Shown here: in pieces, positions 1 through 46,184 of the stretch | Position numbering within the stretch: position 1 is the first letter of the stretch | Layout: each line of letters starts with the position of its first letter | NCBI GenBank assembly: GCA_964439765.1 | Contig: CAYTOG010000003.1 | Span: 1-46,184, forward strand | Length of the DNA stretch: 46,184 nucleotides | DNA from: an uncultured Methanosarcinales archaeon | GTDB taxonomy: Archaea; Nanobdellota; Nanobdellia; Woesearchaeales; GW2011-AR9 | Direction: 5' to 3' | Position numbers and translations under genes: made by a program | Notes under the pieces: model-generated | What the model saw: only the letters and a program-made list of their open reading frames with translations | Databases searched by the model: none | What the model was told of the DNA's origin: nothing

Positions 1-124
1 TTAGATAAAAGAGATTGACGCAAAGAATTACAAACAAAAGATATTTTTTTAAGATCTGAAATATAAGTAAAATCTTCTCTATCAATTATTTTAGTAAAAT
101 TTACTATTTTTTTAAATGCCATTA

Positions 125-1474
125 TCATCCACCAAATCCTTTAGGCAACTTTCCTTTCATCTTTTTCATCAAAGCTGAAGGATCTTTTTCTCCTTTGAAC
201 ATCTTCATCATTTTTTTGCTTTGGCGAAATTGTTTCAAGAGACCACGAACTTCACGAACGGGAACTCCAGAGCCTGAAGAGACTCTTTCAATGCGAGAAC
301 TATTAAACAAATCTGGATGTTCTTTTTCTTCTTCAGTCATAGAATCCATTGAAAATTTCCATTTCTCAAGCTTTTCTTCTTGGACATCAATCATATCTTT
401 AGGTAACTTCAAAGAGCCCATACCTGGAATCATCTCCATTAACTTTCCAAGTGACCCCATTTTTTTCATGGAAGACATTTGTTCATACAAATCATTAAGA
501 TTAAAATCGCCACTCATAAATTTCTCAGTCATATCTTTGGCACTATCCTCAGAAATCGCATCGCGTGCTTTTTCAAGAAGTGTTTCTAAATCTCCCATAC
601 CAAGAAGACGACCAACGAATCGTTTTGGGTGAAACACTTCAAGATCTTCAGTTTTCTCTCCAATTCCGATAAACATTATAGGTGCACCAGTTACTGCACA
701 TGCTGAAAGTGCACCACCACCTTTTGCGGTACCTTCAAGTTTTGTAACAACAACTCCTGTGACTGCACAAGTATCATGAAACATCTGTGCTTGTTTTTGT
801 GCAGCTTGTCCAATATCTGCGGATAGAACAAGTAGTTTTTCATCAGCACCAACAACTGAATGAATTGATGTTAACTCCTCAATCAATTCATCACTAAGAG
901 CATCTCTACCTGCAGTATCAACAAGAACAAGATCATACTCTTTTAACTTCGAAGAATATTTTTCATAAATAACAGCTGGATCTTTCTCATTTTTTTCTCC
1001 ATAAAAATCAACACCAACGTCACTTGCGAGTTGTTTTAATTGCTCAAAGGCAGCTGGCCTCCAAGTGTCTGTTTGAATCATTGCAACTTTGAGACCACGT
1101 TTTTTGTAGTAACGTGCAAGTTTACCGCATGTTGTAGTTTTCCCAGAACCAAAGAGTCCAACAAGCATAATTGTTGTTGGTTTCTTTGAAATAACAATTT
1201 CACGGGTTTCCTTCCCAAGGAATTTGACCATTTCTTCATAGACAATGTTAATCAAATATTCGCGTTGAGTAATTCCAGCTGGTGCTTTCTGGCGAGCTCT
1301 TTCTTTGATGTTTTTAGCTAGATCAAAGACTAATTTCACATTAGTATCGCTCTGCAGAAGAGCTCTCTGAATATCTTTGACAAGTTCGTTGATAATTTTT
1401 TCATCAACAAGGCCAACACCAGTAATTTTTTGAAGTGTTGCCCGAAGACTGTCTCCTAGTTTGTCTAGTACCAT
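125..1474 (-). CDS. srp54: Signal recognition particle 54 kDa protein (NG GTPase + M domain)
   Basis: [10 protein letters not shown]-loop, [24 protein letters not shown] and a Met-rich C-terminal M domain. Confidence 0.97.
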
Positions 1475-1536
1475 TATGTCTTACTGTAGCGTGGCTCCTT
1501 TAAAAACCTTTCAATAAGAAGAATAAAGAAAAGAAG

Positions 1537-1611
1537 TGAGCCCGAGAGGATTCGAACCCCTGACCTGCCGGTCCGAAGCCGGCCGCAATATCCAGACTAT
1601 GCTACGGGCCC
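1537..1611 (-). tRNA. tRNA-Arg (anticodon TCG), no intron, CCA not encoded
   Basis: The reverse complement folds as a cloverleaf: acceptor GGGCCCG/CGGGCTC, anticodon arm GCCGG-CT TCG GA-CCGGC, T-loop GTTCGAATC. Confidence 0.95.
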
Positions 1612-1798
1612 ATAGTTTGTGTAACTCAAAACCAACTGTTCATTTAAATTACTTTTGCCTCATTGCCTCATTCTATAAGAAACAAGTTCAAAATATCAAT
1701 TATTTTAACTGAATGTAAAACTAAATTTTAAAATAGTGATACCACAACCCTTAAATACGCTAAAAAGGTCTTTTATTATTAGAAAACGGTGGATTTGG

Positions 1799-3487
1799 AT
1801 GGGTACCAAACAAAAAGTAAAGCAAAAGGTAGATAGTGTTGTGAGGCTTAAGCAGATTGCTTCAGTATTCTTCGAATTAGAACTCTATCATTTAATTGAA
1901 ATGTTCTCATTGAAATATCATCTTCCTTGGCATAAGCGTTTTCATAAGCATGAGGGGATTATTGAAACACAACCAGAAACAGTTAGAGAGATATTTGAAA
2001 GATTGGGTGGGGCGTTTCTAAAATTAGGTCAACTTCTTGCTCTAAGGCCAGATCTTGTTGGAATTGAATATGCTAAAGCATTTGAAAAACTTTTAGAACA
2101 TGTTGAACCTGTTGAGTGGGATGAAGTTAAAGAGCAAATTGAAAAACATTTACCAAAAGGAGTACAAACATTCAAAAAAATAGAAAAAACAGCAATTGCA
2201 AGTGGGTCAATTGCACAAGTGCATAAAGCAGAGTTATATGATGGCACAGTTGTTGCAGTTAAAGTTTGTAGGCCTAACATAAAGAAGAAATTTAAAAGTG
2301 ATATCTCAATATTATACTCATTTACAAGGGTTCTAAGCAAGCGTTACAATTTAGGATTCATGGATCCAGAGAAAGTAATTCAAGAATTTGAAGAGTACAC
2401 ACTGAAGGAATTAGATTTAAATCATGAAGCCCGTAACATGAAACGTTTTGCAAGAAATTTTTCAAATGATCCAACGGTTCATATACCTGAGATATACACA
2501 AAGTTATCTAATGAGAAAATCTTAGTTATGGAATACATTAATGGGGAAAAACTAATTAAAAAACGACCCCATGGTCAGAACAAAGAGATAATAGAAAAAT
2601 TAACTTCTGCTGTGTATACTCAACTATTTGAACACGGTTTTTTCCATGCGGACTTACATCCAGGAAATATTTTTGTATTACCTGCAAAGAAAGGGAAAAA
2701 AAAATCAGAGATACAAATTGCCTTCCTTGATTTTGGAATAGCAGGATACATTGATTCTGTCCTAAAAGATCAAATGGGTGAGTTGTTTGTTGCACTTGTT
2801 CAGGGGAGTTTAGAAAAAACTGCAATGGCACTAATTTCTTTGAATACAACAAAAAGTAATCCTAATTTACGAGAGCTAGAAATAGGTATTTATCATGCAA
2901 TTGGGGAATTTTATGGATTACCTTTAGATGAGATGCCAGTAGCTGAGATGTTCCATAATTGTATTGATGTAGCAAGGAAAAACAAGATTTCTCTTCCAGC
3001 TCAAATGGTATTGTTTAGTAAATCTCTTTTGACCTTGGATGGGTCTTGTCGTGAATTGGACCCACACTTTGATGTTGTTGGAGCAGCAACTCCTCATGTA
3101 AAAAAAATGATGGTACCTAATGTGGATTACAAAGAGTTACCACAAAAAACAGTTCTATTTATTTTAGAATTAAAGAAGATATTTGGGAGAGTACCACTCA
3201 CATTGCAGCAGTTAGATAGAAAGTTTACTTTGCTTGAACAACAAATGTCTGAGATTGATAAAACATTTCATTACCTCTCGCATGTTGTGTGGCGTGTTAG
3301 TAAAGTAGGGATTTATTCATTATTATTTGCAAGTTTTTTAGTAAGTGGTTCAATATTAATTAATGCGGGTCCACAGTATCACAACATATCTGTATATTCA
3401 ATAATCGCTGGTGGTGTTGGGGCCTTACTCTTATTCTTGATATTACTTACAATTCATGATAGAACTGATGTTGAGAGGAATAAATAA
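1799..3487 (+). CDS. ABC1/UbiB/AarF family atypical protein kinase with two C-terminal TM helices
   Basis: KLGQ (KxGQ), IASGSIAQVH, VAVKV, FHADLHPGN and LDFG motifs. ATG 1799 is preferred over GTG 1736 because GGTGGA lies just upstream of it. Confidence 0.92.
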   Translation: MGTKQKVKQKVDSVVRLKQIASVFFELELYHLIEMFSLKYHLPWHKRFHKHEGIIETQPETVREIFERLGGAFLKLGQLLALRPDLVGIEYAKAFEKLLEHVEPVEWDEVKEQIEKHLPKGVQTFKKIEKTAIASGSIAQVHKAELYDGTVVAVKVCRPNIKKKFKSDISILYSFTRVLSKRYNLGFMDPEKVIQEFEEYTLKELDLNHEARNMKRFARNFSNDPTVHIPEIYTKLSNEKILVMEYINGEKLIKKRPHGQNKEIIEKLTSAVYTQLFEHGFFHADLHPGNIFVLPAKKGKKKSEIQIAFLDFGIAGYIDSVLKDQMGELFVALVQGSLEKTAMALISLNTTKSNPNLRELEIGIYHAIGEFYGLPLDEMPVAEMFHNCIDVARKNKISLPAQMVLFSKSLLTLDGSCRELDPHFDVVGAATPHVKKMMVPNVDYKELPQKTVLFILELKKIFGRVPLTLQQLDRKFTLLEQQMSEIDKTFHYLSHVVWRVSKVGIYSLLFASFLVSGSILINAGPQYHNISVYSIIAGGVGALLLFLILLTIHDRTDVERNK

Positions 3488-3585
3488 AATAGTGATGTGA
3501 AGTATTATGTATCAGAAATATTACATTTGATCGAAACAAATATATAAGAAAAAAGGAACATACAGATGAACCTTGAGGTGACAAA

Positions 3586-3933
3586 ATGGTATTAAAAGAA
3601 TTAGAACTAATTGCAAAAGTTGGAATGAAGGCTGCGAGTATGGCTGGAATTAAAAAAGCAGACGTGGAAAAACATCTAGCACCACTTGTAAAAGCAAAAA
3701 AATTAACAAAAGCAGAGGCAAAAAGTTTTGCAAAAGATATAATTGCTGTTGGTAAGAAACATCATGCAAAAATACGAACGGCTGTTCAGAAGGAAGTCGA
3801 AAAAGGGCTTAAAAAACGTGGATATGTGAAAGCAAAACCAAAACGTAAAGCAGCAAAGAAAAAAGTTGTAAAGAAAAAGGCAGCAAAGCGCAAAGTAGCA
3901 AAGAAAAGAAAGCCTGCGAAGAGAAAGAAATAA
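3586..3933 (+). CDS. Phasin-like (COG3937-type) protein with a histone H1-like Lys/Ala-rich tail
   Basis: The N-terminal helix pattern (GMKAASMAGIKKADVEKHLAPLVKAKKLTKAEAKSFAKDII...VQKEVEKGLKKRG) resembles COG3937 phasins. The tail has KAAKKK/KVAKK repeats. SD GAGGTG at 3575-3580. It follows an ABC1 kinase. Confidence 0.6.
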   Translation: MVLKELELIAKVGMKAASMAGIKKADVEKHLAPLVKAKKLTKAEAKSFAKDIIAVGKKHHAKIRTAVQKEVEKGLKKRGYVKAKPKRKAAKKKVVKKKAAKRKVAKKRKPAKRKK

Positions 3934-4048
3934 TCTTATTGTTTTCTTTTTCTTTTTTTCTTTATTTTTTCTTCTAACCAGAACAGTTTTCATTAAAGAT
4001 AATCCGCTATTCCCGTAAACATTATAAACCTTAATTCCTTCTCTAACA

Positions 4049-4507
4049 TTGATGGTTGACAATAAGAAAAAAGTTAGTTCGGCTGGTAAGCAAACTGGGC
4101 ACCATGTTAAAAAGCATCTAGCAAAAATTCTTTCCTTGCAACTATTTTTCGCACTTTTATTTGGGTCTTTGGGATTTATTTTCTTTTATCTTGTAGGGCC
4201 AAAGATCGCGGTAGTAATTTCATTTATTATCCCAATAGGTAGTTTAACATCCCATGAATTAACTGCTATCACATTAGCAGTTATTGGTTTTGTAATTGCA
4301 AGTTTCCTAGCAGTGTACACTGTTGGCCAACATTATTATCTGAAAAAACAATTTTCAACTATTTTGATAGGGACCATTGCAACTTCCACACTTGCAATTA
4401 TTCTATTGTGGATTTTAAAGCAGAGTTTTTTAGTTCCAATATTAATAATGTCATTACTTGTAGCTTTATTTGGCTATCATAGTAATGAAGTAATTCCAAA
4501 AAAATAA
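4049..4507 (+). CDS. Hypothetical multi-pass membrane protein
   Basis: About four hydrophobic helices; co-oriented with neighbouring genes. Confidence 0.7.
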   Translation: MMVDNKKKVSSAGKQTGHHVKKHLAKILSLQLFFALLFGSLGFIFFYLVGPKIAVVISFIIPIGSLTSHELTAITLAVIGFVIASFLAVYTVGQHYYLKKQFSTILIGTIATSTLAIILLWILKQSFLVPILIMSLLVALFGYHSNEVIPKK

Positions 4508-4534
4508 CTGAAAAAAACATAACTGGTAACAAGA

Positions 4535-5794
4535 ATGAAAGAAGTAACTAGGCAAAGTTTAATCAAGGACATTGGTCACACTATAACTATTCTAGAGAGA
4601 AACAACTCAACGTCTCCAAAAGAACTCAAAATCTTAAGTGAACATGTAATTGAAGATGTTGCTTTGTATCGTAATGTGGATGCAATAACGCTTGCAATCC
4701 TCATTTATTCAATTTATAAATCCATTCTTTGTATCTCTGAAGATAAACATAAAGAAATGATTCAAAGATTAAAAGTTCTTCATTCAAACATTAAGGCAAA
4801 GAAATTCACCAAATATAATGAATCTATGAAACAATTATTTGAAGTATTACGGGCTTGTAATGCTGAAATTAAAAATCACATTCAAGATGTGTTCTATGCT
4901 GCAAAAATAAAGAAAGGAACAAACCTTCTTGAACAAGGTCTTTCACTTGCAAGAGCTGCAGATTTAATGGGGGTATCCAGGTGGGATGTTTTGCAGTATG
5001 GTGGGTCAAGCGTAACCAGAGTAGAACATACTGAAAGTTGGCCAGCTGTGAAGAGGCTAAATCTCGCACGAAAATTTTTTAGCAGTAAAGAAGAAGATAA
5101 ATCATTACTTGTTGATGCAGGACCAATCATAACATTAGCATTATCACAACTGTTGTGGGTGTTAAAACCACTGAAAGAGAAAACAGGAGTGACTTTTTAC
5201 ATAACAAACGCTGTATACTCAGAACTAGTTGAGAGGCCACAAACAATTAGCAGGTTTCAATTTGAAGCATTACATGTGCAAAAATTAATTCGTGATGGTG
5301 TTATAACCAAATATACTAAAGGGATTAACAAACAAACAACTAATAATTTAACACGCATTGCTAACAATTCGTTTCGAATTAAAGAAGGGCCATTAGAAGT
5401 TCTGCAAGCAGGAGAATTAGAAACTTTGGCATTAGCACTTGAAACCAAATCATTAATGTTAATGGATGAGAGGACCTTACGTCTTCTAATTGAGAAGCCA
5501 TCTGGGATGAAACGTTTGCTTGAAGGAAGAAAACGTAAGAAAGTGAAAAAGAATCCAGAGATGCTAGACAAGTTTAAACAGCTTGTTGGTAAGCCAGGGA
5601 TCATTCGTTCAATTGAGCTTATTGCAGTGGCTTTTGAAATGGGACTATTGGATGAATATTTGCCAATTGGGGAAGACAAAAACAAATCAAAAGAATCACT
5701 TCTTCACGCGGTTCTTTGGAATACAAAATATCATGGAGCATCTGTAATTGACCATGAAATTGATGAAATCATGCAAGATGTGTTGAAGAAATAA
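4535..5794 (+). CDS. Helical domain + UPF0175-like HTH fused to a PIN-domain nuclease (COG2405/DUF3368-like)
   Basis: HTH segment GLSLARAADLMGVSRWDVLQY. PIN acidic motifs LLVDAGPII, VYSEL, GELETLALA and MDER. Confidence 0.72.
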   Translation: MKEVTRQSLIKDIGHTITILERNNSTSPKELKILSEHVIEDVALYRNVDAITLAILIYSIYKSILCISEDKHKEMIQRLKVLHSNIKAKKFTKYNESMKQLFEVLRACNAEIKNHIQDVFYAAKIKKGTNLLEQGLSLARAADLMGVSRWDVLQYGGSSVTRVEHTESWPAVKRLNLARKFFSSKEEDKSLLVDAGPIITLALSQLLWVLKPLKEKTGVTFYITNAVYSELVERPQTISRFQFEALHVQKLIRDGVITKYTKGINKQTTNNLTRIANNSFRIKEGPLEVLQAGELETLALALETKSLMLMDERTLRLLIEKPSGMKRLLEGRKRKKVKKNPEMLDKFKQLVGKPGIIRSIELIAVAFEMGLLDEYLPIGEDKNKSKESLLHAVLWNTKYHGASVIDHEIDEIMQDVLKK

Positions 5795-5841
5795 ATTTCT
5801 GTAAAGAAACTTTTTTAAATCCTTAATCTCTCGAGTATACA

Positions 5842-6057
5842 ATGGAGAAAAAGTGCCTTGTGTGCAATGGAAACGCGGAGTATATGATCAAAGACTCCAC
5901 TGACTTTTACTGTGAGAGTTGCGCAACTGATTACTTCGCAGATTTAGATATGCTTTGCAAAGTTGAAGAGGAAGCACAGAAACTAAAAGAATTTCTTAAT
6001 GACAAAGTCACTTTAGATAAAGACGGCCAAGTTGTGTTTAAAGAAGAGGAGGAATAG
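5842..6057 (+). CDS. Small zinc-finger protein
   Basis: CLVC...CESC pairs, acidic tail, TATA-like TTTTAAAT upstream. Confidence 0.75.
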   Translation: MEKKCLVCNGNAEYMIKDSTDFYCESCATDYFADLDMLCKVEEEAQKLKEFLNDKVTLDKDGQVVFKEEEE

Positions 6058-6114
6058 TTTTTATCTTCTCAATCAAAACACATATAAACAGTTATTTCTT
6101 TAAGCAAAATCAAG

Positions 6115-6741
6115 ATGTATCAATACACAAAAAGTAAATCAATCAAGATTGGACCAATCAAAACAAGCAATGCAGAAATCCGTGATATTGGTAAAGCTTG
6201 GATTGCACTTTCATTTGCGTTCGCACTTTTGTTCTCTGGAATATATCTTTTAGGGGGAAGAAGTTTTAGTTATATCTTATCAACAAATTTCATGCTTATA
6301 TTTCTAGTGTCACTTGGAACAGCAGGACTTGGTTTCTTGCTCCATGAACTTGCACATAAGTTTGTAGCACAGCATTTTGGTTGTATGGCAGAATTCAGAG
6401 CATTTGATCAAATGATTGTTCTCGCTGTTGGGCTAGCTGCAGTAATTGGTTGGATCTTTGCAGCACCTGGTGCTGTTATGATCTCAGGGACTGTCACAAG
6501 AAAAGAAAATGGAATAATTAGTTTAGCGGGGCCTGCAATGAATTTTGCATTAGCAGCAATTTTTTGGTTTATTGCCCAGTCAATTCCTCTGTTTTCAGTA
6601 GGACATTTTGTGAATGCATGGCTTGGAATATTTAATCTGATTCCATTTGGTAATCTCGACGGGAAGAAAATCTTAAGCTGGAGTAAAGCTTGGTGGGTAG
6701 GTTCAGTAGCCCTCGGAATTTATTTATTGTTCTTTTTGTAA
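6115..6741 (+). CDS. Site-2 protease (peptidase M50 family) membrane metalloprotease
   Basis: HELAH zinc motif, AGPAMN, NLIPFGNLDG (NxxPxxxxDG) and several TM helices. Confidence 0.93.
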   Translation: MYQYTKSKSIKIGPIKTSNAEIRDIGKAWIALSFAFALLFSGIYLLGGRSFSYILSTNFMLIFLVSLGTAGLGFLLHELAHKFVAQHFGCMAEFRAFDQMIVLAVGLAAVIGWIFAAPGAVMISGTVTRKENGIISLAGPAMNFALAAIFWFIAQSIPLFSVGHFVNAWLGIFNLIPFGNLDGKKILSWSKAWWVGSVALGIYLLFFL

Positions 6742-6862
6742 TTTTTAGTGGGGCTGAAGCAAAGCGTAATGCCACACATTGCGTATCAAATGCGCGTAAC
6801 CATTTGGCTTGGTGGGTTGGAAGCGTAGTACTTGGAATTTATTTGTTGTTCTTTTTGTAATT
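6688..6862 (+). repeat. Hairpin cassette copy A flanked by a 56-bp imperfect direct repeat of the M50 gene 3' end (6688-6743 vs 6807-6862)
   Basis: 47/56 identity between the repeats. The insert holds the stem GTGGGGC..GAAGCAAAGCGTAA..GCCACAC and the 32-bp core ACATTGCGTATCAAATGCGCGTAACCATTTGG (6776-6807). Confidence 0.9.
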
Positions 6863-6885
6863 GTCTTCTATCGACATCTTTATAA

Positions 6886-7113
6886 GTGATTATTACTAAA
6901 ACAACTATTATGGCACTCACAAAAACAGATAAGGAATTATTACATATAATCGTACAAAAAGAATTATCTCAAATGCAATCTGACGCAAAAAAACTAATGA
7001 TTGTTAATGCAAATTACATCACAACAACAAAAGGTAATGGTGATTTAGAATTCTTAAAAACTGAAGAAAAGTATGAAGAAGCACTTAGAAAGTTACTTAA
7101 GAAACTTAAATAA
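6886..7113 (+). CDS. Small hypothetical helical protein (start may be ATG 6909)
   Basis: Open ORF with charged amphipathic composition and TTTATAA upstream. Confidence 0.65.
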   Translation: MIITKTTIMALTKTDKELLHIIVQKELSQMQSDAKKLMIVNANYITTTKGNGDLEFLKTEEKYEEALRKLLKKLK

Positions 7114-7257
7114 AATAATCTTTGATATATCTAATAATATTCAATAAAAGATAACAAGATTATGTGAAATCAACAACCCGAAATCCTTGTCAAAATGGCG
7201 AAATAAAGCCAAATTCTCCGTTTTTAATAGAAAACTATATATACTTCAATTATATTC

Positions 7258-7362
7258 GTTACTGGCACAAGGCAATTAATGCCATGTAACCAAGAGGTGA
7301 TGGGTTCTATTTAGAGGTGAATAGTTCTGTAACATTATTTCTTTGGAAAAGAGGTGGTTCAA
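7258..7362 (+). promoter_or_regulatory. Putative structured 5' leader with repeated AGAGGT motifs
   Basis: TATA-like CTATATATA at ~7235. Hairpin GTTACTGGCA..TGCCATGTAAC. Hairpin CTATTT-AGAGGT-GAATAG. GAGGTG occurs at 7294, 7314 and 7351. Confidence 0.45.
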
Positions 7363-7488
7363 GTGAAACAGTATGTGTTTCAAGAGGTAAAGAAGTTCAA
7401 AATACAGCGATGCTGTAAGAGTTGTAATACAAGGATGGTTGTGGAAAACGCAAACCGCTATTATTGCAAGGGATGTCGGGGCTATTAG
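7363..7488 (+). CDS. Unannotated 41-aa zinc-ribbon microprotein MKQYVFQEVKKFKIQRCCKSCNTRMVVENANRYYCKGCRGY
   Basis: GTG start 6 nt after SD GAGGTG. CKSC-x13-CKGC. The stop lies within the hairpin GGGCTATTAGCCC, which is followed by a T7 tract. Confidence 0.78.
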   Translation: MKQYVFQEVKKFKIQRCCKSCNTRMVVENANRYYCKGCRGY

Positions 7489-7590
7489 CCCTTTTTTTCT
7501 TCTTATGAGGTTGAGCAAAGCGAATACCTCATGCACTATCAAATGCTGCTGCATTTGGTCGTGGGCTTTTTAGCCCTTTCTTTTTTCTTT
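7475..7590 (+). repeat. Hairpin cassette copy B flanked by an imperfect duplicate of the microprotein end/terminator
   Basis: Stem ATGAGGT-TGAGCAAAGCGAAT-ACCTCAT, then TATCAAATGC-TGCT-GCATTTGG. GTCGGGGCTATTAGCCCTTT recurs as GTCGTGGGCTTTTTAGCCCTTT from 7558. Confidence 0.8.
7479..7498 (+). terminator. GC hairpin plus T-tract terminator
   Basis: GGGCTA-T-TAGCCC followed by TTTTTTT at the microprotein stop. Confidence 0.6.
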
Positions 7591-7862
7591 ATTGTAATTA
7601 AAATATATCTATAGCGCAAATAATTCTACTTGTTCATCAAATATTTCTATCAAAACTAAGACCTCAAGTACCCTATTAAACAGTGCAAAAGAATGCTTAT
7701 ATATCAGTTTGTTTCTGAAAATGCAAACATTCAGCAGGATATAATTCACTTAATTTTTGGGTTTTTTTGTTGTAGTTTTCCCGAACAAATATATTGCACA
7801 ACGACAAGATATTTAAAGTGAGTATTCTGATAAAAACTTAATTCAGATCAATTTCAAAAGGG

Positions 7863-10562
7863 GTGGAATACATGATCACAAATGTACAAAAAGCAGATGG
7901 AACAATAGTTGAGTTTGATAAAGATTACACAATTTCTTCTCTATCACATATTTTACAAGAAAAAGCTGAGATGTCAGAGTCAGAATCAGTTGAAATTGCA
8001 ACAAATATTATTCAATTAATTAATAATCGTAATATTGATACTCCATCAACATCTGATTTTGAACAGTTAGTAAATCTAGTTGTAACCACAACAAAATTAA
8101 CAAATAATACTAAAGAAAAATCTCAAGAAGAAGAAAAAGAAGATTCTAGTGAGCCAGAAGTACCAGAAGTTCCCGAAGTAAGTTCAATTCTTGAGGAAGA
8201 TTCGGATGAAGAAGTAAGTGAAGAACACAAAGAGAATACAGTTACAGAATCCGAAGATAATGCTGAAGAACTCCAAAAAGATCTTATGCACTTAAATGAG
8301 AAAGAAGTATTTGTGAGTGAACAAGGAAGAAGAATTCTTGCAGAGTCAACAGTATTCGACGAATTAGGAAGATCAATATTTCTAGATCGTTATTCTTTAA
8401 AGTGTAAACGTGAAGAGATTGAAGTTGGGGATTTAGTAGTTGCTATTAGCAAAGAAGATCCAAAATTTCCTAAAAAAGATTTAGGAGTTGTTACAAAAAT
8501 GGATGGTGATGATATCACGCTCCATATGGTAACTGGGATGTTTGCAGACGAAGAAAATAATTTTGAATTTAAAACATCCATTTGGAAATGTGATAAACCA
8601 ATTGAATCAATTCAAGATGCTCACAAAAGGATTGCAAAAGCTGCAGCAAGCATGGAACAAACAGATGAGCTCAAACAATCTTGGGAAGATAAATTTTATG
8701 ATGAGTTAAGTAAAAAGCATATTCAACCAGCAGGAAGAATAATGACTGCAGCGAATGTGGGTAGTGGCTACACCAAAAATTTAACTTTGTACAATTGTTA
8801 TGTCTTGCCTAGTCCACAAGATAGTAGGGAGGGAATTGTCAAAGAAACATTGTATCAAATGACTGAAGTTTTCTCAAGGGGAGGGGGAGTTGGAATTAAT
8901 CTTTCTACATTAAGACCACGTTATTCATATGTTCAAGGAGTTCATGGTAAATCTTCCGGAGCAGTTTCTTGGGGAGGAATATTCTCATATGGAACTGGTT
9001 TAATTGAGCAAGGAGGTTCAAGAAGGGGAGCTTTAATGCTTATGCTTCATGATTGGCATCCAGATATTTTAGAATTTATTACAGCAAAAAGAAAGAAAGG
9101 TGTGTTAGAAAATGCAAACATTTCTGTTTTGGTTTCTGACAGATTCATGGATGCTTTGTCAAAGGGCGAAGATTGGAATTTAGAGTTCCCTGACCATGGG
9201 GCTGAAGGCATGAAAGAAATTTATAATGCAGAATGGGATGGAAACATTGACGCTTGGAAGGCAAAAGGATATCCCGTTCGAGTTTATAAAACGGTAAAAG
9301 CTGCCGAGATGTGGGATTCACTTATTTCTTCTGCCCATGCAAGTGCTGAACCAGGAATTGTTTTCATGGAGAGGTATAACAAGTTAAGTAACTCTAATTA
9401 TTATAACTCTTTAATTTGTACGAACCCTTGTGGTGAACAAGGTCTTCCAGCGTGGGGTGTATGTAATTTAGGACATCTTTATCTAGCAGAATTTGCAAAC
9501 AAAGTAGGTAGTGATGAAGTTGGCCCAGTGTATGAAATTGATTGGGAGGCACTTAAAAAAGCTGCAACAACATTGGTGCGTTTCCTTGATAACATAATTG
9601 ATTTGACTCCTTATCACTTTAAAGAAAATGAAGTTAACCAAAAAAGTGAAAGAAGAGTTGGTGCAGGGACATTGGGTCTTGGAGAATTATTAATTAAGTT
9701 GAGAGTAAGATATGGGAGTCCAGAATCTTTAGAGGTAATTGATAAAATTTACAAAACAATTTGTGAGAGCATTTACCTTTGTTCAGTTGAACTTGCAAAA
9801 GAAAAAGGTATGTTCACATATTGTGATCCTGAAAAAATTTCAAATAGTGGATTTATCAAAACTCTTTCTGAAGAGCTTCAAGGTCAAATTAGAGAACATG
9901 GGCTAAGAAATGTGAGTTTAACAACTCAGGCTCCAACTGGAACAGTTGGAACTATGCTTTCAACTTCAACTGGAATCGAACCGTATTATGCGTTTGAATT
10001 TTTCCAACAATCAAGGCTTGGTTTTCATAAAGTAGTAATTCCACTTGCAAAAGAATACCAAAAAGAAGATGGTTCATTCCCAGATTGGATGGTAACTGCA
10101 ATGCAGATGAGTCCTCTTGACCATATTAGGGTGCAAGCAGGAGTACAACGTTGGACAGATTCTTCTATTTCTAAAACCGCAAATGCTCCAGAAAACTTCA
10201 GTGTTGAACAAACAAAACAACTTTATGAAGAAGCATACAGGCTTGGGTGTAAGGGAGTCACAATTTATCGTGATAATTGCAGATATGAGCAAGTGCTTAC
10301 AACTGATGCAAAGAAGGAAGAAGAAAATGCAAATAGTGGAGATTGGGAAGCAAGCAATGAAACTGAAGTAGAAAATGCTGAAACAACAGTTTCTGAGGAA
10401 ACATCCAAAACAAATACAACTACTTCAGAACAAGTGGCTACTATGGCTATGCAAGCAGAAGAAATTGCTGGAGAAACTCCAAAAACAGAAGAAGATGATT
10501 CTCAAAAGTGCGAACTTCGTTTTGATGAGAATGGTCAGATGTATAAGAGCTGTAGCGATTAA
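7863..10562 (+). CDS. nrdJ: Adenosylcobalamin-dependent (class II) ribonucleotide reductase with a degenerate N-terminal ATP cone
   Basis: NCYV, GGGVG, RRGALM, TNPCGEQ, CNLG, APTGT and KGVTIYRD motifs, with a C-terminal Cys pair. No NrdB radical subunit is nearby. Confidence 0.9.
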   Translation: MEYMITNVQKADGTIVEFDKDYTISSLSHILQEKAEMSESESVEIATNIIQLINNRNIDTPSTSDFEQLVNLVVTTTKLTNNTKEKSQEEEKEDSSEPEVPEVPEVSSILEEDSDEEVSEEHKENTVTESEDNAEELQKDLMHLNEKEVFVSEQGRRILAESTVFDELGRSIFLDRYSLKCKREEIEVGDLVVAISKEDPKFPKKDLGVVTKMDGDDITLHMVTGMFADEENNFEFKTSIWKCDKPIESIQDAHKRIAKAAASMEQTDELKQSWEDKFYDELSKKHIQPAGRIMTAANVGSGYTKNLTLYNCYVLPSPQDSREGIVKETLYQMTEVFSRGGGVGINLSTLRPRYSYVQGVHGKSSGAVSWGGIFSYGTGLIEQGGSRRGALMLMLHDWHPDILEFITAKRKKGVLENANISVLVSDRFMDALSKGEDWNLEFPDHGAEGMKEIYNAEWDGNIDAWKAKGYPVRVYKTVKAAEMWDSLISSAHASAEPGIVFMERYNKLSNSNYYNSLICTNPCGEQGLPAWGVCNLGHLYLAEFANKVGSDEVGPVYEIDWEALKKAATTLVRFLDNIIDLTPYHFKENEVNQKSERRVGAGTLGLGELLIKLRVRYGSPESLEVIDKIYKTICESIYLCSVELAKEKGMFTYCDPEKISNSGFIKTLSEELQGQIREHGLRNVSLTTQAPTGTVGTMLSTSTGIEPYYAFEFFQQSRLGFHKVVIPLAKEYQKEDGSFPDWMVTAMQMSPLDHIRVQAGVQRWTDSSISKTANAPENFSVEQTKQLYEEAYRLGCKGVTIYRDNCRYEQVLTTDAKKEEENANSGDWEASNETEVENAETTVSEETSKTNTTTSEQVATMAMQAEEIAGETPKTEEDDSQKCELRFDENGQMYKSCSD

Positions 10563-10667
10563 AATTATTCTGTAAAAAATTTTTTCTTTTTCTTTTAAGT
10601 ATATTTTTCTAAAATTTTTAAAATAATGAACAGTAGCTTTATATTTAAGAACAAATCTGAGAAGAGT

Positions 10668-11006
10668 ATGAAAGTAAATTGTTCTGAGCAAACGAGCAAA
10701 TCCTATCGCATTTCTTTGAATAGTGAGGAAGGAGAAGAGATTGGCCATGTGTATCTTTATTTAATAAAAAATGATTTACACAAAGAACCATATGGATTTC
10801 TTGAAGATGTGTTCATAGAAGAGAAATATCGTAGTCAAGGTTATGGGAAGAAAATTATGCAAGAAGTAATTCAGAAAGCCAAAGATACTGGTTGCTATAA
10901 GTTACTTGGAACGAGTAGAAGTAGTAGGGAGAAAGTACATGATTTTTACATTAATCTTGGATTTGTCCAGTGGGGCAAAGAATTTCGTATGAATTTCAAA
11001 GAATAA
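10668..11006 (+). CDS. GNAT family N-acetyltransferase
   Basis: LEDVFIEEKYRSQGYGKKIM acetyl-CoA motif and FYINLGF. ATG 10668 is preferred over 10626. Confidence 0.9.
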   Translation: MKVNCSEQTSKSYRISLNSEEGEEIGHVYLYLIKNDLHKEPYGFLEDVFIEEKYRSQGYGKKIMQEVIQKAKDTGCYKLLGTSRSSREKVHDFYINLGFVQWGKEFRMNFKE

Positions 11007-11065
11007 TCTCCAAAAGTAGCACCAAAATACTTATAAACAGATTCTTAGTATCATTTTCTTTATAC

Positions 11066-11139
11066 GGGATCGTAGCTCAATCTGGGAGAGCACTAGACTG
11101 AAGATCTAGGTGTTGAGGGTTCAAATCCCTCCGATCCCA
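11066..11139 (+). tRNA. tRNA-Phe (anticodon GAA), no intron, CCA not encoded
   Basis: Acceptor GGGATCG/CGATCCC, D arm GCTC/GAGC, anticodon arm CTAGA-CT GAA GA-TCTAG, T arm GAGGG-TTCAAAT-CCCTC. Confidence 0.96.
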
Positions 11140-11244
11140 CTTTTTTCTTATTTGGGTAAGTGAACATTAGTGAGCGCATCCCAACATTGCGTATCAAATG
11201 CGCGTAACCATTTGGTGATAGATCCCTCCGATCCCACTTTTTTC
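11125..11244 (+). repeat. Hairpin cassette copy C flanked by a perfect 23-bp direct repeat of the tRNA-Phe 3' end (11125-11147 = 11222-11244)
   Basis: ATCCCTCCGATCCCACTTTTTTC occurs twice. The insert has the stem TTGGG..GTGAACATTAGTGAGC..CCCAA and a 32-bp core at 11184-11215 identical to 6776-6807. Confidence 0.92.
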
Positions 11245-11344
11245 ATCTAGATGTTATTAGATTATTTATCCAAACAATTTAAGAACCTTAAAATATTTCT
11301 TTAAAGTATAAATTAATACTAATAAACTAAAAAAGGTGATATGA

Positions 11345-11932
11345 ATGTTTCGTGGATTATTGAATTCCCCAATTGGGGGGTTAATTGTGTTGGTATTACT
11401 TGTTGGGCTCGCTTTCTACATTTATGGTGCGCTTGCATTAATGTCAATTGCAAAAAGAACAAGAACAAAAAATGCATGGCTTGCTTGGATTCCAATAGTA
11501 AATATTTATTTGATGATGAGAATTGGAAGACTTCCAGCATGGACACTCGCACTATGGCTATTAGTTTTTGTGCCAGTTGTAAGTGGCCTAGCTTCTGTTG
11601 GGATGTCAATTTGGTACTGGTGGGCAATAGCTGAACAGAGAAAACGACCAGGTTGGTGGGGAATCTTAATGATTGTACCAATTCTTAACTTAGTTTTGAT
11701 GGGAATCATGGCATGGGGAAAAGACCCAAGAGGAACTGCGATGCCATTAGCTCCAAGAAGAATTATGCCTGCAAGAAGAAAAAAGGTAGCAAAAAGAAAA
11801 GCTCCTAAAAGAAAAGTTGCAAAAAGAAAAGCACCTAAACGTAAAGTAACTAAGCGTAAAGCACCAAAGAGAAAGAAAGCAGCAAAACGCAAGGTAACAA
11901 AACGAAAAGCAACAAGAAGGCGAAAAAGATAA
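11345..11932 (+). CDS. Membrane protein (DUF5684-like duplicated W-xx-IP-x-N module) with a Lys/Arg repeat tail
   Basis: AWLAWIPIVNIY and GWWGILMIVPILNLV repeats, TM helices, C-terminal KRKAP/KRKVA repeats, SD AGGTGA. Confidence 0.75.
   Translation: MFRGLLNSPIGGLIVLVLLVGLAFYIYGALALMSIAKRTRTKNAWLAWIPIVNIYLMMRIGRLPAWTLALWLLVFVPVVSGLASVGMSIWYWWAIAEQRKRPGWWGILMIVPILNLVLMGIMAWGKDPRGTAMPLAPRRIMPARRKKVAKRKAPKRKVAKRKAPKRKVTKRKAPKRKKAAKRKVTKRKATRRRKR
11780..11929 (+). repeat. Coding tandem repeat with ~15-nt period (KRKAP/KRKVA/KRKVT pentapeptides)
   Basis: Visible in both the DNA and the translation. Confidence 0.8.
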
Positions 11933-12097
11933 GCTTTCAATATTTTTATTTTTTTTAAATTATTTTTTCTTTTTTTAAAATAAAATTTTCAAACAATTAT
12001 TTCTAATACAAGTTATCTTAATCTAAACAACACCTATTATTTTGAAAACATAAATTACTTGTTTCAAAGAAGAATGAGAAAAAAGTTTTTGGTGTGT

Positions 12098-14320
12098 TTA
12101 CCCTAACGTATTCTGCAACACAACACCAGCAAACAAATTAAAGAGTACAATAACAACCCCTGCAATAAAACAATACAAACCAACACTCTTAATCAAAGCT
12201 TTTCCAAGCATATACCTTTCACCTTGTTTATCAACACCATTCTCAATACCATTAGCAAGAACTGTCAAAATATACGCTAACTGTACAATATAAATTCCAA
12301 CGATGACTTGAAAGTGAAATGTGGGAATACCAATACCAAAAATAGTTACAAGACCACCAAAACCAGTAGTTTCACCAGAACCAGCAAAAGTAGAAAGTTG
12401 TGCACTTAATTTCGTCAAAACAGTAGAAATCATTGATGTGATCCCAACAACAATCCCTGCAATGGCTGGTGTGAGAAAAGCAACCTGTGCTTTCATACTT
12501 CCAATTACTTCTGCCATTAAATCTTTTAAACGCTCTTCAACGCGGTGTATCTCTTTGATATATCTGCTCATAGAAAGAAGTGCTTGTGCTGCAATAAGTG
12601 GTCCTCGTTTAATACTTTCAACAAGAACTTTCATTGAAGATTCAATAACTTTTGATGGAAAACTAACAACGGCTCCAACTTTTGGATCAAAAAGTGATTC
12701 TTCAAGCCCCATTCCAAGTTTGGTAATGTTTTTCTCAGCTAAATTGAAGAAATCTCCAGATGTTGATCCTCGCATTGTTTCAGCAACTCTTGCAAATGCA
12801 ATCTCTGCAGGAAGACCATCACCTAGCCTATTACCAAGTTGAAACATAGCAGAAGAAAATTCTTGTTCTAATTTCTTCGTTCGATTTCGAATAGCAATAA
12901 CATTTTTGCTGCGAAGTGTGTAAAACATTCCAATAGAAAGCCCAAGAGCGAGTATCACAACAAGAGAGAGAAGGGAAGCCCCAAGACCATATGGTCCGAA
13001 TTTTTCATTATCTTCGCAACTGGCATAATCTGGTGGGCAAACATACCCCATAAATTGTATGGATTCTTCTTCATTTTGAATTTCAAAACTAGGATCAACA
13101 GCATGCAATAATAATGGGCTCATACCAATGATAAAGAGAAACGCAAAAAGAGTAATTGAGAAATATAGTGGATTCACTGCGAATTGTAATTTTTTTCCAA
13201 GAGGAATAATCACATTTTGATATTTTTTCAAACCAGGGTGACTTTTAACAATATCTGCTTGTCCATATCCACTTGGCCTTTTAGATAAAATAGTTTTACC
13301 TAAATAAAACACACCAATTGGAAGAGTAATATTATACAAGAGGCTAATATATATTGCCATAGTAAAAGTGGAGGTGTCGCTACTGCTCATGAAACTAACA
13401 ACAAGTGGCAAAATAACAAGGCCTAAGATTGGTAAGATGATTCCAAGCATGTTGAGCATTGTCATTGGAGCTTTCAAATTATGCGCATACCGCAGCATTC
13501 CCTCATATGTCCCATCAAGAATAACATCAAGTGATTTATCAAGAAGTGAAACTCGCCTGTCATCACTAGGTTCAAGAAGAGATGATTCAACTAAGTGAAA
13601 TGATTCAACAAAATCACTGTTCCATTCTTTCCAAGTTTCAAGATAAGAATCAGCAGAATCACGAATACTAGAATATGTTCCATTTTCTAAATCCCAAAGC
13701 ATTTTACGAAAATCAAGTGAGAGGGGTGCATCAAGGTGTTCGGCAGCAAAAGCAATAGCTCTCTCCAAGTTAGAAGTGTGGCGCATGTATGTTACAAGGT
13801 AAAAAATACTTTGTACCATTTGATTACTTGCTTGAATTCGCCATTGGTCAGAAAACATTTGTGGTATTTTTTGCAAAGCAAAGATCATAGCCATCCCTGC
13901 AAAAATACAAAAAAAGACGAGAAACATCATTTGAAACACTGCAAATGCAATTAATGAACCAAAAAAGATAAACAGGAGGGGTGCTAAATATGAAAGTGCT
14001 ATAACTCCACTTGGAGTAACATTCAAATGACAAGTTGCGATTTGTTTAGTCAGAATTGCAGATTGTTTTGCATCTACTTTTAACTTAAAGACCCCTTCAG
14101 CCATATTACAAGCTTTTTCGTAGAAGGAAAAATGAGCAGGATAGAGTTCTGCTTTAAACTCATGGTATTCTCTTGATGAAACCCGAGTTGCACCAGCGCC
14201 ATCAGAAGAAACTCCAGTTTCACCAAATTCTGATTTAATTCTCTCTTTGTATTTCACAAGTAGATCAGAATAATCATCATCAGAACCAGTTCCACCACTT
14301 GCTTTATTTGTATCCACCAC
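12098..14320 (-). CDS. Type IV pilus/T2SS platform membrane protein (TadB/TadC, ArlJ/PilC-like, two T2SSF-type halves)
   Basis: Two repeated units of cytoplasmic helical domain plus TM bundle (YMRHTSNLERAI...; QLGNRLGDGLPAEIAF...). Lies near a secretion ATPase. Confidence 0.8.
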   Translation of the reverse strand: MVDTNKASGGTGSDDDYSDLLVKYKERIKSEFGETGVSSDGAGATRVSSREYHEFKAELYPAHFSFYEKACNMAEGVFKLKVDAKQSAILTKQIATCHLNVTPSGVIALSYLAPLLFIFFGSLIAFAVFQMMFLVFFCIFAGMAMIFALQKIPQMFSDQWRIQASNQMVQSIFYLVTYMRHTSNLERAIAFAAEHLDAPLSLDFRKMLWDLENGTYSSIRDSADSYLETWKEWNSDFVESFHLVESSLLEPSDDRRVSLLDKSLDVILDGTYEGMLRYAHNLKAPMTMLNMLGIILPILGLVILPLVVSFMSSSDTSTFTMAIYISLLYNITLPIGVFYLGKTILSKRPSGYGQADIVKSHPGLKKYQNVIIPLGKKLQFAVNPLYFSITLFAFLFIIGMSPLLLHAVDPSFEIQNEEESIQFMGYVCPPDYASCEDNEKFGPYGLGASLLSLVVILALGLSIGMFYTLRSKNVIAIRNRTKKLEQEFSSAMFQLGNRLGDGLPAEIAFARVAETMRGSTSGDFFNLAEKNITKLGMGLEESLFDPKVGAVVSFPSKVIESSMKVLVESIKRGPLIAAQALLSMSRYIKEIHRVEERLKDLMAEVIGSMKAQVAFLTPAIAGIVVGITSMISTVLTKLSAQLSTFAGSGETTGFGGLVTIFGIGIPTFHFQVIVGIYIVQLAYILTVLANGIENGVDKQGERYMLGKALIKSVGLYCFIAGVVIVLFNLFAGVVLQNTLG

Positions 14321-14344
14321 TAATAAGAATAAAAGACTAGAGAT

Positions 14345-14962
14345 TTAAAAAGGGTTTGGTTGAACATAAGCTCGAGTGGAAGGATAGATTGGCAAGTGAA
14401 ATTCTGTTGCAGCATAAACAACAGCTTCTGAACTTCCAACAAGTGCTACTGGAGACATGGCAACTGGTGTTTCAAAGCAACATTCATTATACAAAAATGG
14501 TTTATCAATAATTTTTAATCCAGCAGAAATTCGAAGAGAATTAAGTGAGGATAACGCATTAATTGGTTCTGGAAAAAGTTCAAGCATTTCTTCAACAGAA
14601 TCAAATATCAAAGAGTCAGATCCTGGAATAAATAAACTATCATAATCAGAAGAACTAAAGGTTTTTCCATTTGTTAATGCCATCAAGTCAACTGGAGTGC
14701 AATAAGTTGGATCTTGTGAAGTTTCAAATAAAATTCCTTCTGGCCGATAACTTCCATGATAACTTCCTGTGAGAAAAGAAGTAGATATCCTTTTTGGAAG
14801 CAAAGAATGGCGCGTGTTTAGATGAATTGTTCTAAGATGTAATATTCTTTCAAGTGTTTGACAAATAAATCGTGTCTTGGAATCAGAGTCATATGTCTCT
14901 GTAGCTAATCTGCCATTAGTAGTTGCTAAACTTTTGAAGTAAATCCTATTTGTTCCCATCAC
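14345..14962 (-). CDS. Hypothetical protein (weak ADP-ribosyltransferase-like motif order)
   Basis: 205-aa ORF; YFK...ISTS...YNE pattern seen by eye only. Confidence 0.6.
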   Translation of the reverse strand: MMGTNRIYFKSLATTNGRLATETYDSDSKTRFICQTLERILHLRTIHLNTRHSLLPKRISTSFLTGSYHGSYRPEGILFETSQDPTYCTPVDLMALTNGKTFSSSDYDSLFIPGSDSLIFDSVEEMLELFPEPINALSSLNSLRISAGLKIIDKPFLYNECCFETPVAMSPVALVGSSEAVVYAATEFHLPIYPSTRAYVQPNPF

Positions 14963-15029
14963 GAAGCTTCCTGTAGTAAATCACCCAAGAAACCACCTAT
15001 TTTCACAAAGAATAACAAGAACTCTTAAA

Positions 15030-15055
15030 TACTTCCTCCCACCTCGTGGGAAGTA
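15030..15055. promoter_or_regulatory. Inverted repeat TACTTCC-N12-GGAAGTA, putative TrmB-family operator
   Basis: Perfect 7-bp arms between the TATA-like CTTAAATA (15024-15031) and ATG 15058. Confidence 0.5.
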
Positions 15056-15057
15056 AC

Positions 15058-15801
15058 ATGCAAGAATCACTACTTTGGGACGCTGGATTAACAAAGAATG
15101 AGGTGAAAGCATACCTTTCACTGCTCAATATTGGTAAAGCCAGTTCTGGTCAGATAATCAAAGACTCAAAAATTTCTAGTGGTAAGATTTATGAGACATT
15201 ATCAAAACTTGTTGATAAAGGCCTTGTAGAAGTAATTATCGAAGATAATGTCAAGAAGTTTTCAGCAACTAATCCACAGAGTCTTTTGTTGTATATGCAA
15301 GAGCGTGAACAAAAAGTAACAGAACAAACAAAACGTATAGAGAGAATCATACCTAAACTCCAAAGTTTACAGAAGACAAAAACAAAATCAGAATCTGTAT
15401 TTTTAATAAAAGGTTTCAAAGGTATTAAACCAATAATTTATAGTGCTTTGAATCAAACAGTCTCTGAAATAAAGATAATGGGTATAAGAAGTAGTAAAGA
15501 TACAAAATTCAATATTTTCTGGCAACATTGGCATAACGAAAGGGTAAAACAAAAAAAGAAAGCAAAGTTAATTTTTACTGATAGGAATACGAAATATTGG
15601 AAATTTTTTAAAAAATTAAAACAGACAAAAGTGAGAAGTGTAACTGAAGTGAGCCCAAGTGCTATAATGGTTGTTGATAATAATAGTTTTATTTTCACAT
15701 ATGAGAACAAAGAGTTTGTTTGTGTTCATAGTACATCAAAAGCAATTGCCAAGTCATTCGAATCGTTCTTTGATGGTTTGTGGAAGATAGGAAAAGCATA
15801 A
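15058..15801 (+). CDS. TrmB family transcriptional regulator (wHTH + effector-binding domain)
   Basis: GLTKNEVKAYLSLL...SSGKIYETLSKLVDKGLV...FSATNP N-terminal HTH, followed by an IKGFKGIK linker. Confidence 0.88.
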   Translation: MQESLLWDAGLTKNEVKAYLSLLNIGKASSGQIIKDSKISSGKIYETLSKLVDKGLVEVIIEDNVKKFSATNPQSLLLYMQEREQKVTEQTKRIERIIPKLQSLQKTKTKSESVFLIKGFKGIKPIIYSALNQTVSEIKIMGIRSSKDTKFNIFWQHWHNERVKQKKKAKLIFTDRNTKYWKFFKKLKQTKVRSVTEVSPSAIMVVDNNSFIFTYENKEFVCVHSTSKAIAKSFESFFDGLWKIGKA

Positions 15802-15899
15802 TGGGGAAAGAAGAGGAAAAAGAGACAGAATTTTCACATAATTCTGTATAGATAACACCAAAATATTTATCAACTATGTTTCTCTTTCTTAAAATGAGG

Positions 15900-16334
15900 A
15901 TGGGGTGGAAGAAGTTTTCTATTATCGCATTTATAGCAGCAGTGCTAACCCCAATATTTGCTTTTGCCTCGGTTTCATCAACAATTTCAAACATTTTCAA
16001 CACAATATTAGATATTGGGTCATTATCATTTTTAGGTTTTCCTGGAGGAGATAATATAACTTCTTTACTTAGAATTCTCACATTTATTTTGGTGTTCACA
16101 ATATATTTTTCTGGCCTAACAATTGCAAACGGTTTTCTCAAAATATTTTCAAAAAATACTGCACTTGTAGTTTCAGGAATACTTGCTATCATCTCAACAA
16201 TTTTTATTCCAACGACAGTTCTTATTGCAAGTGGAACAGCTCTTGGTTCCCTAATCTCATTGTTGCTTCTTGCAGCACCACTTCTTGCAATTCTCACAAT
16301 TATTTTTATGCTACCTGATCGGCCTTGTTTTTAG
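15900..16334 (+). CDS. N-terminal signal peptide and membrane domain of the downstream protease (ends at an in-frame TAG)
   Basis: Signal-like MGWKKFSIIAFIAAVLTPIFAFA and TM helices. Same frame as 16365-18629, separated only by TAG at 16332-16334. Confidence 0.7.
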   Translation: MGWKKFSIIAFIAAVLTPIFAFASVSSTISNIFNTILDIGSLSFLGFPGGDNITSLLRILTFILVFTIYFSGLTIANGFLKIFSKNTALVVSGILAIISTIFIPTTVLIASGTALGSLISLLLLAAPLLAILTIIFMLPDRPCF

Positions 16335-16364
16335 TGGATAGTCAAACTTCTTATTGCAATAATC

Positions 16365-18629
16365 TTGTATTGGGTGTCTACACAAACAAGGAACAGTATT
16401 GTTGATATGACATTTGCTTTTTCAACACAAATTGTGTCTAACATTCAGATGTTTTGGGATTGGATACTCTTAATTGAATTTTTCATAATTTTATACTTAC
16501 TTTACAAACTATTAACTTGTGGTGATGAAGAAACAAGTTTTTCTTTTACACCAACTCAATTACTGAATAAAATAAAAGGAATGTTTACACCAACTGGTCC
16601 TCCACCTAATATGCCCGATCCAAATAGATCCTTTAATTTCTCTCCTACTCCTCCACCAAACAAAGGGAGTAAATCTCCAAGTCCAAACAAAGGAGATGAT
16701 CCAATCCCTCCAAAAGACCCTGTTTTCAATGAACCAAAACACAAACCTTTGCCAGGTGCACCATACTATAAACCAAAAAAACCCAAACCACCTAAAGAAG
16801 ATAGGACATTAGTTGATTTATCTCCATGGTTTTTGCAAGTAAGGAATCAAGATAGTCTTGGTGCATGTGCTGCGTTTGCAGGTTCATCCATTATGGAATA
16901 CATAATTAATAGGGTGACTGGACATCTAAATTATAATTTTAAACTTTCAGAGTTATTTTTATGGTATAACACAAGAGAAAGTAAAGGGGAAAATTCCGGA
17001 ACAGTTCCGGCAGATTTAATGAATTGGATGTTGCAAAAAGGGGATTGTAAAGAAAGTTTATGGTCATTTGAAGATAAGACTTCAACTAAATATTTGCAAG
17101 AGCCAACTGAAGTTTGTTTTCAAGATGCGCCAGAACAAAGAGCTCTATCTATTCGTAATGTTTCAGTTGATCCAGATGAATGGATTAGGGCTTTATTGGA
17201 TGAACACCCTTTATTTTTTGGAATAGAGACTCCACAAAACTTTAATGAATCTCATTTAATAGGAAAACCACTTTTTGAAAATCCTGTGTGGCCAAGCAGG
17301 GGTGGTCATGGCATGGTTATTGTGGGGTATGATTCTCATTATCCAACACCTGATGGAAGAAAGATTGAAGCGTTTAAAGTAAGAAACAGTTGGGGAGAAC
17401 TTTTTGGAGAAGATGGATACATCTGGATTCCTCGTAATATATTACGCAACATGATCAGCAGACTTGGCAGTTGTCTCTATTTAATAGATGGATGGAACAA
17501 TAATAAAGCAAATAAAAAACTGTTCACAGTAACTGGTAGAGCAGTATTTGATGGTGGACACGCACCTAATGTGCCACATAATTGGGATGGACACAAAATA
17601 GTGAACAGTAATGATCTTAAGTCTCCAGATCATCCATTTAAAGTTGCAATTATGGCACAGATAAAAGGCAGACCAGTATTCTTACCTGGTGCTGAAACAA
17701 TTGTGCATCCAGAACAAGATGGGATGTTCAAAATACAATTTACTGCAGATCCTACACAATTCGAAGAGTTAACAGAATTCTCAAGAGCATTCCCAATGCA
17801 CTTCCATAATATCAATTTCAAAAAAGAGGTGCCAGGAATTGTTGTTGTAAAAAAACCAGCTCAAGAACAGAATACAGATATGAAACAATGGTTCTTCCAT
17901 ATAACTGATTTCAAATATTCTCCTTCTGGACGAGGTGGTGAAGCACGAGAAAACCCGATTAATCCTAGAAGTGATATTGCAACAGGGAAGCACATAAAGT
18001 ATTCAGGAAGGCCAATTCAGTTTGGCCCAAATCACACTGAAGAGCACAATGTTGTGATTCCAATAATCTTTTACGGTGGAACAGAAGATGCTGCTGCTGC
18101 AACAGGAAATGCAGAGGAACGTGCAAAGAAAGAAGCACTTGAGAAGATTCATCATCCAGCACAAAAAGAATTTGAGTGGGCCCAAAGAGAATTTAATCTT
18201 TTAGAAGATATGAGGAGTGCAATTCTTGCAAGAAATATCTCTAAAGTAGTAAGACAAGAAAAAAGAATAAGCAGAGCAATGTATCGTCTTAATAGAGAAC
18301 ATAGTAATTTCAAAAAAAGTATTCCAAGAAGTATAAGAAATTTGCCAACGGACCTTGGACAAGAACTAATGCAAAAGAAAGAAGACTTAGATGTTGCAGA
18401 AAGAAAATTGCTTGTCTTCTTGCAATCAAGATCTAAAATTGCTACCACTCAAATATACAAGCAACTTTCAGTGCGGTCAGCAAAAAATTATCTTAAGAAC
18501 CATCACACAGAAGATACTCCTGAAGTTACAAAAGCTTGGAATGACCTTTCATCAAGCTTGAGTGCAGCATCACATTGGTTAGATTCATTAGTTGTAACTC
18601 TAAGAGATATTGTTGATCTAACAAAATAA
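16365..18629 (+). CDS. Papain-like C1A cysteine peptidase with Pro-rich linker and C-terminal helical domain
   Basis: VDL..VRNQDSLGACAAFA (Q/C), GGHGMVIVGYD (H), VRNSWG..GEDGYIWI (N). Confidence 0.88.
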   Translation: MYWVSTQTRNSIVDMTFAFSTQIVSNIQMFWDWILLIEFFIILYLLYKLLTCGDEETSFSFTPTQLLNKIKGMFTPTGPPPNMPDPNRSFNFSPTPPPNKGSKSPSPNKGDDPIPPKDPVFNEPKHKPLPGAPYYKPKKPKPPKEDRTLVDLSPWFLQVRNQDSLGACAAFAGSSIMEYIINRVTGHLNYNFKLSELFLWYNTRESKGENSGTVPADLMNWMLQKGDCKESLWSFEDKTSTKYLQEPTEVCFQDAPEQRALSIRNVSVDPDEWIRALLDEHPLFFGIETPQNFNESHLIGKPLFENPVWPSRGGHGMVIVGYDSHYPTPDGRKIEAFKVRNSWGELFGEDGYIWIPRNILRNMISRLGSCLYLIDGWNNNKANKKLFTVTGRAVFDGGHAPNVPHNWDGHKIVNSNDLKSPDHPFKVAIMAQIKGRPVFLPGAETIVHPEQDGMFKIQFTADPTQFEELTEFSRAFPMHFHNINFKKEVPGIVVVKKPAQEQNTDMKQWFFHITDFKYSPSGRGGEARENPINPRSDIATGKHIKYSGRPIQFGPNHTEEHNVVIPIIFYGGTEDAAAATGNAEERAKKEALEKIHHPAQKEFEWAQREFNLLEDMRSAILARNISKVVRQEKRISRAMYRLNREHSNFKKSIPRSIRNLPTDLGQELMQKKEDLDVAERKLLVFLQSRSKIATTQIYKQLSVRSAKNYLKNHHTEDTPEVTKAWNDLSSSLSAASHWLDSLVVTLRDIVDLTK

Positions 18630-18682
18630 AACGGATAACAATAATAAAAAAACAAAGAATATTCATCAATCAAATAACAGGA

Positions 18683-20992
18683 TTACTTTTTTTCTGCTTT
18701 CCTTTTTTGCACTTCGTTATCAAGCCAACGTTTGTACTCAAAGAAAATGCGATCAGGATCTAAATGGCCAAGAGATTCACTGACTTTGCTGCTAAGGATA
18801 TGAAATGTATCATTTGCACGGATTACAAATTCTGCTTCAAGCATGTCCATATCATTATTAGCAACTGAAGCATCAACTAACGCTTGTTTACAATTTCCTC
18901 TAAGAACAATATTATTCCAAACAGCATCCCAATCTCCTGCGAATTCTTTAATGGATCCTGCCATTCTTTTCAAGATATCTGAATTTCCATTAATCAAATC
19001 ATCAGTGATTTCCAATGTGTCTGTTTTAGGATTATACACCATTAAATCAACAAACGCTCCTTCTTTTAGTGGATCTTCTTCCCACAGTTTTCGAATCTCT
19101 GTAACACGTAAAACACGTTTTACTTTTTTCATACCTGAAGCAGAGCGAACAGGGTTCACAATAACAATAATGTCTGTTGCTTTAAACGAAGTTTTAGGCA
19201 CCCCAATATCATTTACAACTCTATCATATACTCCATAAGGAGAAGCTGCGTGAATTGTTCCAGCAACAATGTTTGCAGCAGCACCAACACGCATGGCTTC
19301 AAAAAGGGCAATAGCTTCTTTCGAGCGAACTTCTCCAATAATAAGAGCACTATCTCCAAGTCGAAGTGTTGATCTAATTCCAGTTGATGCATCAACTTCA
19401 CTTCCTTTTTCAACAGAAAGTGAAGATCCAACTTTAAGTGTTTCAACGTTATATCCCAAAGATCGAAGTGATTCATTTGGAAGTTCTAATGTGTCTTCAA
19501 GTGTGATTAATCGATAACGACGCATAATTTCAACAAGGGAACTACCAAGAAATGAACTCTTTCCACTTGAACGTGTTCCAGCAATTAACATTGTAGCATT
19601 CCCATCAATAATAAAACTAAGGAGGCCTGCACAAACAGAGTTCATCATTTTAAATTTTGGATGTAAATACAGTGGGAATGTCCAAGGGTGGTCACGATGT
19701 CTTCGAAATGAGAAAGCAGTACCAAACGGATCAAGTGGTGCAGTTACTGCAGATACCCTAGAACTAAAACCAGTAACTTTTAGTTCAGTGTCTAAAATTG
19801 GGTTCGCTTCATCAAGTGGCCTACCAGAAATCAAACGCAATTTTGTTGCCCATCCATCAACTTCAGTTGTTGTGGGGTAAACATTTGTGTAACAATCACC
19901 AAAATCTTGGTGGACAAGAAAAATAGGCACTTCTCCATTTGGTGAATTGATGTTTACATCTTGTACTCTTTCATCAGAGAGGAATAATTCAATAAGACCA
20001 AACCCAACAGTATAACGAAGAAGAGCTGTTGCCAAAGCCTCAATTTTACTATCTTTAATTTTGAGGTTTTTATGATTAGATAGGTCTGTTAACATGTCTT
20101 TGCCAATATTAAAAAAAACTTCACGCATTCGTTGTGGGTCAACGAATTCTTTTTGTGTTGGTTTGTGTTCAGAGAGGATTCTTTTTGCAGCGTCGAGAAG
20201 TTCGTATTCCTCCTCACTAAAATTAATCTCTGGTGGAGTAATGTGGTAAAGAGTTTTAATTGAATCATCAAAACCAAAAATGTTAACTTCAACTTTTGAT
20301 GAACCTTCTCCAAATGAATAACTTTCAAGAAGGTTAGCATTTGGCGGAAATTCACTTTGTAATTTTGTGTACATAAAATCTGGCCGTGTACTTGGATGAA
20401 AGATGTACCCATAGATTTGACGATCACCATGTTCATATTCTTTAAGGTGAGGAAAGAGTTGCCTAAGTAATTGAAGACCTTCGAGTTTTGCAAGAGCATC
20501 TATTAAAATACCAACAAATTTTTCTTGACTTGTTTTGTGTTTGGAGTCTACAATGTTTTGTAATTTAATTTTCTCGCGGCGCTCTAACCGTTTTAATTCA
20601 ACATATGCTGCAAGTGGGTCTTCTTTCAACCTTTTTGATAAAATTGCTTGAAAATTAGCATAGGAAGAGCGGATGTATTTTTCATGTACTGGATCAACAA
20701 CAATGTGTGAGTACATGAAGCGCTCATCTTTACTCAATTTCCTGTAAAGGGATGCAAGCTCAATTAGAAGTTTTACTTGGGAATAATCATAATCATATTC
20801 TCTACGTTGTGAGAGAATAATTGTTGTAACTCCACTGTTTTGCAAAAGAAGATCGATAGCTTTTGTCATACATTGTTCACTGTATTCAATAGATGGGGGG
20901 AACATGCATTTTTCTAAGTAAATCTTTAGAATTTTGTTGTCGCCTTCATGGTATATGTCAAAGGCAAAGCAATCTTTTGTGTCTTCATCCAT
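18683..20992 (-). CDS. Type II/IV secretion (VirB11/TadA/ArlI-like) ATPase with a long N-terminal extension
   Basis: Walker A AGTRSSGKS, Asp box LEDTLEL, Walker B LIIGEVR, His box GTIHA. Confidence 0.92.
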   Translation of the reverse strand: MDEDTKDCFAFDIYHEGDNKILKIYLEKCMFPPSIEYSEQCMTKAIDLLLQNSGVTTIILSQRREYDYDYSQVKLLIELASLYRKLSKDERFMYSHIVVDPVHEKYIRSSYANFQAILSKRLKEDPLAAYVELKRLERREKIKLQNIVDSKHKTSQEKFVGILIDALAKLEGLQLLRQLFPHLKEYEHGDRQIYGYIFHPSTRPDFMYTKLQSEFPPNANLLESYSFGEGSSKVEVNIFGFDDSIKTLYHITPPEINFSEEEYELLDAAKRILSEHKPTQKEFVDPQRMREVFFNIGKDMLTDLSNHKNLKIKDSKIEALATALLRYTVGFGLIELFLSDERVQDVNINSPNGEVPIFLVHQDFGDCYTNVYPTTTEVDGWATKLRLISGRPLDEANPILDTELKVTGFSSRVSAVTAPLDPFGTAFSFRRHRDHPWTFPLYLHPKFKMMNSVCAGLLSFIIDGNATMLIAGTRSSGKSSFLGSSLVEIMRRYRLITLEDTLELPNESLRSLGYNVETLKVGSSLSVEKGSEVDASTGIRSTLRLGDSALIIGEVRSKEAIALFEAMRVGAAANIVAGTIHAASPYGVYDRVVNDIGVPKTSFKATDIIVIVNPVRSASGMKKVKRVLRVTEIRKLWEEDPLKEGAFVDLMVYNPKTDTLEITDDLINGNSDILKRMAGSIKEFAGDWDAVWNNIVLRGNCKQALVDASVANNDMDMLEAEFVIRANDTFHILSSKVSESLGHLDPDRIFFEYKRWLDNEVQKRKAEKK

Positions 20993-21149
20993 TCTTTTCT
21001 CTTTAAACCCCTTTATTGTAGGTTTAAACAGTATTTATTCTTAAATACTTTTCTTTTGTGGCAACTATAGTGAGAATAATGGGCCTTGTTCTATATTCTA
21101 CCTAAAACCCTATCATTTATATACCAAAAAGGTCTCTCTCTTAACGAGG

Positions 21150-21578
21150 ATGGATTTTGGAAAAAAGCCGGTAGCACCTGTTGCAAAGCAAGAGTTTGAT
21201 AGTGCAAAGATGTTTACTTGGGCAAAAGCACTTGAGTCAAAGATAAATTCATTGAGAAGAGAATTTGATCTAGTGAAGAATAATTCTACAAGAGCAGCTC
21301 AAGATACAAAACAAAATCTCAGAACATTAAATACAGAGTTTACAGATTTGCAACATAAAGTAGCGAAGATTGAAGAGAAGATTGATTTAATAGTGTCAGA
21401 ATTAAAACGCACTGCAGGAAAAGAAGAGTTAGATGTCCTAAAAAAATATATTGAATTTTGGAATCCAATGGAGTTCGTAACACATAAAGACCTTGATAAG
21501 GTTGTGGAACAAAAAGTGAGAGATATGGTGCATACACAAAAACTTTCAAAAGATATAAAAGCGACAGAAGATACATAA
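21150..21578 (+). CDS. Coiled-coil protein, possibly an ArlC/FlaC-like accessory factor
   Basis: Heptad coiled coil followed by VLKKYIEFWNPMEFV. Divergent from the ATPase gene. Confidence 0.7.
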   Translation: MDFGKKPVAPVAKQEFDSAKMFTWAKALESKINSLRREFDLVKNNSTRAAQDTKQNLRTLNTEFTDLQHKVAKIEEKIDLIVSELKRTAGKEELDVLKKYIEFWNPMEFVTHKDLDKVVEQKVRDMVHTQKLSKDIKATEDT

Positions 21579-21654
21579 TAACTGAATATTAAATAAGAAA
21601 CATTAGAGTATAATATTATTAATAATAATTTGAATAATAAATAATAGGTGATGA

Positions 21655-22335
21655 ATGGTGGCATTATTTCCAAGTGGTGGGCAAGGTGGATCTCCTGATG
21701 TAGATTCAGAAGTACATTCTATGCGTCAAGAAGGATTAACTGATGATCAAATTCTAAAAGAATTAAAAGCGAAAGGTGTAAAAGAACAGAGAGTAATTTC
21801 TGCATTAAGTAAATTAGGTGGGCCAGGTGGCCAAGATTTTCCTGGAATGGGATCCAAAGAAGGGATGCCTCAGATGCTAACTAGTGAACCTAGGCAATCA
21901 GCATTTGGTGGTCCAAGTGAAATGCCCCCTATGCCACAAATGCCCAATCATGGTATGCCTGGGCCAAGTTCATCAAGCCACGGGACGGGAGTTCTGGATT
22001 CTTCGCAAGATCTCTATGAGCGCATAGAAGAGATTACAGAGGAGATGATTGATGAGAAATGGGATGATTTAATCAAAGAAGTTCGCAAAATCGTGGAATG
22101 GAAAAATACTGTTGAATCGAAAATGCAAAAAATGGATTCTGATGTATCTAAACTCAAAGAAGATTTTAAACTGTTGCATCAAGGTGTTATGGGAAAAGTC
22201 CAAGAGTATGACGAGCGAATGCAAGAAGTCGGTACGGAATTAAAAGCTGTGGGAAAGGTATTCAAAGATGTTGTACCTGTTTTTACAGAGAATGTCAAAG
22301 AGCTTCGTTCTATAACAAAAGATATGAAGAAATAA
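21655..22335 (+). CDS. Protein with small N-terminal helical domain, Pro/Gly/Met linker and C-terminal coiled coil
   Basis: SD GGTGATG; IEEITEEMIDEKWDDL..IVEWK coiled coil. Confidence 0.8.
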   Translation: MVALFPSGGQGGSPDVDSEVHSMRQEGLTDDQILKELKAKGVKEQRVISALSKLGGPGGQDFPGMGSKEGMPQMLTSEPRQSAFGGPSEMPPMPQMPNHGMPGPSSSSHGTGVLDSSQDLYERIEEITEEMIDEKWDDLIKEVRKIVEWKNTVESKMQKMDSDVSKLKEDFKLLHQGVMGKVQEYDERMQEVGTELKAVGKVFKDVVPVFTENVKELRSITKDMKK

Positions 22336-22382
22336 TTATTTTATATTTTTTTAATTTATCTTCAAAACAATATTTCTAAACT

Positions 22383-22766
22383 TCAATACCTACCAATTAA
22401 CTTCAAATACCACCATTGCCAAAGGCAAAAGAATAGTATAAATATTGCAGCAAAGAACCAAAGAACTTTTGGTCCACCTTCGAGTGCTCCCCAAATGAGT
22501 CCAAGTGTGGCAACAGAAGACCAAATAATTTTCAAACGGAGCATTACAACAAAAGAATCATAATTCTCTTTATTCATCCAAAGTGACATTCCTCCAATGG
22601 CAAAGAGAGCTGCTGCAACTAATCTTGCAAGATTAACTTCTACAGTTTCAAAACCAAAAATACCAAGAAAATATCCTGGAGCAAAGAAAAGTGGAATGGC
22701 AAAAATCATATCTAGAACGAAATGAACCTTAAACCAATTACGAACTTGTACTGGCACTTTTCTCAT
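22383..22766 (-). CDS. Hypothetical 4-TM membrane protein
   Basis: Four hydrophobic helices; starts 1 nt after the upstream stop. Confidence 0.75.
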   Translation of the reverse strand: MRKVPVQVRNWFKVHFVLDMIFAIPLFFAPGYFLGIFGFETVEVNLARLVAAALFAIGGMSLWMNKENYDSFVVMLRLKIIWSSVATLGLIWGALEGGPKVLWFFAAIFILFFCLWQWWYLKLIGRY

Positions 22767-22767
22767 G

Positions 22768-23310
22768 TTACGTTTTCCCCGTTAGCAGCGCAATGGCCAT
22801 AACACAAATAGCAAAGAGAACTAAAACTCCCAAAATTTTTGGGTGAAAAATAATTTCAAATAAATTGGATTCAAAATCATCACTATCTCCTGTCCCATCA
22901 GCTGATGATTGTGATTGTTCAAGAACATCTTGGCCAAAAGTAACAGCAAAACCTGCACCAATAATAACAATAACAACACCAATCATTGTCCAAGTAACTG
23001 CAGCATCACGAGTAACAACATCATGAATATCTGCATTAGTTGCCCCAAATGTTTTCATAATAAGCAAAAAGAGCAATATTAAGATTAAGACAAAGATAAA
23101 CCATGGCGCGATGAACACAATAAGTGCAACAACTGATTCTGAGAGGGAGGCTAAAATCGCACAACAAATAGCAACTGTTGCATTAATAGCAGTTGAATCT
23201 CCAAGAAATTTAAATTTTTGCAAGACAGCATAAACCAAAACAAAGATTAAGAGAACTGGAAAGATAACACTAAAGTATTGCAATAATCCTAAATCGAGTA
23301 CACTTGCCAT
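22768..23310 (-). CDS. Membrane protein, paralog 3 of the P(F/V)LL(V/I)F family
   Basis: IFPVLLIFVLVYAVLQKFKFLG...INATVA. Confidence 0.8.
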   Translation of the reverse strand: MASVLDLGLLQYFSVIFPVLLIFVLVYAVLQKFKFLGDSTAINATVAICCAILASLSESVVALIVFIAPWFIFVLILILLFLLIMKTFGATNADIHDVVTRDAAVTWTMIGVVIVIIGAGFAVTFGQDVLEQSQSSADGTGDSDDFESNLFEIIFHPKILGVLVLFAICVMAIALLTGKT

Positions 23311-23369
23311 TTTTTTGTTTTATTATGAAACTTAATTAACAATAATAAAATAAAAAAGGAATTACTTCC

Positions 23370-23936
23370 CTACCATTTTTTCTCAAACATTTTCTCGAGT
23401 GATTTCATCAATCCTTCTCCAGCAGATTTTTTGCTTGGATCTCGTACAATAAACCACACTAAGAGGCCAAAGACCAGCATTATAATAATCAATTCCGTAA
23501 CTTCACTACTCCACCAACCAAACACATCATAAGGTCCAGTCCAAAGTCCAAGTGCAGCACCGAAAACATAACCAACAAAACCAATTGATACAAGTGCGAT
23601 AATTGGTGCAGCTCCTTTTGCAAAATCTGTGCCAAAAATCCCCATTAAAAGTAACAACATTATTGCAGCAACTGATATCAATGAAATACTTGGAAGTGCA
23701 TTATTCATAACATCGACTGGATCAAAACCAAGGGGATAATTCCCTGTGATGTGTGGAACAACAAATAATAATCCAAGTGTTAATGCAATTACTACTGCAA
23801 AATTTTTATTATCTTTAAACAGCGGCATTTTGATTGCTACTGCATAGACTATTGTAAAAACAAGTAAAAATGGCAAGAGAAAATCTACCACTCCAATTGA
23901 TTCAAAAAGATTTGCTAATGTTGAAAATGTTGCCAT
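23370..23936 (-). CDS. Membrane protein, paralog 2 of the PFLLVF family
   Basis: DFLLPFLLVFTIVYAVAIKMPLF..KNFAVVIA. ATG 23936 follows GGAG/GAGGTG. Confidence 0.8.
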   Translation of the reverse strand: MATFSTLANLFESIGVVDFLLPFLLVFTIVYAVAIKMPLFKDNKNFAVVIALTLGLLFVVPHITGNYPLGFDPVDVMNNALPSISLISVAAIMLLLLMGIFGTDFAKGAAPIIALVSIGFVGYVFGAALGLWTGPYDVFGWWSSEVTELIIIMLVFGLLVWFIVRDPSKKSAGEGLMKSLEKMFEKKW

Positions 23937-24031
23937 AACTCCTTCCACCTCTGTATCTGCATAATTCTACTATTGAAAGGATCATAATGTCCTTTTTAAT
24001 TGTTTTCATTCAAATGATTCTTCATTTGTAA

Positions 24032-24586
24032 TTATTTTTTATCTTTTGTTGTTGATTTTTTTGGTTCACGAATAATAAGTCCAACTATTCCTGCAACAAG
24101 AACCAAAAAGACAAGAGCACTGACCCATTCGACATCCATCATATACAAAAGTCCAATGATCACTTCAAGCCATCCCATTGCATTCAAAAAAATCGCAGCG
24201 ATACCAATAAACATGATGAGCATCATAGTTTTAACCCATCCAGGAAAATCTTTGAGTGTAAACTCACCATCGCCATGGAAACTGCCAACAAGTAAGAGGA
24301 AACAAACTGATAATATTAAGAGTAAGACTACATTTGCTATAATTTCATTAATGATACTAACCAACTGAGTAGAAGCGATCACTAAAAATGCACAAATAAA
24401 AGCAGTCATTGCATTAAGGTTCTTTTTAGTAACTTTTTCTCCTTCTAATGTGCTCATTCCAAGAATTTTAGTTTTTTCAAGGATAGCAAATACAAGGGTA
24501 AATACAAGTAAAAATGGAAGAACTACATCATAAAGTCCAAAATCGTTCAAAAATTCAATAGCATTACGAAAAACAGTCTCAGCCAT
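24032..24586 (-). CDS. Membrane protein, paralog 1 of the PFLLVF family
   Basis: DVVLPFLLVFTLVFAILEKTKILG...KNLNAMTA; SD GAGGT. Confidence 0.82.
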   Translation of the reverse strand: MAETVFRNAIEFLNDFGLYDVVLPFLLVFTLVFAILEKTKILGMSTLEGEKVTKKNLNAMTAFICAFLVIASTQLVSIINEIIANVVLLLILSVCFLLLVGSFHGDGEFTLKDFPGWVKTMMLIMFIGIAAIFLNAMGWLEVIIGLLYMMDVEWVSALVFLVLVAGIVGLIIREPKKSTTKDKK

Positions 24587-24863
24587 ATACCATACCTCTT
24601 TGTATTTATAAAGAAAGTTGAGTATTTAAATCTTTGCAGAGGATAAGGTAAGCAAACTGGTAAAATAAACTTCTATTTAAGAAATTAGAGAAAAATAACG
24701 AATGTGGAGAGCTAGATCTTTCATAATTGTTGTAGATCTTTTTGTTGTCAAAAAAGACAAAATGATTAAAACTACTCGAAAGTAGCAAAAAGTTTAAAAA
24801 GAAGCACATTTTTTTGATTATCAGGAGAAATAAACATCTCATAACGACAAAAGTGAAATAATA

Positions 24864-25790
24864 ATGGTAAAAGATAAAGATAAATCAATTTTTCAAGGTG
24901 ATGTTAGAAATCGTTGGAATATGGGTGGTGAAGATTTTACTATAACACGCGTTAAACCAAAATGTGGTGGTCAAGAAGCAAGTAATCAACCAACTGAAGA
25001 AATTTCAGGTCCAGCAGATGGTAGTTTAAATGAAGATATGAGACTATTTGAAATTGGTGAAGGAAGAGAAGGGCATGAATTTACATATGTTAGAGATGAT
25101 CCAACCACTAGGGGTAATTTGGACTGTGTGAATTTAAGAGAAGGTCAAACTGGTGATGGTTTAGATAGTTTAGTAGATGATTCTGTTGGAATGTGGGATG
25201 ATGTCACTGAAGATATGGTGCCTAAAGAAGAATCTACAAGAAGAGAGAAATATTTTGAATCAGAAGAACCTGAAGTAACAGAAGCAACTGTACCAATAAT
25301 TCCACCAAATGTTACTAACAGAAGACAATTAAGAAGATCTAGAGGAGTTGTTTCAGCATCTGTTCTTTCTACTTTAGTTGGAATTGGAATTGTGGCAGCA
25401 GGAAGTTTATACTCTTTAAGAGATAATGCAGAGGCACAGTCAACATATGAATGTGTGCAAGGAGCAGTTGAACAAAACAGTGTGCCAGAAATGGAAGCAT
25501 GCTTTATTGATTATGTTCAAGGAAATCCAAATTCTCCTAGTGTTACTGTTAGTGGAGATGATTTAATTTTTAGTTATGATGGTTGCGATAGAAGTAATCC
25601 AGAAGCAAGTGTTGCTGAAGATTCACTACACGGTGCAACAGTAGTTTATAACATCATGATGAACGGTTATGATCGTTTAAGTGGAGCTGAAGAAGTAAAA
25701 GCAATAGATTTACTTCATAATGTAGGAATAATCCCTTGTGCAAGTGATAACATTAGAGTTCCAAAAGATCCAACTGGAGGAGATTTATAA
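24864..25790 (+). CDS. Acidic single-pass membrane protein of unknown function
   Basis: Acidic N-terminus, RRQLRRSR before one TM helix, Cys-containing C-terminal domain. Confidence 0.75.
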   Translation: MVKDKDKSIFQGDVRNRWNMGGEDFTITRVKPKCGGQEASNQPTEEISGPADGSLNEDMRLFEIGEGREGHEFTYVRDDPTTRGNLDCVNLREGQTGDGLDSLVDDSVGMWDDVTEDMVPKEESTRREKYFESEEPEVTEATVPIIPPNVTNRRQLRRSRGVVSASVLSTLVGIGIVAAGSLYSLRDNAEAQSTYECVQGAVEQNSVPEMEACFIDYVQGNPNSPSVTVSGDDLIFSYDGCDRSNPEASVAEDSLHGATVVYNIMMNGYDRLSGAEEVKAIDLLHNVGIIPCASDNIRVPKDPTGGDL

Positions 25791-26992
25791 TGAGTTTTTT
25801 AAACAGATTAGCAATAACTTTGGGTCTAGTTGCAGGAGTATCATATACTCCTACTGCAGACGCTATTGATGCACCGCCTGCGCCAATTGTACAAGAATTA
25901 CAAAAACAAGCTGCAGCAACTTCTGAAGATCAAGAAAAAGTACTTCCAGAAAGTCCTCAAGAAAATAATGATATTTTATGGATTGATGGAGATAATACTT
26001 TACATGCAAACATTACTGCACCAGAATTGGAACAACATGGTGTTGGTGTAGCAAATTTAATCTCTGCAGCATATGCAAATCCAAATCTCTCAACATTAGA
26101 TAATGATCAAGTAGTTGATCTTATTGTTTCTTCAGATATGGGTGGAGAATTATTTGATAGTCCTCAATATAGGCAATTAGAATTATGTGTTTTACAGCAA
26201 GTCGCAAAAGGAGATCAATCTCAAATAGGAAATCCTGATAGTGACAGATTAACAGATGCCTTGTTGTACACTACACATAATGTCTTATTTGCTGAAGAAA
26301 TAAAGGGGGATCCAAGTCAAGTTCAATGCACATTAACTGGAGAGTTTTTAGAAAGTGCACAGTCAAATTTCGATGGCGCTTCATCTATCAACGAAACATT
26401 AGACACATTAGATCTTGATGCAACTGGTTCAATTGACAATATGTTTGATGGATATGAAACAACTTTATCAGATTATGTGCGATTAGAAAAAATAACTCGA
26501 AATACAGATGGTACACTTATTGATTATGCTTCAGCAACTGTTGATCAAATCGCAGAAACATACGCTTTAGTAAAAAAAGTAGCATCCAAAGAAGTAGAAT
26601 TATCTGTAAATGAAATAAAACGATTAGGTAATGATGCTTACAATCTTCTTGGAGAACAAGGTTCAGAAAATTTCATTTCAGTTGCGCAATTAAGAAAAGA
26701 TTTGGGATTGAAAGGAGATTATCGTAAAAATGCAATTAACGCGGGTGGAAAAGGGCGAAGAGAACAAAATAAAGAACGTAGCCAAGTAAGTGTTGAAACT
26801 GCAGTAGCTGAAAATTACAATGGATGTTCAAATATTGATGCACCTGATACACAAAATCTAAGATGTAACACAATTGACTCGCAAGAATTAAGGGATCTAA
26901 GGAATCCAGTTGCAGAAGTTGCACAAGAATCAAAATATGTCTCTTCAGATCCAACTGCGGTGCCTGAACCAAGATTTGTAAAATATGCGTAA
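25790..26992 (+). CDS. Secreted acidic protein of unknown function
   Basis: Signal peptide ending in ADA, TAATG overlap with the upstream gene, SD GGAGG. Confidence 0.78.
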   Translation: MSFLNRLAITLGLVAGVSYTPTADAIDAPPAPIVQELQKQAAATSEDQEKVLPESPQENNDILWIDGDNTLHANITAPELEQHGVGVANLISAAYANPNLSTLDNDQVVDLIVSSDMGGELFDSPQYRQLELCVLQQVAKGDQSQIGNPDSDRLTDALLYTTHNVLFAEEIKGDPSQVQCTLTGEFLESAQSNFDGASSINETLDTLDLDATGSIDNMFDGYETTLSDYVRLEKITRNTDGTLIDYASATVDQIAETYALVKKVASKEVELSVNEIKRLGNDAYNLLGEQGSENFISVAQLRKDLGLKGDYRKNAINAGGKGRREQNKERSQVSVETAVAENYNGCSNIDAPDTQNLRCNTIDSQELRDLRNPVAEVAQESKYVSSDPTAVPEPRFVKYA

Positions 26993-27076
26993 AGATGCAC
27001 TTGAAGTGCACATTTTTGTTACTACCTAGTTACGATAATAGCAACATTTATAAAGAATGTCTCCTTCTAAGAGGGT

Positions 27077-28642
27077 ATGGATGAATCAGATTCAACTGGA
27101 TTAACTGAAGATGGGTTAACAGGTAGTGGATCAACCGATCACAGTACAGCTGTTGAAGAACTTCTAGCGCAAGCATCAGACAAAATAACAGATCCAGGTT
27201 ATACTAGTGAAGATGAAGCTGAAGATGAAGCTTGGGATATTGAAAATGTAATTCTCCATGGTGGGAATCATTTGCCAGTGTCCGTTGGACCAAGGGCAGG
27301 AAGTACTCTTTTTGGTGTAGGTGATGATATTGAACAAGAAGTAGTGAACGCACTTCCTCAACCATTACAAGAAGTTGGTGGTTGGGTAGATGAAGTAACT
27401 GAACCAGCTGGCCCAATAGAAACAAAACCAATTGGCTATGCAACTTTAGTAAAAGATTTACTAGCAGGAACAAGTGCAAGACAATTACGGAGGCGAAATG
27501 AGTTCGGTAATTATACTGCAGCTGCGAATGTAATTGATTTTATTGGTGCAAGACCAAATAATCCTAATCATTTAAGGGGAAATCATTCTTTAGAAGATCG
27601 TTTAACAAATGTCAGTGCTGTATTTAACATGCTCTGTGACGATTATGGTATAATGTTAGAAACAGATTATGCAACCTCAAGAGAAGATTCAGAGCAAGCT
27701 CTAACGGAATTGACCAATTTAGAATCTGAATTAAAATTATTTGATGTATCTGATGCAAGATTGCGGAGAGTGAAAAGTGCCGGGTTTGTTAAAGATAAAC
27801 GAAACCTTATGCTTGATCAAATTGCAACAGCAAAACAAACTATTTCCGAGATGTACGGAATTGATCTTCCAGAAAGAGATCCATTAAGAGAATTATTAGA
27901 TGATATTGTAGTGGGAAAATCTGCAAGATATTTACAAAGCACACATGGTGTTGATATTTCAAGAAACCATTCTTGGAGAGAGAGAGTTAGAAATTTATCT
28001 GAAGTGTTATATGGTCAGTTTAATTTTGATCCACTAGGAGATGAAGACCTATTAGTTCCAGAAAGTCCTAAAACATATGTTGAAGATAGGAGAATGCGTA
28101 GTGTTATTGCAACGTTTAAAGGAGCTTTAAGTGGAATTGATCCACAAAAAAGAACAAGGCATTTAAGGGGGATTACAGGTTACCTTGCATTAAATTTTGA
28201 CTTACAAACAACAGAAGATACATTAGATCAATATCAAAAAGAACACGAAGAAGAAACAAGAGTTGCACTTGAAAGGTTAAAAGTTTCAGGAAGAGATAGT
28301 TTACCTATTCGTTATTTGTCTAATGATGGACCAGAGGATATTGTAGCGTTTGATCTGCGAAGAACAGATTCGCTTGAAGCATACAGACATTTTGCACCAG
28401 AAGATAGTTCTGCAGCAGCATACTCTGCAAGACCTGGAGAAGAAATGACTTTAACTGCTGCACTAAGGGAAGGCGGACCAGCGGCAGATTGGTTAAATGA
28501 AGTTTTAGCACAAGGCGCTCAATCAACAGCAGTTGCACAAACGCAAGCACCCCCTCCTCCAACTCTACCTGCACCAGTTCCTTATGCTGGTTTACCAGTA
28601 AGAACAGGGGCAATTCCACCACCACCAACTATTCCTCAATAG
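27077..28642 (+). CDS. Acidic hypothetical protein with an internal duplication and Pro-rich C-terminus
   Basis: Repeat DLLAGTSARQL..NHSLEDRLTNVS vs DIVVGKSARYL..NHSWRERVRNLS; PPPP tail. Confidence 0.78.
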   Translation: MDESDSTGLTEDGLTGSGSTDHSTAVEELLAQASDKITDPGYTSEDEAEDEAWDIENVILHGGNHLPVSVGPRAGSTLFGVGDDIEQEVVNALPQPLQEVGGWVDEVTEPAGPIETKPIGYATLVKDLLAGTSARQLRRRNEFGNYTAAANVIDFIGARPNNPNHLRGNHSLEDRLTNVSAVFNMLCDDYGIMLETDYATSREDSEQALTELTNLESELKLFDVSDARLRRVKSAGFVKDKRNLMLDQIATAKQTISEMYGIDLPERDPLRELLDDIVVGKSARYLQSTHGVDISRNHSWRERVRNLSEVLYGQFNFDPLGDEDLLVPESPKTYVEDRRMRSVIATFKGALSGIDPQKRTRHLRGITGYLALNFDLQTTEDTLDQYQKEHEEETRVALERLKVSGRDSLPIRYLSNDGPEDIVAFDLRRTDSLEAYRHFAPEDSSAAAYSARPGEEMTLTAALREGGPAADWLNEVLAQGAQSTAVAQTQAPPPPTLPAPVPYAGLPVRTGAIPPPPTIPQ

Positions 28643-28675
28643 ATTTTATCATCTTCAAAGTTAAACTATAAATAA

Positions 28676-29218
28676 TCATTTTTTCTTAAGTTTTTTACTC
28701 TTCAAAATCTTTTTCTTAACAACTTTCTTTTTAGTTACTTTTTTTCGGGTTGAAGTTTTCTTTTGTTTCAAAACAGTTTCAATCTCAGAGATATTAGCTA
28801 CTTTAATTGCATTTTTTGCTAAAACTAAATTACTGCGACGACTAACAACAATTATTTTTCGAGCATCAACTAAACAACTTAACTGTTCTTCTAAATAAGC
28901 GTGGCACTCTTCAATTTCTCTTTTATCAACTGGGCTTCCAGCAGAACTACACTTAACAAGCGAAGTTAGGAAAACATCTTTGCGATCAACCTTCAAAGAA
29001 TGTAAAGTTGATAAAAGGGCACGTCCAGCTTTGCCTTCCCACAAGTCTCCTTTCCTATCTGCAATGTCATCAGGAGATTCCAAAATAATAACATAACGAG
29101 AAGAAACTTTGCCAGAGCCAGGTAGTGCTTGTAACCTATGTTTCCAAAGAGGGCACCTTGTACATTTTCTAACACGCTCAGCTATGGTTAAAAGGGTTGC
29201 CATAGAATAATAAAACAA
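28676..29218 (-). CDS. Uracil-DNA glycosylase family 4-like protein, catalytically degenerate, with a Lys-rich tail
   Basis: CTRCPL, GKAG, VKC and EIEEC..YL Fe-S scaffold. GEAPG is replaced by LESPD and no C-terminal HP motif is present. Confidence 0.75.
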   Translation of the reverse strand: MFYYSMATLLTIAERVRKCTRCPLWKHRLQALPGSGKVSSRYVIILESPDDIADRKGDLWEGKAGRALLSTLHSLKVDRKDVFLTSLVKCSSAGSPVDKREIEECHAYLEEQLSCLVDARKIIVVSRRSNLVLAKNAIKVANISEIETVLKQKKTSTRKKVTKKKVVKKKILKSKKLKKK

Positions 29219-29285
29219 TTCTAATCTAATAAAACTTTGGAATAATCAACAAGAATAAAATTAAAAAAAAAGAAAAAAAGAACTT

Positions 29286-29558
29286 TTACAACATACTACG
29301 GATGCTCTCAATATTGCTTGCAATATCTCTACCCTTTGTTGTTAACTCAAGCAACTTGAGTCTTCCTTCCTTTTTGAAAGTAATTAACTCTGCTTTTTGC
29401 ATTTCCTGTAGAATTTTAACCACATGGGAGTATGTGCAATCAATTTGTTTTGCAAGAACAGACGCATAAATTTGACTGTTTGCATTTTTGAGTTCCACAA
29501 GCATCATGGCTGGCTTTTCACGAAAAAACACTTCAAATATTTCTTTATTTAATGTCAT
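29286..29558 (-). CDS. MarR-like winged-helix DNA-binding protein
   Basis: YASVLAKQIDCTYSHVVKIL...EGRLKLLELTTKG. ATG 29558 follows SD GGAGGG. Confidence 0.82.
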   Translation of the reverse strand: MTLNKEIFEVFFREKPAMMLVELKNANSQIYASVLAKQIDCTYSHVVKILQEMQKAELITFKKEGRLKLLELTTKGRDIASNIESIRSML

Positions 29559-29898
29559 TGACTTCCCTCCAAACTTTCGTTTACTGCCACCCATCGTATC
29601 CAACACTCTCATCAAAAAACTTCTCTTCAAATCAATATGTTTGTTTTTTTACATACTAATATGTGAAAAGTAAATCTCTATGTTGAAGACTTCTATTTAA
29701 AGCTTTTCTTCTGATGGAGGGATGCAACCATAATTGTCCAATCTTCGTCACTTGTAGTCGATAAAATAACAGCAAAATATTCTCTTTAGAATATATGTTA
29801 TAGTGCAAAGGAAATGACCTGGCTAAACAACATATGTTTATTTACTGTTTTGAGAGAACATATATTTAAAAAAAAGAACCATCAAATAACTATATAAT

Positions 29899-30936
29899 AT
29901 GACCTATCAAAGTAACATAGGAATAGTTGCTTGTTCTTCTGGAGAGCCATTTGCAAGATCAATATTTGAAAAGCTTGAAAGTAGGTGTTTAAAAGAATAT
30001 GGTCAACATGCACCAGATGGAAAAGTCAAATGGATTGAAATAAAAGAAAAACATTTTGATGATACTGAAGTTAGAAATGCTGTTGGTCAAAGTATTCGTG
30101 GAATGGATATTTATGTAATACAAGACCCAGTAAATAGTGTTACTGGCCATTCCGTAGATACTAATTTGGCAGCGTTATATAACACTCTAGATGCATCTTG
30201 GCGTTCAGGGGCTGGAAGAGTCACTGCTGTTCTTCCTTATTTTCCTTATTCTCGTCAAGAGGTTGCTCGTGGCCGTGAGTGTATTGCTGCGGCAAGAATC
30301 ATTCGTAGTTTAGAGGGGGAACATGCGGATCGTATAATCACATTGGATGTTCATAACCCAGCAATTGCGGGAGTGTGTACAAGAACATTGTTTGAAGATT
30401 TACATGCCTCAAAAAACCATTTAGATTATATCCGTGAACATGTACCATTAGGCAATCTTATGGTTTGTTCTCCAGATACTGGTGCAGTTGAGAGAAACAA
30501 ATATTTTGCAAGCCATCTTGGAACAGGACTTTCAATGCTCTGGAAACGAAGAGATTATTCTGGGGGCGGTGAAATTGATGAAATGCTTTTATTAGGGGAT
30601 GTTAGAGGTAAAGATGTATTACTGGTTGATGATATGGTTGCAACAGCTGGGACATTAGTAGAAGGTTGTGCTCTTCTTAAAGAAAAAGGAGCAAGAGATA
30701 TTTATTTTGCAACATCATTACCGCTATTTTCTGGGCCAGCTATTGGGCGTATAGATGGGGCATTTGAAAAAGGACACATAAAAAAGATAATAGGGACAGA
30801 TGCAGTACATCACGGTGGGGCAGGTTTTGCAAAAGACCACCCTTGGTATGAAGAAGTATCTGTTGCAGGATATTTTGCAAAAGTTATGTGGAATTTAAAT
30901 CATAATAGATCTATAAGTGAATTATTAAAAGAATAA
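29899..30936 (+). CDS. prs: Ribose-phosphate pyrophosphokinase (PRPP synthase)
   Basis: PYFPYSRQ, LDVH, SPDTGA and VDDMVATAGTL PRPP-binding loop. Confidence 0.93.
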   Translation: MTYQSNIGIVACSSGEPFARSIFEKLESRCLKEYGQHAPDGKVKWIEIKEKHFDDTEVRNAVGQSIRGMDIYVIQDPVNSVTGHSVDTNLAALYNTLDASWRSGAGRVTAVLPYFPYSRQEVARGRECIAAARIIRSLEGEHADRIITLDVHNPAIAGVCTRTLFEDLHASKNHLDYIREHVPLGNLMVCSPDTGAVERNKYFASHLGTGLSMLWKRRDYSGGGEIDEMLLLGDVRGKDVLLVDDMVATAGTLVEGCALLKEKGARDIYFATSLPLFSGPAIGRIDGAFEKGHIKKIIGTDAVHHGGAGFAKDHPWYEEVSVAGYFAKVMWNLNHNRSISELLKE

Positions 30937-31020
30937 TATCTATATTAAATACATAATCTTCTTAACATATACTCACATACCCACAACATTTAAGTACAAA
31001 CCGTGGGCCAAAAATGGGTG

Positions 31021-32928
31021 ATGGTCCAAACTTCTACAAACTCTTCAACAATCAATCAAAAAGAACTTCTAAGTGATCCAGACATTTGTTTTCCACACGA
31101 TTCATTAAGGGATGGCCAAGCAGAATTAGTCAGAGATATAAAAGAAGCTCTGCACTCAGAAAAAACCTTGCTTGCACATGCTCCAACTGGGCTTGGTAAA
31201 ACTGCAAGTGCTTTGGGTGTTGCAGTACCGCTCGCTAAAAAACTCAAGAAAAAAGTCTTCTTCTTAACAAATAGGCATACACAGCACAGGATCGCAATTG
31301 AGACACTTCAAGCGATGCAAAAAAAATCCGGCGAATCAATTGTTGTAAGTGATATTGTTGGAAAAAAAGGAATGTGTTCTCAAGAAGTTGCAAAACTTTT
31401 CGGCAGTGATTTCAATGAATTTTGTAAATCTCTGGTAACAAAAGGTAATTGTGCATATTACAGTAAGGTAAAGAACAATAAGGGATTAACAGTTGAAGCA
31501 GAATACCTCCTTGAAAAACTAAAAGTTGCAAAACCTATGCATATGGAGGAGTTACAATTAACGGCAACAAGAGAGGGAATGTGTAGTTATGAAATCGCTT
31601 TAGGGCTTGCGAAAAAAGCTGATGTTGTTGTGGGGGATTACTACTATTTGTTCAACCCGATTATTAGACAGAACATTCTAAAAAAATTAGACATAGAACT
31701 AAAGGATATAATTCTCATTGTTGACGAGGGACATAATCTCCCAACAAGAATTTCTGATATGCTATCAAGTAAACTTTCAACAAATGTACTAAGATATGCA
31801 GCTGGGGAAGCACTCAAAGCAGGAGCTGACGATCTTAATAACATGCTAACAAAAATCAATGTAAAATGTGCGAATCTAAAATCACTTAGCAAACAAACAA
31901 ATGAGTCCAAAGTAACTAGAGATGATGTCAGAGCAATAATAAATACAACAATAGATTATGATCAATTAATTGAAGATTTAGATTCCGTGGCTGAAGAAAT
32001 ACAATCAAAGCAAAAGAAAAGTTTCTGTACATCTGTAGCTGAATTCCTTCGAAAATGGAATGGTGAAGATCATGGGTTTGCAAGAATCTTTCGTGAAGTT
32101 CAAGGAAAAGCTGGGGCGTTTAAAGAGATAGAATATTCTTGTTTAGATCCAAGTGTTGCAAGTAAGGGGATATTTGAAGGAGTTCATGGTAGTGTTATTA
32201 TGAGCGGAACACTCATGCCATTAAAGATGTATTCAGATCTTTTGGGAATAACAAATAACAACATGCAAAAATATTGGTCACCATTTCCTGCAGAGAATAG
32301 AAGATGTATTATCGTGCCACGAACAACAACGAAGTATACAAGTCGATCAGATAAGATGTACACTGAGATGGCAAAATTAATTTCAGAGTTTGCTGGCGCA
32401 ATACCAGGTAATGTTGCGGTATTTTTTCCTTCTTATTATCTTAGAGATACTGTTGCAACAAAAATCTTAACACGCAAGAAAATATTGCAAGAAGTGAGGG
32501 GAATGGATAAGGAAAGCAAAGAGACATTGCTAAATGAATTTCATTCATATAAAGAAAATGGTGCAGTACTTTTAGGAGTGACTGGAGCAAATTTCGCAGA
32601 AGGAATTGATTTTCCAGGAGATTTACTTCAAGGTGTTATTGTTGTTGGAATTCCTCTAGCGAGGCCTGACTTAAAAACGCAAGAAACAATTAATTATTAT
32701 GACCAAAAATTTTCAAAGGGTTGGGACTATGCATACACATATCCTGCAATTAACAAGTGTATTCAATCAGCGGGAAGATGTATTCGGAGTGAAACTGACC
32801 GTGGTGTAATTATTTACCTTGATGAACGTTTTGTGTGGAAGAAGTATTATGATTGTTTGCCAAGAGAAGGTCTTTTAGTAAAAAGAGAACCAAAAGAAAT
32901 AATTACAAATTTTTTTAATGAAAGTTAA
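31021..32928 (+). CDS. XPD/Rad3/DinG family Fe-S DNA helicase
   Basis: HAPTGLGKT, Fe-S Cys residues, DEGHN, MSGTL, FFPSY, EGIDF, QSAGRCIR. Start is ATG 31021 or GTG 31003. Confidence 0.93.
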   Translation: MVQTSTNSSTINQKELLSDPDICFPHDSLRDGQAELVRDIKEALHSEKTLLAHAPTGLGKTASALGVAVPLAKKLKKKVFFLTNRHTQHRIAIETLQAMQKKSGESIVVSDIVGKKGMCSQEVAKLFGSDFNEFCKSLVTKGNCAYYSKVKNNKGLTVEAEYLLEKLKVAKPMHMEELQLTATREGMCSYEIALGLAKKADVVVGDYYYLFNPIIRQNILKKLDIELKDIILIVDEGHNLPTRISDMLSSKLSTNVLRYAAGEALKAGADDLNNMLTKINVKCANLKSLSKQTNESKVTRDDVRAIINTTIDYDQLIEDLDSVAEEIQSKQKKSFCTSVAEFLRKWNGEDHGFARIFREVQGKAGAFKEIEYSCLDPSVASKGIFEGVHGSVIMSGTLMPLKMYSDLLGITNNNMQKYWSPFPAENRRCIIVPRTTTKYTSRSDKMYTEMAKLISEFAGAIPGNVAVFFPSYYLRDTVATKILTRKKILQEVRGMDKESKETLLNEFHSYKENGAVLLGVTGANFAEGIDFPGDLLQGVIVVGIPLARPDLKTQETINYYDQKFSKGWDYAYTYPAINKCIQSAGRCIRSETDRGVIIYLDERFVWKKYYDCLPREGLLVKREPKEIITNFFNES

Positions 32929-32949
32929 AATTAAAAAACAATAAAATTT

Positions 32950-33630
32950 TCAACAAGATTGATCCGATTCTTCTGCCGAGATTGTGAGTGTTGCACTTTT
33001 AAACCCACTAGCATCATTTGGTATGCCAATAACCATCCCAAGAGCAATTTCATCGCCAGCTGAAGCACTACTTAAACAACCACAAGATTTAACTTCAGCA
33101 TTTGGTGTGCCAATGGGATTAATAAAATCAGTTGGTGCATCTTGTAAATATGCACTAGCACATGAATTGATTTCATTTTCAAATGTCATAGCAGCAAATT
33201 TTAATCCATCTCCTGTGAGATTATTTAAAGACCCTCCACAAATACTATCGCCTTGGCATGCAAAGCTATCACTCTCATTTCCTCGAATTTTATCGGATTC
33301 AACAGTAACATTAATTCCAACATTTCCATCATTTCGAATAGTGATGTTAAATGAATCATTTCCCCAAGTCCCATTTAGTACTTGTCCCATGATTGCATCT
33401 AAAAGAGCAGCATCTGCATCTGGATCAACAAACCCTTGACCAAAATCAATAGCATTGTTACCAGGTAAACTAATAGAGATATCTGTTGTTATGTTCAAAT
33501 CAACTTGGCCAGAAACAGCCCCAGTTAGAGAGTTAAGTGTTCTCAACTGATCAAATATTACTATACCTCCAATAACAGAAACAACTAACGCTACAAGTAA
33601 CATTCCAGTGAGAATTTTTCGCTCTTCCAT
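32950..33630 (-). CDS. Membrane-anchored surface or pilin-like beta-rich protein
   Basis: N-terminal TM helix, LTGA motif, IDFG, IRNDGNV and paired Cys. Confidence 0.72.
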   Translation of the reverse strand: MEERKILTGMLLVALVVSVIGGIVIFDQLRTLNSLTGAVSGQVDLNITTDISISLPGNNAIDFGQGFVDPDADAALLDAIMGQVLNGTWGNDSFNITIRNDGNVGINVTVESDKIRGNESDSFACQGDSICGGSLNNLTGDGLKFAAMTFENEINSCASAYLQDAPTDFINPIGTPNAEVKSCGCLSSASAGDEIALGMVIGIPNDASGFKSATLTISAEESDQSC

Positions 33631-33852
33631 CTATTTACCTCTTTTAAAACAAGGTAAAAGACTATTTTTTTGTTTAAAAAGTTTTCTAAAGTACAAAATC
33701 TTTTTTTACAGGGGAATTGTTAATATAAGGAAAATTTGGGGTTTTTAATAAACTTAACAATCAAATTAATTAGCAGGGCATTCACCCAATATTCTGCACC
33801 AGTATACAAAATAGTAACATTTATATACGTAATGCACTTTACTTGTAATTAA

Positions 33853-34010
33853 TGGATTGAGATCGGATTCGTCCACAGTTCTACCACCCTCACCCCCTCT
33901 TGTGGGTGAGTCTGATCTTGTCCAATTCCTTTTTAATCGGAAAGTTAAACTTTCCAAGGTAGTCCATAAGAGGTGGATGGTTGGGAGTCCTATGGGCTCC
34001 CTTTTCTTCT
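33853..34010 (+). ncRNA. Putative structured small RNA of unknown family
   Basis: TATA TTTATATA at 33820-33827. 20-bp helix 33859-33878/33900-33919 whose six non-Watson-Crick pairs are all G-U. C-rich 21-nt loop, two more hairpins, GC hairpin plus U tract. Confidence 0.65.
33983..34010 (+). terminator. GC hairpin plus pyrimidine-tract terminator
   Basis: GGGAGTCC-TAT-GGGCTCCC followed by TTTTCTTCT. Confidence 0.65.
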
Positions 34011-34186
34011 CTCATAATATTCTCTCCATAAAAATTAAGTAATACAATAAACAAAAATAAAAAAGAAATATATCTACCTATATGTTATTTACACAAAATA
34101 TATATACTTCTTCTATTCTCAAATTTATTTAGATATTCATTTGTAAAAAGATTAGTGTATATAGAAGACAAATAGAGGTGAAATAT

Positions 34187-34543
34187 ATGGGTGCACATGT
34201 TCTTGGAGAAGGATCTTGGGATGGAACTCTTCGTGGTAAGAGTGAAGGGATTTTTCATAGATGTATTGATTGTCAAGAAATTATTAGTAATCCTGTTTGT
34301 TCAGAATGTTTGTCCTTGCAAATGAAACAAATGCTTGGTGAAATTGATCCAAACTTACCTGAAAAAATTGTAACATGCAACTTTTCTGGAGATACTCATT
34401 GTATTGGGTGTGGAAATGAAATGGGGCTTTGTGCACATTGTTTTAGTAAAGATGTGTATGAACAGATTAAAGATCTTAACACAATAGCAGCGGAAGAATT
34501 TCTCGCAAGGTTTGATTATGATCTAAGAGTTATGTTCTGTTAG
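34187..34543 (+). CDS. Cys-rich double zinc-finger protein
   Basis: CIDC..NPVCSEC and CIGC..LCAHC; SD GAGGTG at 34175-34180. Confidence 0.8.
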   Translation: MGAHVLGEGSWDGTLRGKSEGIFHRCIDCQEIISNPVCSECLSLQMKQMLGEIDPNLPEKIVTCNFSGDTHCIGCGNEMGLCAHCFSKDVYEQIKDLNTIAAEEFLARFDYDLRVMFC

Positions 34544-34637
34544 AATTGTTTTTCTTTCTCTTTCAATTATAATCTTCTCTTTATTTTTTAATGATATTTT
34601 TATGTTAAATTTTTTTTGATAAGAAATAATTGAATAG

Positions 34638-36332
34638 TTAACACTCAATGCCAATTAATGCCAAATCACTATCGCTTAAACAAAGGCTAAGAGCACCACA
34701 GAAATCTGAATAATCAACACCTTCGACAATATCAAATCCACTGGCAACATAATATGACGGAAGAACATACATCCCACGAGACATAATGCTGCCCTCCTCG
34801 ATTGCATGGGCAGACTCAATTCCTGTGCAAGTGAGTGATCCCACTAGTGAACTGAAAGTATTCCAACTAGTAAATGAAACTGCGAAGTCATACTCTTCTG
34901 GATTACTTACACAATGAACATCAATCTCTTCAATACTATGTCCATATGGTGTTTTCAAGACGCGAAAAGAAGCAACTGCATCATCATCAGTTATTTGTAA
35001 ACAAATATCCACATAGTCTATTGTTTCATAAAAACTATTCTGTTCTATCATTAAGTCTAAAGTTTCAAGTGCAAGATCTGATAATTCATCACTGCTAATT
35101 CCTTCATAATAAACTGCAAATCCAACGCTTTGTTTTACGAAGAAGACAAGTGCTGCAAGAATAACAATACTTAATATAGAAACTATTGCAATTTTTTGAT
35201 AATGCTCGGAGCTTGGCTTATGTTTTGGTACAGCTTTTTTTGTTTTTCCATGTGCATCTAAAAAATCATTATAGTTGTGTACTGTTGTTTGTTCGAATGC
35301 CCACTTTGCATCATGAGTTGGCCAACCACTTTTTTCTAATGCTAAAATTATGTGTCCCTCGGGAACCCCAGATTTAATTTGTTTAGTGATAAAATTTCTA
35401 ACATTCTTTGGAATGGTTTTTTCTTCTTCTATTTTGTGTGTACGTAAAAAGAACCCAATGGCTCCAAAAATAACCAAGAGAACAAACACAATACTTAGTG
35501 TTCTAAAAAATGATGCTCTTTCAACACTAGATTCAACTTCTTCTTGAGTTCCTTCAAGTTCAGTTTGAGTTGTATCAATCTCTTCTTGCAAAACAGCAAG
35601 GCCTGTTGATACTTGTGATTCAATGGTGTTAACTTGTTCTTCAACATCACGTTCAAGTTGATATTGTTCTGTTCCAAGGAGTTGAATGTCTGTTTCAACA
35701 TCAGCAACGCTATTCTCCAGTGTATCAACTTCTGAAGATATTTCTTCTATGCTTGCTTCAAGATCACTAACACTTTCTTCTAGTGCACTAAGGGCAGCTG
35801 CAATCTCGGTAGTGTCTTCATAAGAGTCCTCGGATTCACTAGTGTCATCATCACTGGAACTTAACTCAAGGCCATCAACAATGCCATTATCGTCGGCATC
35901 AAGGCAATCACTATCTTCTTCATCAATTAATTCGTCAACATCATTATCATAGCCATCATCACAAGTATATTCTACAGAATATTCACAATAACTATAGTAA
36001 TCACAACTGTCATCTAAGCAATCTACAAGACCATCGCCGTCATTATCATAACCATCAATACAACTGTCATCATCTTCTTCACTGTCTTCAGAATCAATAG
36101 TTCCATCTCCATCTGAATCTGTAGAATCATCTTCACTACTTGTAATCCCTTCAACATCAAGTTCAACGCATTCAAGAGTATCTGTGGTATCACAAGTCCA
36201 TGTGTCTCCAAGGTCACTGCAATCTTCATCACTTGTGCAAGATTCAGCAAGAGCAAATGAACTTATCACTAGAATAAATATAGCTAAAACTAATCCAATA
36301 CGGGCCATCACTCCTTTTTGCATAATAATCAA
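34638..36332 (-). CDS. Acidic surface protein with Ca-binding CxDGxDNDxD repeats, coiled coil and two TM helices
   Basis: Signal peptide; CIDGYDNDGDGLVDCLDDSC and CDDGYDNDVDELIDEEDSDC; coiled coil; TM; small cytoplasmic helical domain; TM; Cys-containing domain. Confidence 0.8.
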   Translation of the reverse strand: MIIMQKGVMARIGLVLAIFILVISSFALAESCTSDEDCSDLGDTWTCDTTDTLECVELDVEGITSSEDDSTDSDGDGTIDSEDSEEDDDSCIDGYDNDGDGLVDCLDDSCDYYSYCEYSVEYTCDDGYDNDVDELIDEEDSDCLDADDNGIVDGLELSSSDDDTSESEDSYEDTTEIAAALSALEESVSDLEASIEEISSEVDTLENSVADVETDIQLLGTEQYQLERDVEEQVNTIESQVSTGLAVLQEEIDTTQTELEGTQEEVESSVERASFFRTLSIVFVLLVIFGAIGFFLRTHKIEEEKTIPKNVRNFITKQIKSGVPEGHIILALEKSGWPTHDAKWAFEQTTVHNYNDFLDAHGKTKKAVPKHKPSSEHYQKIAIVSILSIVILAALVFFVKQSVGFAVYYEGISSDELSDLALETLDLMIEQNSFYETIDYVDICLQITDDDAVASFRVLKTPYGHSIEEIDVHCVSNPEEYDFAVSFTSWNTFSSLVGSLTCTGIESAHAIEEGSIMSRGMYVLPSYYVASGFDIVEGVDYSDFCGALSLCLSDSDLALIGIEC

Positions 36333-36447
36333 AGGAAAGTATCACTTTTAGATTTATAAGAGTATCGGCATAGACTAATAAACAATGTTAGCCTTTATTT
36401 CCTTTAGCAATACCTTTATATATTTTTAAGCAACTATTCAGAGGACA

Positions 36448-37743
36448 ATGTTATCAATAAAATTCTTAAGAGAAAATATCAAGGCAGTGAAACAAAGTGA
36501 AAGGCGCCGTGGCCATGATCTTGAAATTGTGGACAAAGCGCTTAGAATCGATGAGCAATGGAGAGAAGAAAAAACAGATCTGCAAAAACTGCAACAAGAG
36601 AGGAACAAAGTCTCAGAAGAGATAAACTCTTTAATGAAACAGAAGAAGAAAGACGAAGCTCAGATAAAAATTAAAGAAATGAAAGAACTTGCAAGTAAAA
36701 TAAAGGTTAGTGAAGAAAAAACAACAAACTTGCTAAAAGAGCGTAACACTCTAATTAAAAAAATAGGCAACGTTCTTGAACCAAGTGTTCCAAAAGGAGA
36801 TAGTGATGCAGATAATCCAACTATAAGGGAAGTTGGGGAAAAACCAAAGTTTGATTTTCCAATTAAAGATCATCAAGAGATTATGCAAGACCTCGACCTT
36901 GTAGATTTAGATACAGCAGCTCATGTAAGTGCTGCAAGATTTTATTATCTTAAAAACGAAGCTGTGATTCTTGACCTTGCACTTCAAAGGTTCGCAATAG
37001 ATCTATTGCGAAAAGAAGGATTTAATTTGATTTATCCTCCATTCATGCTAAATCGTGCAGCTCTAGCTGGGGGGGTTAACTTATCTGAATTCGAAGACAC
37101 AATTTACAAAATTGAAGATGAAGATCTATATCTTATTGGAACTAGTGAACATCCACTTGTTGCACTAAAGAAAGATGCAGTGATGACTGAAGAGGAACTT
37201 GCCCTAAAACTTTGTGGGATTAGTGCATGTTTTAGAAAAGAGGCAGGGAGTCATGGAAGGGACACTAAAGGAATTTTTCGAGTGCATCAATTCAATAAGA
37301 TTGAGCAGATAATTTATTGTAAACCAGAAGATTCACCAAAATTCTTTGATTATGCTGAAGCACTTTCAGAAAGGATTTTCAATGAACTTGGAATTCCATT
37401 TCGTGTTGTGCAAATTTGCACAGGTGATATTGGTAATAAACAATCTTTGCAGTATGATATTGAAGGATGGTTCCCAGGACAAAATGAGAAAAAAGGAGCA
37501 TACAGAGAGTTAACAAGTTGTAGTAATTGTACTGATTATCAATCTGTAACTCTAAACACTAAATTCAGAAGGAAAGCAACTGGGGAAAAAGAGTATGCTC
37601 ACATTATTAATAACACTGCGATCGCAACAGCAAGGGCGATAGTTGCAATACTTGAAAATTTCCAAACAAAGGATGGGACTGTAATGGTGCCAAAAGTTTT
37701 ATGGCCTTACATGAGTGGGATTAAAGAGATAGGGAAGAAGTAA
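36448..37743 (+). CDS. serS: Serine--tRNA ligase
   Basis: N-terminal coiled-coil arm, GTSE, FRKEAG..GIFRVHQFNKIEQ, ELTSCSNCTDYQ, NNTAIA. Confidence 0.97.
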   Translation: MLSIKFLRENIKAVKQSERRRGHDLEIVDKALRIDEQWREEKTDLQKLQQERNKVSEEINSLMKQKKKDEAQIKIKEMKELASKIKVSEEKTTNLLKERNTLIKKIGNVLEPSVPKGDSDADNPTIREVGEKPKFDFPIKDHQEIMQDLDLVDLDTAAHVSAARFYYLKNEAVILDLALQRFAIDLLRKEGFNLIYPPFMLNRAALAGGVNLSEFEDTIYKIEDEDLYLIGTSEHPLVALKKDAVMTEEELALKLCGISACFRKEAGSHGRDTKGIFRVHQFNKIEQIIYCKPEDSPKFFDYAEALSERIFNELGIPFRVVQICTGDIGNKQSLQYDIEGWFPGQNEKKGAYRELTSCSNCTDYQSVTLNTKFRRKATGEKEYAHIINNTAIATARAIVAILENFQTKDGTVMVPKVLWPYMSGIKEIGKK

Positions 37744-37826
37744 TAGTTTAGATAGAAATCTTATTTCTTCTAACTTTTCCTAAAATTCGCAACAATATCT
37801 AGGAATGACTTATAACAATATGGAGT

Positions 37827-38228
37827 GTGAAAATAAATATGCCATTAAAATCTAGTTTAATAGGAATTTTAGGGGTAGCTATTTCATGCTTTTATACAAC
37901 ACAAGAAAATCTTAGTGGGTGTATGAATTATGATATTGGAGAAATGCCATGGGTTGAAGTTAGCAATGGCCAAGGAATGGAATTGACATTAGGTGACATT
38001 GATACTGATGGAAATACTGAATTGGCTTTTAGGAGATCTTCTCCTTCAGAAGACACATACTTGCACTTTGATGAAGGTTCTATAACTGGTTTCTATTCTA
38101 GAAATGGACAATCGCAAGGAATTGATTTGTTAGCAGTTGACATTGGAAGAAATGTTGACATTGCACTAAGGGGGTCATTAGGAGAGAAAACATTTACATT
38201 ATATAATGGGGAATTTTCGTTAGAATAG
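37827..38228 (+). CDS. Hypothetical exported protein with an FG-GAP/EF-like DxDxDG loop
   Basis: N-terminal hydrophobic stretch with Cys; GDIDTDGNTELAF. Confidence 0.6.
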   Translation: MKINMPLKSSLIGILGVAISCFYTTQENLSGCMNYDIGEMPWVEVSNGQGMELTLGDIDTDGNTELAFRRSSPSEDTYLHFDEGSITGFYSRNGQSQGIDLLAVDIGRNVDIALRGSLGEKTFTLYNGEFSLE

Positions 38229-38236
38229 AATTAATG

Positions 38237-38596
38237 TTAATAATTTTCTTCAACATATTCATAGCATTCATTTCTTTTAGAACTATCAGTTACTGATTCA
38301 CATACTTCATTAAGAACATCTATGTCAGCTTCAAAGTTAGGGTCTGCAATTTCTAAACATTCTTCAAACCAATAATTTGTGTTTGTGCAATATCCAACTT
38401 CGCCAGTTGTTCGAGCAAGTTCAGTGTAACATTCTGCTTTGTTTTGAGAGTCAGAAATACTCTCACAATTACCATCTAAAAATCCATCAGTGGAGTTTTC
38501 AGCTGAATTAAGGAAGGAGAAGTAATAAATTATGATCATCAATAGAAATAAGGCTCCAAGTATTAATGCAATATTCTTTGAATTTTTCCCACCCAT
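38237..38596 (-). CDS. Membrane-anchored Cys-repeat protein
   Basis: N-terminal TM; repeats CESISDSQNKAECY and CESVTDSSKRNECY. Confidence 0.75.
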   Translation of the reverse strand: MGGKNSKNIALILGALFLLMIIIYYFSFLNSAENSTDGFLDGNCESISDSQNKAECYTELARTTGEVGYCTNTNYWFEECLEIADPNFEADIDVLNEVCESVTDSSKRNECYEYVEENY

Positions 38597-38713
38597 ATTG
38601 CTAAATAGTATAACAGAAATATATATATGTTTTGGAGAAGAGAGATCTATTTTGATGGGCGCCTAGCCTAGATCATCAAAAACTTAATATACACACCAAA
38701 AAACAGAATTTCT

Positions 38714-39787
38714 ATGTCGATGTTCAAAAACATGCTTCGAAGTGGTGAATCATTATTTAGAGACACTATTGTTCTAGACTATGATTTCCAACCAAAAATT
38801 CTCAAATATAGGGAAGCTGAGCAGAAACGTTTTGCAATAGCAATCCGCCCAATGCTCGATGGCCATACTGGAAGAAACCTCTTTGTTGATGGGGTACCAG
38901 GTATTGGGAAAACAACGGCGTGTAAAAATGTCTTAAGAGAACTTGAAGAAGAAACAGATGAAATTTATTCCTTCTACATCAACTGTTGGAAAGAGAATAC
39001 AACCTACAAAGTATTTGCAAAAATTTGTGATAAATTAGGATTCAAATTTATTCAAAATAAAAAAACTTCAGAACTATTTGATTTAATTGCGCAAAAGATT
39101 AACAAACAAGGAATCAGTGCTGTGTTTGTCTTTGATGAAATTGACAAATTAGAAGACACTGATTTTCTATACACTGTTCTTGAGGATATTTATCGCAAAA
39201 CAATAATCCTAATAACAAATTATAGGGATACTTTCTCGACGCTTGATGAAAGAATAAGATCCAGGCTCTCACCGGAATTTGTAACATTTCGTGCATATAA
39301 GGAATCTGAAATTAAAGGAATTCTAGTGGAAAGAAGGAAGTATGCATTTGTTCAAGGATGTTGGGATGATGATGCCTTCAGTGAACTTTGTCAAAAATGC
39401 ACAGAAACTGGTGATGTAAGAATTGGTTTATACTTAATGCGTGAAGCAGGTAACATAGCAGAAGAAAAATCATCAAGGAAAATAACTCCTGAACATGTTG
39501 CAGTTGCTATTCGCAAAGTTGACGAGTTTTATATAAAACCAAAAGATGCTCTACCAGCAGAGATGTTGGAACTTTTAGAATTGATCAAAGTTAATAGTGG
39601 CGCAAAGATTGGAGAACTTTATCAGCTATTCTGTGAAAAAGGTAGAGAAATGAGTTACAAAAGTTTCCAGCGCCGAGTAGCAAAACTTAGTGAAGGAAAA
39701 TATATTCAAACTGAAAAGCAGCAGAATAAGAGTGGTAACACTACACTTCTTCATTTCAATGCTGTGAAGAAATTAACAGAGTATTGA
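38714..39787 (+). CDS. cdc6: Cdc6/Orc1 family replication initiator AAA+ ATPase
   Basis: GVPGIGKTT, YINC, VFDEID, RIRSRL, GDVRIGL and a C-terminal wHTH. Confidence 0.9.
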   Translation: MSMFKNMLRSGESLFRDTIVLDYDFQPKILKYREAEQKRFAIAIRPMLDGHTGRNLFVDGVPGIGKTTACKNVLRELEEETDEIYSFYINCWKENTTYKVFAKICDKLGFKFIQNKKTSELFDLIAQKINKQGISAVFVFDEIDKLEDTDFLYTVLEDIYRKTIILITNYRDTFSTLDERIRSRLSPEFVTFRAYKESEIKGILVERRKYAFVQGCWDDDAFSELCQKCTETGDVRIGLYLMREAGNIAEEKSSRKITPEHVAVAIRKVDEFYIKPKDALPAEMLELLELIKVNSGAKIGELYQLFCEKGREMSYKSFQRRVAKLSEGKYIQTEKQQNKSGNTTLLHFNAVKKLTEY

Positions 39788-39812
39788 ACTTAATGTGCTT
39801 TTTTTAAATAAA

Positions 39813-40295
39813 TCACTCTTGTTTTCTGAAATTTTTAAGATTATCTAATACGGTTTCTAAACTTCCAGCGTAAATACTAAAGTAATTATTAAGACCGATT
39901 AACATGACTCGTCTATCTTCTGGAATTATTTTAGTAAATGTTCCTCCTCGTGGGATTGTAATTCTTCCAGGATGTTGCCCTTTACTGGGATTATATGGGA
40001 GATGTGCAAGGTTAGATAAAAGATCTCCAAGAGAAGCAAAATAGGCACTGGCTTCTTGTTCGTTTGCAACAAAAGGGCTTCGGATTCCAGTAAGCAATTG
40101 AGGGAATTCTTCATGAAGATAAGATTCTGGAATAACATGTAAGACAGGGATTGGACATTTTCCAGCAAGTGGTTGATACAAATAAAATGGAGATAAATGA
40201 TCAAGGGCAGTATTCCATGGTTTTGGAAGACATATACGAAATTTATCTTCAGAAACAGTACGCTCATATGTTCCAAAAAAAGCATCAAGTGTCAT
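39813..40295 (-). CDS. MraZ-like protein (two SpoVT/AbrB domains), divergent
   Basis: FFGTYERTVSEDKFRICLP and GRITIPR...VMLIGLNNYFSIY match the two MraZ repeats by eye. Confidence 0.6.
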   Translation of the reverse strand: MTLDAFFGTYERTVSEDKFRICLPKPWNTALDHLSPFYLYQPLAGKCPIPVLHVIPESYLHEEFPQLLTGIRSPFVANEQEASAYFASLGDLLSNLAHLPYNPSKGQHPGRITIPRGGTFTKIIPEDRRVMLIGLNNYFSIYAGSLETVLDNLKNFRKQE

Positions 40296-40413
40296 AATGT
40301 GATTTTTACCTGTTTATTTAAAAATCAAACGTCTCAAAATGAAAATACTTTAATTTCCAGTAAATTAACAAAATATTTGATAATTTCTATAAAACCATCA
40401 AAAACCTTATAAA

Positions 40414-40427
40414 TTAACTATTGTTAA
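40414..40427. promoter_or_regulatory. Palindrome TTAAC-N4-GTTAA just after the TATA box of the suf operon
   Basis: TTATAAA at 40407-40413 is followed directly by the inverted repeat. Confidence 0.4.
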
Positions 40428-40461
40428 GGAGAAATTAGCCATAGAATGGAGAAATATAACA

Positions 40462-40869
40462 ATGCGAAAAGTAACCTATCCACAAGAAATTGAAGTTTGG
40501 TATGTTCTGCCAGCAATTCGTAAACAAATAGCGCTTAGCCTAATAAAAAAAGGAATGACACAAAAAGAAGTTGCAACAATAATGGGCGTTACTGAAGCAA
40601 GTATTTCTCATTATAAAAAAGATAAACGTGCAAGAACGAATATATTAGAAACACCAAAACTCAAAGAACAAATATCTGAGGCCGTGAAGAGAATAATGGA
40701 AGATAAAAGTGTTCTTACTGCAGAAATTTTACAACTCAATCGCATGGTAAAAGATTCTGGAATTCTTTGTAGGTTATATGCAAAGAATAGTTCCCTAGAA
40801 GTAAAACAGAGGCCATGTCAGAGATGTACTCACCACAGCGAAGAAGAAAAAAAGAAAAGAGTGTGTTAA
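40462..40869 (+). CDS. XRE-type HTH regulator (COG2522-like) with C-terminal Cys motif; probable suf regulator
   Basis: PQEIEVWYVLPAIR..GMTQKEVATIMGVTEASISHY; LC...CQRC. First gene of the operon. Confidence 0.8.
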   Translation: MRKVTYPQEIEVWYVLPAIRKQIALSLIKKGMTQKEVATIMGVTEASISHYKKDKRARTNILETPKLKEQISEAVKRIMEDKSVLTAEILQLNRMVKDSGILCRLYAKNSSLEVKQRPCQRCTHHSEEEKKKRVC

Positions 40870-40870
40870 T

Positions 40871-42268
40871 GTGGGAGAAAAAAATATTGTTAAGATAGAT
40901 AGAACCATCTTTGACACAGCAGACAAGCACGAGCCAAAGTTTCAAACAACTCCTGGGATGACAGAGGAAGTCGTCAGATTAATTTCTAAAACTAAAAACG
41001 AACCAGAATGGATGTTACAAAAAAGGCTCAAAGCCTTCTCATTGTTTCAAAAAACAACAATACCAAATTGGGGCCCAGACTTGAGCAAACTTGACTTGAA
41101 CAAAATAATTTATTTTGTTGATCCAAACGCAACTGAAAGTGATTCTTGGGATGATGTTCCTGATGAAATAAAAAAAACGTTTGATAAATTGGGCATACCT
41201 GAAGCAGAAAAGAAAGCATTGGCGGGAGTTGGTGCACAATATGACAGTGGAATGGTCTATCATAATCTACAAAAAAAGCTCAAAGAGAAAGGAGTTATAT
41301 TTGAGAATATGGATGTTGCTTTAAAAACACATGAAGAACTAGTTAAGAAATTTTTCATGACAAATTGTATTCCAATTAACGACCATAAGTTCATAATGCT
41401 TCATGCTGCTGTGTGGAGTGGTGGGACATTTATTTATGTGCCAAAAAACATCAAAGTAGATCTCCCATTGCAAGCATACTTCAGAATGAACCAAAAACAA
41501 GGTGGCCAGTTCGAACACACATTAATAATTGTTGATGAAGGAGCAGAGTTACATTACATTGAAGGTTGCAGCTCACCAAGATATCAACAAAGTTCTCTAC
41601 ATGCAGGTTGTGTTGAAATTCATGTGATGAAAGGTGCAACTATGAGATACACATCTATCGAAAACTGGAGCAGAAATGTCTACAACCTCAACACTAAAAG
41701 AGCTTTAGTACAAAAAGATGCAAAAATGATTTGGACAAATGGTAACATGGGAAGTTCAAGAACTATGTTATACCCAAGTTCAGTTCTTGTTGGTGAGGGT
41801 GCACACACAGAAAGTTTAGGGATTGCTTTTGCAGGAGAAAATCAAGATCAAGATACTGGGGCGAAAGTCATCCATGCAGCATCAAATACAACCTCTATCA
41901 TTAAAGCAAAAAGTATCAGTAAAGAGGGGGGAATTTCAAGTTATCGTGGACTGGTTAAAGTTTCACCTAATGCAAAGAACGTGAAAAGTAAAGTACAATG
42001 TGATGCCCTTCTTCTGGACGAGAAATCAGTTTCTAAAACATATCCATACATAGCCTGCGCATCTTCAAATGCAAATATTGGCCATGAAGCTAGTGTAAGT
42101 AAAGTTAGTGATGAACAAATGTTCTATCTGCAAAGCCGTGGCCTATCTGTTGAACAAGCAACAAAAGTAATTGTAAGCGGGTTCATTTCTCCAGTAATCA
42201 AAGCACTCCCATTAGAATACGCAGTTGAATTGAATAAGTTAATTGAGTTAGAAGTTGAAGGAATGTAA
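40871..42268 (+). CDS. sufB: Fe-S cluster assembly scaffold SufB
   Basis: EPEWML, GVGAQYDS, GQFEHTLII, YIEGCS, QCDALL, HEASV, FYLQSRG. Confidence 0.96.
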   Translation: MGEKNIVKIDRTIFDTADKHEPKFQTTPGMTEEVVRLISKTKNEPEWMLQKRLKAFSLFQKTTIPNWGPDLSKLDLNKIIYFVDPNATESDSWDDVPDEIKKTFDKLGIPEAEKKALAGVGAQYDSGMVYHNLQKKLKEKGVIFENMDVALKTHEELVKKFFMTNCIPINDHKFIMLHAAVWSGGTFIYVPKNIKVDLPLQAYFRMNQKQGGQFEHTLIIVDEGAELHYIEGCSSPRYQQSSLHAGCVEIHVMKGATMRYTSIENWSRNVYNLNTKRALVQKDAKMIWTNGNMGSSRTMLYPSSVLVGEGAHTESLGIAFAGENQDQDTGAKVIHAASNTTSIIKAKSISKEGGISSYRGLVKVSPNAKNVKSKVQCDALLLDEKSVSKTYPYIACASSNANIGHEASVSKVSDEQMFYLQSRGLSVEQATKVIVSGFISPVIKALPLEYAVELNKLIELEVEGM

Positions 42269-43078
42269 ATGAAAACAGCACAGTGTATCATGGGAAATGT
42301 AGAGTCAAAAGAAGAGGGCAATTCGTTTAATATAAGAATTATTTCAAATCAAAAAGAGTCAACTCCAATTATCTTACTTCCTGGAATTGATTTTCCGAAA
42401 AGTTGCAATAACATAAATATTTCAATTGAAAAAAATGCAGAAGCAACAATTCTTCTTCTTCATGATTCTAAAAAAAGGTCCAACTCTATGATCAAAACAA
42501 ACGTAGACATACAAGAAAATTCTACATTAATGATAATTGATTGTATTTTGGCTGGGGAGCACACAACTATTCAACAAAATATTAAACTCAAAGAAAAAAG
42601 TGCAACAGCAAAGAGTGTAGTCATTTTTCTTGGAAAAGAAGGAGAACAAATTGATATAGAGACAAATATGTGGCATGAAGCAGATAAAACTAAAGGGGAC
42701 ATGGTTTGTAACGGAGCACTTTTAGGTAATGCAAAAGTAGAATTCTTTGGAAAAATTCAAATTCCAAAAGGCGTTAAGCAAATAGAAAGTCATCAAAGAA
42801 TGAAATGTTTCACTCAAGGAGACAAAACAAAGTGTGATGCTCTTCCAATTTTGGATGTTAACAGCAATAGTGTGATTTGTAGTCATGGTGCAGCAATAGG
42901 GAGAGTTGAAGAGGAGAATGTGTATTATTTAGAATCTCGTGGGATAGAAAAAGAAGATGCCCAGAGAATGATCTTACATGGTTTTTTACTGCAAGAGTTA
43001 AAAAAAATTAAACAAATTCCTAAAGAAACTTATCAAGAAATAAACAACACAATAAAAGAAAAATTAAGGTTACAATAA
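42269..43078 (+). CDS. sufD: Fe-S cluster assembly protein SufD (N-terminally short)
   Basis: Beta-helix core, ALPILDV, CSHGAAIG, YYLESRGI. Confidence 0.88.
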   Translation: MKTAQCIMGNVESKEEGNSFNIRIISNQKESTPIILLPGIDFPKSCNNINISIEKNAEATILLLHDSKKRSNSMIKTNVDIQENSTLMIIDCILAGEHTTIQQNIKLKEKSATAKSVVIFLGKEGEQIDIETNMWHEADKTKGDMVCNGALLGNAKVEFFGKIQIPKGVKQIESHQRMKCFTQGDKTKCDALPILDVNSNSVICSHGAAIGRVEEENVYYLESRGIEKEDAQRMILHGFLLQELKKIKQIPKETYQEINNTIKEKLRLQ

Positions 43079-43079
43079 G

Positions 43080-44309
43080 ATGAAATCAATAGATAAAATA
43101 AAAAAAGATTTCCCTATATTTGAGGAAAAAATCAACAAGCATAAATTGATCTATTTAGATAACAGTGCAACAACTCAAAAGCCAAAAAATGTAATAAATG
43201 CGATTTCAAACTATTACAAAACAAGCAACGCAAACACGCACCGTAGTGTACATGAATTAGCAAGTCGTGCAACAATTCAATTAGAAGCAGCAAGAGGAAC
43301 TGTTGCAAAGTTCATAGGAGCAGATGTTGAAGAGATAATTTTCACAAGTGGAACAACAGATTCACTAAATAAACTTGCATTGTCACTTCAATCCATAATC
43401 AATAAAGGAGATGAGATCATTTTAACAGAAATGGAACACCATTCAAACATTGTTCCATGGCAACAAATTGCAGAAAAAACAGGAGCAACAATAAAATGGC
43501 TGGAGATAACAAAAGATTTCAGATTAGATCTAACGACATTAAAAAAAATGATAACAAAGAGGACAAAAATTTTGTCATTAACACAAGTTTCAAATGTCCT
43601 TGGAACAATTAATCCAATCAAAGCTATAATAACAAATGCAAAGAATATAAACCCAGAAATAATCACTGTAATTGATGCAGCACAATCTGTACCACATATT
43701 AAAGTTGATGTGAAAGAATTAGGTTGTGACTTCTTGGCATTCTCTGGACATAAAACACTTGGTCCAACTGGAATTGGAGTTCTTTATGGAAGAAGAGAAT
43801 TGCTCACAAAAATGTCTCCATTCAGTTTTGGTGGTGGGATGATTTTGGAAGTTACAAAACAGAAGTCAAGCTGGAATGATATTCCATATAAATTCGAAGC
43901 AGGAACACCTAACATTGAAGGTGCAGTTGGTCTTCGAGCGGCGATAGAATATTTAGAAAATCTAGAAGTGCAAAATATTGAAAGACAAATGCAAGAATTA
44001 ACTGAATATGGATTAAAAAGATTGAAAACAATAAAGGGACTAACGATAATTGGACCCAAAGACGCAAAAAATCGAGCACCAATGTTTTCATTTAACATAA
44101 ATGGGTTACATTCACATGACATCTCTGAAATACTAAATAAAAGGGGAATTGCAATTCGTGGTGGAAATCATTGTGCAATGCCACTGTTTGAAAAAATCAA
44201 ACAAAACGGCGCAAGTAGAGCCTCGTTATATCTGTATAACACCAAAGAAGAAATTGATGCATTGGTTGATGGAATAAAAGAAGCTAAGAAAATATTCAAA
44301 ATAGATTAA
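43080..44309 (+). CDS. sufS: Cysteine desulfurase (group II)
   Basis: YLDNSATTQKP, MEHHSN, SGHK (PLP Lys), RGGNHCA. Confidence 0.96.
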   Translation: MKSIDKIKKDFPIFEEKINKHKLIYLDNSATTQKPKNVINAISNYYKTSNANTHRSVHELASRATIQLEAARGTVAKFIGADVEEIIFTSGTTDSLNKLALSLQSIINKGDEIILTEMEHHSNIVPWQQIAEKTGATIKWLEITKDFRLDLTTLKKMITKRTKILSLTQVSNVLGTINPIKAIITNAKNINPEIITVIDAAQSVPHIKVDVKELGCDFLAFSGHKTLGPTGIGVLYGRRELLTKMSPFSFGGGMILEVTKQKSSWNDIPYKFEAGTPNIEGAVGLRAAIEYLENLEVQNIERQMQELTEYGLKRLKTIKGLTIIGPKDAKNRAPMFSFNINGLHSHDISEILNKRGIAIRGGNHCAMPLFEKIKQNGASRASLYLYNTKEEIDALVDGIKEAKKIFKID

Positions 44310-44333
44310 TTTGAACAAATAAGAGAACAGAAA

Positions 44334-44744
44334 ATGAAACTAGAAAATCCAACTGATATGTCAACAGATGACAAGTTAACTGAAGAGCAAGAGATCTATA
44401 AAGAGAATATTATTGATCATTACAAACACCCACATAATAAACGGAAAATGAATGGGGCAACAAAAACAGAGAAAGGGATCAACCCACTATGTGGAGACCA
44501 TATTATCTTATATTTGGAAATCAAAGATGAAAAAATAATTGATGTGAGTTTTGAAGGAGATGGTTGTGCAATTTCGCAGGCATCAATTTCCTTACTCACA
44601 GACGAGTTAAAGGGGAGAACAATAAAAGAAGCACAAAAGATGACAAGCAAGGAGATCAACTCTTTACTTGGCATTCCAATAAGTCACACAAGAGATAAAT
44701 GTGCATTGCTTTCACTAAAAACATTGCATAAAGCATTAGAATAA
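44334..44744 (+). CDS. sufU: SUF system NifU/SufU family sulfur-transfer protein
   Basis: IIDHYKHPHN, NPLCGD, GCAISQAS, RDKCALL. Confidence 0.92.
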   Translation: MKLENPTDMSTDDKLTEEQEIYKENIIDHYKHPHNKRKMNGATKTEKGINPLCGDHIILYLEIKDEKIIDVSFEGDGCAISQASISLLTDELKGRTIKEAQKMTSKEINSLLGIPISHTRDKCALLSLKTLHKALE

Positions 44745-44784
44745 AAATCAAGATTTAAACTGATACATAAGAAACAAAGATAAA

Positions 44785-45573
44785 ATGGAAAAAGAAAATA
44801 ACAAACAACACAATATGCAAGTACTTGAAATCAAAGATCTTCATGTAGAAGTTGCTAACAAAGAGATTTTGAAAGGTATAAACTTAAAATTCGAATCAAA
44901 TAGTGTGCACGCCATCATGGGGCCAAATGGCTCTGGGAAAAGCACGCTTGCTGGCGCAATCATGGGGAACCCAAAATACAAAGTGACTAAAGGAAAAATC
45001 TTATTGAATGGAAAAGACATAACAGAATCAAGTGTAAAAGATAGAGCGGATAATGGAATATTTCTATCATTCCAATATCCATCAGAAGTTCCTGGGGTAA
45101 CAATTAATAATTTCCTACGTGAAGCAGTAAACACAAAGCGTGAACAATTAGGTAAGAAGAAATATTCGGTGGTAGAATTTTATAAATTACTTAAGGGAAA
45201 AATGTCTATGCTGGGTATGGATTCAAGTTTTCGAACAAGAGATCTCAATTATGGGTTTAGTGGTGGAGAGAAAAAACGAAGCGAGATGTTGCAACTACTC
45301 TTGCTGCAACCAACATTTGCAATACTCGATGAAACAGATTCAGGTCTTGATGTTGATGGGATAAAAACGGTAGCAAAAGCAATTCATGTTGCGAAGGAAG
45401 AAGAGCCACTGGGTGTAATTCTAATAACTCATTATGAACATTTTATGAGGGAGTTAATGCCAGATAAAGTAACTGTTCTTTGCAATGGTAAGATTATTCA
45501 GCAAGGGTCAACGGAACTTGCGAAAAAAATTCAAAAGAAGGGATTCAAAGAGTTTATTGAAGAAAAAAAATAA
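44785..45573 (+). CDS. sufC: Fe-S assembly ABC ATPase SufC
   Basis: GPNGSGKST, FQYPSEVPGV, FSGGEKKR, ILDETDSGLD, ITH. Confidence 0.96.
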   Translation: MEKENNKQHNMQVLEIKDLHVEVANKEILKGINLKFESNSVHAIMGPNGSGKSTLAGAIMGNPKYKVTKGKILLNGKDITESSVKDRADNGIFLSFQYPSEVPGVTINNFLREAVNTKREQLGKKKYSVVEFYKLLKGKMSMLGMDSSFRTRDLNYGFSGGEKKRSEMLQLLLLQPTFAILDETDSGLDVDGIKTVAKAIHVAKEEEPLGVILITHYEHFMRELMPDKVTVLCNGKIIQQGSTELAKKIQKKGFKEFIEEKK

Positions 45574-45604
45574 TTTGATCAATTTAATAATAACAAAAAC
45601 GAAA

Positions 45605-45895
45605 ATGGCAATCACAAAAGAACAAGTTGAAAAGATCTGCAAGAACTATGAAGACCCTGAACTTCATATTGATATTTGGACACTTGGTTTAGTATATAAA
45701 ATTGAAATTAAAGAAAACGATGTTGTGAATCTAACTATCACATTTACAACGCCAATGTGCCCGTTTGGTCCAGAAATGGTTCAAGATTTGAAACAGATCA
45801 TTAAGTATAAAGGAGCAAAAGAAGTAAACATTGATGTGACATTCGATCCTCCATGGAAACCATCTGGTGAGTTACGTGAAATGCTCGGGTTATAG
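45605..45895 (+). CDS. sufT: SufT/PaaD-like (DUF59) metal-sulfur cluster maturation protein
   Basis: DPELHIDIWTLGLVY, TFTTPMCP, FDPPW. Confidence 0.9.
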   Translation: MAITKEQVEKICKNYEDPELHIDIWTLGLVYKIEIKENDVVNLTITFTTPMCPFGPEMVQDLKQIIKYKGAKEVNIDVTFDPPWKPSGELREMLGL

Positions 45896-45912
45896 CAAAG
45901 GGTACCAGAACA

Positions 45913-46184
45913 ATGAAGAAAATGAATGAAAAAATAGTGTTAGTTGATTTTGCTGGAACTTTAATCAAAAGTGAAATAATTGAAGAAGCTAATATTGCCA
46001 GATCTAAGATTCTTAAAAGAGCTTTTCCAACAATTGAGCAACATGCAGATTCAGAAAACTTGTATAAATGCAATAGGGAATTTGTCGAAAAACTAACAGG
46101 GATAAAAGAGGACGACAAAATAAGATATAGGAAAAATGATTTAGGGTTTATGGAATTGGCTGGAAAAGAAGTTCAAAATCAAAT
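45913..46184 (+). CDS. HAD-like hydrolase, truncated by the window edge
   Basis: MKKMNEKIVLVDFAGTLIKS resembles HAD motif I; the frame is open to the end of the window. Confidence 0.6.
   Translation, partial: MKKMNEKIVLVDFAGTLIKSEIIEEANIARSKILKRAFPTIEQHADSENLYKCNREFVEKLTGIKEDDKIRYRKNDLGFMELAGKEVQNQ

What the first reader, a model, noticed from the sequence alone, without database searches (positions are those of the whole stretch)
6688..11244. Family of double-hairpin cassettes, each followed by a duplicate of the upstream gene's 3' end: candidate undescribed 'gene-tail replacement' mobile system
Seen: three + strand cassettes (6744-6807, ~7501-7558, 11148-11221) share one architecture: gene end and T-tract, then hairpin 1, then hairpin 2, then a second copy of the gene end. 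Hairpin 1 has variable stems with a GA(G/A)C-loop-G(C/T)GA-like inner motif (GAAGCAAAGCGTAA, GAGCAAAGCGAA, GTGAACATTAGTGAGC). Hairpin 2 is TATCAAATG-N6-8-CATTTGG. Copies A and C share 32 identical bp. The targets are unrelated (a protease CDS, a microprotein terminator, a tRNA), duplication lengths differ (56, ~22-30, 23 bp), and the duplicate starts at or within 7 nt of CATTTGG. No transposase, integrase or RT gene is in the window. Inference: a non-autonomous, strand-specific element with a fixed right end at hairpin 2 and a homology-defined left end. It could move by HUH/RAYT-like ssDNA cleavage plus homologous recombination, or by reverse transcription of transcript 3' ends. Alternatively, copies A and C may bound a unit that carried in nrdJ.
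Basis: partly seen in the sequence, partly recalled or inferred. Interest (0 to 1): 0.92.

Follow-up and report, generated by a model that had tools for sequence, protein, structure and literature searches.

The report
Mobile hairpin element duplicating gene ends
A family of roughly 60-base double-hairpin DNA elements in a small marine archaeon sits just behind genes and tRNAs, each followed by a second, slightly different copy of the gene's end, and the same sequence module forms introns inside tRNA genes of related archaea, so it may show how such introns spread.

Summary
The motif TATCAAATG-N6-8-CATTTGG occurs 3 times in the window (0 expected). The whole genome holds 13 copies of the element ("E"), and 9 of the 13 lie between two direct copies (18-56 nt) of the left-hand flank. 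Orthologous sites in sister species are empty, so E is an insertion. In 5 protein-coding cases the two flank copies differ by 33 bases but only 7 amino acids, and all keep the stop codon (random expectation 22). Both copies therefore evolved as coding sequence, and one comes from a related genome. The same 27-nt module, in the opposite orientation, lies inside bulge-helix-bulge introns in tRNA T-loops of relatives and in many metagenome contigs. No Rfam family matched and I found no paper describing it. Y1 HUH, TnpB and IS110 genes were not found in the genomes searched. RT was found in 1 of 5 and tyrosine recombinases in 5 of 5. My best reading (about 0.5): a non-autonomous, strand-asymmetric mobile element that travels with a piece of its flank and enters related genomes by homology-dependent recombination. 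The enzyme is unknown. The idea that copies A and C carried in the reductase gene is rejected.

The parts
6115..6741 (+). Peptidase_M50 gene. Its last 18 codons are the left flank copy (S1) of cassette A.
   Evidence: Pfam match 1.8e-08, above the cut-off. ORF list.
6688..6743 (+). S1 of cassette A: gene tail, stop codon and 2 further bases.
   Evidence: Local alignment with 6808-6862 scores 65 against a shuffle maximum of 29. It translates to AWWVGSVALGIYLLFFL*.
6744..6807 (+). Element E, copy A. Hairpin 1 (about 6748-6777) has an inner GA..GA motif. The hairpin 2 module is 6777-6807.
   Evidence: nhmmer E-value 1e-16.
6808..6862 (+). S2 of cassette A: second copy of the gene tail. It differs at 9 bases but at only 1 amino acid, and keeps the stop codon.
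   Evidence: Orthologous genes in G001-G004 have a single tail and no E.
7354..7488 (+). 44-codon ORF with no Pfam match. Its stop codon lies in the loop of a terminator-like hairpin that belongs to S1 of cassette B.
   Evidence: The region is conserved at 72-76% in G004 and G002.
7475..7504 (+). S1 of cassette B: hairpin plus T-tract.
7505..7558 (+). Element E, copy B. It has a short hairpin 1 with the inner motif GAGC-AAA-GCGA, and a hairpin 2 with a 6-nt loop.
   Evidence: z = -2.99; 0 of 200 shuffles fold as well. nhmmer 4.6e-08.
7559..7589 (+). S2 of cassette B: diverged copy of hairpin plus T-tract, with one gap.
   Evidence: score 30 against a shuffle maximum of 23. G004 lacks E and S2 here.
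11066..11140 (+). tRNA-Phe(GAA). Its last 16 bases plus the T-tract form S1 of cassette C.
   Evidence: Rfam 71.6 bits. ARAGORN.
11125..11147 (+). S1 of cassette C. It starts in the T-loop.
   Evidence: 23 of 23 bases identical to 11222-11244.
11150..11215 (+). Element E, copy C. It has a type II hairpin 1 and the same 32-nt hairpin 2 module as copy A.
   Evidence: nhmmer 5.4e-16.
11216..11221 (+). 6-nt filler TGATAG between E and S2. It extends hairpin 2 with G.U pairs and resembles the 3' end (TGAAAG) of the related T-loop introns.
11222..11244 (+). S2 of cassette C: partial tRNA-Phe 3' end plus T-tract.
   Evidence: tRNA-Phe loci in G004 and G001 are empty.

Best explanation
E is a small (about 54-70 nt) non-autonomous mobile DNA element of a marine DPANN-like archaeon (the lineage assignment is inferred). 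One strand carries two conserved structures. The first is a hairpin with a tandem G.A motif. The second is a hairpin or pseudoknot module, TATCAAATG-loop-CATTTGG.

A fresh insertion has the form S1-E-S2. S is 18-56 nt of the DNA to the left of E, usually the end of a conserved gene or tRNA together with its T-tract.

Inferred mechanism: E travels together with a variable piece of its left flank. It enters a related genome by recombination that uses that flank as homology. The incoming flank copy then becomes the working gene end (S1), and the resident end is displaced to the right of E (S2), as with the attL/attR repeats of integrative elements. Repeated entry gives tandem S-E-S-E-S arrays, and S2 then decays.

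The same module, inserted in the other orientation into a tRNA T-loop, makes a bulge-helix-bulge motif and persists there as an intron.

Shown: the family, the insertions, the duplications, selection on both copies, the strand asymmetry and the intron link.

Inferred: the direction of transfer, the intermediate (a circle or a linear piece) and the enzyme, which is either host recombination functions or a trans-acting recombinase.
For: Family and chance:
- 3 motif matches in the window against 0 expected.
- 13 copies in G000.
- Strict motif in 4 of 41 relatives' genomes (G000 included), with 0 matches for the reversed control pattern.
- BLAST matches to copy A in 28 of 401 genomes of the order (G000 included), patchily spread.

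Insertion:
- Site A is empty in G001-G004.
- Site C is empty in G004 and G001.
- Site B is empty in G004.
- The same tRNA-Leu carries different E subtypes, with different duplication starts, in G000, G002 and G004.

Duplication:
- 9 of 13 G000 copies score above all 200 shuffles.
- The 4 copies without a duplication have diverged hairpin 2 stems or a nested insertion, so they look older.
- The same architecture appears in L003, L005 and L007, and in 15 of 68 usable metagenome instances that passed the duplication threshold.

Tandem arrays: C13 has tRNA-S1-E1-S2-E2-S3, and L205 is tandem too.

Selection on both copies:
- 5 coding pairs show 33 base differences but only 7 amino-acid differences, and all keep the stop codon.
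- Random substitution gives 22.3 +/- 2.2 amino-acid differences, and 0 of 20,000 trials gave 7 or fewer.
- All five S1 copies end long ORFs.

Structure:
- The outer stem of hairpin 1 covaries.
- Hairpin 2 stem variants are compensatory: CAAATT/AATTTG, GAAATT/AATTTC and CAAAG/CTTTG.
- The E strand folds better than its complement in 31 of 33 copies.

Intron link:
- The exact 27-nt module lies antisense in tRNA T-loops in G004, G034 and about half of the metagenome instances.
- The central helix covaries. Among 30 introns there are 18 UUCA:UGAA, 8 UUCG:CGAA, 3 UUCG:UGAA, 1 mismatch and 0 UUCA:CGAA.
Against: - No enzyme was identified. Y1 HUH was found in 0 of 4 genus genomes, the TnpB TNB domain in 0 of 5, IS110 in 0 of 5 and RT in 1 of 5. 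Tyrosine recombinases are in 5 of 5 but are not linked to E.
- No extrachromosomal or flank-carrying intermediate was seen.
- No empty allele of the same species was available, so which copy is foreign is not shown. A test by downstream orthology was not significant.
- The foreign-origin argument rests on 5 coding pairs, and only 3 of them have many differences.
- In tRNA cases S1 and S2 are nearly identical. In one orthologous pair of metagenome loci (L226, L245) S2 tracks lineage-specific changes of S1. This fits gene conversion or a function for S2 as well as re-entry.
- A simple staggered-cut duplication followed by ordinary recombination between species would give the same picture.
- The cross-pair control for duplication calls in the metagenome set was confounded by shared tRNA sequence: 12 of 333 control pairs passed.
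- The folding asymmetry comes from related sequences, so the copies are not independent.
Confidence: 0.5

Rival explanations
1. Miniature integrative elements. E plus its flank copy is a cargo-less attP-bearing element, like a cis-mobilisable element. A tyrosine integrase encoded elsewhere in the genome, or on a virus or plasmid, integrates and excises it. S1 and S2 are then attL and attR.
For: Direct repeats of tRNA and protein-gene 3' ends, with an element-borne replacement tail, are what integrase-driven integration leaves. In Thaumarchaeota 39 of 68 integrated elements sit in tRNA genes and 14 in 3'-distal parts of protein genes (passages of PMC6563490). Tyrosine recombinases are present in 5 of 5 genomes. 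T-loops are frequent duplication starts. A published model derives tRNA intron gain from integration of such elements (PMC3293823, Discussion).
Against: Nearly identical E copies sit at 9 or more unrelated targets in one genome, which one site-specific integrase should not do. The hairpin 2 loop is 6, 8 or 9 nt long and its stem covaries. That fits a folded single strand and not a double-stranded core site with a fixed spacer. No distant partner repeat or cargo was found for copies without a duplication. The strict module has 0 matches in viral contigs. No integrase lies next to any copy.
Confidence: 0.2
2. Retroposition. An excised, possibly circular, intron-like E RNA is reverse transcribed at a nick in a T-rich site (target-primed). 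This gives target duplications of variable length, as for SINEs. Differences between S1 and S2 arise later by recombination between lineages.
For: The duplications vary in length (18-56 nt). The left junction lies in or just after T-tracts. E shares its module with spliced introns, and such introns are known to become circular RNAs in archaea (passages of PMC12558985).
Against: No RT was found in G000, G004, G001 or G034. The better-folding strand is the complement of the intron RNA. The synonymous pattern needs an extra step. E has no A-tail.
Confidence: 0.1
3. HUH-type single-strand transposition (IS200/IS605-derived or REP/RAYT-like element), with flank capture through a missed left end.
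For: The hairpins are strand-specific, and the right end is fixed at the foot of hairpin 2. The conserved 9-nt sequence TATCAAATG can sit in the loop of the alternative hairpin, as nick sites of rolling-circle origins do (the comparison is recalled).
Against: Y1_Tnp was found in 0 of 4 genomes of the genus, and only as a 29-bit partial match in G034. No TnpB was found. Elements of that family make no target duplication (recalled). No conserved target tetranucleotide is visible at the junctions.
Confidence: 0.1
4. Not mobile in itself. E is a structured RNA gene or a 3'-end or processing signal. Both flank copies are used, for example through bulge-helix-bulge splicing that swaps S1 for S2, which would keep both under selection.
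For: Both coding copies are under purifying selection. The fillers after hairpin 2 (TGATAG, TGAGG, TGA) resemble the 3' end of the related introns. In L226 and L245, S2 follows S1. Small RNAs placed directly behind tRNA genes and inside introns are known in Nanoarchaeum (PMC3491384, section 10).
Against: Sister species have empty sites. One tRNA carries different subtypes in different species. I could not draw a convincing bulge-helix-bulge for the coding cases by eye. S2 of C35 and of cassette B carry indels. No Rfam family matched.
Confidence: 0.07
5. Assembly artefact at a short repeat.
For: Public contigs of the probable source run break at the shared module, and none bridges it.
Against: Each S2 matches its own S1. 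The same architecture is found in other genomes and in dozens of independent metagenome contigs.
Confidence: 0.01

Closest known systems
Integrative elements that target the 3' ends of tRNA and protein genes (tyrosine-recombinase attL/attR repeats; cargo-less cis-mobilisable derivatives)
   Same: There is a direct repeat of the gene end on both sides. The copy joined to the gene differs from the displaced copy at synonymous sites. tRNA T-loops are frequent crossover points. Tandem arrays occur at one site (PMC6563490 passages).
   Different: The insert is only about 60 nt and has no integrase or cargo. One element family sits at many unrelated targets. The conserved part is a single-strand fold with a variable loop, not a fixed core site.
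Archaeal bulge-helix-bulge tRNA introns and their unexplained 'transposition' (Fujishima 2010 is known to me only as cited in PMC4090602; the 2026 Asgard preprint from its abstract)
   Same: The identical 27-nt module and the hairpin 1 motif occur inside T-loop introns whose central helix covaries. Similar intron sequences in different tRNAs are the published sign of intron mobility.
   Different: The window's copies lie outside genes, in the opposite orientation relative to the neighbouring gene, and are flanked by duplications. None of the papers I read (passages, named sections or abstracts only) describes free-standing copies or flank duplications.
IS200/IS605-derived palindrome elements and REP/RAYT
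   Same: They are small, strand-specific hairpin repeats in intergenic DNA, often behind genes.
   Different: No Y1 HUH gene was found. E has long flank duplications. No conserved target tetranucleotide is visible.
Mobile C/D box sRNA genes of Nanoarchaeum equitans (PMC3491384, section 10)
   Same: They are small structured units of a DPANN archaeon that lie directly behind tRNA genes, at gene borders and in tRNA introns. Their mobility is suspected and its mechanism unknown.
   Different: I saw no C or D boxes by eye, and no Rfam C/D family matched. Flank duplications are not reported there.
SINE-like target-primed retroposition
   Same: Target duplications vary in length, and insertion is at T-rich sites.
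   Different: 4 of 5 genomes have no RT. E has no A-tail. The folded strand is the wrong one for the intron RNA.

Membership tests
IS200/IS605-derived element or REP (HUH) | Cognate Y1 HUH transposase in the genome | tested here: not met
   PF01797 was found in 0 of 4 genomes of the genus. G034 has a 29-bit partial match. The genomes are 84-97% complete.
IS200/IS605-derived element or REP (HUH) | No target duplication; insertion 3' of a fixed tetra- or pentanucleotide | tested here: not met
   9 of 13 copies have 18-56-nt duplications. The bases before the duplication start show no common motif (read by eye).
IS200/IS605-derived element or REP (HUH) | Strand-specific subterminal hairpins | tested here: met
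   Folds. The E strand is more stable in 31 of 33 copies.
Classical MITE | Terminal inverted repeats and a short target duplication of fixed length | tested here: not met
   Only the 6-7-bp CAAATG/CATTTG pair is present, and in the short form it is internal. Duplication length varies from 18 to 56 nt.
Tyrosine-recombinase integrative element | Direct repeats of the target gene end (attL/attR) with an element-borne replacement end | tested here: met
Tyrosine-recombinase integrative element | Integrase and cargo between the repeats | tested here: not met
   Only about 60 nt lie between the repeats. No distant partner repeat was found. Integrases lie on other contigs.
Tyrosine-recombinase integrative element | One element family, one target site | tested here: not met
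   9 different targets in G000.
Archaeal bulge-helix-bulge intron | Lies within a gene, with a 4-bp helix flanked by two 3-nt bulges at the exon-intron borders | tested here: met
   Met for the T-loop copies in G004, G034 and the metagenomes. The helix covaries: 26 Watson-Crick and 3 wobble of 30, with the layout read. Not met for the three window copies, which lie outside genes.
Archaeal bulge-helix-bulge intron | Removed from the RNA by the splicing endonuclease | not testable with these tools
   No RNA runs were found (one search lists DNA runs only).
Non-LTR/SINE-type retroposon | Reverse transcriptase available in the cell | tested here: not met
   PF00078 was found in 1 of 5 genomes, and not in G000.
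Any Rfam RNA family | Match to a curated covariance model | tested here: not met
   At the gathering threshold only the two tRNAs match. The E-value search of 6 loci gave no match on E.
TnpB or IS110 guide-RNA elements | Cognate TnpB or IS110 recombinase | tested here: not met
   PF07282 in 0 of 5 genomes. PF01548 in 0 of 5.

The most novel reading that the evidence does not exclude
E is the free-living DNA form of a mobile archaeal tRNA intron. It is a protein-less element that carries a piece of its last host gene as a homing address and moves between genomes using only host recombination (and perhaps splicing and ligation) machinery. It survives either as an S-E-S cassette behind genes or, in one orientation in a T-loop, as a spliceable intron. 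That would be the long-sought route by which bulge-helix-bulge introns arrive in new genes.
Probability: 0.2. Interest if true: 0.9.

Novelty: new variant of a known kind. Interest (0 to 1): 0.8.

Why it matters
How archaeal tRNA introns reach new genes is an open question. [quoted passage not shown] The abstract of a 2026 preprint says that how introns arrive remains open.

In this family one conserved module occurs both as a T-loop intron and as a young, clearly inserted element with diagnostic flank duplications. That gives a concrete system in which to test intron mobility.

It would also be a mobile element that is addressed by carried homology instead of a site-specific enzyme, in genomes of about 1 Mb that have almost no transposases.

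Practically, these cassettes leave partial tRNA and gene-tail copies that confuse annotation, and their T-loop introns hide tRNA genes from standard finders. ARAGORN found 29 tRNAs in G000 and none of the T-loop-interrupted ones in relatives.

Tried and rejected
Things tried that led nowhere, or were considered and rejected:
- Diversity-generating retroelement (template and variable repeat). Rejected because the differences between S1 and S2 are not adenine-specific and G000 has no RT.
- A and C as borders of an imported reductase cassette. Rejected because of the conserved gene order in G004.
- A larger element bounded by a distant S1. For 20 copies without a local duplication, the best distant match equalled the reversed-sequence control, except for one doubtful AT-rich case, L193.
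- Viral origin. The strict module has 0 matches in viral contigs.
Only 2 of the loci I screened (L115, titled Woesearchaeota, and L136) were true copies. That scan was in effect wasted.
- The amoA search, meant to place the organism, was uninformative because the control rang in no genome.
- Reads. Only Logan contigs were available. They break at the repeat and show neither bridging molecules nor empty alleles. X2 and X3 gave only fragments.
- Which copy is resident. The alignment of downstream flanks between G000, G002 and G004 was no better than shuffles.
- C/D or H/ACA sRNA. No boxes seen by eye and no Rfam match.
- Splicing that swaps S1 for S2 in mRNAs. I could not draw a convincing bulge-helix-bulge by eye, and I did not test it formally.
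- The RNAalifold consensus recovered only the invariant hairpin 2 stem, with no covariation term, because MAFFT misaligned hairpin 1. I did not build a covariance model.
- The cross-pair control was confounded, as stated above.
I did not request supplementary files, so supplementary tables of PMC6563490 and of the tRNA-intron papers may list such loci without my having seen them.
Full report
**What is in the window.**
- The region 6688-11244 holds three + strand copies of a short element, called E here: A at 6744-6807, B at 7505-7558 and C at 11150-11215.
- The hairpin 2 motif TATCAAATG-N6-8-CATTTGG matches three times, against 0.00 expected in 100 shuffles.
- Each copy follows a gene end. These are a Peptidase_M50 gene, the terminator hairpin of a 44-codon ORF with no Pfam match, and tRNA-Phe(GAA).
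- Each copy is followed by a second copy of that end. The duplicated lengths are 56, 30/32 (gapped) and 23 nt, and each scores above all 200 shuffles.
- A and C share 32 identical bases.
- The large gene between them is a ribonucleotide reductase large subunit.

**The family.**
- The assembly (1.15 Mb, 92 contigs, 34.6% G+C) has 6 strict-motif copies.
- With nhmmer and inspection there are 13 copies in all.
- Nine of the 13 have the S1-E-S2 layout.
- The four without it (C62a, C12, C2, C13b) have changed hairpin 2 stems or a second small element nested inside them, so they look older.
- One tRNA-Ser carries a tandem array S1-E1-S2-E2-S3.
- One copy (C62b) lies in plain intergenic DNA upstream of a reductase-like gene and still has a 28-nt duplication. 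The duplication is therefore a property of insertion, not of gene tails as such.
- The strict motif occurs in 4 of 41 relatives' genomes (G000 included), with 0 matches for the reversed control pattern.
- BLAST finds more diverged copies in all five genomes of the genus.
- The 69-nt copy A finds matches in 28 of 401 genomes of the order (G000 included), patchily: 7 of 7 in family f11 and 1 of 7 in the window's own family.

**It is an insertion.**
- The protease gene has one tail and no E in G001-G004.
- tRNA-Phe has no E in G004 and G001.
- Site B is empty in G004. In G002 it is occupied by a different E without a duplication.
- The same tRNA-Leu carries E in G000, G002 and G004, with different subtypes and in part different duplication starts.
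- The gene order from protease to reductase to tRNA-Phe is the same in G004 without E. Copies A and C therefore did not bring the reductase in.

**Both flank copies evolved as coding sequence.**
- I examined five cases where S1 is the end of a long ORF: A, C35, L005, L176 and L205 (ORFs of 58-411 codons).
- The pairs differ at 33 bases but at only 7 amino acids, and all five S2 copies keep the stop codon.
- The same number of random substitutions gives 22.3 +/- 2.2 amino-acid changes, and 0 of 20,000 trials reached 7 or fewer.
- A decaying duplicate would not look like this. The simplest reading is that one copy comes from the orthologue of a related genome.
- Only three of the five pairs carry many differences.
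- tRNA cases are nearly identical, as expected for slowly evolving genes.

**Structure.**
- Hairpin 1 has a variable, covarying outer stem around a conserved inner unit, GA-2 bp-loop-2 bp-GA.
- Hairpin 2 has an invariant 6-7-bp stem in the strict copies. The diverged copies carry compensatory variants: CAAATT/AATTTG, GAAATT/AATTTC and CAAAG/CTTTG.
- The bases just 5' of hairpin 2 pair with its loop: GCG/CGC, CGTG/CACG and GCA/TGC. This gives either a pseudoknot or two alternative hairpins (read by eye).
- The E strand folds better than its complement in 31 of 33 free-standing copies, by 3.1 kcal/mol on average. The copies are related, so this is a trend and not a test.
- No Rfam family matches.

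**The intron link.**
- An exact scan for the 27-nt module in metagenome contigs gave 92 stretches. 80 loci were fetched, with 83 instances, 73 of them unique and 68 usable.
- About half have the module in the opposite orientation inside a tRNA T-loop. 32 were flagged by pattern, one of which is really a duplication case. Several of the 22 'other' cases have an extra hairpin before the T-loop. The same layout is seen in G004 and G034.
- Read in the tRNA's sense, the insert lies between positions 59 and 60 and can form a bulge-helix-bulge. T-loop UUCA pairs with UGAA near the insert's 3' end, 3-nt bulges lie on either side, and a CAAAUG/CAUUUG helix lies beyond.
- The 4-bp helix covaries with the host T-loop. 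Among 30 introns there are 18 UUCA:UGAA, 8 UUCG:CGAA, 3 UUCG:UGAA, 1 mismatch and none UUCA:CGAA.
- Even there, the strand complementary to the tRNA folds better in 26 of 31 cases, the tRNA-sense strand in 3, with 2 ties. This suggests that the conserved fold serves the element, and that only one orientation survives in a T-loop because it can be spliced.
- 15 instances passed the duplication threshold. They include tRNA 3' ends, coding tails, and six cases where the duplicated piece is the 5' end of a tRNA on the other strand.
- One record with a true copy is titled Woesearchaeota. One metagenome contig carries an archaeal 16S fragment beside such tRNAs. The source run is labelled seawater metagenome. 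That this genome is a DPANN archaeon is my inference.

**Enzymes.**
- In G000, G001, G002, G004 and G034, Y1 HUH was found in none of the four genus genomes and weakly in G034.
- The TnpB TNB domain was found in 0 of 5, IS110 in 0 of 5 and RT in 1 of 5, namely G002.
- Tyrosine recombinases were found in 5 of 5, none beside an E copy and none on the window's contig.
- The genomes are 84-97% complete, so absence is not proven.

**Interpretation.**
- Best reading (about 0.5): E is a non-autonomous, strand-asymmetric mobile element that moves with a piece of its left flank and enters related genomes by homology-dependent recombination. This leaves the incoming flank copy on the gene and the resident copy behind E. 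It resembles attL/attR of integrative elements but has no integrase, no cargo and many targets.
- Rivals:
  - a trans-acting integrase acting on cargo-less integrative elements (0.2);
  - target-primed retroposition (0.1);
  - HUH transposition (0.1);
  - a structured RNA with both tails in use (0.07);
  - an assembly artefact (0.01).
- What I could not decide: which flank copy is foreign (one search was not significant), what the intermediate is, and whether the first duplication at a new site is a staggered-cut duplication.

**Literature.**
- Integration of elements into tRNA and protein-gene 3' ends in Thaumarchaeota: passages of PMC6563490.
- Intron transposition with unknown mechanism: passage of PMC4090602.
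- A model of intron gain through element integration: abstract and Discussion of PMC3293823.
- 'How they arrive remains open': abstract of preprint 10.64898/2026.10.13.758758.
- Direct repeats near intron borders: abstract of PMC11782384.
- Mobile C/D sRNA genes beside tRNAs in Nanoarchaeum: passages and section 10 of PMC3491384.
- Circular RNAs from bulge-helix-bulge processing: passages of PMC12558985.
- None of these, and none of the listings, describes this element. Only that library was searched, and I did not see supplements.
- Features of IS200/IS605, REP/RAYT, integrase sublocation in tRNA genes and SINE insertion are recalled, not taken from a call.

Noticed in passing
G000 contig C2:7454-7567 and C13:17037-17166 (outside the window); also an optional 48-nt insert in metagenome loci L171 and L197: A second small element of about 50 nt, with inverted ends of the type (T)ACTGAAAAT...ATTTTCA(T)G(TA), is nested inside the hairpin 2 of two old E copies at a TA. 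It looks like a separate MITE family that uses TA targets.
   Followed up: partly
Metagenome loci L171, L186, L190, L197, L227, L246 and genome-contig loci L115, L136: A composite repeat of about 300 nt in a Woesearchaeota-titled genome has E at one end, an inverted hairpin-1-like unit, and a short conserved ORF (MSHIRQLCCGGEWI...) on the other strand. At least 6 near-identical copies have unrelated flanks.
   Followed up: partly
G000 whole genome: ARAGORN finds only 29 tRNA genes, 16 of them with introns. Several isoacceptors (for example Val, Asp, Asn, Lys) are not found. They may be hidden by non-canonical introns or missing from the assembly.
   Followed up: no
G001 locus L169:1497-1662: An E copy abuts the 5' end of tRNA-Val(TAC), sharing the last GG of hairpin 2 with the tRNA's first bases. 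The orthologous tRNA-Val in G004 (L164) instead carries the module as a T-loop intron, in addition to a canonical intron.
   Followed up: partly
G000 contig C2:43006-44174: A 424-codon tyrosine-recombinase ORF lies next to tRNA-Gly(TCC). This looks like an ordinary integrated element, unrelated to E by position.
   Followed up: no
window 6690-6860: A 56-codon open frame runs through S1 (out of the gene's frame), through E, and into S2 in its coding frame. This is probably chance.
   Followed up: no
G002 contig C24:33728-34345 (L262): The only reverse transcriptase match among the five genomes is a 595-codon frame. An integrase match lies about 3 kb away on the same contig (C24:30129-30620).
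   Followed up: no
window 6779-6805 and 11187-11213: Public unitig-style contigs of the probable source run end exactly at the shared E module. These elements therefore fragment short-read assemblies of this lineage.
   Followed up: yes

What the first reader, a model, noticed from the sequence alone, without database searches (positions are those of the whole stretch)
6688..6862. Duplicated M50 protease tail diverged almost only at synonymous sites
Seen: the in-gene tail encodes AWWVGSVALGIYLLFFL* and the orphan copy after the cassette encodes AWWVGSVVLGIYLLFFL*. Nine of 56 nt differ across 6 codons. Five changes are synonymous (GTA/GTT, GGT/GGA, TCA/AGC, CTC/CTT, TTA/TTG) and one is A/V. A decaying target-site duplication would mutate without regard to codon position, and the TCA/AGC serine switch needs several changes. 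Inference: both tails evolved as coding sequence in separate lineages, so a homologous gene end from another strain or species arrived with the cassette and displaced the resident tail.
Basis: partly seen in the sequence, partly recalled or inferred. Interest (0 to 1): 0.85.

Follow-up and report, generated by a model that had tools for sequence, protein, structure and literature searches.

The report
Tiny intron-like mobile element duplicates gene ends
The two copies of the protease gene's tail flank a 63-base mobile element related to archaeal tRNA introns, and their silent-site differences suggest that the two tails evolved in two different lineages, which may help show how such introns move.

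Summary
Window 6688-6743 and 6807-6862 are a 56-nt direct repeat (47/56 identical). Both copies read as the M50 protease C-terminus with one A/V change. The 'cassette' between them is only 63 nt (6744-6806). It is one of 11 copies in this 1.15-Mb archaeal genome of a small structured element matching no Rfam family at gathering score or at E below 1. Eight of the 11 lie just behind a complete gene (4 tRNA sites, 3 ORFs) and are followed by a partial second copy of that gene's 3' end. Two more are in this window (7505-7558, 11148-11221). In other genomes of the order, titled Woesearchaeota in public records, the reverse complement of the same core is a bulge-helix-bulge intron in tRNA T-loops. 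The M50 tails, and those of a radical-SAM gene, differ in a coding-preserving way that random decay rarely gives (P 5e-5 to 0.04). One tail therefore probably evolved as coding sequence in another lineage. No close relative is available, so which tail is foreign and how the element moves remain inferred.

The parts
6115..6741 (+). M50-family membrane protease gene (208 aa), complete, ends in the first tail copy
   Evidence: ORF; PF02163 34.4 bits above cut-off 27.2; orthologues in 56 of 61 related genomes
6688..6743 (+). Tail copy A: last 17 codons, stop (6739-6741) and 2 more bases; the copy the gene uses
   Evidence: D6
6744..6806 (+). Element copy E1: short T-rich leader, 5' hairpin (stem 6748-6754 with 6771-6777, one mismatch; tandem G.A motif in 6755-6770), linker, 3' core (helix 6787-6792 with 6801-6806; possible second helix 6780-6783 with 6793-6796)
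   Evidence: nhmmer hit E 2e-15; fold; pair counts; 32-nt core identical to 11184-11215 (D12)
6807..6862 (+). Tail copy B: orphan copy of the M50 tail with its own stop; its first base is also the last base of the element core
   Evidence: D6; tblastn-type match 94% over residues 192-208
7354..7488 (+). Small Cys-rich ORF (44 aa) whose 3' end and terminator hairpin are the target of element copy E2
   Evidence: ORF; no Pfam family; conserved downstream of M50 in relatives
7475..7504 (+). First copy of that ORF's 3' end with terminator hairpin and T-run
   Evidence: local alignment (E2_Zn)
7505..7558 (+). Element copy E2 (type A, short core loop)
   Evidence: E 2.7e-9; fold z -3.02
7558..7589 (+). 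Second copy of the terminator hairpin and T-run: stems kept, loop and trailer differ, two 1-base indels
   Evidence: sequence
11066..11140 (+). tRNA-Phe(GAA), complete
11125..11147 (+). First copy of the tRNA 3' part (from T-loop position 59) plus T-run trailer
   Evidence: 23 of 23 identical
11148..11221 (+). Element copy E3 (type B 5' hairpin, same core as E1), with six further bases that look like the 3' end of the intron form
   Evidence: (E 1.6e-17)
11222..11244 (+). Second, orphan copy of the tRNA-Phe 3' part plus trailer

Best explanation
The 63 bases between the two M50 tails are one copy of a small, non-coding, structured mobile element (here called E) of this Woesearchaeales-type archaeon. 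Elsewhere in the order the same core, read on the other strand, forms the 5' end of bulge-helix-bulge introns at position 59/60 of tRNA T-loops. In this genome E takes a second, 'post-gene' form. It sits just behind a complete gene, on the gene's strand. It is followed by a second copy of the stretch that runs from a G or GG near the gene's end to its T-rich terminator. The gene stays intact and an orphan tail is left behind the element. SHOWN: the family, its two forms, the matching of each orphan to its upstream gene, and the coding-preserving differences at M50 and at a radical-SAM gene. INFERRED: (a) The duplicate arises when the element inserts, as a long target duplication of variable length. 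(b) At M50 the locus is a mosaic of two lineages. DNA from a related lineage, either tail plus element or the gene with its tail, recombined in, so one tail is foreign and the other resident. (c) E moves with host or unknown enzymes, since it encodes nothing.
For: Family: 6 strong and 4 weaker nhmmer hits in the genome, plus one more copy seen in an array, making 11. Structure: seven different fully complementary 6-8-bp stems enclose the same G.A motif. On 14 diverse cores the main helix is 97.6% paired with 3 doubly changed pairs, and the covariation score is 0.295 against 0.098 in shuffles (0 of 500 reach it). Mobility: the exact 27-29-nt core occurs in 29 metagenome stretches and 23 genome stretches. 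The pattern matched only 6 of 81 genomes of the family, with true cores in 4 of them including G000, and BLAST found E in 1 of 4 genomes of the genus. The closest copy in G004 lies at a different locus. Intron form: 15 of 43 distinct core contexts fit a strict T-loop intron rule with the pairing tetranucleotide and two 3-nt bulges. Post-gene form: 8 of 11 copies in G000 have a flanking repeat, and all 8 lie on the strand of the upstream tRNA or ORF. In 9 of 12 alignments the repeat runs into the last 1-5 bases of the element, and 5 of 12 are identical throughout. Two lineages: one search gives P = 5e-5 (9 random changes) to 0.037 (4 random changes) for at most one residue change at M50. For the radical-SAM tails the conservative-change test gives 0.0014-0.015. 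In both genes the orphan keeps residues shared with genus relatives where the in-gene tail is derived (compared by eye). In the three-copy array on contig C13 the two outer trailers are alike and the middle one differs.
Against: No close relative or second allele was found, so polarity and breakpoints are untested. The runs hold contigs only, and these break at the repeated core. No enzyme is tied to E. PF00078 reverse transcriptase gave 0 hits in G000 (94.6% complete) and hits in 1 of 5 other E-bearing genomes. There is no IS200-type transposase. The four tyrosine recombinase matches are not next to any E copy. Single-sequence folding of E1 and E3 is no better than shuffles (z 0.16 and -0.83). 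If only 3 of the 9 M50 differences arose in the orphan, the silent pattern is not significant (P 0.125). The orphan radical-SAM tail carries one charge change of its own. Three G000 copies have no recognisable repeat.
Confidence: 0.55

Rival explanations
1. Tail plus element travel as one integrative module. A unit made of a gene's 3' end, its terminator and E recombines, site-specifically or by homology, with the same gene end in a new host. It supplies the new functional tail and pushes the resident tail downstream. This is what prophage e14 does at icd and what archaeal viruses do at tRNA genes.
For: The differences preserve function in every diverged pair looked at: M50 and radical-SAM, the terminator hairpin behind the small ORF with stems kept and loop changed, and a T-stem change that keeps pairing on contig C1. 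In the three-copy array each unit has its own trailer. Repeat lengths of 13-56 nt are in the range of archaeal att repeats (44 bp for SSV1, PMC3293823 discussion). G000 has three tyrosine recombinase genes besides a Xer-like one, one of them beside a tRNA.
Against: There is no integrase and no body: the unit would be about 120 bp. At least 8 different targets occur in one genome, so no single att specificity fits. Each new target still needs a first event that copies the local gene end. No E copy lies near an integrase.
Confidence: 0.25
2. An ordinary target duplication was made in this lineage and then drifted in place. The in-gene copy gathered silent changes and the orphan happened to change little. 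No second lineage is involved.
For: Identical duplicates at 5 of 12 aligned loci show that duplicates do start alike or nearly alike. With 3 or fewer changes in the orphan the pattern is not significant (P 0.125).
Against: An unconstrained orphan should take most of the changes, not the fewest. With 5-9 random changes P is 0.01 to 5e-5. The three-position serine switch and differences at about half of the degenerate codons imply a long separation, over which 56 free bases should have changed throughout. The radical-SAM pair shows the same bias, with the stop kept as a different stop codon.
Confidence: 0.07
3. E plus the orphan tail is a functional RNA: a structured handle followed by a guide-like copy of the neighbouring gene end. 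The in-gene tail was then recoded at silent sites under selection to stop matching it.
For: The layout is handle then target-like segment then T-run in 8 of 11 copies. The structure has strand-specific features, G.U pairs and tandem G.A, on the strand of the gene. The derived states are in the in-gene copy at two codons of M50 and one residue of the radical-SAM gene (by eye).
Against: Five pairs are identical, so there is no general escape. No nuclease partner is known. No promoter was seen in front of E by eye. No RNA data exist. In the intron form the same sequence works on the other strand.
Confidence: 0.05
4. Assembly artefact: two strains or two repeat copies were joined wrongly at the 32-nt core that three copies share.
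For: Public-run contigs end exactly at the shared core (6776-6808), and no single contig spans it.
Against: In all 8 loci with a repeat, the right flank matches the gene on the left, which random mis-joins would not give. One contig covers 6000-6805 and another 6779-7700 without differences. The same architecture is seen in other genomes and metagenomes.
Confidence: 0.03

Closest known systems
Gene-end replacement by integrative elements: prophage e14 at icd with the icdC fragment in E. coli K-12 (passages of PMC13626634 read); SSV1 at tRNA-Arg with a 44-bp repeat (discussion of PMC3293823 read)
   Same: A complete gene end on one side of the insert and an orphan C-terminal or 3' fragment on the other. 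The two copies differ mostly at silent sites plus conservative residues, because one came with the element.
   Different: Those inserts are kilobases long, encode their own integrase and have one fixed site. Here the insert is 63 nt, encodes nothing, and sits at 8 or more different gene ends in one genome.
Model of tRNA intron gain and tRNA fragments through mobile-element integration in Caldiarchaeum (Sugahara et al. 2012, PMC3293823; abstract and discussion read)
   Same: It links tRNA introns, direct repeats of tRNA parts and mobile DNA, and proposes that an attP copy carrying an intron donates it to the tRNA.
   Different: That case involves a 1.8-kb recombinase-encoding insert and a 5' fragment at one tRNA. 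Here a family of about 60-100-nt elements occurs both as introns and behind genes, protein genes included.
Transposing bulge-helix-bulge tRNA introns of Thermoproteales (Fujishima et al. 2010; not read, known only from citing passages in bioRxiv 10.64898/2026.10.13.758758, and from search listings)
   Same: Related intron sequences recur in different tRNA genes of one genome, and the splicing motif is required at the site.
   Different: A different phylum. The element here also has a non-intron form with duplicated host 3' ends, which as far as my searches went is not described.
SINE/LINE-type target-primed insertion (recalled knowledge, no call)
   Same: Target duplications of variable length up to tens of bases, insertion at T-rich sites, one sharp element end and short overlaps at the junction.
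   Different: No reverse transcriptase was found in this genome. There is no A-tail, and the organism is an archaeon with a 1.15-Mb genome.

Membership tests
Archaeal bulge-helix-bulge tRNA intron (T-loop 59/60) | Lies inside a tRNA gene, between two parts that join into a canonical tRNA | tested here: not met
   E1 lies after the stop codon of a protein gene. E3 lies after a complete tRNA-Phe. Met for relatives of the element in other genomes: 15 of 43 distinct core contexts.
Archaeal bulge-helix-bulge tRNA intron (T-loop 59/60) | Two 3-nt bulges around a 4-bp helix, flanked by helices, at the two junctions | tested here: not met
   By eye no such motif can be drawn between the M50 sequence before 6688 and the junction at 6806/6807, and a T-run lies inside the would-be intron. 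The motif is present in the intron-form copies listed.
Archaeal bulge-helix-bulge tRNA intron (T-loop 59/60) | Sequence kinship with intron copies | tested here: met
   The exact 27-29-nt core is shared between E1 and the intron-form copies.
Integrase-borne integrative element (e14/icd, SSV/pNOB8 type) | Direct repeats of the target gene's 3' end at both borders | tested here: met
Integrase-borne integrative element (e14/icd, SSV/pNOB8 type) | Integrase gene within the element and one specific attachment site | tested here: not met
   The insert is 63 nt with no ORF. There are 8 different targets. Integrase matches lie elsewhere.
MITE or IS-type DNA transposon | Terminal inverted repeats and a target duplication of fixed short length | tested here: not met
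   Repeat lengths run from 23 to 56 nt. Inverted ends are seen only in the intron-form copies by eye. No IS200-type transposase. Other transposase families were not searched.
Retroposon inserted by target-primed reverse transcription | Reverse transcriptase available in the cell | tested here: not met
   PF00078: 0 matches in G000 and matches in 1 of 5 other element-bearing genomes. Unusual polymerases were not tested.
Retroposon inserted by target-primed reverse transcription | Variable target duplications, T-rich insertion site, junction overlaps | tested here: met
   lengths 23-56 nt. By eye, 10 of 12 repeats end in or just after a run of four or more T. In 9 of 12 the repeat overlaps the element's last bases.
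Diversity-generating retroelement (template and variable repeat) | Differences confined to adenines of the template copy; reverse transcriptase nearby | tested here: not met
   By eye the nine differences involve all four bases in either copy. No reverse transcriptase.
Peptidase M50 (the host gene) | Pfam PF02163 above gathering score | tested here: met
   34.4 bits against 27.2. An HExxH-type motif is visible in the translation (the motif name is recalled).
Any Rfam RNA family | Covariance-model match at gathering score | tested here: not met
   Only two tRNAs in the window. On 6650-7650 with relaxed threshold the best E-value is 1.6 and nothing lies on E1.

The most novel reading that the evidence does not exclude
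The post-gene copies are DNA footprints of how bulge-helix-bulge introns move. In this reading, a first-strand copy of the excised T-loop intron is primed on the T-run of a gene's terminator. That would explain why the element always lies on the gene's strand, opposite to its orientation as an intron. The copy runs to the intron's 5' end made by the splicing endonuclease, which would explain the sharp element end. It then re-enters the duplex at a G or GG a few dozen bases upstream, so the gene's last 13-56 bases are written twice. This would be archaeal intron retroposition by an enzyme that is not a canonical reverse transcriptase. It would also be a route by which gene ends are duplicated and then swapped between lineages.
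Probability: 0.15. Interest if true: 0.9.

Novelty: new variant of a known kind. Interest (0 to 1): 0.68.

Why it matters
How archaeal tRNA introns reach new sites is an open question; a 2026 preprint that tested copying, mobile elements and reverse transcription in Asgard archaea concludes that 'how they arrive remains open' (abstract passage). Here one sequence family is caught in two states. In one it is a clean T-loop intron. In the other it is an insertion behind complete genes with a duplicated host 3' end, sharp on one side and overlapping the target by a G or two. These junctions constrain the mechanism and can be tested with population data, RNA end mapping and enzyme assays. The finding also shows that a non-coding element of about 60 nt can leave protein genes with two alternative tails, material for tail swapping between lineages. 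Finally, orphan gene ends and tRNA pieces in small DPANN-type genomes need not mark lost prophages.

Tried and rejected
Diversity-generating retroelement: rejected. The differences are not adenine-specific (by eye) and there is no reverse transcriptase.

Splicing of the M50 mRNA to use the orphan tail: rejected. No bulge-helix-bulge can be drawn (by eye) and a T-run lies inside.

Minus-one frameshift through the element: the frame of the orphan tail is open from 6690 to 6860. At the radical-SAM locus the spacing is 115 and the frame is closed by a stop inside the element. I take the open frame at M50 as chance (1 of 2 loci).

Rfam: nothing on the element.

fold_alignment on a MAFFT alignment of 8 copies gave 0 pairs because the two hairpin types were misaligned. 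I counted pairs on a core-only alignment instead. Folding energy alone is weak for E1 and E3.

A degenerate pattern covering both tails found nothing in metagenome contigs.

Laying public runs gave only contigs that stop at the repeat. There was no joint and no variant, so this neither supports nor excludes strain mixing. Parts without cover are not used as evidence.

Brute-force in-silico splicing with ARAGORN was too permissive to place splice sites. It was replaced by an explicit rule. One of that rule's 15 hits (L049) probably has the 3' site misplaced.

Empty-site comparison of a G004 tRNA locus with a G000 tRNA failed because the two are not orthologous.

The longer repeat that carries the core in one MAG is 300-470 nt and non-coding, so it is no autonomous parent.

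Many pattern hits fall in one conserved protein-coding context and are unrelated (by eye).

Supplementary files of the papers were not seen and might hold intron catalogues that bear on novelty.

Full report
OBSERVATION. The window holds a 208-aa ORF at 6115-6741 (+). It is a Peptidase_M50 member (PF02163, 34.4 bits, cut-off 27.2). Its last 17 codons, its stop and two further bases (6688-6743) recur at 6807-6862 with 47 of 56 bases identical (family D6; sequence). Both copies read through to a stop at the same place and differ in one residue, A against V, with nine base differences. One correction is needed: the 'cassette' between the copies is only 63 nt (6744-6806).

WHAT LIES BETWEEN. The spacer is a member of a repeat family.
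- Its last 32 bases recur exactly at 11184-11215 (D12).
- A motif search and an nhmmer profile over the 1.15-Mb, 92-contig genome (GC 34.6%) found six strong copies (E 2e-18 to 3e-9) and four weaker ones.
- An eleventh copy, diverged, sits in a tandem array on contig C13.
- Three copies lie within 4.5 kb of this window: behind M50, behind a 44-aa Cys-rich ORF (7505-7558), and behind tRNA-Phe (11148-11221).

The organism is an archaeon: it has a tRNA-splicing endonuclease. Public records holding the same core are titled Candidatus Woesearchaeota or Nanoarchaeota, and a few Methanosarcinales.

ANATOMY.
- Each copy has a 5' hairpin whose stem differs between copies but stays complementary. Seven different perfect 6-8-bp stems were seen.
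- The stem closes a conserved internal loop of tandem G.A pairs with a 2-bp cap. The loop comes in two arrangements, types A and B.
- A short linker follows, then a highly conserved 3' core.
- On 14 diverse cores the main 6-bp helix is paired in 97.6% of cells, with three doubly changed pairs. A second 4-bp helix, which would make a pseudoknot, is paired in 68%. The overall covariation score is 0.295 against 0.098 in shuffles (0 of 500 reach it), and slid controls are lower.
- G.U pairs and G.A motifs exist only on the strand that is the gene's strand in this genome.
- Folding energy alone is unremarkable for E1 (z 0.16) and E3 (z -0.83) and better for E2 (z -3.02).
- No Rfam family matches.

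DISTRIBUTION AND THE TWO FORMS.
- A loose core pattern hit 28 of 301 genomes sampled from the order. Many hits are unrelated matches inside one conserved coding context. All 4 sampled genomes of another family (f11) carry true copies.
- The exact core occurs in 29 metagenome stretches (32 matches) and 23 genome stretches.
- In G000's own family the pattern hit only 6 of 81 genomes, with true cores in G000, G029, G349 and G369.
- In its genus, BLAST finds the element in G004 (8 matches, best 3e-12) but not convincingly in G001-G003 (best E 0.04-0.3).
- The G004 copy most like E1 lies at a different locus. Patchy presence, a near-identical core and different sites point to mobility.
- In 15 of 43 distinct core contexts a strict rule is met. 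On the strand opposite to the one used above, the core starts right after T-loop position 59 of a tRNA. The insert ends with a tetranucleotide complementary to the first four T-loop bases plus two bases. Position 60, the 3' T-stem strand and the acceptor strand follow. This gives a 4-bp helix between two 3-nt bulges, the archaeal splicing motif.
- Five more contexts differ by one base at the exon end (by eye, one search list). G004, G349 and G369 have such copies too.

So the same sequence family serves as a T-loop intron in many tRNAs.

THE POST-GENE FORM.
- In G000, 8 of 11 copies are followed by a second copy of the 3' end of the gene just upstream. In all 8 the element lies on that gene's strand. 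Four sites are tRNAs (two in the array) and three are ORFs.
- The same layout occurs in G004 (2 copies), G029, G097 and two metagenome contigs.
- In the 12 alignments the repeats are 23-56 nt long. Five are identical throughout, non-conserved trailers included.
- By eye, 10 of 12 end in or just after a run of four or more T.
- In 9 of 12 the repeat runs into the last 1-5 bases of the element, which end in G.
- The element's left edge is preceded by a few variable T-rich bases.
- One locus (G306) has a complete tRNA, six bases, the element in intron orientation, and then a second copy of the tRNA's last 14-17 bases.
- Three G000 copies show no repeat.

Thus a duplicated host 3' end is the element's general signature and is not peculiar to M50.

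ARE THE TAILS FROM TWO LINEAGES? I placed k random substitutions on the in-gene M50 tail and asked how often the stop is kept and at most one residue changes.

| k random substitutions | Share of trials |
|---|---|
| 9 | 5e-5 |
| 7 | 6e-4 |
| 5 | 0.010 |
| 4 | 0.037 |
| 3 | 0.125 |

- An orphan free of constraint should collect most of the changes, so in-place decay is unlikely, though not excluded if the orphan changed least.
- About half of the degenerate codons differ and one serine codon is switched at all three positions. That implies a long separation, over which 56 unconstrained bases should have changed throughout.
- A second case supports this. Behind a 398-aa radical-SAM gene on contig C35 (PF04055), the in-gene and orphan tails differ at 7 bases over 14 codons. 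These comprise two silent changes, one stop codon changed into another, and three conservative residue changes. At least as conservative an outcome arose in 0.0014 (k=8) to 0.015 (k=6) of trials.
- The terminator hairpin behind the small ORF keeps its stems and differs in the loop and trailer.
- On contig C1 a T-stem change keeps pairing.
- By eye: the orphan M50 tail shares the valine codon, and the third base of the next codon, with G002 and G004, whereas the in-gene tail is derived there. The orphan radical-SAM tail ends like G004's, stop codon included, but has one charge change of its own. The in-gene tail has a different derived residue.
- In the C13 array the outer trailers are alike and the middle one differs. 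This fits units arriving with their own tails better than successive local duplications.

I conclude that one M50 tail evolved in another lineage (about 0.65). I cannot say which one. Nor can I say whether it came in joined to the element or by later allelic recombination with a crossover in or next to the element.

ASSEMBLY. Three runs of one seawater study were laid; all are contigs. One contig covers 6000-6805 and another 6779-7700 without differences. A 33-base piece of higher depth represents the shared core. No joint skips the element and no variant was listed. The match between left gene and right orphan at all 8 loci argues against mis-joins.

MECHANISM.
Shown: the family, its structure, the two forms, the orientation rule and the junction features.
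Inferred:
- The element inserts behind terminators with a long, variable target duplication.
- It uses enzymes that it does not encode.

Enzyme searches:
- No PF00078 reverse transcriptase in G000. It was found in 1 of 5 other carriers.
- No IS200-type transposase.
- Four tyrosine recombinase matches, one Xer-like and one beside a tRNA, none near an element copy.

A copy-of-the-excised-intron model would explain several features together: the opposite orientation of the two forms, the sharp end at the endonuclease-made intron terminus, the T-run adjacency and the G overlaps. It lacks an enzyme, and I give it 0.15.

COMPARISON AND NOVELTY.
- The tail pair behaves like icd and icdC around prophage e14 (passages read) and like tRNA att repeats of archaeal viruses, but without any integrase-bearing element.
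- It fits the spirit of the Caldiarchaeum model, which links mobile DNA, tRNA fragments and intron gain.
- It also fits intron transposition in Thermoproteales, known to me only from citing passages.
- Searches for DPANN or Woesearchaeota tRNA introns and intron transposition listed nothing that describes this element or a post-gene form. Subscription papers and supplements were not visible.

I rate it a new variant of a known kind.

LIMITS. There are no close relatives, no raw reads and no RNA data. Several junction statements are by eye from printed flanks. ARAGORN finds only 30 tRNAs in G000, so further intron-bearing tRNAs may be hidden.

Noticed in passing
window 6690-6860 (+): A 56-codon frame stays open from inside the in-gene tail through the whole element into the orphan tail. 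It lies at minus one relative to M50, with the element's hairpin a few bases after the T-rich end of M50. At the radical-SAM locus the matching frame is closed, so this is probably chance.
   Followed up: partly
window 3586-3933 (+) and 11345-11932 (+): Two ORFs end in long lysine/alanine/proline-rich basic repeats that also show up as DNA repeat family D1. Their function was not examined.
   Followed up: no
window about 7140-7353; loci L014-L034: Upstream of the small Cys-rich ORF, relatives carry one to three repeats of an A-run followed by a Shine-Dalgarno-like purine motif, plus a conserved TATA-like stretch. The window has a similar doubled motif. This may be a leader or attenuator.
   Followed up: no
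window 7863-10562 (+): An 899-aa ORF that looks like a ribonucleotide reductase, with acidic N- and C-terminal extensions. The assignment is from the translation and my recall only and was not searched.
   Followed up: no
G000 contig C13 about 23440-23720 (locus L002): A tandem array: tRNA, diverged type-A element, second copy of the tRNA end, type-B element, third copy. The outer trailers are alike and the middle one differs.
   Followed up: partly
G000 contig C2 7445-7560; G004 contig C7 about 109465-109554 and 110544-110633 (loci L006, L141, L142): Element copies with a 44-55-nt insertion inside the core hairpin loop. The two G004 copies sit directly upstream of ORF starts.
   Followed up: no
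loci L103, L104, L108, L116, L117, L120 (one MAG): A 300-470-nt non-coding repeat, at least 6 copies at 81-98% identity, contains the element core near one end.
   Followed up: partly
G000 contig C2 43006-44174 (locus L163): A tyrosine recombinase ORF lies about 570 bases after an intron-bearing tRNA on the same strand, the layout of pNOB8-type integrated elements. Its borders were not sought.
   Followed up: no
G000 whole genome: ARAGORN finds only 30 tRNA genes and several isotypes are missing. The cause may be non-canonical introns that the program cannot see, or gaps in the 92-contig assembly.
   Followed up: no
G012 contig C106, G058 contig C1, G023 contig C28: M50 orthologues appear split into two adjacent matches (G012, G058) or carry an in-frame TAA (G023). 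They were not inspected for inserted elements.
   Followed up: no
locus L059 (G175): A tRNA whose T-loop holds a roughly 30-nt insert consisting of little more than the core hairpin, in the same orientation as the tRNA. This is a minimal relative of the element.
   Followed up: no

Follow-up and report, generated by a model that had tools for sequence, protein, structure and literature searches.

We show by comparative analysis that positions ∼33850 to 33934 (short form) or ∼33850 to 34005 (long form) of the + strand are a small non-coding RNA gene in the window, a 46,184-nt stretch of contig CAYTOG010000003.1 from an uncultured archaeon of the order Woesearchaeales. The predicted product, C-loop RNA, displays a C-rich loop on a long hairpin and, judged from its homologs, represents a new small non-coding RNA family for which we found no earlier description. 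Its setting appears unusual, as the hairpin either forms the 3′ end of a putative regulator gene or is a gene of its own that follows the same promoter block, which is specific to the order. The best explanation of the data as a whole, in which our confidence is evenly balanced, is an RNA gene with a trans-acting loop that is co-produced with a winged-helix regulon. Specifically, the RNA would be made at a high level together with the regulon of the winged-helix protein and would act in trans through its loop.

The C-Loop RNA Gene in the Window

The site of the gene is a 550-nt gap between two ORFs without a clear family, one at 32950 to 33630 (− strand) and one at 34187 to 34543 (+ strand). 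A first-pass annotation of this DNA, made from the letters alone, had described a GC-enriched island in AT-rich intergenic DNA, and this description was borne out: the GC content is 0.44 at 33850 to 33999 compared to 0.16 to 0.30 in both flanks. The TATA box that had been noticed ∼25 nt upstream of the helix is also present, as TTTATATA at 33820 to 33827, 25 nt before the helix. It belongs to a conserved promoter block, CAGTATAC-AAAAnn-GTAACATTTATATA (33799 to 33827, + strand), which consists of an upstream element including a GTATAC palindrome, plus BRE/TATA. A CTTTAC element lies at 33837 to 33842 (+ strand), ∼10 nt 5′ of the predicted start, and inspection by eye of the family loci with a promoter block revealed that YTTTAC-like motifs recur at the same distance past the TATA box. 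From the usual archaeal TATA-to-start spacing, we infer that transcription starts at ∼33850 (±3).

The fold and the pair listing place the 5′ arm of the main helix at 33853 to 33878 and its 3′ arm at 33900 to 33925 (both + strand); the equivalent stem covaries across the family. Positions 33858 to 33878 form 21 consecutive pairs with 33900 to 33920 (7 G-U, 7 A-U, 7 G-C, and no A-C) and, beyond a U·U mismatch, 33853 to 33857 form 5 further pairs with 33921 to 33925. Thus, the earlier description of an uninterrupted helix devoid of A-C pairs stands, while its counts of 20 bp and six G-U pairs need correction to 21 and 7. The arms enclose the displayed G-free loop TTCTACCACCCTCACCCCCTC, which is 21 nt long (33879 to 33899, + strand) and contains the nearly invariant core TTCTACCACCCTCACCCC at 33879 to 33896. 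Directly past the main hairpin is a T5 run (33930 to 33934, + strand), the likely 3′ end of an ∼85-nt short form, and this form likely corresponds to the whole RNA of other genera.

A genus-specific 3′ extension holds a small hairpin, GGAAAGTT-A-AACTTTCC (33939 to 33955, + strand), which was identified in the fold, and the Shine-Dalgarno (SD)-like sequence AAGAGGTGG (33968 to 33976, + strand). The predicted 3′ end of the ∼155-nt long form is a terminal hairpin, GGGAGTCC-TAT-GGGCTCCC, with its T-run (33983 to 34005, + strand); the terminator-like hairpin itself spans 33983 to 34001 and is followed by TTTTCTTCTC. Two terminator-like sites were found in the region compared to 0.3 expected from shuffles. 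The loop, the small hairpin, AAGAGGTGG, and the terminator are all located where the first-pass annotation had put them. The 3′ extension can be aligned within the genus alone (G002 and G004), and the 3′ module with AAGAGGTGG, for which a putative pseudoknot or switch with the loop had been suggested, is carried by only three sequences. L002 and L004 likewise have AAGAGGTGG ahead of the terminal hairpin, and at least 7 of the 26 family loci have GGAAAAAGAGGTG in the 5′ leader instead. The + strand folds with −57.7 kcal/mol (z of −3.69), a value matched by none of 200 shuffles, and the − strand with −50.9 kcal/mol (z of −2.42), matched by 6 of 200.

Conservation, Covariation, and Strand

The RNA stretch has one match in its own 1.15-Mb assembly. 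BLAST searches with the stretch against 60 relatives revealed full-length similarity confined to the genus, with identities of 76% and 67%, and a loop region that is 89 to 100% identical in 21 further genera of the same family, where the flanks diverge. There was one strong match per genome, except for two near-identical copies in G022. Two complementary arms, the sequences of which vary by genus, flank the loop core at all 26 loci, and 16 alignment columns of the loop are invariant across 26 genera. As to gene order in the window's family, 17 of the 26 loci have an XPD-like helicase gene upstream and 12 have a 121-aa Cys-rich ORF downstream; we read this neighborhood as conserved gene order, not as a functional link.

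An exact search with the 18-nt core, using one genome per species, produced 82 matches. The promoter block is present within 400 nt upstream in 73 of these, where the hairpin was also recognized by eye, and the titles of all 73 records read Woesearchaeota, Nanoarchaeota, or "uncultured archaeon." Seven matches are bacterial records without promoter or hairpin, in line with the ∼17 chance matches expected for an 18-mer in 596 Gb. The remaining two comprise one locus cut by a contig end and one that has the hairpin without a match to the block. After de-duplication, 76 distinct family sequences remained, and 75 of them fold with the core in the loop and a stem enclosing it. Of the 76, 74 have the same 18-nt loop core, UUCUACCACCCUCACCCC, and the other two carry one substitution each (C to A in L022 and U to C in L026); a C-to-U change in the core is found in none of them. 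With only these two substitutions and no C-to-U change, which G-U pairing would tolerate, conservation of the core is stricter than pairing alone requires.

Covariation was measured on an alignment of 73 of the 76 distinct sequences to a covariance model, R1. In this alignment, which was fitted to the model, a step that favors structure (the raw sequences, too, show the compensatory stems), 93.5% of stem cells are paired and 12 of 12 stem pairs show compensatory changes on both sides. None of 500 shuffles reached any of five covariation measures, and sliding the partner by 1 to 3 columns reduced the covariation score from 0.486 to between 0.05 and 0.17. Thus, the search for homologs in DPANN genomes with covariation testing, which the first-pass annotation had proposed as a check, uncovered a conserved structure in which all 12 pairs covary and no shuffle compares. 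The C-loop feature is more than chance, being conserved with covariation in relatives.

In the family stem, G-U plus U-G account for 59 cells and A-C plus C-A for 9. Therefore the RNA is read from the + strand, as had been deduced from the G-U pairs of the single helix. Past the stem, a U-run of at least 4 is present in 64 of 75 homologs and one of at least 5 in 44 of 75. In most genera the RNA would be only ∼60 to 90 nt long, comprising a short leader, the hairpin, and a U-tail.

ORFs run across the loop in 33, 29, and 35 of the 76 distinct sequences in the three frames, respectively, and in 12 of the 76 none does; neither a conserved frame nor a conserved start was found in the three frames of these sequences. 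In the window, the ORF that crosses the loop is a 61-aa TTG ORF at 33857 to 34042. On the minus strand, the ORF that follows the G-rich motif reaches at least 30 aa in only 9 of 75 homologs and has a median length of 4 aa, so the 36-aa antisense ORF noted earlier finds no counterpart in most of the family. Coding potential on either strand was ruled out, as the frames are used about equally and the antisense ORF is unconserved; with it falls the suggestion of a type I antitoxin, for which a minus-strand toxin ORF would be expected. The predicted gene therefore has what defines an anti-RBS small RNA at the level of gene organization, namely a putative promoter and terminator of its own and no reading frame (block in 26 of 26 loci, U-runs in 64 of 75 homologs). 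These elements agree with the small RNA that was first proposed, and the near-invariant core and covarying stem point to its displayed C-rich loop as the functional part.

An Order-Wide Promoter Block, Hairpin, and Winged-Helix Gene

The 28-nt promoter block precedes the loop at each of the 26 loci of relatives, by 46 to 181 nt, and in the window's own genome it is unique to the C-loop RNA gene. When up to three mismatches are allowed, 169 of the 301 order genomes searched contain it one to four times, and the reversed control gives no match; this tally and that of 76 of 151 genomes given below for model R2 include the unpublished genomes G218, G280, G167, G156, and G241, on which no sequence-level statement rests. 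A phylum sample of 301 genomes has the block in 131, among them 33 of the 36 from the window's family, while the other orders of the class yielded one weak match and the control also yielded one there. Among the 90 downstream stretches that we read, the commonest gene past the block encodes a 134-aa protein beginning MVILFD. The MVILFD mRNA is probably leaderless because the ATG is often only 22 to 25 nt past the TATA box. The block also precedes ftsZ, genes for pilin-like proteins with a class III signal peptide and for secreted proteins, and a few other genes. Downstream of it in 13 cases, from seven other families, is a hairpin RNA that has the design of the C-loop RNA but a diverged loop.

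Searched for outside the family, the narrow model R1 matched 2 of 151 genomes, both within the family, which at first suggested an RNA restricted to that family. This was overturned by the promoter-anchored search and by a second model, R2, built from 12 family and 12 non-family hairpins, which together revealed homologs with diverged loops throughout the order. Model R2 matched 76 of 151 genomes of the order, usually once per genome, and in a phylum sample of 151 genomes with an unspecified share of other orders it matched 65, all 65 in the Woesearchaeales. By eye, all 28 of the best R2 loci have a GGCUCC-type stem, a nearly G-free loop, and a run of at least four C; every one of the 28 contains TTCT, and 22 contain CCACCCC. 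The order-wide design is thus a stem, typically GGCUCC…/…GGAGCC, a loop of 20 to 45 nt with UUCU and a C-run, and then a U-run. The stem sequence is partly conserved across the order, with G2, C4, T5, A55, G56, and C58 invariant in alignment A5. As the loop is nearly G-free, it is predicted to be unstructured.

Gene context was taken from the best 29 R2 matches, 28 of which could be placed. In 13 of these 28 loci the MVILFD ORF ends 3 to 137 nt upstream of the hairpin on the same strand, in 2 it starts 86 to 89 nt downstream of the hairpin, and in 10 the promoter block is found less than 200 nt before the hairpin with no ORF between. Inspection by eye of 13 MVILFD loci fetched via their promoter located the hairpin just 3′ of the gene in 8 and just 5′ of it in 2. 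Within the order the hairpin therefore takes three forms, lying behind the winged-helix gene, just upstream of the same gene, or alone behind the block. In the window's family, the winged-helix gene and the C-loop RNA are unlinked; the genome's own winged-helix copy is on contig C47, with only the BRE/TATA part of the block.

The 134-aa protein is highly conserved, with a mean column identity of 66% over 27 sequences and an invariant SYNKRQFYDRILTP stretch. Pfam and NCBIfam contain no family for it and a PDB sequence search gave no match. The search for homologs found 3661, and among the best 120 every one that is named by its source is called hypothetical. The structure model (pLDDT 87, pTM 0.77) is a winged helix with a long C-terminal helix. 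A Foldseek search with the model returned no match at E ≤ 0.001, and VIA-align returned generic winged-helix matches only (Z ≤ 8.3), which include the nucleic-acid-binding folds of ZBP1 Z-alpha, the Rpa2 WH, and MecI/BlaI at Z of 6.3 to 8.3.

Comparison with Known RNA Classes

The Rfam/Infernal search that had been suggested for this locus did not place the C-loop RNA in a known family: at the gathering threshold of Rfam 15, only the two tRNAs of the window score. A permissive run over 33600 to 34200 gave six matches, all far below gathering and hence noise, the one on the hairpin being mir-7445 with 17.7 bits against a threshold of 79. A reduced SRP RNA, RNase P RNA, or 5S rRNA was ruled out, as none matches at the locus and full copies are found elsewhere in the same genome, the SRP RNA on contig C24 (106.8 bits), the RNase P RNA on C25 (133.5 bits), and the 5S rRNA on C18 (55.3 bits). 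The first two of these had been named beforehand as identities that would speak against a new RNA.

Box C/D sRNAs have an RUGAUGA C box near the 5′ end, a CUGA D box near the 3′ end, and a K-turn, and their guides are complementary to rRNA or tRNA. We rejected this class, as there was no Rfam C/D match, no conserved C/D pair was seen by eye in the 76 homologs, and pairing of the loop to rRNA and tRNA is at shuffle level. H/ACA sRNAs have a hairpin with a pseudouridylation pocket, an upper stem with a K-turn or K-loop, and a 3′ ACA. The G-free loop of the C-loop RNA cannot form such an upper stem, and past its stem is a U-run, not ACA, so this class was rejected as well. In the portions of the literature on non-coding RNA, small RNA, and promoters of Woesearchaeota and DPANN archaea that were available, no RNA of this kind was found.

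Search for Pairing Targets

In the window's own genome, the full complement of the loop is found only at the gene itself, with three further sites at six mismatches. Likewise, in the near-complete genomes G031, G001, G022, G014, and G027, the long loop complement with up to three mismatches is restricted to the gene itself, and the reversed control yields extra matches at a similar level; G022 contains a second gene-like copy of the C-loop RNA. Predicted pairing with stable RNAs is at shuffle level, both for 16S (−24.9 compared to −22.7 ± 2.5 for shuffles) and 23S rRNA (−23.3 compared to −23.0 ± 2.3) and for the set of 5S rRNA, SRP RNA, RNase P RNA, partial 23S rRNA, and 17 tRNAs (best −24.7 compared to −24.0 ± 2.3), the window's own assembly being without a 16S gene and having a partial 23S gene.

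The 2313 predicted initiation regions of the own genome pair with the loop at a mean of −7.9 kcal/mol compared to −7.7 to −9.2 kcal/mol for shuffles. Strong sites (≤ −22 kcal/mol) number 18 in these regions and 6 to 14 in eight shuffles, a marginal surplus. Neither leaders nor SD positions show an enrichment of 7- to 9-mers complementary to the loop; for K = 8 in the SD window, 14 were observed compared to 10.1 ± 6.6, and 82 of 300 shuffles were as high. Thus, the general targeting of SD sites that was initially envisaged is not borne out. The loop had also been described as nearly complementary to GAGGTG sites. It reads CACCCUC and CACCCCCUC, and neither of these is perfectly complementary to GAGGUG, the canonical SD and the one that pairs with the 16S end.

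The ftsZ1 leaders of 25 family genomes have a conserved SD, GAGGUGGUGUAAA, and a G-rich box ∼25 to 45 nt before the start, the sequence of which varies and fits one or another loop register (GAGGGUGG, GUGAGGGUGG, and AAGAGGGGGUG are examples). Against the 25 leaders the loop scores a mean of −21.8 kcal/mol compared to −17.4 ± 1.4 kcal/mol, with 1 of 200 shuffled loops as good, a test that overstates significance because the leaders are related. The upstream window alone gave −15.5 compared to −13.1 ± 0.7, with none of 200 shuffled loops as good, and for the SD window alone 14 of 200 were as good, which is not significant. Perfect loop matches of 8 to 11 nt are present in L226, L231, and L243. 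In three genomes of other families, the four ftsZ leaders compared are short and without a G-box, and they do not favor the cognate loop. Complementarity of the loop to ftsZ1 leaders within the family is thus suggestive.

Discussion

How a trans-acting C-loop RNA would work can be outlined. Tentatively, and with the balance tilted slightly against it, we propose that the C-rich loop pairs with G-rich mRNA leader sequences, for which the ftsZ1 leader is the best candidate in the family. The candidate sites in ftsZ1 would be G-boxes such as GAGGGUGG and AAGAGGGGGUG at 25 to 45 nt upstream, plus the SD GAGGUGGUG. Such pairing would alter translation or stability of the mRNA, and the stem would act as scaffold, 3′-end protection, and terminator. 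Of the interpretation in the first-pass annotation as a whole, the + strand regulatory-type RNA and its functional loop have held, and the global SD binder and the type I antitoxin have not; the function itself is one that we infer.

The strict core and the partly conserved stem sequence would also fit recognition by a protein, with the neighboring winged-helix protein as the obvious candidate. The RNA would then be the binding partner of that protein, or of a KH- or Sm-type binder, which would recognize the loop and the GGCUCC/GGAGCC stem; it would titrate, scaffold, or feed back on the protein and not pair with mRNAs. We regard this as possible though on balance improbable. It would account for the tight order-wide linkage and common promoter of the two genes, the 16 invariant loop columns in 26 genera with just two single substitutions and no C-to-U change, and the stem sequence that is partly kept across the order, and it sits well with the lack of a convincing RNA target among genome, rRNA, stable RNAs, and initiation regions. 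The confident winged-helix model, which has nucleic-acid binders among its fold matches, is consistent with it too. However, these fold matches are generic, Z values of 7 to 8 being the usual best for models without a clear relative, and most such winged-helix domains bind duplex DNA or proteins. In addition, the spacing from UUCU to the C-run varies widely by family, which is awkward for one rigid site, and in the window's own family the genes for the RNA and the winged-helix protein are unlinked. The placement of the hairpin directly past the stop codon in 13 of 28 genomes, and its terminator-like stem and U-run, raise another explanation, that it is a mere terminator or 3′-end stabilizer of the winged-helix mRNA and that the stand-alone copies are relics. 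This seems to us quite unlikely. Termination in archaea needs a U-run, not a conserved loop of 20 to 45 nt, whereas the family gene, which has no ORF, retains the full block and a near-invariant loop in 76 sequences from more than 25 genera. A near-invariant loop in ORF-less genes argues for strong purifying selection on the hairpin itself. A promoter and hairpin without an ORF are moreover found in 10 of 28 genomes of other families.

The remaining explanations are less probable still. The 3′ half of the loop resembles the 16S 3′ end of the relative G031, GGATCACCTCCT, and the loop fits the G-rich SDs of certain genes, as would be expected of a global anti-SD RNA that competes with 16S rRNA. 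Pairing to the 2313 initiation regions is nevertheless that of shuffled loops, without k-mer enrichment, and the related proposal of a type I antitoxin RNA is contradicted by the antisense ORF, which is unconserved (9 of 75 at 30 aa or more) and which, extending into the promoter, cannot be maintained because the loop-promoter distance varies between 46 and 181 nt. We consider either of these roles very unlikely. It is hardly credible that the element is not an RNA at all but a small protein gene through the loop or a DNA site (a cruciform or an origin/operator box). ORFs do cross the loop in many copies, such as the 61-aa TTG ORF of the window, and a G-free loop cannot hold TAG or TGA; however, the frames are used in 33, 29, and 35 of 76 sequences and not at all in 12, with no conserved start. 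A DNA cruciform would not show pair-preserving stem changes with a G-U excess on one strand, and most of the genomes searched contain a single copy of the element (G022 contains two), whose U-run is confined to one strand.

Returning to the trans-acting RNA, a wider scheme, which we put forward as a rather unlikely extension, is that an order-wide cell-division/cell-surface regulon is governed by a two-part regulator, made up of the hairpin RNA and the winged-helix protein. The two parts would be either an RNP or a transcription factor with a co-transcribed riboregulator. The 28-nt GTATAC-TATA block would mark the members of this regulon, namely ftsZ and the genes for pilin-like proteins, secreted proteins, and regulators. 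Feedback on the system would come from the C-rich loop of the RNA, which would either titrate the protein or pair with the ftsZ1 leader. To our knowledge, almost nothing is known of gene regulation in DPANN archaea, and the literature on Woesearchaeota and DPANN RNAs, as far as it was accessible, yielded no regulatory RNA of DPANN archaea in print. If the two-part regulator is true, control of ftsZ by an sRNA would have its counterpart in archaea, and DPANN archaea would have their first described riboregulator. The RNA family, the conserved winged-helix protein, and the 28-nt block shared with ftsZ and cell-surface genes are three linked, testable parts, which open the control of division and envelope genes in minimal cells to direct experiment. 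The covariance model provides annotators with a means to find a gene that is currently missed.

Relation to Known Regulatory RNAs

Anti-RBS loops are a documented mode of archaeal sRNAs, exemplified by sRNA154 and sRNA41 of Methanosarcina mazei, which are independently transcribed RNAs whose stem-loops mask the ribosome-binding sites of specific mRNAs (review PMC5867862). The C-loop RNA shares with them the logic of a displayed pyrimidine-rich loop and differs in a loop that is far longer, nearly invariant, and no perfect complement of the canonical SD. It also has no sequence or Rfam relationship to them, shows no general preference for initiation regions, and is genetically tied to a winged-helix gene.

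Among bacterial sRNAs, RsaE/RoxS of Firmicutes and Yfr1 of cyanobacteria are small and conserved, with an unpaired C-rich motif between stems that targets SD regions. The C-loop RNA resembles them in an unpaired C-rich motif that is conserved over large phylogenetic distances; unlike it, RsaE/RoxS and Yfr1 are bacterial and non-homologous, with shorter seeds and known targets. Escherichia coli DicF is a prophage-encoded sRNA that represses ftsZ by pairing at the ribosome-binding region. The parallel lies in the ftsZ1 leader as the best candidate target of the C-loop RNA, and in the block that ftsZ shares in other families. In contrast to DicF, however, there is no sequence relation, and the link to ftsZ is a statistical pairing excess in one family only.

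CpxQ, which derives from cpxP, is a bacterial 3′ UTR-derived sRNA that reuses the terminator hairpin of an mRNA. Similarly, in 13 of 28 genomes the C-loop hairpin would be the 3′ end of the mRNA of a putative regulator. By analogy, a stable hairpin fragment could be released from the regulator mRNA and act in the same regulon. Unlike in CpxQ, the conserved "seed" of the C-loop RNA lies inside the terminator loop and not upstream of it, processing is putative, and the element is also found by itself, as a gene preceded by a separate copy of the promoter.

A promoter element shared by the RNA and protein-coding genes

Our analyses revealed that the 28-nt promoter block upstream of the C-loop small RNA, which combines a GTATAC palindrome with BRE/TATA elements and lies at 33799-33827 (+) of the window, also occurs at loci L132-L222. 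Behind it lie ftsZ, the winged-helix gene for the MVILFD protein, genes for pilin-like (QAAMEFLMTYGWAILVV) and secreted proteins, an RHH-like gene and the hairpin RNA itself. A search of 301 genomes of the order detected the block in 169 and gave 0 control matches; the block looks like the signature of an order-specific regulon.

The MVILFD protein (134 aa, named here after its first residues), which is encoded beside the hairpin in many genomes outside the window's family, lies in the window's own genome at C47:3811-4215 (L162:215-616), on the minus strand of that contig. Its structure model is a confident winged helix, and no named family was assigned to it. There are 3661 homologues; among the 120 best listed, all that carry a name from their source are labelled hypothetical. 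Behind the promoter block the gene is probably leaderless in many cases. The MVILFD protein is a candidate autoregulated transcription factor acting on the promoter block.

Ribosome-binding motifs in leaders

In the order, an extended ribosome-binding motif, GGGAAAAAGAGGTG, is found ahead of ftsZ and of other genes (L139, L152 and L153). At no fewer than 7 of the 26 family loci (L009, L011, L012, L014, L016, L023 and L024) the same motif is present in the 5' leader of the RNA, where no ORF follows it, and in the window's genus a related motif, AAGAGGTGG, is found 3' of the RNA hairpin. The 16S gene of genome G031 ends in GGATCACCTCCT, followed by a T-run that, if retained, could pair with the A-run.

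The ftsZ1 loci of the family (L224-L253; G000:C30:3240-4301 in the window's own genome) have a common SD in their leaders, GAGGUGGUGUAAA, as well as a variable G-rich box 25-45 nt 5' of the start. Farther 5', several of these leaders carry a GGAATAT...ATTCC-like palindrome.

Complementarity of the loop to 23S rRNA

The loop of the RNA can form 11 consecutive base pairs, one of them G-U, with a G-rich 23S segment, GGGUGGGGGUG, located at about position 2540 of the G031 23S rRNA (L120) and present also on contig C13 of the window's own genome. The predicted duplex, at -23.3 kcal/mol, is not better than shuffled loops reach.

Additional copies and genomic surroundings

Searches with R2, the broader order-level covariance model of the hairpin, gave paired matches on the same strand, ~100-200 nt apart, in five genomes (G039:C104, G102:C6, G103:C22, G271:C29 and G324:C10), which look like tandem duplications of the RNA. 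Genome G022 has the regular gene at C1:629521 and, at C3:10038-10055, another copy of the loop core that differs by one mismatch.

Downstream of the RNA, the window encodes a Cys-rich ORF of 118 aa (34187-34543, +), which gave only weak, zinc finger-like Pfam matches, all below threshold; 12 of 26 family loci have a homologous ORF in this downstream position and orientation. The window's own assembly lacks 16S rRNA, its 23S rRNA is partial (C13) and Aragorn detected only 17 tRNAs; tRNA genes lie in the window at 11066-11139 (+) and 1537-1611 (-).
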